Below, in pieces: positions 1-24,720 of a stretch of DNA of 24,720 bases. The notes beneath the pieces were generated by a model. That model did not search any database and was not told the origin of the DNA. It was given only the letters and a program-made list of their open reading frames with translations. The stretch is taken from assembly GCA_005191425.1 (NCBI GenBank), contig SUPR01000049.1:1-24720 (forward strand), given 5' to 3'. The translations under genes and the position numbers were made by a program. The stretch comes from Candidatus Helarchaeota ASGARD archaeon Hel_GB_B (GTDB lineage: Archaea > Asgardarchaeota > Lokiarchaeia > Helarchaeales > HEL-GB-B). Position 1 is the first letter of the stretch. Every line of letters starts with the position of its first letter.

Positions 1-31
1 TCCTTTAATAATATATCCATTCAATGTTTTA

Positions 32-850
32 ATGAGTGTATGGGTAGGGTTAATAGCCGCATTTCAAGGTTTATACATAATTTTAAACAAAAAAATAAAA
101 AATAAGAAGTATGATTTACATTTTGTAAAAAATAAGGATTTTACTTTTTATCATGAAATGAAGCGGAAAGTTTCACATTTAGTTGGAATATTATTAATTG
201 TTTGTTATTTTTGGATAAGTATCCCGTTATTTATTGATATTCAATATTTATTGAATTTAGTTGAAAAAATGGGTATAAATATTTGGGGAATGGTAATAAT
301 TCCAGTTAATATAATGTATGTTCCAAGGATGATCACATTATTTGCAATGTTTTGTACGGGATATTTTATAATTATTCCAGATATCTTGAGGGTCTTTGAT
401 TTTAAATTAACGATGTTTAAGATGTTTGGAAAAATTATGAGAGAAAAAGAGAAAAACGCCATTGGACCCCATATTTGTCTAGTAATTGGATGTTTAATTT
501 CTATATTATTGATCCCAGAAGATTTAATAGTAGTTTCAGGAATAATTATTGCAATTTTTAGCGATTCTGCAGCATCATTGATAGGGAGAAAATTTGGAAA
601 ACATAAATTACCGTTTTCAAAAAGGACAGGAAAATCTTATGAGGGACTATTGGGTGGTTTTTTAACAGCAATATTAGTATCGTTTCCAATATTACTATTA
701 GGTTATAATTTAATGACTTCAATTATATTATCTTTAATTGGTGGATTAGTTTTTTCAGTTATAGATATTTTAACACCAATAATTACTGACAATTACCTTA
801 ATCCTATTTTGATTTGTACTGGGATGTATATAATTTTCTTATTTATTTAA
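32..850 (+). CDS. Polyprenol/dolichol/phytol kinase-like membrane protein (CTP-dependent, cytidylyltransferase family)
   Basis: Multi-TM protein with RKVSH near the N-terminus, DSAASLIGRKFG (DxxAxxxGxxxG), GKSYEG and a C-terminal DNYLNP. These are typical of SEC59/VTE5-type kinases. The ORF starts near the window edge, so the true start is unverified. Confidence 0.75.
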   Translation: MSVWVGLIAAFQGLYIILNKKIKNKKYDLHFVKNKDFTFYHEMKRKVSHLVGILLIVCYFWISIPLFIDIQYLLNLVEKMGINIWGMVIIPVNIMYVPRMITLFAMFCTGYFIIIPDILRVFDFKLTMFKMFGKIMREKEKNAIGPHICLVIGCLISILLIPEDLIVVSGIIIAIFSDSAASLIGRKFGKHKLPFSKRTGKSYEGLLGGFLTAILVSFPILLLGYNLMTSIILSLIGGLVFSVIDILTPIITDNYLNPILICTGMYIIFLFI

Positions 851-862
851 AGAAAATATAAA

Positions 863-1945
863 TTAAGGAATTATTTCCACTCCACTATATTTAAAATAAT
901 CAAAATCTTTAATATTAATTATACCTGAAGCGATTAAATTTGAAACTTCATCTTTTTTTTCAATTAATTTATTGATTAAGTTTTTAATTGTAGTACAAAT
1001 AATATTGTAGCCTTCGTCACCCCAAGGTTTGAAATAGTTAGCAAACAGACACCGCCCACCACAAATATCAAAAACATCGCAGCTTATACAAGGTTCATTT
1101 TTTATCAAAAGTGCATCACGCAAGATTTCAGGGTCATTTATTTTATTAATATTTCCAATCCAAAATGAAGATAATTCACCCGTTATAGGGCATGCTAAAA
1201 TATTTCCATTTGTATCGATTGTATGATAAATCCAGCCAGCACCACATCGTAATTTTGTGGTTTGATTTAAAAGTAATGATTGCATTATTGCCATAAATGG
1301 ATAAATCCTTTGTACTCTATGTTCCCGCATGTTTAATACCCATTCATTGATTAATTTATTTATATCAGAGTTATATTTTTGAATCCAACTATGAATATTA
1401 TTCCATTTTTCAAGATCGTCAAACATAAAATTAATTTGCCAGTGAACCCCATCAAATTTTGGGTTTTTGCTGTATAGAAGCCAGCGGACATCACGATAAA
1501 CGTCTGATGATTCGCTTAATGTCATTCTAGCTATTAGTTCACCCTTAAAATGAGGTCGAATATCTTGTAAATTATTAATGACTCTATTAAATGTACCTTT
1601 ACCCCTATTTAAATCGGTGATTTCCTGAGATCCATCTATCGAAACAAGAATTATTGAAATTTTTTCAAGATAATTTTTAGGAATTTTATTTAAACGAGTC
1701 CCATTGGTTTGAATTATAAAAGTTTTTGCACGAATATTATCAATTATTTTCTCGATTAAATGTATTCTAAGAGTAGGTTCTCCTCCATAAAATGCAATAG
1801 TAGCATCGTTGTCTTTTTCAATAAATTCTTTTAATCTATCTAGTGAATACGTAATTTCATGAGGCAGATTTGTAGGAAATCTACAGCTTCCACAGTATTC
1901 GCAACAGAGATTACATTTTCGTGTAAGGAAAATATTATAAATCAT
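863..1945 (-). CDS. Radical SAM/SPASM-domain protein (resembles the archaeal TIGR04084-type family)
   Basis: CNLCCEYC (CxxxCxxC), YGGEPTL, QTNG, SIDG, and SPASM cysteines CGAG...CP...CISCDVFDICGGRC. Confidence 0.85.
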   Translation of the reverse strand: MIYNIFLTRKCNLCCEYCGSCRFPTNLPHEITYSLDRLKEFIEKDNDATIAFYGGEPTLRIHLIEKIIDNIRAKTFIIQTNGTRLNKIPKNYLEKISIILVSIDGSQEITDLNRGKGTFNRVINNLQDIRPHFKGELIARMTLSESSDVYRDVRWLLYSKNPKFDGVHWQINFMFDDLEKWNNIHSWIQKYNSDINKLINEWVLNMREHRVQRIYPFMAIMQSLLLNQTTKLRCGAGWIYHTIDTNGNILACPITGELSSFWIGNINKINDPEILRDALLIKNEPCISCDVFDICGGRCLFANYFKPWGDEGYNIICTTIKNLINKLIEKKDEVSNLIASGIINIKDFDYFKYSGVEIIP

Positions 1946-2166
1946 TAATATCTACTCGACATATTGAAACTTCAGATTTGATTAATATCATAGAAATTTT
2001 AGAAAAATTTAAACTATTTCGTTTCAAATTCATTTAAATTAGAAAGATCAATTTATTAAATTTAACAATAGTGAAAAATTGAATTTACAGCAAAAAATGT
2101 ATTAATTTTAATAAATGTAAAAAGAAAAAGGTTAAACAATCAAAAAATTTAGAAAGTGAAAAAATC

Positions 2167-2943
2167 TTGTCGATTGATGAAATAATAATAACGAAAGCGA
2201 TAACAGAATCGTATTTTAAAGATTTATTAGATAATTTAGAATTGGACGTGGCAATAGCGGGTGCTGGGCCTGCAGGAATGACATGCGCAAAATATATAGC
2301 AGAGAAGGGCTTCAAAGTTGCAATTTTTGAGAGGCGTTTAAGTATAGGTGGAGGTATCTGGGGGGGTGGTATGATGTTCAATAAGATAGTGGTACAAGAT
2401 TCAGCAAAAAAAATATTAAATGATTTCGGAGTGAAAACTACGCAATATGCAAAAGGATATTATGTAGCAGATTCTATCGAAATGGCTACTAAATTAGCAA
2501 TAGGAGTGCTCGATGCAGGTGGAAAAATATTCAATTTAATTTCGATAGAAGATGTAATGTATCGAGAAAAGAGAATTACTGGGATAGTAATAAATTGGTC
2601 AGCAATTGAAATTGCCAAATTACATATTGATCCTATGACTATTAGAGCTAAATTTGTAGTTGATGGAACGGGACATGATAGTAGTATTTGTCGTGTTGTT
2701 ATCGATAAACTAAAATTAAAGTTAAATACAGATTCAGGGGCTATTGAAGGAGAGAAGTCAATGTGGGCAGATGTAGGAGAAAATATTCTTCTTGATACAA
2801 CTAAAGAAGTTATACCAGGTTTGTTTGTAGTTGGAATGGCAGCAAATGCAGTTTCTGGTGGACCAAGAATGGGACCAATTTTCGGTGGTATGTTATTAAG
2901 CGGTAAAAAAGCTGCAGATTTAATTTTGGAACAATTAAAATAA
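2167..2943 (+). CDS. thi4: Sulfide-dependent adenosine diphosphate thiazole synthase (Thi4)
   Basis: GAGPAG dinucleotide motif, GGGIWGGGMMF, LHIDP (His-type), DGTGHD, GGPRMGPIFGGMLLSG. TTG start; the frame is open upstream to 2083 with no ATG. Confidence 0.93.
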   Translation: MSIDEIIITKAITESYFKDLLDNLELDVAIAGAGPAGMTCAKYIAEKGFKVAIFERRLSIGGGIWGGGMMFNKIVVQDSAKKILNDFGVKTTQYAKGYYVADSIEMATKLAIGVLDAGGKIFNLISIEDVMYREKRITGIVINWSAIEIAKLHIDPMTIRAKFVVDGTGHDSSICRVVIDKLKLKLNTDSGAIEGEKSMWADVGENILLDTTKEVIPGLFVVGMAANAVSGGPRMGPIFGGMLLSGKKAADLILEQLK

Positions 2944-2975
2944 TTTTTTAAATTTATCTTTTAGGAAGACATTTA

Positions 2976-3572
2976 ATGATAGACGATGATAAAGAAAAAA
3001 TTATTGGAAAATTAGTAATTGCCCTAAAAAAGTTGCAGAAAATTAAAAATGTTTCAGAATTAATGCCAGAAGTAAGAATAAATTTAGCTTATGGTTTTAA
3101 AAATCCTAAAAGTACCGATGAGGTCGCTGCAATTCCAGGTCGAATAACATCTGTAAAGGACAAAATAATAATTCCAGCACTTCCAGATTTCGGAGCATCA
3201 GATCATATGGCAAGAAATCTTATTGAATTTGCAAAATATGACAACAAAATTAGGGCTGGAATAAATATTAAATATTCAAAAGAATTTGTTAACTGGTTAA
3301 AAGATTTTTGCCCAAAAAATGGTCTTAAAATAAGCGTAATAGACCGTTTAAAGGAACCTAAAGAAGTTCAAGAAAAAGATGGTGCCTCAATTCCATGGAA
3401 AATAGGAGAAGCTATTAGATTGTCCAATAATAAAATTCCAGAAGTAATTGTCGAAGGCCCAGCTATGGGTAAAGAACCATTAATTATTTTGACAGGAGAA
3501 GACCCAATTAAAGTCATCGATCTTTTAAAATTAATACAGAAAAACTGGCTAATATATAAAAATAATTTGTGA
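2976..3572 (+). CDS. thiN: Stand-alone thiamine-phosphate synthase, ThiN family
   Basis: MPEVRINL, VAAIPGRIT, FGASDHMAR, RAGINIKY, GKEP motifs. It lies directly after thi4 and has no N-terminal HTH or ThiD domain. Confidence 0.85.
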   Translation: MIDDDKEKIIGKLVIALKKLQKIKNVSELMPEVRINLAYGFKNPKSTDEVAAIPGRITSVKDKIIIPALPDFGASDHMARNLIEFAKYDNKIRAGINIKYSKEFVNWLKDFCPKNGLKISVIDRLKEPKEVQEKDGASIPWKIGEAIRLSNNKIPEVIVEGPAMGKEPLIILTGEDPIKVIDLLKLIQKNWLIYKNNL

Positions 3573-4132
3573 TATTAATGGTAAATAAATTTACTCTCCA
3601 AAAAGTATTCTTATTAAAAAATATTAAACCAGAACAAATGAGAAAATACATTGAATGTGTCGATTTTTGGTTTGAAATGATTACGCAAGGAAATATGGAC
3701 GTCAAAAAACTAGAAATCGAAGAGGTTAATAATACAAACGATCGGGTAATCAACCATGATACAATTACAGAAGTAGAAATTGATTCACTTGGCTTAATTA
3801 AAAGAACAATTCACCTTACTCAGACTATTAGGTTTATTGAAGAAGGAGAACGAATAGAAGATTATATAAAGATCAACGGAGTTAATGTCGTTATAGAGAA
3901 AAGTAATTATGTAAAAAATTTTGATTGCTATATTAAAATTGAAGAGAAACCAGGTAAATCAAGAGTAACTTTCAACTTAAACAGGATGATCCTAAATAAC
4001 GAATTATTAGATTTATTGGGAGATAAGATTGCAACAAATAGATTTAAGAGAGAAGTTAAACATGTTTTTAAAAATATCCAAGATTATATTGATTCAAGGA
4101 AAATTAAAAAATTCGATGAGAAATGTAACTAG
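3569..4132 (+). CDS. Hypothetical protein, possibly START/SRPBCC helix-grip fold
   Basis: 187-aa ORF overlapping the thiN stop (GTGA); ATG at 3578 is the likelier start. Alternating beta-strand pattern followed by a long C-terminal amphipathic helix. The fold call is an inference. Confidence 0.5.
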   Translation: MILMVNKFTLQKVFLLKNIKPEQMRKYIECVDFWFEMITQGNMDVKKLEIEEVNNTNDRVINHDTITEVEIDSLGLIKRTIHLTQTIRFIEEGERIEDYIKINGVNVVIEKSNYVKNFDCYIKIEEKPGKSRVTFNLNRMILNNELLDLLGDKIATNRFKREVKHVFKNIQDYIDSRKIKKFDEKCN

Positions 4133-4137
4133 TTAAA

Positions 4138-5148
4138 TCATTTTTTAGTTATAATTTTATTTATCATAGTGCCAATTTTTTCGATTTCAGTCTCTACAAC
4201 ATCACCAGATTTTAATCGTTTTGATTTTAAAATACCATCTGAAACTTTACCAGGATTTCCACTACATAATACGGTCCCAGGAAGTATTGTCTGATCTTTT
4301 GATGTATAAGAAACTAACTGAAATACATTCCAATACATATCGCGAGTATTTCCTTTTTGCTCTACAACCCCATTTACTCTAAGTTCCATTTCCAATTCTG
4401 GATGTTTATTTTTGAATTCATCAGCAGTAATTATGAAAGGGCCCATAGGTCCAGATGTGTCAAAATCTTTACTTTTAAACGGACCTAGCCTGAGTAGTAT
4501 TTCAGGAATTTCAATATCTCTGGCTGAGAAATCGTTCAAAATCGTATATCCAAAAATATACTCATGAGCTTCGTCTTCAGATATATCTTTTCCTTTTCTA
4601 CCAATAATAATTGCAAATTCTACTTCATAATCGAGCCATTTTGTAATTGTTTTGGGGATTATTATATCGTCATAAGGTCCAACTATTGAATTAGGGTTCT
4701 TTTTATATCCAACTGGATATTTTTTCCAAAAACTTTTTTCAGCTAATCGACTAAGGCTTTGGTCGAAATGATGCTCAAATGTCAGAAAATCTACCAGATA
4801 TGGCGGCGATATAGGTTTTATTATTTTTATTTCATTAATATTATACAAAAGTTGTTCATTGTTAATTCCTCGGAAATTTTCAGAAGGTTTTATATCTTTA
4901 AAATAATTGGCTAAATCGTTTAATGCTTTAAAAGTTAAAGGGCCACCTTGAATTAAGTCAATCATCGTATTTCCGAATCTGATATTAGCTATTTCTAAAG
5001 GTTTAGTTTCTAATGTCTCTTGTTCTAGATATTTAGCATATGCCAATTTTAAATCTATAATCAAATCATCCGAAATTAACAGACCATTTGCTTTAATTTC
5101 TCGAAATTGGTTTGGTATTTTAAACCTCGTTAATTTCAAATTTATCAC
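4138..5148 (-). CDS. Fumarylacetoacetate hydrolase family protein
   Basis: DFLTFEHH, YKKNPNSIVGP, LDYEVEFAIIIG, GYTILNDFSARD, SKDFDT, PGTVLCSG. Confidence 0.9.
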   Translation of the reverse strand: MINLKLTRFKIPNQFREIKANGLLISDDLIIDLKLAYAKYLEQETLETKPLEIANIRFGNTMIDLIQGGPLTFKALNDLANYFKDIKPSENFRGINNEQLLYNINEIKIIKPISPPYLVDFLTFEHHFDQSLSRLAEKSFWKKYPVGYKKNPNSIVGPYDDIIIPKTITKWLDYEVEFAIIIGRKGKDISEDEAHEYIFGYTILNDFSARDIEIPEILLRLGPFKSKDFDTSGPMGPFIITADEFKNKHPELEMELRVNGVVEQKGNTRDMYWNVFQLVSYTSKDQTILPGTVLCSGNPGKVSDGILKSKRLKSGDVVETEIEKIGTMINKIITKK

Positions 5149-5270
5149 ACAACAATTTAGAATTTTTTTAATAGATTTTTATATAAATAATTTCTTTAAT
5201 AAAAGTTATATTAAATCAATTTGTTATTTTTTATTGAATTTTATTAACTCGTAAATAAAAGGTTGAAGAT

Positions 5271-5885
5271 ATGGATAGTGCATTAGATAAATATACAATC
5301 GATGAGATTAAAGAATTAATCGAAAAAAATAAAAAAATTGAAATTAATGACGAAAATATTAAAAAAGGACTTAAAGGAATTTGCGCATTATGCGGAGAAC
5401 CATGGGATATGGCGCTCCATTGGGGGACAGTCCTTGGTGAATATGACAACGATGAATATCTTTTAATTGAAAATAAAAATTTTGGTGTTGTTCACGATGT
5501 TTGCAACAGCCTATATGATGAGGGCGAATTTCAAGATTTAGTAAATGTAATTGAAGGTAAGACAAAACAAGTATCTGAAAAAATAAAGGAAAAAAAAGAG
5601 ACACAAATTGAAGTTAGGTCTGATGAGCAATTACCAATACACGAATCCTTAGAAATAATTAAGGCATATACATTCAGGAAATCAGATAAATGGTGGACTG
5701 CTATAGCTGCAACAAAATCCAAATTATCTAAAAATCCAAAAGCAGTATTAGCATTTTATAGGTGGCGAAAAAGTAAGAATGGAGAATGGAAACGTATTAA
5801 AAAGTGGACTATCAATTCTATGGAAGATTGGGAAAAATTTAAAAAAATTATTAATGAAGAATTTGCCGATATTCTGTGGAAATAA
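5271..5885 (+). CDS. Hypothetical protein: putative Zn-binding N-domain plus Trp/Lys-rich beta-rich C-domain
   Basis: CALC...HDVC candidate ligands; C-terminal KWWTAI...LAFYRWRK...EWKRIKKWTINSMEDWEKFK. Confidence 0.6.
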   Translation: MDSALDKYTIDEIKELIEKNKKIEINDENIKKGLKGICALCGEPWDMALHWGTVLGEYDNDEYLLIENKNFGVVHDVCNSLYDEGEFQDLVNVIEGKTKQVSEKIKEKKETQIEVRSDEQLPIHESLEIIKAYTFRKSDKWWTAIAATKSKLSKNPKAVLAFYRWRKSKNGEWKRIKKWTINSMEDWEKFKKIINEEFADILWK

Positions 5886-5923
5886 TTTCTTTTTCAATTT
5901 GATATATCTTAAAAATCTTAAAA

Positions 5924-5967
5924 TTGAAAATAATTAATTTTAAATTTGAAAATAATTAATTTTAAAT
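5924..5967. repeat. 22-bp exact tandem repeat x2 (ttgaaaataattaattttaaat)
   Basis: Copies at 5924-5945 and 5946-5967, in the intergenic region upstream of aroA'. Confidence 0.85.
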
Positions 5968-6035
5968 TCAAGTATTTCTTAATCATTTAGATAAATTTTA
6001 TAACAATTTATTATTTGAAAAGGTGTTGATTTATA

Positions 6036-6851
6036 ATGTCGATGATAGGTAAAAAAGTCCGTTTAGAAAGAATAATGAACCGAGAGACAAAACGGACTAT
6101 AATAATCCCAATGGACCATGGACTAACTGTAGGGCCTATTAAAGGCTTAAATCCAGATGAGATGGCAAAAACTGTAAATGAAATTGCCTGGGGGGGAGCA
6201 AATGCAGTTTTAGGACACGTGGGGCTTCCACTTTATGGGCATAGAGGTTATGGACCAGACATTGGGTTGATTATTCATCTCTCTGGTGGCACAATTTTGT
6301 CTCCAAATCCAAATAAAAAAGTGTTAATAAATACTGTAGAAGATGCCATTAAATTTGGAGCAGATGCAGTATCAATTCATGTAAATATAGGCGATGAGGA
6401 TGAAGCTGAGATGTTAGCAGATTTGGGTACAGTATCTAGAACATGTCGTAATTGGGGTTATCCACTTCTGGCAATGATGTACCCCCGTGGAGCAAAAATC
6501 GACGATGAACATGGAGTCGAATTTGTCAAAATTGCTGCAAGAGTTGCAAGCGAATTAGGAGCTGATATTGTTAAGACCAATTATACTGGAGATATCGATT
6601 CTTTTAAAGAAGTGGTAAAGGGAACTCAATGTCCTGTAATAATAGCTGGCGGGCCAAAATCTTCGGGAGGAATAGAAGAGCTATTAAGAATTACTAAAGA
6701 TTCATTAATTGCAGGTGGGTCAGGAATAGCTTATGGAAGAAATATTTTTCAGCATAAAAACCCTAGAAAACTTGTTGAAGCATTAACTAAAATTATCCAC
6801 GAAAATTGGGAAGTTAATGAAGTTTTACGAGAATATAAAGAAATCATATAA
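6036..6851 (+). CDS. aroA': 2-amino-3,7-dideoxy-D-threo-hept-6-ulosonate (ADH) synthase, class I aldolase/DhnA family
   Basis: [39 protein letters not shown], Schiff-base Lys in [15 protein letters not shown]. It closely resembles MJ0400-type enzymes; class I FBP aldolase activity is not excluded. Confidence 0.8.
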
Positions 6852-6986
6852 TTAGTTTTATAAATTTATATAGGCCATTAATTATTAAAAAGTTTATAAA
6901 TTGAATTTTGTTAAGATTAGTTATAACTCCAGAGTATATATCACTATATTTTATTAATTAAGATATTTTTTATATTAATTAGTTTA

Positions 6987-7493
6987 TTGGTCCCAATGAC
7001 TAATGCAATATTTACATTGAGCGACAACCTAGAAAATGCCAATTCATACTATTGGTATAAAATTATTTATAATACTGGAGATTTACTCCAAATAAATGTC
7101 TCAAGTTCAGATAATAGGAATTATATCATAGGAGCAATAATATCTACAGCTGTACAACCTAGTAGTAATTTGGGTGGGACTTTAATATTAGTAGCCGACA
7201 TTTTAGATGCTACACATAATGTTTCCTTAAAATATAGAAACTCAAATTATTTTCAGCACAGGACAGAGCTTTATTTATTAATTGTTGCATTAAATAATTC
7301 AAATCCAGAAAATTTGAGTTATATAATAAATAGTACTCATCCATTATTACCATATAGCTACGAACAATTTTTTCAAGAAGTCCATCTTCCATTATTGTTA
7401 TTAATTGCAGCAATATTTATTGTAGTTGGAGCTATAGTATCGGTTTATTTTATTTTAAAATATAAAAAAAGCGGGAAACCAAAGTTAATTTAA
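6987..7493 (+). CDS. Hypothetical membrane-anchored surface protein (C-terminal TM plus basic tail)
   Basis: C-terminal LPLLLLIAAIFIVVGAIVSVYFIL followed by KYKK. An in-frame hydrophobic signal-like stretch lies upstream of the called start. Confidence 0.6.
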   Translation: MVPMTNAIFTLSDNLENANSYYWYKIIYNTGDLLQINVSSSDNRNYIIGAIISTAVQPSSNLGGTLILVADILDATHNVSLKYRNSNYFQHRTELYLLIVALNNSNPENLSYIINSTHPLLPYSYEQFFQEVHLPLLLLIAAIFIVVGAIVSVYFILKYKKSGKPKLI

Positions 7494-7560
7494 TCAAATT
7501 TAAGTTCGAGATCAAAAATTATAATCAATTTTTTTATTGAAATTATATTAAAAAATTGGC

Positions 7561-8382
7561 CTATTTTTCAGTATAAATAGGTTCTTCTAATTTAATATTT
7601 AACCCTTGAAAAATATCTGAACAATTATTTTCCCAATATTTTAAAAGTTTATCATAAAAAAGGTTATACATTTTATCATCACTTTTTTCCATACAAATGA
7701 ACTTTAGAGCAGAGATAAATTCGAGAAAATCTTTCTTATTTTTAATTAGATTATTTTTAATTCGCTTTACTTCGAAACTAGCCCCTTGTAAGAATTCGGA
7801 GCGATTAAATAAGTCGTATTTTTTAATCCATCTATCAAAGCCATAATATTTACCTTCTAATTCTCTAAATGATAAGTAATAATCAATTCTTTTTAGAATA
7901 TTATTATTAAAAATAAAATGGCGCTCATGAACATCGTAGAGATTTAAGAATTTGTGAAAAATAAAATGACGTCCGATATTATAGAGATGATATAAAATTT
8001 CGCCTTTTTTTAAAGTTTTACCTTCACAATAGGTAGTTAATACAAAAGGAATAGGTGATTTCCATCTCCAAAACCCCACATCATAATTTCCTACAATATA
8101 ATTATTTGGACATAAGTCTATATCAATTATTCGAGCTATATGAAGAGAAATTGCTTCAAAAAATACATTAATTGCCATACTTTTCTTTATATGAAATAAA
8201 GGGTGTCCATCAATATCAAAAACATCATATTGTTTAAAATAATTCCAATTAGATTTGAGATAAAAATCTTTATCAATTTTTATCCCTAAATAATTCATTA
8301 GATTTGGTATTTCTTCAGTACTTATATTTCTTATTGACCGCCAATGGAAAGGATGTGGTAAATGTTTAAATGTCATTCTCAC
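7561..8382 (-). CDS. Atypical kinase-like protein (HipA / PI3K-PI4K-like superfamily)
   Basis: Order and spacing of candidate motifs match the fold: beta3 Lys FHIKK, alphaC Glu FFEAISLHIA, hinge VLTTYCEG, catalytic loop YDVHERH (DxHxxN-like) and Mg-binding RIDYYLSF (IDxxxxF-like). Confidence 0.6.
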   Translation of the reverse strand: MRMTFKHLPHPFHWRSIRNISTEEIPNLMNYLGIKIDKDFYLKSNWNYFKQYDVFDIDGHPLFHIKKSMAINVFFEAISLHIARIIDIDLCPNNYIVGNYDVGFWRWKSPIPFVLTTYCEGKTLKKGEILYHLYNIGRHFIFHKFLNLYDVHERHFIFNNNILKRIDYYLSFRELEGKYYGFDRWIKKYDLFNRSEFLQGASFEVKRIKNNLIKNKKDFLEFISALKFICMEKSDDKMYNLFYDKLLKYWENNCSDIFQGLNIKLEEPIYTEK

Positions 8383-8458
8383 TTTTATTTATGAAATTAA
8401 TATTTATAATTATGATTAAATAAAGATTTAATTACTAAAAATTGGATTAAATGAATGA

Positions 8459-9340
8459 TTGATGAAATTTCAAGAATTAATTGCGAAATTTGAGAAATTT
8501 GATAATAAAGATTCAAATAAAATAAATGAATTAATAGAAAAGGTTAAGTTGCGGTTAGTCAAAGAACCAATACTAATAAAATTAAATAGTGGAAGTAATT
8601 CAATTATCGTGGGGGATTTACATGGTGATTTTAAGACATTACAATCGATTATAAAAGTTTTTATTGACGAAAATTTTGAGAAAATCATTTTTCTAGGTGA
8701 TTATATCGATCGAGGATTTGGAGATATGCAAATTAAAACAATTAACTTCCTACTATTTTTAAAAGATTTATTTCCTGAAAAAATATATTTATTGAGAGGA
8801 AATCATGAATGGCGTTATATTAATGCAGAATATGGCTTCAAAGATGCAGTTTTTCATCATTTACATCCATTTATATATTATAGATATAATGAAATTTTTG
8901 ATGAATTGCCTATTGCGATTTTTATTGCTGAACCAAAAATTTTAGCCGTGCATGCAGGAATTCCTGTATCTCTTAACAACAAAATATACTCATTAGATGA
9001 TATTTCAAAAATTTCAAAAAAGAATTGTTTTGAAAATAAACTGGCCCAACAAATATTATGGAACGACCCATCTGAAAAAATTGAAACAATAAAAAAGAAC
9101 TATAGAGGATTGGGTTATATTTTTGGTAGTCTTCCTTTTAATGAATTCCTAAACTACAATAATCTAGAATATTGCATCAGAAGCCACGAAATAATAAAAA
9201 GTGGTAATATTCAACATTTCAATGGTAAATTAATTACCATATTTAGCTCAAGGAGTTATATAAAAAATGTAAAACCACATATTTTATTAATAAATAAAAA
9301 CACAAAATTAGAATTTAGAGAAATTAATTCGAGAAAATAA
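8459..9340 (+). CDS. PPP-family Ser/Thr protein phosphatase (calcineurin-like metallophosphoesterase)
   Basis: Complete motif set GDLHG, GDYIDRG, LRGNHE, HAG, LWNDP, IRSHE, TIFS. ATG at 8462 is the likely start. Confidence 0.92.
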   Translation: MMKFQELIAKFEKFDNKDSNKINELIEKVKLRLVKEPILIKLNSGSNSIIVGDLHGDFKTLQSIIKVFIDENFEKIIFLGDYIDRGFGDMQIKTINFLLFLKDLFPEKIYLLRGNHEWRYINAEYGFKDAVFHHLHPFIYYRYNEIFDELPIAIFIAEPKILAVHAGIPVSLNNKIYSLDDISKISKKNCFENKLAQQILWNDPSEKIETIKKNYRGLGYIFGSLPFNEFLNYNNLEYCIRSHEIIKSGNIQHFNGKLITIFSSRSYIKNVKPHILLINKNTKLEFREINSRK

Positions 9341-9477
9341 TGAAATTTTTAATATGTGTTAGTAAAAAATTTAAAAAGAACCTATTTTCTATTTATTTGG
9401 AAGAAGTATAAACTAAATAAAATTAAAATTAGTTTGATAATTGTTTTATTTATTAAAAATTATTAAAGACCATAAAA

Positions 9478-10671
9478 ATGAGCTTTAAAATTAAAGGTAA
9501 AATAATAATCAATAAAGAAGTAGAAAAAATAATTAAGAGTAAATCCTCAGAAATTATATATAAAAAAAATATAAGGAAAATAGAAGAGGGATTAAATCCA
9601 GGGGATATGGTAGAAATATACAATGAATACAATGAATTATTAGGAATTGGTTTTTATGAATCTATGGAAAATATAGGTATACGGATAATGACATTTGGAG
9701 AGGATACATTTGATGAAGATTATATAATTAAGAAATTTAAAAATGCAAAAAAATTGCGTAATAAATTAGGTTTCACAGATAATTTTCGCTGGATTAATTC
9801 AACTGGAGATTCTTTTTCAGGGCTCATTGTTGATAAATTTAATGATTTAGTTGTAATAGAGAGTTTTAGTGTAGGAATTGATAAAATATTAAATAGAATA
9901 GCCGATATTATCATGAATATAGATAGAGATATTAAAGCAGTTTATGTCAGAAATGATGTGAGAAATAGAAAAAGATTCAATTTAAAAATTTGGAAGGGAT
10001 TTATCGGAAATCCAATTGAAATTAAAACTCAAACAATAATAAAAGAGAGCTCTGCAAAGTTTTATGTTGACATTGAAAAGGGAAATAAGACGGGGTTTTA
10101 TTTAGACCAAAAGCCAAATAGAATAGAATCTGAGAAATATGCAAAGAATTGTAAAAAAGTATTAGACTGCTTTTCCTATACAGGTGGCTTTGGTATTCAT
10201 GCAATTTTACAAGGTGCCAGTGTTACTTTTGTTGAACATGACCCCAACTCGGTCCAAATGCTGAAAAAAAATTTAGCATTAAATGATATCTCAAGTGGTT
10301 TTAAAATATATGAAACTGATTTTTGGCAATATATTAAAAAAGACGACAATAAATACGATATGATAATTTTAGACCCACCCAGTTTTATTAGTAATCGTAA
10401 TGAAATTAAAATTGGAGAACAAAAATATTATAAAATGAACTATTTAGCATTACCAAGGTTGAATGATGGCGGAATTTTAGTTACTTCATCATGTTCATAT
10501 TTTTTAGATATAAATAGACTCCAATCAATCATTTTAAAAGCAGCTGATAATTTAAACATTAAATTAATACGATTAGGGAGAGTGCGGGGAGCATCAGTAT
10601 GTCATTCTATTGCTCCCAAAGTCCCTGGAATTGAATATTTAAAATGCTATTTTTTTATAAAGGAAGGTTAA
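9478..10671 (+). CDS. PUA-domain class I SAM-dependent RNA m5C methyltransferase, RlmI-like
   Basis: N-terminal PUA-like region (PGDMVEI..GIGFY), GLIVDKF, KTGFYLDQ, LDCFSYTGGFG, ILDPPSF, and catalytic Cys in TSSCS. Confidence 0.88.
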   Translation: MSFKIKGKIIINKEVEKIIKSKSSEIIYKKNIRKIEEGLNPGDMVEIYNEYNELLGIGFYESMENIGIRIMTFGEDTFDEDYIIKKFKNAKKLRNKLGFTDNFRWINSTGDSFSGLIVDKFNDLVVIESFSVGIDKILNRIADIIMNIDRDIKAVYVRNDVRNRKRFNLKIWKGFIGNPIEIKTQTIIKESSAKFYVDIEKGNKTGFYLDQKPNRIESEKYAKNCKKVLDCFSYTGGFGIHAILQGASVTFVEHDPNSVQMLKKNLALNDISSGFKIYETDFWQYIKKDDNKYDMIILDPPSFISNRNEIKIGEQKYYKMNYLALPRLNDGGILVTSSCSYFLDINRLQSIILKAADNLNIKLIRLGRVRGASVCHSIAPKVPGIEYLKCYFFIKEG

Positions 10672-10696
10672 TATTAATACTATTTTTTAAAATGCT

Positions 10697-11269
10697 TTAT
10701 GTTGTAAATATTGAGAGCATCTTTTTAGTAATTCTGTAGGTATCTTTTTTCCTATAGCCACATGTCGGACAAAAATGTTCTTCCTTAATATAATATTGTC
10801 TATTTGCTAAATGTTGCCCAAATTGAATCCGAACTTCCATTTCTGCATTACATTTTGAACGTTTACATGGTCTATTATAAACAAATTCAGGAGTCGGATT
10901 GGATATTTTTATCAAATCAAATAGATCTCGCGATATATTAAAATCACCTGAAAAAACATCAGCTAATTTATGGGAAATTACATTTAATGACCGAAATAGT
11001 TCTCTTTTATCATAATTTTTTGAAATACATATTGCTAAAGATGCATCCGATGAAATCTTGGATTGTAGACAGACTGAATTCTCATCAATTTTGAGGTCTT
11101 TTCTATTACAAATGGCAGACAGCGCTAAAATATTTTCGTCAATTTCTGCTTTGTTTTTTGATGCGATAACAAGTCCTTGATGATCAGTAATTACGCTTCC
11201 TTTACAATTCACAATTTCGTTAATTTGTTCCATTATATTATTTAATTGTCTACTATCAACTAAATTCAT
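10697..11269 (-). CDS. Roadblock/LC7-like domain fused to a C-terminal C4 zinc ribbon
   Basis: N-terminal helix followed by GSVITDHQGLVIAS (Roadblock pattern). The C-terminal part has CKRSKC...CPTCG. Confidence 0.65.
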   Translation of the reverse strand: MNLVDSRQLNNIMEQINEIVNCKGSVITDHQGLVIASKNKAEIDENILALSAICNRKDLKIDENSVCLQSKISSDASLAICISKNYDKRELFRSLNVISHKLADVFSGDFNISRDLFDLIKISNPTPEFVYNRPCKRSKCNAEMEVRIQFGQHLANRQYYIKEEHFCPTCGYRKKDTYRITKKMLSIFTT

Positions 11270-11328
11270 TATACCACTTTCGTGAAGTTAGTTGATATTA
11301 TAATTTCAAGAAAAATTAATCAAACCAA

Positions 11329-11670
11329 GTGATATTTACCAGTATATCCCCATATTACGAATCCAACCTTCACAAATTTTTTAAATATAAATTAAGTATA
11401 GTAGAATTTTTAAAAAAGGTTTATAGAAATGAAAAAATAACCTTAAATATTACAGTGTTTGGATTGGATAATTTATTATATCATTCAATTAATTATGAGA
11501 AATTATCAAAAAAAGTGAGAAGTTTATTACAAGATGTTGCAAATTTTTTTTTCAGTGAATTGTCTATCTAATTTATTATTAACTCGTGGTATAATGGAGG
11601 AAATAATCAAATTCGTGGCTGGGGAGAGTCTTGTGGAGGAGATTATTCTTGTAGACGAGATTATAGATGA
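11329..11670 (+). pseudogene. Probable decayed ORF with an internal TAA at 11569-11571
   Basis: The 80-aa frame (LSIVEFLKK..ITVFGLDNLLY..VRSLLQD) continues past TAA as FIINSWYNGG... to TGA at 11668-11670. Reading I*FII as IQFII needs only a CAA>TAA change. Confidence 0.3.
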
Positions 11671-11730
11671 TCCAGTTTTTTAGATTATAACATTTTTTTA
11701 AGAGATTTTTAATTATTATAAAATAAGAAG

Positions 11731-12075
11731 TTATCCATTTATATTTTTTAATATCTCTTTAATTTTAATTTCAAGTTCAGGTATTTTATTTTTTATCGTT
11801 TTCCATACTATTTCTGTATCAGTGCCAAAATATCCATTAATTAATCGATCTCTCATACCTGCGATTGCTTTCCAATTTATTTCCGGATAATTATTCTTAA
11901 TTTCATTTGAGAGATTTTCTACTGCTTCTCCTATTATTTCTAAATTTCTTAAGACAGCATCAATTGTTTTTACATCTTTTTTAAAATCATCGAAAGTCAT
12001 AGATTCAATATATTTCTCTATTTTTATTATAGAGTTCAATATATCCAGTAAAAATAATTTTTGTGTTCTATATAT
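11731..12075 (-). CDS. hepT: HEPN/DUF86 (HepT-like) RNase toxin, apparently inactivated
   Basis: DAVLRNLEIIGEA, INWKAIAGMRDRLINGYFGTD; the RxxxxH motif reads RDRLIN. The frame is open upstream of the TTG (12039) to an ATA codon at 12073-12075 that overlaps the MNT stop. Confidence 0.8.
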   Translation of the reverse strand: MYRTQKLFLLDILNSIIKIEKYIESMTFDDFKKDVKTIDAVLRNLEIIGEAVENLSNEIKNNYPEINWKAIAGMRDRLINGYFGTDTEIVWKTIKNKIPELEIKIKEILKNING

Positions 12076-12361
12076 AAATAATATCCCGCAGAATATATGG
12101 CTTTATAATTTTTTTAATAGCATTAGGTGTAATTATTTCTACTTTAGCCCCTAATAAATTTGACAGAAATTCTTCTAATTCAAATAATTCGAAAAAGTCA
12201 ATAGGTTCTAAGAAATTTACGAGTAAATCAATATCACTTTCTTCTGTTTGTGTATCTCTTGAATATGACCCAAATAAACCAATATCTTTGACCTTATATT
12301 TCTTTTTCAACAAATATATATTTTCTCTTAAGATTTTTAGAATTGTCTCTTTATTTTTCAT
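12068..12361 (-). CDS. mntA: Minimal nucleotidyltransferase (MntA-like antitoxin)
   Basis: GLFGSYSRDTQTEESDIDLLV (GSx10DxD), 97 aa, directly upstream of the HEPN gene. Confidence 0.9.
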   Translation of the reverse strand: MKNKETILKILRENIYLLKKKYKVKDIGLFGSYSRDTQTEESDIDLLVNFLEPIDFFELFELEEFLSNLLGAKVEIITPNAIKKIIKPYILRDIIYI

Positions 12362-12578
12362 TATAAGATACCCAATACATTTTCAACTAGCTTATACTAT
12401 GTTAATTTATCATTTAAAGAATTTTTAAATAATAGGTTAAATTTTTATGAATTTTAGTCATTAATTAAATGACCAATTAGATTGAATGTTGCAAATTGAA
12501 AGTCAAAATTTAATAATAAAAAAAATTCAAAGTATTTAAAGTTTCATAATAACCACAAATTTTAAAAATTAATTAAAA

Positions 12579-13202
12579 TTAACTTATTATTAATAATATA
12601 ATAGCACTTAATAAGCTAATTTTTGCAATATTCTTATTTTCAGCAGCGCTTATTATTATTAAGTCATTATTCCTAATGGTTTCAAATTTTTGTTTTAATT
12701 CATTATATAATTTATTGAAATCTCTTTTAATATTAAATTCATCTACCCCTAAAATTATAAAATTATCATTCTTGAACAATAATGAAGTGATACATTTAGC
12801 TCCAAACTTAATTGCTTCATCTCTTAATTTTATTCCTGTCCCGACCATATTCAAAAAGTTTCTAATTTGAAAACCATAATTGAAAGGATACATAGTCAAT
12901 TGTTCGGCGTCATTTAATTCCTCAATTTCAATAATATATTTCTTTAATTCACTTAAAAGTACACTACCTTTTTCTGTTATTTGGCTACCTCTTTTTTTGT
13001 AAGTTGAAATTAACCCGGCTTCGGATAATCGTCTTAATACAGTCCTTATTGATCCTTGACCCAACCCAATTTTTTTGCCAAGAATATAACGCCCTACCGG
13101 CTTTTTAACACTAGATAAATAATCTAAAATAAGGTAAAAATGGGCTATAGAAAATAAGTATCCGGCACCTATATGACTACATAAATTCTTTAATGTCTCC
13201 AA
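12579..13202 (-). CDS. Winged-helix protein with a DUF4443/DUF2111-like C-terminal domain
   Basis: PVGRYILGKKIGLGQGSIRTVLRRLSEAGLI...GSQITEKG (wHTH), then GIKLRDEAIKFGA, typical of this archaeal family. Confidence 0.65.
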   Translation of the reverse strand: METLKNLCSHIGAGYLFSIAHFYLILDYLSSVKKPVGRYILGKKIGLGQGSIRTVLRRLSEAGLISTYKKRGSQITEKGSVLLSELKKYIIEIEELNDAEQLTMYPFNYGFQIRNFLNMVGTGIKLRDEAIKFGAKCITSLLFKNDNFIILGVDEFNIKRDFNKLYNELKQKFETIRNNDLIIISAAENKNIAKISLLSAIILLIIS

Positions 13203-13297
13203 TATAAATCGTCCAAGATCGCGTTTTTAATGAAAAGTAGCTTTTCATATATTAAAAATTGTTTTTATTTTTTATAATAAATATTATCGATTTATAT

Positions 13298-13441
13298 TAT
13301 ATTCTTTTTTATTATGTAAATAAAAGATTTTGATTGGATATGAATTTTGTTAAAAATTCGTTATTCGTTTATATTCTCTTTTACTATGTAAATAAAAGAT
13401 TTTGATTGGATATGAATTTTGTTAAAAATTCGTTGTTTGTT
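13298..13441. repeat. ~72-bp tandem duplication with a 50-bp identical core
   Basis: tatgtaaataaaagattttgattggatatgaattttgttaaaaattcgtt at 13313-13362 and 13385-13434; the flanks also align with few mismatches. Confidence 0.9.
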
Positions 13442-13917
13442 TATTTTTTATATTATTTTTTTTTCTATTTTTAATATGAAGGGCAATTTTAATAATCGGT
13501 CTATTTAACATTAAAGATTTTAATTGACATATTAATTAATAATTGTTTTTAATTAAATAATAATAATTATTTTTCAATCAATTCTATGAAAAAATTAAAA
13601 AACAGAACAATAAAAAAAATTATCTATTAAATACAGAATTTAAAATAAAAAACAATTATATTAATCTAAATTTGATTGTGTAATTCTAAAAATTGCAATT
13701 CTTTAGATTTATTGAATTTTCTATAGAGAATCTCGTAAAATTAATCTAAGAAGGTATTGATCTCGACAAAATTTAAAAGTTTTTGTTTTTTCATTTAAAT
13801 TTCCTCATAGAAAAATACACAAGAAACAAAAGAAGAGTGGTAATTGTTAGAATATTCTTCAGTCGTTGGGGATTTAGTCGGCTACCATAGCTCAGGAGAT
13901 AAAATTGTCGGTCTTCT

Positions 13918-15258
13918 CTATGAAGAAATGTTGGGAGAAAGGACAGCGTCCGAATTTACATAAATATCACGGGACGCTGTAGCCGATTTAATGAGGTCTA
14001 TTCTGCCTGTTTTATATGCCGTGAGTGCAGTTAACCCTTGAGTAATGATATTAAAACTTATAAAAATGAGGGCATTTTCCTTGCCCTAGTTTGGTATGTG
14101 CGTCCGTTGATAGACCACCTTATACAAAGAAAATATGTGCTCTTCACTTGTCCGTATGGAATAAATCTCTTTTCCGGTCTTAATCACCTTTAATTTGGAG
14201 GACTTTTTCCACTTGAGAATGGGGATGAACCCATGACCTGCTACCATCTTGGAATTCTTGTAGGATGCGCCCGTTCCGCTATCCATTAAAAAGTAGGTGA
14301 AGGGTGGGTTTCTTGCTGCCATATATCACCGATATATTTGCCTAAAAGCATGTTTATCGTTCTGACTTGCTTTAATCACATTGTAATAAACAGTGAGACT
14401 ATATTTCCAGTCCATTATTGGTGATTCGGTATAGCCTGGACCTTTATACTTTCCCTTCACGCAGATGCCGCAATCATGACCGGATGAACTTATAATTTCT
14501 TCTTGTTTTAGCTCGCCGCAATTACTAATAAAAGTACCTGCCATCCCAAACGCCTACCTGGTAATCCGCTAGCCCATATTACTCGAATTACTTTACTAGT
14601 AAGCCGTGAAATCCCCGTAAATTAACTGAGCCAATAGCAGTCACAAGTCGTCCATAGTTGCGGACACTGGGCACCCGCTCATTTTCCAGTTCGAATGCGG
14701 AAAGTAAATTATAGTCCGATTCAAGGTCATGTATCCATTGATTAAATTTTACCTGCCCTAACTTGCAGCGCCCAATCTCCAGTTTCACGATATCTTCAAT
14801 ATAGAAACTGCCAAATATTTCTTCCTGCTTGTACGTTAATTCGAGAATATTCCAAAATCGAAAATTATTCAATAAAAAGAGGTCTTTGAGATAGCCATCT
14901 GAGATCTCGAAGTTTCTAAGTGCTTCAATTTCTGCCCATGTCAGCTTTCCTGCCATAAATTCTCCCGGCTGAACCGCTGGAATTTTTGTTCGATATGGTA
15001 ATTTAAAGGAGCTTGAAGCGGATACTCTCTTTCTTTTCATAATTTTCCATCCAAAATCTTCTAACTTTTTCTGGCCGGCCCTAGTCCCCTCTTTTTTTCC
15101 TTCTTTTTCACCGTACGGAACTTTCGGACAAAAATTTGGGTAAATTGATCTCTCCCACGTTTATTGTGTAAATCAATGAATTTTACATTAATTTTTCCGA
15201 AATAATCATCAATCTACATCTGTACCTAGCGTCTTCCTTTTTTTATAATTATGAGCAT
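13918..15258 (-). pseudogene. DDE transposase pseudogene
   Basis: Joining the fragments gives GVWDGRYF (D1), FLMDSG (D2) and YSIRTSEEHIFSLYK (exact Y-2-R-3-E-6-K). Stops at 15226, 15214, 14588, 14579, 14326 and 14086; frameshifts near 15090 and 14530. Includes the track ORFs 14588-15040, 14326-14544 and 14086-14322. Confidence 0.82.
13943..13980. other. GC-rich hairpin near the transposase 3' end
   Basis: acagcgtcc (13943-13951) pairs with ggacgctgt (13972-13980); there is extra attta/taaat pairing in the loop. Confidence 0.6.
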
Positions 15259-15543
15259 TTCTCTTGCCTAATCTTCGCCAATTCATGGTTATATTGTAGA
15301 GTAATGGCACTTACAAATGTTTCGTATTAAATATAAATCAACTAGTCTGTATGGTAGAGAATATTGCCCAGAATTCGGCATTCACATACGTTTAAATAGA
15401 GATAAGTAGAACATTTTTCGGATATTAGAGAAAAATGAAAAATATTATCTTGCATAAAATTTTAAAGTAATTAGGTAGGCAAGAATTTTTTGTCGAAGAA
15501 ATAAGCTTGTTATTTTAATTTCACGAGACCTTCTATAGAAATA

Positions 15544-15559
15544 TTTAAATATTTAAATA
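15544..15559 (+). promoter_or_regulatory. Tandem TATA-box candidates (tttaaata x2)
   Basis: Archaeal TATA-like octamers at 15544-15551 and 15552-15559, upstream of the 15672 gene cluster. Confidence 0.5.
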
Positions 15560-15579
15560 AATAATTAAAAATGTTGAAG

Positions 15580-15598
15580 CTAGGTTAGGGTAGCCTAG
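15580..15598. promoter_or_regulatory. DtxR/IdeR-like 19-bp palindromic operator CTAGGTTAGGGTAGCCTAG
   Basis: Arms CTAGGTTA / TAGCCTAG have 1 mismatch around a 3-bp spacer. It matches TTAGGTTAGSCTAACCTAA at 15 of 19 positions and sits where the TSS is expected. Confidence 0.65.
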
Positions 15599-15628
15599 GA
15601 AAAAAGTGAATATGAAAAAAGTGAATAT
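15599..15628. repeat. 15-bp exact tandem repeat x2 (gaaaaaagtgaatat)
   Basis: Copies at 15599-15613 and 15614-15628, immediately after the palindrome. Confidence 0.75.
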
Positions 15629-15671
15629 AATTAAAGAAAAAAGTAAATAATAGAAAAATCAGAACGATTAA

Positions 15672-16412
15672 ATGATGTGTAATAAAATGAAACAGCGAAA
15701 AATAATTTTACTATTAATAGCACTATTATTAATATTTCCTTTATCTGTAATAAAAGTAAATGCAAATTATGCGAATAGTATAAAGACGAATCAAATATAT
15801 TCATGGAAAATTACAAATATATCTGCAGGTCTAATTCAATATTGGGATTCAAATTGGCAGTTCAGGGGAAATATTAAGGCAAATACAGGTCAGATTGTTT
15901 ATTTTGCTATATCCAGTATAAAAAAGGATATTGAAGGAAATTTTGCCATGGGAAACATGACTACAAAAGATAATGATACAAGTATTGCATATGTGTTAAT
16001 ATTAGGATTTGGAGTTTGGACAAGGCCATGGAATCCAGGTTTAATATCCAGTATTAATTGGACTGAAGAAAAGTCTACTGCAAATAATAGTATAAATGCA
16101 ACAGCCGGTGATATTTTAATTATCACAAACAATAGTAATAAAATCAAATTCAAATATCAACAAGGTAATGGTGGAAATCAGAATACTACATTAGTTTATG
16201 ATATGAATACAGGAATTTTACTTGAATGTTATACGGAAATAAAAATATCCAATGATTATCATTTAGGACTTAAATTTATTGGAGTTACAAATATTACAAA
16301 TATAGGAATTAGTCCATGGCTATTCATGATATCTGGAGTTATAATCGTAGTTTCAGTGGTCTTTATTTTTAAAAAAAACATAATAATTGACCAATTAACA
16401 AAAAGAAATTAG
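15672..16412 (+). CDS. Secreted, C-terminally anchored surface protein of unknown function
   Basis: Signal peptide MKQRKIILLLIALLLIFPLSVIKVNA (likely start ATG 15687), beta-rich Asn/Thr-rich body with many NxS/T sequons, and a C-terminal TM followed by FKK. Confidence 0.75.
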   Translation: MMCNKMKQRKIILLLIALLLIFPLSVIKVNANYANSIKTNQIYSWKITNISAGLIQYWDSNWQFRGNIKANTGQIVYFAISSIKKDIEGNFAMGNMTTKDNDTSIAYVLILGFGVWTRPWNPGLISSINWTEEKSTANNSINATAGDILIITNNSNKIKFKYQQGNGGNQNTTLVYDMNTGILLECYTEIKISNDYHLGLKFIGVTNITNIGISPWLFMISGVIIVVSVVFIFKKNIIIDQLTKRN

Positions 16413-16447
16413 TTCTAAAAAATTTAATAATTTTTTATTTTTTTTTA

Positions 16448-17077
16448 TTGGATCGGATAATTATGAATATGAATAATGAGAAAAATGTTATGAAGGAAAA
16501 TGAAAAGGATAATCAGATAATAAAAGAACCATCAATAAAGAGTAAAAATTTTAATATAGTGCTTATTGCAATGCTAACAGCATTATGTATCTCAGTTAGC
16601 TATATATTATCTCCATTAGCAAATATTGAATTAATGTCATTTATAATTTTTATTTCAGGTTTTATTTTTGGGCTGACAGTAGGTATTGGGGTAGGGACAA
16701 TGGCATCATTAATTTATTATGGATGGAACCCATATGGCCCTAGCAACCCGCCAATTTTTATAGCTTGTGTTTTATGTATGGTTTTATTTGGAGTCATTGG
16801 AGGGATCATGAGAAAAAAAGACAATGATAAATTGGAATATTCTGCTTGGAACGTTTATAAATTTGGAACTGTGGGTCTATTATTAACATTATTATTTGAT
16901 TTGACTACAAACATTATAACGGGGTTTATTTTCTATGGAGGAAATGTCATTATAGCTCTTGTTTTAGGTATTCCATTTCTCTTAATTCATATTATAAGTA
17001 ATACCGCGGTATTTAGTGGACTTTTAATTCCTGTTGTTAATGCAATTAAAAATTTAAATCAATTCAATAAAGTTTAA
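16448..17077 (+). CDS. ECF transporter S-component (CbrT-like)
   Basis: About six hydrophobic helices; IAMLTALCI (AxxxA-type helix 1), PLANIELMSFIIFISG, WNPYG, GIPFLLIHIISN. The true start is probably an ATG a few codons downstream. Confidence 0.75.
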   Translation: MDRIIMNMNNEKNVMKENEKDNQIIKEPSIKSKNFNIVLIAMLTALCISVSYILSPLANIELMSFIIFISGFIFGLTVGIGVGTMASLIYYGWNPYGPSNPPIFIACVLCMVLFGVIGGIMRKKDNDKLEYSAWNVYKFGTVGLLLTLLFDLTTNIITGFIFYGGNVIIALVLGIPFLLIHIISNTAVFSGLLIPVVNAIKNLNQFNKV

Positions 17078-17078
17078 A

Positions 17079-17690
17079 ATGAGAAATATGACAAAATTTT
17101 CAAGTTATAAAAAACGCAATAAGAGTCTAAAATTTTTCATATTTAGTTCGATGTTAATAGCCCTTTTATTTTATGGTGGAATAAATAGTTATAAAATATT
17201 TTATTTTAAATCAAATAATTTACAAATTAATACATTGTCCGTTGAAAATATTACTGTTATTTTTAAGTATAAAGACACTTTATTATTAAATTGTAGTTTA
17301 AATTTTACAGGTAGTCAAATTTCTGTTTTTGATGCTACAATTAATGCATTAGGAGGGATAGAGCATATTAAGTACAACCCCGATACAGGATGTGGGGTGT
17401 TCATAAGAGATATGGAAATCAATAATACATGGTACAAATTATCATCGAACAAGTTTTGGTTGTATTGGGTAAATGGTGAATTTGCAAAAGTAAGTTGTTC
17501 AAAATATAATTTACAATCTAATTCGATAATAGTTTGGATATATACAGATAATTTTCCATATACATCATCGACAGACCAAGATTATTCCGGAGAATTTCTG
17601 ATCTTTATAGTAGTGTTAATATCAATTTTAATTGGTATAGGGGTTTTGGGAATTATAATTAAAAAAAGATTTAGAAATAACGAAGTTTAA
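17079..17690 (+). CDS. DUF4430 (transcobalamin/intrinsic-factor beta-domain-like) membrane-anchored protein
   Basis: N-terminal TM, SVFDATINA, GVFIRDM, FWLYWVNGEFAKVSCSKYNLQSNSIIVWIY (WxYxVNG...Y.L....I.W), and a C-terminal TM plus KKR. Confidence 0.75.
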   Translation: MRNMTKFSSYKKRNKSLKFFIFSSMLIALLFYGGINSYKIFYFKSNNLQINTLSVENITVIFKYKDTLLLNCSLNFTGSQISVFDATINALGGIEHIKYNPDTGCGVFIRDMEINNTWYKLSSNKFWLYWVNGEFAKVSCSKYNLQSNSIIVWIYTDNFPYTSSTDQDYSGEFLIFIVVLISILIGIGVLGIIIKKRFRNNEV

Positions 17691-17727
17691 TTTTTAATAA
17701 ATTTAGAAAAATAAATTTAATAAATTT

Positions 17728-18009
17728 TTAAAGTACCATTACAACTTTTCCAGTTTTTGGGTCAATATAGACAGTTTTTACGCTATCTTCTGGGATTCCA
17801 ATAGTAGTTTTCATAGCTTTTACCGAAATTAGACCTTCTTTTATATCAGCATCTTTTAAACCTTGAAGTTTAGGGGTTTCCTTCATAATTCTTTCCACTT
17901 CATTTTTGTCCAAATTTCGAACGGTAATTTTTGCATCTGGATTTTTCTCAATAAAATCTTTAAAAACATCATTTGCTTTTGCATTTTCAATTATAGTATC
18001 ATTATCCAT
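17728..18009 (-). CDS. Small hypothetical protein
   Basis: 93-aa ATG-started ORF with protein-like composition; the C-terminal VYIDPKTGKVV resembles a PepSY-type hairpin. Confidence 0.6.
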   Translation of the reverse strand: MDNDTIIENAKANDVFKDFIEKNPDAKITVRNLDKNEVERIMKETPKLQGLKDADIKEGLISVKAMKTTIGIPEDSVKTVYIDPKTGKVVMVL

Positions 18010-18118
18010 TTGATTTCACCAAATTTTTATATAACTAATAATTTCAAAAGAAACTATTAATTCATTAACTAAAGATATTTTTTATTTTCGATATTTAAAT
18101 AATATTAGTATTTTATAA

Positions 18119-18145
18119 AAATTACTAAAAATTTTTGAGTAATTT
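18119..18145. other. 27-bp near-perfect palindrome (aaattact aaaaattttt g agtaattt)
   Basis: 8-bp arms plus a self-complementary core with a single G bulge, between two minus-strand genes. Could be a terminator hairpin or an operator. Confidence 0.45.
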
Positions 18146-18172
18146 AAATTAAAAAATAAAAAGATTGGTAGT

Positions 18173-19684
18173 TTATTCAATTTTAACTTTATCCGGATGG
18201 GATTTAACATATTCTAGAATTAATTCAGCCGTTTCTAATCCACTTTGAGCAGATAATTCGGTGCCAATTCCTATAGAACCTGTATCGGCGCCTACAATAT
18301 ATAAACCTTCAATAGGTGTTTCAGGTTTAGGTCTATTTTTTCCAACTTGTCCAACTGATTGAGCAATACCGACCATATCAGACTCGAATCTACCAGTCCA
18401 TTCTTTAATATTATCGCCTACAGTTATATCAATAAATATTTTATGCTCATATACACCAGGAATATATTTTTCAACTGCTCTAAGGTTATAATCGATCCAA
18501 TCATCGAGGTGTTTACTATTTATGGCGCAAGGTCCAATCGCATTAATAAGTTGCATTCCAGGCGGTGCAAGAGATTTGTCCATATTACTTGGGATTGTAA
18601 TATAATAAAGCCCTGGTCGATCGGGGACAACATCACGAGCCTTAAAATCAAGAATTTCACGAAAACTTAGAGATTGGGGAATAACAAGAATAACAGGAGA
18701 ATCAGTTAATTTTTTATCAACACCAATTTTTAAGCTGACTACCCCGTAATCGCGTCCACCTTCGCTATAAATTAATTCTTTTACTCTTTTTATATAGTCC
18801 TTTGGAAATTTATCTTCTCCCACTAGTCCTAAAACTGTTTCCTTAATACCCGCATTACTAACAATAATTGGAGCTTCGTATTGAGTTCCATCATCCAATT
18901 CAATAATTTTGTTATAATTATCGACAATAATTTTTACTATTTTAGCGTTAGTTTTGACTATGCCATTATTTTTTCGTACTACATTGGCGAATCCATTACT
19001 AATTGCTATTGAGCCACCAATTGGATAACCAGTATTTCCAGCCTTAAACCATTTAGACAAATTACGAATCGAATCTCCTGCCGATGCACCGGGATATACT
19101 TTTCCTTTATGTTCAATAGAAAAGGGCATGTGGACGTTCATCATTATACAAAGTGAATGTAAAATATAGAGTAATTTTTGATTAGAAACTAAAGAATTAA
19201 CCCATTCATCAAATTCAATATCATCAAGAGCATGAGATTTTCTTTTAGTTATAGAAAAAATAACATCAAATACTTTTAATATACCACTCATTTCTTCGTC
19301 AGTAGCGCCAGTTGCTCGTTGTAAATCAGACATATTACTCGGTTGTAGAAATGGAGGTAAAGGTGCACCTATAGGTATATCATCAAGAAATCCTAACGGT
19401 GGATTTTCAAAAGTTGGGTGAAACCATCGAATAGCATCAGGTTCACCGCATTTTTCTAAGATTTTTCCAAACGGACCTTTTTCACAACGACAAAAATAAT
19501 GGACATATTTGTCAATAATCCATTTTTCGCCATTTACGGTTTTGGTATAGGAAGTACATCTTCCACCTAAAACGGGGTTTTTCTCTAATAAAATAGTTTT
19601 TAGGCCTGCACTTGCTAAAATTGCAGCACAGCCTGCACCTCCTGTCCCGGATCCTATAACAATAACATTAAATTTCTCGACCAT
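18173..19684 (-). CDS. FAD-dependent oxidoreductase, phytoene desaturase-like family (COG1233-type)
   Basis: VIVIGSGTGG (GxGxxG), LEKNPVLGGRCTS, YPIGG, VSNAG, SLAPPG, ETPIEGLYIVGAD...GIG. Confidence 0.88.
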   Translation of the reverse strand: MVEKFNVIVIGSGTGGAGCAAILASAGLKTILLEKNPVLGGRCTSYTKTVNGEKWIIDKYVHYFCRCEKGPFGKILEKCGEPDAIRWFHPTFENPPLGFLDDIPIGAPLPPFLQPSNMSDLQRATGATDEEMSGILKVFDVIFSITKRKSHALDDIEFDEWVNSLVSNQKLLYILHSLCIMMNVHMPFSIEHKGKVYPGASAGDSIRNLSKWFKAGNTGYPIGGSIAISNGFANVVRKNNGIVKTNAKIVKIIVDNYNKIIELDDGTQYEAPIIVSNAGIKETVLGLVGEDKFPKDYIKRVKELIYSEGGRDYGVVSLKIGVDKKLTDSPVILVIPQSLSFREILDFKARDVVPDRPGLYYITIPSNMDKSLAPPGMQLINAIGPCAINSKHLDDWIDYNLRAVEKYIPGVYEHKIFIDITVGDNIKEWTGRFESDMVGIAQSVGQVGKNRPKPETPIEGLYIVGADTGSIGIGTELSAQSGLETAELILEYVKSHPDKVKIE

Positions 19685-20007
19685 TTTACTTCACGATTTT
19701 TTTATTAAGACCATTAAAATTTTATTACGTTAAAATTTAATACTTTAAATTGGTTATTTAGATTAATTTATATTTATTTATTATTCAATTTTGTATTGAT
19801 TAGTATTGCAATCTACTTAATTATTTTCCAGTAAAATTTTTACATTTAATTTATTAATTTTTCACCTAATAAATATTTGAAATAAGGTTAATATTTTAAT
19901 AAATAAGTCATAGTTATTCATTAAGAATCACTTAAAAATTTGAAATAAATAAAAATTAAAAAATGAGTTATTAATTTTACAAATTAGGTAAAATTAAGGA
20001 TGAACAA

Positions 20008-20958
20008 ATGTCGACAGGTGCATTAATAAATAAACTACTTGAATTATATGTATCAATGTTCCCAATTAAAGCAGCTGCAGTAGTAGATAAAGATGGACTA
20101 ATAATTGGGTCAGTTTTAAGTCCGCAAGTTAAAGCCGATGATTTAGCAATAGGGGCAGTTACTACTTTAATTCAATCAGTAGCCGAGAGGATGAAAAAGG
20201 AATTAAAAATGACTAGTAGGTTTGGGACATCAATAATAGATACAGAAGATGGCAAGGTAATTTTAGTAAATATTGGAAATAGTGGCTCTTTGACGACCAT
20301 TGCCGAATTAACCGTAGATACTGATTTAATTTTGTCCATTGCATATATTGTTGTGGAAAAATTAGTCCAAATAATTGAGGACGAAATCTATGATATTGAA
20401 ATAAAATTACCCGATTTATCTTCAAAAACGCAAAAATATTCATATAAAATGTGTATTCTTGGAGATGGTGGAGTTGGGAAAACAACTCTTTTGACAACAT
20501 TTATAAAAGGTATTGACAGGTTTAAACAAGATTATAAGGCGACAATTGGAGCAAATATTATGAGTAAAGACTATAAATTAATGGAAAATCTTGTCGTCTC
20601 ATTGAATATTTGGGATTTAGCTGGACAGTTTGATTATTTTTATAAAAGTCGTCAATTATACTTAGCAGGAAGTCAAGCTATAGTACTTGTCTATGATGCA
20701 ACTCGACCTGAGACTTTTAATAATATCAAAAAATGGTATGATGAAGTAATTAAATTTGTAGATAAAGATAAAGTCGAGTTTTTATTAATTGGAAATAAAA
20801 TTGATTTGGAAGACCAAATAAAAATTACTTATGAACAAGGAAAAGAATTAAGTAAAACGCTAAAAATGCCATTTATCCAAACGTCCGCAAAAAATGGTAA
20901 TAATGTAGATAGAGCATTTGGTTCACTTGCATATAATTTGATCAAAAATATAAAGTGA
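20008..20958 (+). CDS. Roadblock/LC7 domain fused to a Rab-like small GTPase
   Basis: N-terminal AAAVVDKDGLIIGS Roadblock pattern. G1 GDGGVGKT, G2 ATIG, G3 WDLAGQ, G4 GNKID, G5 TSAK; Rab-like LVYDAT. No C-terminal Cys. Confidence 0.9.
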   Translation: MSTGALINKLLELYVSMFPIKAAAVVDKDGLIIGSVLSPQVKADDLAIGAVTTLIQSVAERMKKELKMTSRFGTSIIDTEDGKVILVNIGNSGSLTTIAELTVDTDLILSIAYIVVEKLVQIIEDEIYDIEIKLPDLSSKTQKYSYKMCILGDGGVGKTTLLTTFIKGIDRFKQDYKATIGANIMSKDYKLMENLVVSLNIWDLAGQFDYFYKSRQLYLAGSQAIVLVYDATRPETFNNIKKWYDEVIKFVDKDKVEFLLIGNKIDLEDQIKITYEQGKELSKTLKMPFIQTSAKNGNNVDRAFGSLAYNLIKNIK

Positions 20959-20975
20959 TGAGGAATTAATATATA

Positions 20976-21614
20976 ATGGATAATTTTAGAGAATATGAAG
21001 TAATGATCCCAATTTTTAATGTCGATGAAATAACTAAAAAGTTTATTAAAAACGGAGCGAAAATAATTAAGCAAGTTTATCAAATTGATGAATATTATGA
21101 TTATAGACCTTTAAAATTGTCCAAACAAGACGAACTTCTTAGAATTAGAAGTGAATTTGATCAACAATTTAAAAATTTCATAAATGGAGAATTTTCATGG
21201 AAATCAAGTAGAAGAGGGGTCGAAAAATTTTATGAAGTTAGAGATGATATTTCAATTACTATTAATAACGAGAATAGTTTAATTTTACTAAAAAAGTTAT
21301 TAACAAAATTAAATATTGAAATAATAGCAAAATTGGAGAAAATTCGAGACCGATGGACATTAAATTATAAAAGTAATAATATTGATTTTGAATTCGATAA
21401 AAAAATTATTGCTATGGGAGCTGGCAAGCCAAAAAAAGATATTGGACCATATCTTCAAGCTACCATTGAAACATCTGAAAATATTTCTGATGATTATGCT
21501 AAAAAAATTCTATGGGATGTCCTACAGTCTAAATTCGGGTTTAATATTAAAGATTTTGAACCAAGGAGTTATATTGAAATATTTTTAGGTGTTAAAAAAC
21601 CTTTTAAAATTTGA
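20976..21614 (+). CDS. CYTH-domain (class IV adenylate cyclase / triphosphate tunnel) protein, divergent
   Basis: EYEV at the N-terminus, QIDEYYD, LLRIR, WK, YEV, LEKIRDRW, IGPYL, RSYIEI at the C-terminus. Confidence 0.75.
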   Translation: MDNFREYEVMIPIFNVDEITKKFIKNGAKIIKQVYQIDEYYDYRPLKLSKQDELLRIRSEFDQQFKNFINGEFSWKSSRRGVEKFYEVRDDISITINNENSLILLKKLLTKLNIEIIAKLEKIRDRWTLNYKSNNIDFEFDKKIIAMGAGKPKKDIGPYLQATIETSENISDDYAKKILWDVLQSKFGFNIKDFEPRSYIEIFLGVKKPFKI

Positions 21615-21751
21615 TCATAATCTATTCAAACTTTTTTTATAGATGATATTCGAAGATTAAATAAATATTATTTTTTGACAAAATTCAAATAGGTAAACTT
21701 ATTAGAAATATAAATACTCCATTCCATTAAAATATATTATGAGGAATAATA

Positions 21752-23173
21752 ATGGGAATTTTAAAGAATTCAATACCGGATGAAATTTTAAAAGCATTTG
21801 ACCAAAAGTATGGTTTTTCTTTACTCATAAAAGGGGATGCAGGGACAGGTAAAACTACATTTGCACTAGAAATATTAGCTCGAAAGCAAAATGCATTCTA
21901 TATTTCAAGCAGAGTTACTCCTATGTCATTATACAATCAATTTCCTTGGATAAGGAATATTCCAAAAGAAAACATAATAGATGGGACGCAAATTGACCTA
22001 CAATATACCGGAATTACAAAAAAGGAAGCAATTTTGAATGCAGTCAGATTTAGAAATATACCGGATTTTATTAAATTAATCTATCATAAAGCTGAAGAAT
22101 CAAAAAACGGTGAAAAAATAACAATTGTAGTAGATTCATGGGACGCAATTTTAGGTGCAATAGTCCAAGAGTGGGAGAAAAAGAATTTACCAGGTAGTAA
22201 TGAAACTATTTTAGCTGAATTAACTAGACAGCTTAATATAAATCTAATTTTAATAGTTGAAACGAACGAGAAATCATTTTTAGACTATATTGTGGACGGA
22301 ATTATCACAATGGAAAAAATTGAATTTAATTCAAGGAGGATGAGAATTTTAACTATTGAAAAATTAAGAGGAATTACTATCAAAAATTTTAAATATCTTT
22401 TTACTTTGAAAGATGGTAGGTTTCATTGCTTTACACCAGAATATAGGATATTTAAGTTAATAGATAAAATAAAGATTCAACCTAAAAGTTTGAAAGATAA
22501 ATTAAATACAGGTATTAAGGATTTTGATGAATTAATTGGTGGAGGATTCCCATTAGGGTCTAAAAATATATTTATCTTGGGAGAAAATATTGGTAAGGAT
22601 TATTTGATATTACTTAATCCATTAATAATTAATCAAATTGAAAATTATAAACCAGTAATTCATATTCCTTCATTTGAATACAACTCTTCAAACATCAACA
22701 TATTAACAAAAATAACTAAAAATCCAAAAATTTTTGATTATTACAAAATATTTGAAAAAAATTCTCTGGATGATCAATCTCCTAACGAATACAAAAAACA
22801 AGAATCAGACTTAATTTCTAATGTTAAACAATATTTTCAATTATGTAAAAAAGATGAAAAAACGCCAATTCTTTTTATTTATAGTATAGATATATTAGAA
22901 ACAATTTATGGACATGATTTATTATATAAAAATTTAGTAAACTTATGGAATGATATCAAAGATATTCCTCATGTAGAGATTATTATAATAAAGTGTTATC
23001 AAAAATCTTCAATTGAACTCACGTATTTGGCAGAATATTTGTTTAATATTTTAAAATTTCAAGATAATTTAGTCCTTTATGGTAATATACCCAATACAGG
23101 ACTTTTTTGCGTGGAATTGGAAGATTTAGAAAAAACTAAAACTAAAAAATTAAAGTTAACGCCAATATTATAG
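21752..23173 (+). CDS. Tandem RAD55/KaiC-like (GvpD-like) P-loop ATPase
   Basis: Domain 1: GFSLLIKGDAGTGKTT, IVVDSWD, DYIVDGIITM, IEKLRG. Domain 2: TGIKDFDELIGGGFPLG with a degenerate Walker A (GENIGKD). Confidence 0.85.
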   Translation: MGILKNSIPDEILKAFDQKYGFSLLIKGDAGTGKTTFALEILARKQNAFYISSRVTPMSLYNQFPWIRNIPKENIIDGTQIDLQYTGITKKEAILNAVRFRNIPDFIKLIYHKAEESKNGEKITIVVDSWDAILGAIVQEWEKKNLPGSNETILAELTRQLNINLILIVETNEKSFLDYIVDGIITMEKIEFNSRRMRILTIEKLRGITIKNFKYLFTLKDGRFHCFTPEYRIFKLIDKIKIQPKSLKDKLNTGIKDFDELIGGGFPLGSKNIFILGENIGKDYLILLNPLIINQIENYKPVIHIPSFEYNSSNINILTKITKNPKIFDYYKIFEKNSLDDQSPNEYKKQESDLISNVKQYFQLCKKDEKTPILFIYSIDILETIYGHDLLYKNLVNLWNDIKDIPHVEIIIIKCYQKSSIELTYLAEYLFNILKFQDNLVLYGNIPNTGLFCVELEDLEKTKTKKLKLTPIL

Positions 23174-23269
23174 AAGGGGTTATTAAAATCAATGAAAAAA
23201 TTTTTTAAATTCAAAAAAAATTTAAAAAACGATAAGATTTAAGTTTTCGAATTAAAATTTATCGGAGAT

Positions 23270-24433
23270 TTGTTGAGGTCGATGAATGGAAAAAGTAAGG
23301 ATTGGAAAAATATTATTATACTATTTGTTATAATAATTTCTGTGATAATAATTTTTTATTTGCTTGAATATTTCAATATAATAAATCCAATTACCGCAAT
23401 CCAGCAATTTTTAATTACTATTTGTATTTATATATTAATGCTTAGCATCACTCTATTTTTTGTTAAGAAGACAAGTTCTTTTAAAATTATTGGGCTTAAT
23501 AAAGAAAATGTTCTTAAAAATGTCGGAATTGGCGTTTTAGGTTCATCAGGATTTTTAATTGCATCATTACTCTTTGGACACACTCCTATCTATCAAATAC
23601 AAGAACTTTTAATTTTATTAGTATTAGTAATACTTATTGGAATTACAGAAGAAATTATATTTCGCGGTTATATACAAGCAAAATTAAATAAATATTATAA
23701 ATCAATTTTTGCGATTTTAATATCTTCCTTGTTTTTTGCATTAGCGCATATGCCTAGAATGTTATTTGAATTAGGATTTTTAGGAATTATCGGTATGATT
23801 TCATATACAGTAATTGGTCTAATATTCGGTTATTATAAAAGGTTTTTAAATAATTTATTGGGTATTATTATTCTCCACGCATTTTGGGATTATTGGATTT
23901 TAATATTTGTTTCAATAAATAATATTTTTTCACTCCCAGAACTTGAATTGTTAAATTTATTAATATATTTATTAACAGCTGAATTGCTTTCCTTCGGTCT
24001 TTTATTACTAGGGTTATTTTTAAGTTGGAAATTCATTGACCATACAGAATTTGATTTTTATGAATTAAAAAAGATATTAAATAATAGGCTTAACAAATTA
24101 GAAAAAAAGATAACATCTTTAAATTTAAAAGTTGAAATATCTCCAGAAAATCAAAAATATAAATTTGAAATAAAATTAGATGAACATTTAAAAAATAAGT
24201 TTAAAGAAATTCTGGACAAATTATCGATTGAAAATATTAGAGAATTAAAAAATCTCTATATCTATGAATCCAAATTAAAAGTCCTTTTATTCAGATATTA
24301 TTTTGCTACTCCTGCCTTAAAAACAATTTTTGAACGCAAAATAAGATATTTAAAAAATAAATTAAAAATAGAAAACGAAGAAAAATTTGATTTAAGTAAG
24401 ATTAATGACGATTTTGATTTAGAAAATATATAA
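23270..24433 (+). CDS. CPBP family (Rce1-like/Abi) intramembrane glutamic protease with a soluble C-terminal extension
   Basis: TEEIIFRG (EExxxR), LFFALAH (FxxxH), ILHAFWD (HxxxD/N); ~130-aa charged helical tail. Confidence 0.88.
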   Translation: MLRSMNGKSKDWKNIIILFVIIISVIIIFYLLEYFNIINPITAIQQFLITICIYILMLSITLFFVKKTSSFKIIGLNKENVLKNVGIGVLGSSGFLIASLLFGHTPIYQIQELLILLVLVILIGITEEIIFRGYIQAKLNKYYKSIFAILISSLFFALAHMPRMLFELGFLGIIGMISYTVIGLIFGYYKRFLNNLLGIIILHAFWDYWILIFVSINNIFSLPELELLNLLIYLLTAELLSFGLLLLGLFLSWKFIDHTEFDFYELKKILNNRLNKLEKKITSLNLKVEISPENQKYKFEIKLDEHLKNKFKEILDKLSIENIRELKNLYIYESKLKVLLFRYYFATPALKTIFERKIRYLKNKLKIENEEKFDLSKINDDFDLENI

Positions 24434-24486
24434 TATAAAAAAAAGGATAAAATTCAAGATTTTATCAAATATAAATATCATTTTTC

Positions 24487-24720
24487 TTAATAAACTTCAT
24501 AATCAGCGTCTACTACATCATCTTCTTGTGTGGCACTTGCTTGTCTTGAATAATCGTCATCGGCATTATATTCTCCATTGTTATATGAATTTTGTTGCTG
24601 TTCATATTGATATGGATTTTGATATCCTTGTTGGTAATTTGTTTGTGTTTGATATATTTTCTGAGATAATTCATGCATTATATTAGTCAAGTCGTCCATT
24701 GCATTTTTTATTTTATTTAT
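24487..24720 (-). CDS. dnaK: 3' end of the Hsp70 chaperone DnaK (truncated by the window edge)
   Basis: The frame is open to the window edge: INKIKNAMDDLTNIMHELSQKIYQ ... DDVVDADYEVY, matching the DnaK lid end and acidic terminal motif. Confidence 0.8.
   Translation of the reverse strand: MNKIKNAMDDLTNIMHELSQKIYQTQTNYQQGYQNPYQYEQQQNSYNNGEYNADDDYSRQASATQEDDVVDADYEVY

Follow-up and report, generated by a model that had tools for sequence, protein, structure and literature searches.

What might two genes do together in an Asgard archaeon when one encodes a eukaryote-like protein phosphatase, the other belongs to no recognized family, and they start almost back to back on opposite strands? In this study, we examined such a pair on contig SUPR01000049.1 of Candidatus Helarchaeota archaeon Hel_GB_B (assembly GCA_005191425.1; genome G000 in our survey), the window being the whole stretch of 24,720 nt that was analysed. 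A sequence-only reading of this DNA had correctly placed it in an Asgard archaeon and had taken the two genes for an opposed kinase and phosphatase. The base composition of the window is AT-rich (~22-40% GC), and the features discussed below are the following.

6987..7493, plus strand: convergent neighbour, 168 aa, family-less, membrane helix at the C-terminus
7561..8376, minus strand: kinase-like gene, 271 aa from ATG 8376; family-less, protein-kinase-like
7876..7878, minus strand: codon 167 of the kinase-like gene, TAC (Tyr) in the window and GAC (Asp) in the others
8377..8461, outward on both sides: divergent spacer, 85 bp, AT-rich, which must hold both promoters
8462..9340, plus strand: PPP phosphatase gene, 292 aa; PP1/PP2A/PP2B/PP5-like Ser/Thr phosphatase, a paralog dedicated to the kinase-like gene

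The open reading frame listing holds a minus-strand frame at 7561-8382 and a plus-strand frame at 8459-9340. Alignment with homologues sets the start of the kinase-like gene at ATG 8376 (MTFKHLP...), with GTG 8382 as an alternative that adds 2 aa, and that of the PPP gene at ATG 8462 (MKFQE...). The spacer is 85 bp long when counted from the ATGs and shrinks to 76 bp with the upstream GTG and TTG as starts; the frames are thus as the sequence-only reading described them, and its head-to-head gap of 76-79 bp corresponds to the upstream starts. That reading also proposed a short divergent control region common to both genes, and the 85-bp spacer between the opposed starts agrees with this. Homologous spacers of the pair measure 53-114 bp, and no conserved block is visible by eye among seven of them.

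The plus-strand gene encodes a genuine PPP enzyme whose active site is intact, since all motifs are present and the catalytic residues are invariant in an alignment of 20 relatives (A3). The product matches Pfam Metallophos (E 4.8e-26); among PDB sequences the best match is calcineurin A (6.4e-37), followed by PP1 isoforms (2.6e-34 to 1e-31), PP5 (~3e-29) and PP2A-C (~3.5e-28), all spanning residues ~20-270 and hence close to full length, with 32-40% identity to PP1 and calcineurin over ~245 residues. The motifs of the N-terminal half (GDLHGD, GDYIDRG, and GNHE) are present and invariant across 20 aligned sequences, and those of the C-terminal half are all present as well (HAG, LWNDP, YRGLG, RSHE, and ITIFSSRSY, including the conserved Tyr), the window reading HAG where most relatives read HGG. 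The complete eukaryote-like PPP that had been recognized by its WxDP, RxHE, and TIFS motifs is therefore confirmed, these appearing as LWNDP, RSHE, and ITIFSSRSY alongside the remaining motifs. The enzyme class itself is known biology, already published for Asgard archaea, where eukaryote-like PPPs have been described (Kerk et al. 2021, PMC8249667). The window PPP has the six PPP motifs in common with PP1-arch and these Asgard PPPs, including the Tyr of SAPNY, but is a second, lineage-specific paralog besides the housekeeping PPP. In the paired PPPs of Helarchaeales, GDYVDRG is followed by two inserted residues and GNHE by a Trp, and SSRSY stands in place of SAPNYC.

As for the minus-strand gene, neither the single sequence nor a profile of the protein finds a match in Pfam, NCBIfam, PADLOC, or the PDB sequences. 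The profiles PF00454, PF07804, PF20613, and PF09192 give no match at E<=10 in any of 18 family members, and a whole-genome search with PF20613 does not match the locus at E<=1. The family is small: a word-indexed search of 5.8 billion proteins returned 12 homologues, all labelled Helarchaeota, and when a profile was run exhaustively against 1.84 billion cluster representatives, 20 representatives emerged. A word-based profile search with a broad alignment (A2) yielded no further relatives. Named members are without exception Promethearchaeota or Helarchaeota. Among 400 Asgard genomes the gene is present in 22, each within the window's own class (Lokiarchaeia): both genomes of family f1 (G000 included), the single genome of f4, 2 of the 14 of f5, 13 of the 135 of f6, and all four of f7. 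The profile also matches 25 stretches of P0025 (2305 aa; profile positions 87-121) and six stretches of P0031 (1512 aa; positions 4-60), which may be repeat proteins or compositional artefacts. A targeted full-text literature search found no paper describing the family or its tie to a PPP; the family and its link to the PPP paralog appear to be undescribed, and no family model was found.

An AlphaFold2 model of the protein, for which 11 sequences served as input, reaches a confident pLDDT of 80 and a pTM of 0.82 and displays the predicted two-lobed kinase fold of the PKL superfamily. In an exhaustive structural comparison its 50 best matches are solely kinase-fold proteins, spanning residues 1-265, with PI4KIIalpha (Z 10.9), CtkA (10.1), actin-fragmin kinase (9.9), and MavQ (9.8) at the top, then PI4KIIIbeta, PI3Ks, and PIKKs (8-9.4), CotH (8.5), HipT (8.4), and HipA (8.2). 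Foldseek retrieves PI3K at E 7e-5, and the structural and language-model neighbours in ESM-Atlas comprise HipA_2, PI3_PI4_kinase, LepB_N, actin-fragmin kinase, and LanM-type domains. Because the top structural matches are tied within 1 Z, we place the protein in the PI3K/PI4K-AFK-HipA branch and in no single family. The label "kinase-like" of the sequence-only reading is hence upheld by fold but not by sequence, with Pfam, NCBIfam, and PDB giving no match.

The putative active site was read from an alignment of 18 sequences, reaching 20-30% identity, with residue roles assigned via the order of predicted secondary-structure elements and not by residue-level superposition. Invariant positions are K64, E74, G119, G135, H153, R163, G198, and W248, and D148, R152, and D165 are nearly so. 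In the predicted secondary structure K64 lies at a strand end (HIKKS), E74 inside the next helix, D148-x3-R152-H153 after a long helix (126-144), and D165 after two short strands. In this order K64 would be the beta3 Lys, E74 the alphaC Glu, D148-V-H-E-R152-H153 the catalytic loop, and R-I-D165-Y-D167 the DFG equivalent; by position, then, the conserved Lys, Glu, catalytic Asp, and DFG Asp of the PKL superfamily are all found. At +5 from the catalytic Asp, the metal-binding Asn gives way to an invariant His (H153 in 18 of 18 members), and the spacing of Asp to His (+5) and His to Asp (+12) resembles that of PKA D166/N171/D184. Sequences of f6 and f7 read DVxDRH...RIDFG and those of Helarchaeales DVxERH...RIDYD; position 151, the D of "DRH", varies (E in f1, W in f7, P in f4). 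Set beside PI4K type II alpha, actin-fragmin kinase, and the PI3K/PI4K-like kinase fold at large (PDB 4hnd, 1cja), the protein shows no similarity that could be detected by sequence, and neither PF00454 nor PF09192 matches; it is just 271 aa long, without accessory domains, has His for the catalytic-loop Asn, and comes from a family confined to one Asgard class. CtkA/HipA_2 (PF20613) and HipA/HipT (PDB 3akj, 7ab3, 5k98) are likewise set apart, with no PF20613 or PF07804 match.

The window copy departs from its own subfamily at one site of the DFG equivalent. It reads RIDYY, whereas the 90% cluster representative and all Helarchaeales relatives have Asp167, which is invariant in the Helarchaeales subfamily; since other subfamilies have the Gly of DFG at this position, the effect of Tyr167 is uncertain. 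In four public metagenome runs, from hydrothermal vent and marine sediment, the contigs all have C at 7878, where the window has A, and hence GAC. Tyr167 is thus private to this assembly and reflects strain variation or a mistake in the assembly. Two other positions also vary: 8417, in the spacer, is T in the window versus C in all four runs, and 8635, in the PPP gene, is G in the window versus A in three of the four.

The head-to-head arrangement is not a matter of chance. Once the synteny comparison that the sequence-only reading had called for was carried out, the divergent pair was found intact in 19 loci of two families, 7 in Helarchaeales and 12 in f6, a count that overstates independence because the compared genomes are related; a contig-end fragment in f5 (G132) and one decayed locus (G276) come in addition. 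By tblastn over the genome-survey loci, the pair is present in G126, of the same genus as the window, and in 12 f6 genomes, and context look-ups placed it on five further Helarchaeota contigs. Identity in the f6 genomes is ~29-36% for the kinase-like protein and ~38-43% for the PPP. The flanks are unlike, a membrane protein and an SSF transporter in Helarchaeales versus rubrerythrin and a VIT1 transporter in f6, and the neighbourhoods of f1 and f6 have just the kinase-like and PPP genes in common. The arrangement thus recurs at ~30% (kinase-like) and ~40% (PPP) identity with different surroundings. Within families the chromosomal synteny is stable, and no mobile-element genes were seen at the loci. 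Seven loci carry the kinase-like gene with no adjacent PPP (five loci in the four f7 genomes, one in f4, and one in G133 of f5), among heterogeneous neighbours (PQQ propeller, histidine kinase, NTPase, DinB, SDR); in G133 and G281, another part of the genome carries a PPP from the broad clade of the paired ones.

The 168-aa membrane protein converges on the kinase-like gene in six other Helarchaeales loci (37-51% identity), but in G126, of the same genus as the window, no copy turned up inside 1.4 kb. Its replacement by rubrerythrin in f6 leaves no third member of the module supported; the protein is syntenic only in Helarchaeales and probably stands outside the core module. Downstream of the PPP gene, 9478-10671 (plus strand) encodes a PUA and SAM-dependent methyltransferase protein (RlmI/Trm-like), kept in some Helarchaeales loci (L001, L005, G126) and absent from others. 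Farther on, 10697-11269 (minus strand) encodes a protein of 190 aa whose N-terminus weakly resembles Roadblock/LAMTOR5 (PF16672, E 5e-4, short of the cut-off) and whose C-terminal tail is Cys-rich and zinc-ribbon-like. In one f6 genome (G164), the kinase-like gene has just past it a fragment of an MCM helicase that includes an intein splicing domain and an HTH_3 segment (L013:117-1364).

PPPs are common overall, occurring in 294 of the 400 Asgard genomes. A tree of 53 sequences sets the paired PPPs apart, in one clade of f6 (SH-aLRT 100) and one of Helarchaeales (99), both separate from a housekeeping PPP clade, and the tree of the kinase-like proteins likewise resolves f1 (100) and f6 (98). 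Both f1 genomes also have a housekeeping PPP, as do most paired f6 genomes that the PPP tree includes; the second PPP of G000 lies at C107:289-1149. Within f6, matches of 1e-49 to 1e-55 to the window PPP are seen only in genomes with the kinase-like gene. Those with an intact pair show an additional, weaker PPP match, and the other two kinase-bearing genomes, G175 and G276, have the paired PPP beside the kinase-like gene or keep just a remnant of it. In kinase-less f6 genomes the best PPP match is ~1e-43, also inside the mixed genera g15, g24, and g27, and the PPP of those sampled for the tree (G202, G216) falls in the housekeeping clade. Both genes have decayed in G276 (C5:498411-499080; locus L028), where the kinase-like frame holds 8 stops and the PPP is a remnant of ~88 aa. 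The pair is an accessory function, repeatedly lost within f6. PPPs of the same broad clade also occur in kinase-less genomes (f2, f3, f19, f30, and f31), with unrelated neighbours, and no alternative kinase stands beside these solo orthologues among the neighbours examined. Taken together, the adjacency, the dedicated paralog, and the shared pattern of presence, absence, and decay speak for two genes that are functionally coupled.

We consider it somewhat more probable than the reverse that the two genes form a dedicated, co-regulated kinase/phosphatase module of Lokiarchaeia-class Asgard archaea. The observations behind this model are the fold, the conserved residues, the intact PPP active site, the conservation of the pair, and its joint presence, absence, and decay; from these we infer the catalytic activity, the shared substrate, the co-regulation, and the residue roles. 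The 271-aa protein would be an active phosphotransferase of the PI3K/PI4K, actin-fragmin-kinase, and CtkA/HipA_2 branch, binding ATP via K64 and E74, with D148 as the catalytic acid/base and the metal held by D165 and H153, a His where other kinases have Asn. The divergent PPP would remove the phosphate again from the kinase substrate or substrates, most likely on protein Ser/Thr, or alternatively from the autophosphorylated kinase-like protein itself, and both genes would be expressed from one short divergent control region. An unconventional kinase as the counterpart of the PPP is plausible, given that G000 has only two weak Hanks-type matches to the Pkinase profile (PF00069; open frames of 213 and 299 aa) but two PPPs. 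Known bacterial and archaeal pairs, among them PrkC-PrpC and Stk1-Stp1, place the genes of a Hanks-type kinase and a PP2C (PPM) phosphatase in a single operon. As in those pairs, the genes of kinase and cognate phosphatase are kept adjacent here and presumably co-regulated, yet a family-less protein of PI4K/HipA-like fold is joined with a PPP, in divergent orientation. Several findings count against a module: the His for the metal-binding Asn, the lack of any sequence profile tying the family to kinases, the missing adjacent PPP in f7, f4, and one f5 genome, the occurrence of the PPP clade in kinase-less genomes, and the Tyr that the window copy has where its subfamily invariantly has Asp167. 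A predicted complex of PPP and kinase-like protein, both with alignments, scored 0.00 without control runs and counts neither way. The writer/eraser switch of the sequence-only reading, with its putative biochemical link and shared substrate, gains real comparative support from the adjacency, the dedicated paralog, and the joint presence, absence, and decay.

Could the pair be a toxin-antitoxin or defence-like system, in which a HipA/HipT-like kinase arrests growth and the PPP serves as enzymatic antidote? HipA, HipT, and HipA_2 do appear among the neighbours by fold and language model, the family has a patchy, accessory distribution (22 of 400 genomes; 13 of 135 in f6), and both genes are lost or decay together. 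Nonetheless, the loci show no PADLOC match, no HipB-like HTH gene, no HipS, and nothing like the HipBA/HipBST operon, the kinase-like gene being flanked by a PPP on its divergent side and by a membrane protein or rubrerythrin on its convergent side; synteny is stable within families, mobile-element genes are absent, and the seven loci of f7, f4, and f5 have a kinase-like gene with no neighbouring phosphatase. The HipA-toxin/phosphatase-antidote system once suggested for this locus thus finds little to stand on, with neither operon, HTH gene, nor mobile context and with solo kinase-like genes, and we regard such a function as improbable. Mere inherited synteny of two unrelated genes would agree with the unlinked state in f7, f4, and one f5 genome, and common descent may account for part of the conservation, since the genomes are all of one class; but the surroundings of f1 and f6 coincide in these two genes alone, the paired PPP type is absent from kinase-less f6 genomes, including within three genera, and both genes decayed in G276, which makes adjacency without a functional link improbable.

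Other readings keep the couple but change what the kinase-like protein does. It might be a lipid or small-molecule kinase (PI4KII, MavQ, LepB-like; acting, for example, on archaetidylinositol) that the PPP regulates instead of erasing its mark; the closest neighbours include PI4KII, MavQ, and LepB, and inositol phosphate is made by this genome (two myo-inositol-1-phosphate synthase genes in G000). We find this unlikely, though deserving of some weight, since PI4KII stands within 1 Z of the protein kinases CtkA and actin-fragmin kinase, a statistical tie, the "DRH" Asp at position 151 is not conserved, PF00454 does not match, no membrane-binding element was identified in the protein, and PPP enzymes are, to our knowledge, protein phosphatases. 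Alternatively, a pseudokinase could act as regulatory or targeting subunit, or as substrate, of the PPP. Eukaryotic PPPs do act through dedicated regulatory subunits, the canonical metal-binding Asn is missing (H153), and Helarchaeales have Asp for the DFG Gly. Yet the Lys, Glu, catalytic Asp, and DFG Asp are kept across 20-30% identity, which would be unusual for a pseudokinase, a His is able to ligate metal, and the kinase-like gene persists with no adjacent PPP in f7, f4, and f5; loss of catalysis therefore seems quite doubtful, and a dedicated kinase/phosphatase module remains the reading that we prefer.

The kinases that oppose the eukaryote-like PPPs of Asgard archaea are largely unknown, and this pair is a concrete writer/eraser candidate that can be cloned and tested, as well as a new sequence family in the PI3K/PI4K-AFK-HipA branch of the kinase fold. 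There is a small chance that the family is an Asgard-specific relative of PI4KII and actin-fragmin kinase that phosphorylates inositol lipids or cytoskeletal proteins, with the PPP as eraser; it would then be a prokaryotic forerunner of eukaryote-type phospho-signalling at the membrane or cytoskeleton. Overall, a substrate of that kind, whether inositol lipid or cytoskeletal protein, would bear on the origin of eukaryotic signalling, and even an ordinary regulatory pair would usefully help to annotate some two dozen "hypothetical proteins".

Follow-up and report, generated by a model that had tools for sequence, protein, structure and literature searches.

The locus described here probably encodes a capture-and-import system for cobamides (vitamin B12-type cofactors) under the control of a dedicated repressor. 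It lies in the window, by which we mean the whole stretch of 24,720 nucleotides that was analyzed, from a Helarchaeota MAG of 3.54 Mb and 93.7% completeness, on which the gene absences reported below for this genome rest. The module consists of four genes, encoding a DUF4430 protein, a surface protein (g1), an ECF S-component and a DUF4443/PH0730-like winged-helix regulator (Table 1). The ORF coordinates confirmed that the first three lie on one strand (+), separated by 35 and 1 bp, as an earlier sequence-only reading of this DNA had it; the first gap widens to 50 bp if the S-component begins at ATG 16463, the start used in public records. That reading had proposed a metal-regulated tetrapyrrole scavenging system in which a surface protein works with an ECF S-component and a transcobalamin-like domain. 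The triad was borne out by Pfam matches, fold and Asgard-wide conservation. Of the ligands, a cobamide emerged as the most likely, given the conserved triad, the apparent auxotrophy of the host and a shared operator, whereas heme lost its basis and F430 is not the general substrate.

Table 1. Positions of the module genes and of the neighboring features within the window.
Feature	Position	Strand	Description
DUF4443/PH0730-like winged-helix regulator	12579..13202	-	candidate repressor of the module
Repeat element, inserted	13731..15547	.	splits the regulator from the operon
TATA-like AT-rich promoter region	15541..15570	+	read from the sequence
Palindromic operator	15580..15598	.	CTAGGTTAGGGTAGCCTAG; candidate site, local variant of an Asgard-wide palindrome
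g1 surface protein	15672..16412	+	246 aa; signal/anchor segment, beta-rich glycosylatable ectodomain, C-terminal TM helix
ECF S-component	16448..17077	+	209 aa with TTG start; likely start ATG 16463, giving 204 aa
DUF4430 protein	17079..17690	+	203 aa; membrane-anchored, transcobalamin beta-domain-like SLBB

The third gene of the operon matched PF14478 (DUF4430) with 32.9 bits (cut-off 23.8) and is present in a single copy in this genome. Its AF2 model had a pLDDT of 68 overall and 75-88 within the domain. The best Foldseek match of this model was 3u7z, a DUF4430 crystal structure (TM 0.71 by target). Next, at probability 1.00, came transcobalamin, haptocorrin and intrinsic factor, each matched in its beta-domain; for transcobalamin the domain on its own (5np4 and 5no0) gave TM 0.65 and 0.60, again at probability 1.00. 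The beta-grasp fold predicted for DUF4430 superposes on the transcobalamin beta-domain. PDB sequence searches with the DUF4430 profile returned nothing useful. The domain had been described as tethered by TM helices at both ends; hydrophobic segments were indeed found at both ends (residues 17-35 and 175-193), but the N-terminal one may be cleaved.

g1, for which an alternative start at ATG 15687 is possible, showed a similar arrangement in the hydropathy scan, with hydrophobic stretches spanning residues 11-29 and 215-233; in both proteins the N-terminal segment may be a signal peptide that is removed, not a second anchor. A profile search placed g1 in no Pfam family and its chain carries nine N-X-S/T sequons, which agrees with its earlier description as an extra unknown glycosylatable surface protein. 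With 175 representative relatives, g1, as judged by sequence, founds an Asgard-wide family that has no Pfam model. With an alignment of four sequences, AF2 modeled g1 poorly (pLDDT 47). Prediction of a complex between the g1 and DUF4430 ectodomains with deeper alignments scored 0.00, a result that we used neither for nor against an interaction.

The S-component matched PF12822 (ECF_trnsprt; 36.3 bits, cut-off 30.7) and PF07155 (ECF-ribofla_trS; 28.2 bits, cut-off 26.7), and weakly a folate-family NCBIfam model. At least five hydrophobic segments appeared in a simple hydropathy scan, and a leftover C-terminal stretch could make a sixth, so that size and predicted helices fit a membrane protein of ~200 aa with ~6 TM helices. 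Its Helarchaeota homologues were 40-99% identical, and its nearest Atlas clusters bear generic S-component names only. When all PDB chains were searched with the single sequence and with an 8-homologue profile, none of the solved S-components was matched at E up to 10, the characterized CbrT (PDB 6FNP) included. Extreme divergence among S-components may be the cause; that the protein could be assigned neither to CbrT nor to another characterized S-family nevertheless counts against a corrinoid ligand. The ECF A and T genes, correctly noted as missing from the window, are missing because the EcfA-EcfA'-EcfT cluster stands alone on contig C36, where a CbiQ/EcfT gene is grouped with two ABC_tran genes and no S gene adjoins them. 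The genome has two EcfT/CbiQ matches, neither on the contig of the window, and a second orphan S-component at C152:11825-12613. ECF A/T genes were linked to the module in none of the loci examined.

Of 400 Asgard genomes, 263 have g1, mostly in single copy. It stood beside the S-component in all of the 30 best loci and beside DUF4430 in 26 of them. The DUF4443 regulator was present in 18 of 20 phylum-wide loci (14-kb flanks) in four or more distinct gene orders, and its orthologues adjoined the module in five of five Helarchaeota-type loci. Helarchaeales modules have a gene order of their own, g1-S-DUF4430. Some Asgard chains fuse g1 to the S-component (P0021 and P0058), and others fuse one or two g1 domains to DUF4430 (P0090, P0107, P0111 and P0146). 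The module is conserved across the Asgard phylum, and the archaeal setting is not the novelty it had been taken for, archaeal transcobalamin-like SLBB proteins having been noted in 2007 (PMC1796856).

In the window the regulator lies 2.4 kb from the operator because a repeat element was inserted between them. A second copy of this element, 86-91% identical, lies at C59:2602-4473; GC climbs to 40% within the element, and its broken minus-strand ORFs matched no Pfam family. In two relatives (L010 and L013), the regulator and the operon are divergent neighbors with 134-170 bp between them. The regulator, of which this genome has only one copy, matched DUF4443 (6.6e-17), PH0730-like_N and CggR_N in Pfam, and PDB 2p8t (PH0730; 2.5e-13) over both domains. 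A related-locus search with the regulator alignment yielded three loci, all from Helarchaeota. The literature searched contained no published function of PH0730, no mention of DUF4443 and no match to "CBL-box". Comparison of the DUF4443 domain with the B12-binding domains of this genome gave an hhalign probability of 0.3%, that is, no similarity, which we count against the corrinoid reading.

The operator belongs to an Asgard-wide palindrome, (T)AGGAT-N5-ATCC(T)A (consensus TAGGATAACTTATCCTA), which in 16 of 19 Asgard loci examined followed a TATA-like element and preceded the first module gene; in the orthologous promoters the TATA-like element was 5-20 nt upstream of the palindrome. The motif GG.TA...TA.CC occurred 21 times in the 245.6 kb of these 19 loci, and 20 of the 21 fell in a module promoter, spread over 16 loci, compared with 3.6 expected from shuffles. 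In two whole genomes (G101 and G362) the module promoter held the sole strict operator site, and in the genome studied here the strict motif occurred only at C129:15582 and C36:945. The strict operator-like sites that G010 and G312 have elsewhere than at the module lie close to NIF3/RsmB genes, close to an ArsR-carboxyltransferase pair and within a DUF3160 gene, and carry no clear message. The operator of the window reads GGTT-N5-AGCC, with one mismatch per half-site relative to GGAT/ATCC, and this, like its 2.4-kb distance from the regulator gene, counts against the corrinoid assignment. An Rfam search of positions 13000-15800 detected no cobalamin riboswitch or other RNA family.

Relatives that lack the module have this operator and regulator at B12 salvage and uptake operons of the btuFCD-cbiB-cbiZ-cobS type. 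The operator lies 36 nt upstream of a Pfam-confirmed BtuF-BtuC-BtuD-CobD-CbiB-CbiZ-CobS-CobY operon in G125, where the operon is divergent from a CobT-like gene. In G121 it precedes an operon whose ORF order matches, in which FecCD and CobS are the genes identified, and in G005 it immediately precedes a BtuF-BtuC-BtuD-DUF4443 regulator operon. The regulator was kept in all six module-less genomes tested.

The genome studied here has 31 matches to B12-binding domains, several with a DxHDxGK-type motif, and no match to HemB, HemC, CbiC, CbiB, CobS or FecCD/BtuC in the 93.7%-complete MAG. Its gene content makes the host look like a tetrapyrrole auxotroph with a heavy dependence on B12. CobS was found in only 32 of the 400 Asgard genomes. 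In the CobS-rich families f20 (3/5), f21 (5/6) and f28 (2/5), g1 was found in 0/5, 0/6 and 0/5 genomes, and the module-rich families f19, f13 and f18 had no CobS (0/19, 0/31 and 0/12). g1 and FecCD were complementary in family f16 and in Helarchaeales, which lends partial support. Several genomes of family f6 have both g1 and strong FecCD matches, so this complementarity is not general, and we count it against the proposed function.

The palindrome had earlier been read as a DtxR-like box and the module as metal-regulated, so that a DtxR/IdeR-type metal sensor would repress the operon and heme or another metallo-tetrapyrrole would be imported as a source of metal. Scored against the IdeR consensus, the palindrome agrees at 15 of 19 positions and is the sole site on the contig with four mismatches or fewer; it shares the GG-N9-CC spacing of DtxR boxes, a true DtxR (Fe_dep_repress plus C-domain) is encoded on C152, and heme import has been proposed for the related Lactobacillus sakei ECF locus lsa1836-1840 with transcobalamin-like proteins (bioRxiv 10.1101/864751), which we count against a corrinoid. 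The orthologous promoters, however, do not keep the DtxR consensus; they have TAGGAT-N5-ATCCTA instead, the L010 site agrees with the DtxR consensus at only ~12 of 19 positions by our own count, and the 15/19 of the window is a local peculiarity. The motif accompanies the DUF4443 regulator and not DtxR, an identical motif heads btuFCD-cbiB-cbiZ-cobS operons, and between dtxR and feoAB this genome has a different palindrome, TTAGGTACTCCTAA, and no operator-type site. The supposed iron box is a variant of the operator that travels with the DUF4443 regulator, and because the metal-regulation reading fails, the case for heme loses its basis; we regard this alternative as extremely improbable. The shared operator and regulator on BtuFCD-CbiZ-CbiB-CobS operons also bear on a different proposal, that the ligand is an unrelated soluble compound (another vitamin, a queuosine or thiamine precursor, or a metal chelate) and the transcobalamin-like fold a generic SLBB scaffold. 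The ligands of the SLBB superfamily are indeed diverse, and for the archaeal proteins Burroughs et al. warned that the metabolite scavenged might be a different one (PMC1796856), a point that we count against a corrinoid; the S-component fits only generic or riboflavin-type Pfam models and, weakly, the folate-family NCBIfam, and the sensor domain of the regulator is unlike known B12-binding domains. Against this stand, besides the operator, the B12 demand of a genome with no other visible supply route and the fact that, after 3u7z, the structures closest to the DUF4430 model are all cobalamin carriers. We consider an unrelated ligand unlikely.

A case for F430 arises in Helarchaeales alone, where the module would take up F430, or a nickel or late tetrapyrrole precursor, in place of or besides cobamides. 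HemB and HemC are missing from this genome and from five of six other Helarchaeales genomes, yet MCR-alpha-like proteins are present in this genome and in five of the six others, so that external F430 seems needed; G005, alone among the Helarchaeales genomes in having HemB and HemC, is without the module, and the gene order of the lineage is distinct. Because MCR occurred in 6 of 400 Asgard genomes compared to 263 of 400 for the module (g1), F430 is not the general substrate; we rejected it as the ancestral or family-wide ligand, although it may still be one in the Helarchaeales lineage. The operator is common to cobamide genes, and the orphan S-component at C152 could serve other cofactors. 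We know of no F430 importer that could serve for comparison, which also counts against this proposal, and we judge it very unlikely even within the lineage. A last alternative accepts the corrinoid and questions the machinery: the S-component would need no EcfAA'T, acting solo in the manner of BtuM to bind the corrinoid or facilitate its passage, and g1 would be merely co-located, with no role in uptake. Solitary S-like proteins do exist, BtuM among them (PMC6072759), the ECF A/T genes are unlinked to the module in every locus examined, and the g1-DUF4430 prediction gave no verdict. The stand-alone EcfAA'T in this genome is as in group II ECF systems, and g1 is fused to the S-component and to DUF4430 elsewhere in Asgard archaea, its neighbors being kept through several rearrangements. 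This makes a solo S-component rather unlikely in our estimation.

For cobamide capture and import, we infer which ligand is bound, how it passes from one component to the next, that EcfAA'T is used, that the DUF4443 protein binds the palindrome and to what signal the regulator responds. The DUF4430 and g1 ectoproteins would bind the cofactor jointly on the cell surface, with g1 filling the place of the transcobalamin alpha-domain. The pair would then hand the cofactor to the integral-membrane S-component, which would dock on the shared EcfA-EcfA'-EcfT encoded on contig C36, ATP hydrolysis powering import. The DUF4443/PH0730-like protein would control transcription by binding the palindrome, whose position between the TATA region and the transcription start suggests repressor action, probably when the cofactor is plentiful.

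Rodionov in 2009 reportedly placed CbrT in an nrdJ-cbrS-cbrT-pduO cluster. ECF-CbrT of Lactobacillus delbrueckii imports cobalamin and cobinamide (Santos et al. 2018, PMC5997447). The present system resembles it in its small S-component, in sharing an EcfAA'T encoded elsewhere and in a host unable to make B12. It differs in that its S-component has no detectable sequence similarity to CbrT and in that regulation, there a matter of genomic context or riboswitch, is protein-based here, with two surface partners and an archaeal host. In prokaryotes, genes for transcobalamin-like SLBB proteins occur together with CbiO/CbiQ-type genes, and B12 scavenging was predicted for the proteins (PMC1796856); like those bacterial loci, ours has a secreted or anchored transcobalamin-beta-like domain beside ECF components, and a second extracellular partner is encoded alongside, as in L. 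sakei. In the bacterial loci this partner is an alpha/alpha-toroid, as in the transcobalamin alpha-domain, whereas here it is the beta-rich, unrelated g1; the A/T genes are unlinked here, and the DUF4443 regulator belongs to the module. Animal transcobalamin, intrinsic factor and haptocorrin share with the Asgard proteins the beta-domain on which the DUF4430 model superposes, and their alpha-then-beta order recurs in the Asgard chains in which g1 domains precede DUF4430. The identity is ~10%, however, the alpha6/alpha6 barrel is lacking, and the Asgard proteins are membrane-anchored and would feed a transporter rather than a receptor. The regulator resembles the Pyrococcus horikoshii structural-genomics protein PH0730 in both of its domains, PH0730-like_N and DUF4443. 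The palindrome is like DtxR/IdeR boxes in its 19-bp length, its spacing and its place over the promoter, but unlike them in its orthologue consensus and its link to another regulator family and to corrinoid genes instead of metal genes.

A broader picture, which we put forward only tentatively and would not call probable, joins these parts into a tripartite corrinoid receptor, with g1 and DUF4430 as a non-homologous analogue of transcobalamin docked on the S-component. In it, a DUF4443/PH0730-like B12 sensor would govern the whole corrinoid regulon (ECF module, BtuFCD and cobinamide salvage), and F430 would possibly be supplied too in the MCR-bearing, tetrapyrrole-auxotrophic Helarchaeales. 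If true, this sensor would be an archaeal counterpart of the bacterial cobalamin riboswitch. To three uncharacterized families the module itself assigns testable roles, g1 as surface co-receptor, the S-component clade as corrinoid carrier and DUF4443/PH0730 as repressor, the last with a candidate operator and regulon. The palindrome also illustrates how a plausible iron box can mislead as a false friend. For the alkane-oxidizing Helarchaeales, which have MCR without HemB and HemC, the logic of cofactor supply now becomes an explicit question. Most Asgard genomes examined are without the last steps of B12 assembly, and the cofactor supply of these relatives of eukaryotes shapes both their syntrophic lifestyle and the ways in which they may be cultivated.

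The three ORFs at 15672-17690 lie where the sequence-only reading had placed them, and Pfam confirmed both families it had named. The S-component and the DUF4430 protein scored above the curated cut-offs, the first gene (g1) had no match at all, and an NCBIfam scan of the operon proteins made no reliable addition. In public records the S-component starts at ATG 16463 (204 aa). The g1 product has a hydrophobic N-terminal segment and a TM helix at the C terminus, and the ~180-residue ectodomain between them contains nine N-X-S/T sequons; the DUF4430 protein is laid out likewise, with signal/anchor, ectodomain and TM. When the DUF4430 protein was modeled with AF2 (pLDDT 68), its first structural match was 3u7z, a DUF4430 crystal structure, followed by beta-domains that bind cobalamin, those of transcobalamin, haptocorrin and intrinsic factor. 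Neighboring genes in the window (Roadblock-Ras fusion, LAMTOR5-like) are consistent with an Asgard genome. Immediately 3' of the module a small ORF runs antiparallel to it; the genes called at that position in the compared loci L010 (94 aa) and L013 (93 aa) are of matching size and likewise have no Pfam family. A ~503-aa FAD-oxidoreductase gene comes next in the window and L010.

Features of the module and related loci. Coordinates are those of the window unless a contig of the same genome (C) or a compared locus (L) is named.
Feature	Position	Strand	Remarks
g1	15672-16412	+	246-aa ORF; no Pfam family
ECF S-component	16448-17077	+	209 aa from TTG; Pfam ECF_trnsprt, ECF-ribofla_trS
DUF4430 protein	17079-17690	+	203 aa; Pfam DUF4430
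DUF4443/PH0730-like regulator	12579-13202	-	
Operator palindrome	15580-15598		CTAGGTTAGGGTAGCCTAG
Perfect tandem direct repeat	15600-15629		GAAAAAAGTGAATAT x2; directly after operator, before g1 start codon
Repeat element, ~1.8 kb	13731-15547		40% GC vs 28% genome
Second copy of element	C59:2602-4473		86-91% identity
Tandem repeat, ~72-76 nt	13263-13472		
Small ORF	17728-18009	-	93 aa; no Pfam match
Only other strict operator-type site	C36:945-959 (L017:945-959)		AGGATAACCTATCCT
EcfA-EcfA'-EcfT cluster	C36		one CbiQ/EcfT gene; no S gene adjoining
CbiM-CbiQ-CbiO cobalt/nickel system	C154		other CbiQ/EcfT gene
DtxR-family repressor, divergent from feoA and split feoB	C152:3482-6477 (L009)		
Second orphan ECF S-component	C152:11825-12613 (L009)		262 aa; PF12822, PF07155
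g1 fusion locus	L034:922-2244	-	
Outlying operator-type palindrome	L078:2974-2988 (G312:C1:1218373)		between ArsR-type HTH and carboxyltransferase (methylmalonyl/propionyl-CoA type) genes

The nearest homologues of the S-component are in other Helarchaeota. Genes for g1-like and DUF4430 proteins flank it in four of five Helarchaeota-type lineages, the window counted, and a DUF4443/PH0730-like winged-helix regulator adjoins it in all five; in the fifth lineage (L015/L016) a DUF4430-like gene precedes the S-component and no g1 homologue was identified. A g1 profile search of a 1.84-billion-protein library yielded 175 representative proteins, most of ~250 aa with a common layout, and g1 occurs in 263 of 400 Asgard-phylum genomes, mostly as a single copy. 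An S-component of the same clade adjoins g1 in 30/30 of the best loci and DUF4430 in 26/30, two of the remaining four ending at contig ends; the regulator is present in 18 of the 20 loci examined with 14-kb flanks. Gene orders among these 20 include DUF4430-g1-S-regulator, regulator-g1-S, and regulator divergent from S-DUF4430-g1, while in the window and the Helarchaeota-type loci the order is g1-S-DUF4430, and the regulator lies downstream or diverges from it. This linkage, kept through rearrangements, argues for a functional unit. Fusions do so too: in P0090, P0107, P0111 and P0146 DUF4430 is preceded by one to three g1 domains, and in P0021 and P0058 g1 is fused to the S-component. In other Asgard genomes 24 tandem g1-g1 proteins were seen as well. 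Because g1 precedes DUF4430 in the fusions, holding the place of the alpha-domain of animal transcobalamin, we propose that the two would bind the ligand jointly.

The operator matches 15 of 19 positions of the IdeR consensus as used here, and had been read as a DtxR-like box indicating metal regulation. We rejected this assignment: orthologous module promoters (GGGATAAATTATCCC, AGGATAACTTATCCT, TAGGATATTTTATCCTA, TAGGATAGGTTAACCTATCCTA and TTGGATAAGTTATCC) share the core GGAT-N5-ATCC, the operator co-varies with the DUF4443 regulator, and on C152 the intergenic region between feoAB and the divergent gene for the genome's true DtxR has a different palindrome (TTAGGTACTCCTAA). The DUF4443 regulator is single-copy in this genome and homologous to PH0730 (PDB 2p8t). 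The motif GG.TA...TA.CC occurs 21 times in 245.6 kb (19 loci), compared to 3.6 in shuffles, and 20 of the 21 occurrences are at the module promoter, spread over 16 loci. In whole genomes the strict motif occurs once each in G101 and G362, at the module, and twice in the window's own genome, at the module and on C36. The C36 site lies ~24 nt upstream of a gene, truncated by the contig end, for a secreted/signal-anchored protein (>307 aa, no Pfam family), which may be a second regulon member; the outlying palindrome in genome G312 may have arisen by chance or mark an outlying member of the regulon. In module promoters the palindrome follows a TATA-like element at a distance of 5-20 nt, so that the predicted operator overlaps the expected transcription start region, the position expected of a repressor.

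Regulator and operon are divergent neighbors in L010 and L013. In the window they are 2.4 kb apart because the ~1.8-kb repeat element, whose broken minus-strand ORFs had no Pfam match, was inserted, separating the regulator from the operon it probably controls. The shorter tandem repeat recurs at 90-97% identity on >12 other contigs, often at contig ends, and may be a dispersed short repeat breaking the assembly.

The genome (3.54 Mb, 93.7% complete) contains 31 matches to B12-binding domains, among them ~210-aa corrinoid proteins carrying DxHDxGK-type motifs as well as many ORFs of B12-radical-SAM size, and no match to CbiC, CbiB, CobS, FecCD/BtuC, HemB or HemC. The window holds no ECF A/T genes; of the two CbiQ/EcfT genes elsewhere in the genome, the one on C36 belongs to a cluster organized like shared, group II ECF modules. 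CobS was found in only 32/400 Asgard genomes, where it usually lies in a cluster with a strong FecCD match. Counted by family, in which related genomes are not independent samples, CobS and g1 occur in 3/5 and 0/5 genomes of f20, 5/6 and 0/6 of f21, 2/5 and 0/5 of f28, 0/19 and 18/19 of f19, 0/12 and 10/12 of f18, and 0/31 and 18/31 of f13. In f16, six g1-positive genomes and nine with strong FecCD matches do not overlap; in f6 the two coexist, and the complementarity is thus partial.

As the ligand, heme had been suggested on the strength of metal regulation, and a proposal for L. sakei (bioRxiv 10.1101/864751) points the same way, but with the DtxR reading rejected nothing in this analysis favors it. 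F430 had also been suggested. MCR-alpha occurs in 6/400 genomes, all Helarchaeales, which excludes F430 as the general substrate. The window's own genome has an MCR-like gene and lacks matches to HemB and HemC; F430 presumably enters this cell by import, through the module, the second S-component or another route. Among the seven Helarchaeales, HemB and HemC are absent from six and MCR-alpha-like proteins present in six; five, this genome among them, combine both, which implies that they can make neither F430 nor cobamides. An unrelated ligand is also conceivable, as no relationship of the S-component to CbrT or to any other S-component of solved structure could be detected and the sensor domain of the regulator differs from the canonical B12-binding domain.

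The operator in relatives points to corrinoids. G125, an f21 genome, lacks the module; there TAGGATAACTTATCCTA precedes by 36 nt an operon with Pfam-based identities Peripla_BP_2 (BtuF-like), FecCD (BtuC-like), ABC ATPase, class I/II aminotransferase (CobD-like), CbiB, CbiZ, CobS, MobA-like nucleotidyltransferase (CobY-like) and nitroreductase, with a DBI_PRT (CobT-like) gene divergent from it. G121 has the same ORF order around FecCD and CobS, the only two Pfam-identified there, and its site precedes the first gene by 48 nt. Among the Helarchaeales, G005 alone has HemB, HemC, CobS and BtuFCD; it lacks the module and carries TTGGATAATCCATCCAA directly upstream of a BtuF-BtuC-BtuD-DUF4443 regulator operon. 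The regulator is kept in 6/6 module-less genomes tested. Together these indicate that operator and regulator follow corrinoid transport and salvage genes, whatever the transporter type.

In 2007, B12 scavenging by a transcobalamin-like surface protein encoded next to ECF components was predicted for bacteria, with archaeal members already noted by Burroughs et al. (PMC1796856), and in 2018 work on CbrT proved that B12 can be imported by the ECF route (PMC5997447). The module shares that general plan. What is new is the Asgard-wide four-gene module and, within it, a third structural component, the g1 family, which elsewhere is fused to either partner. From its operator, the window's module is predicted to belong to the same corrinoid transport and salvage regulon; also new is that, within the Asgard phylum, the ECF module and the BtuFCD/cobinamide-salvage operons share a single operator-regulator pair.
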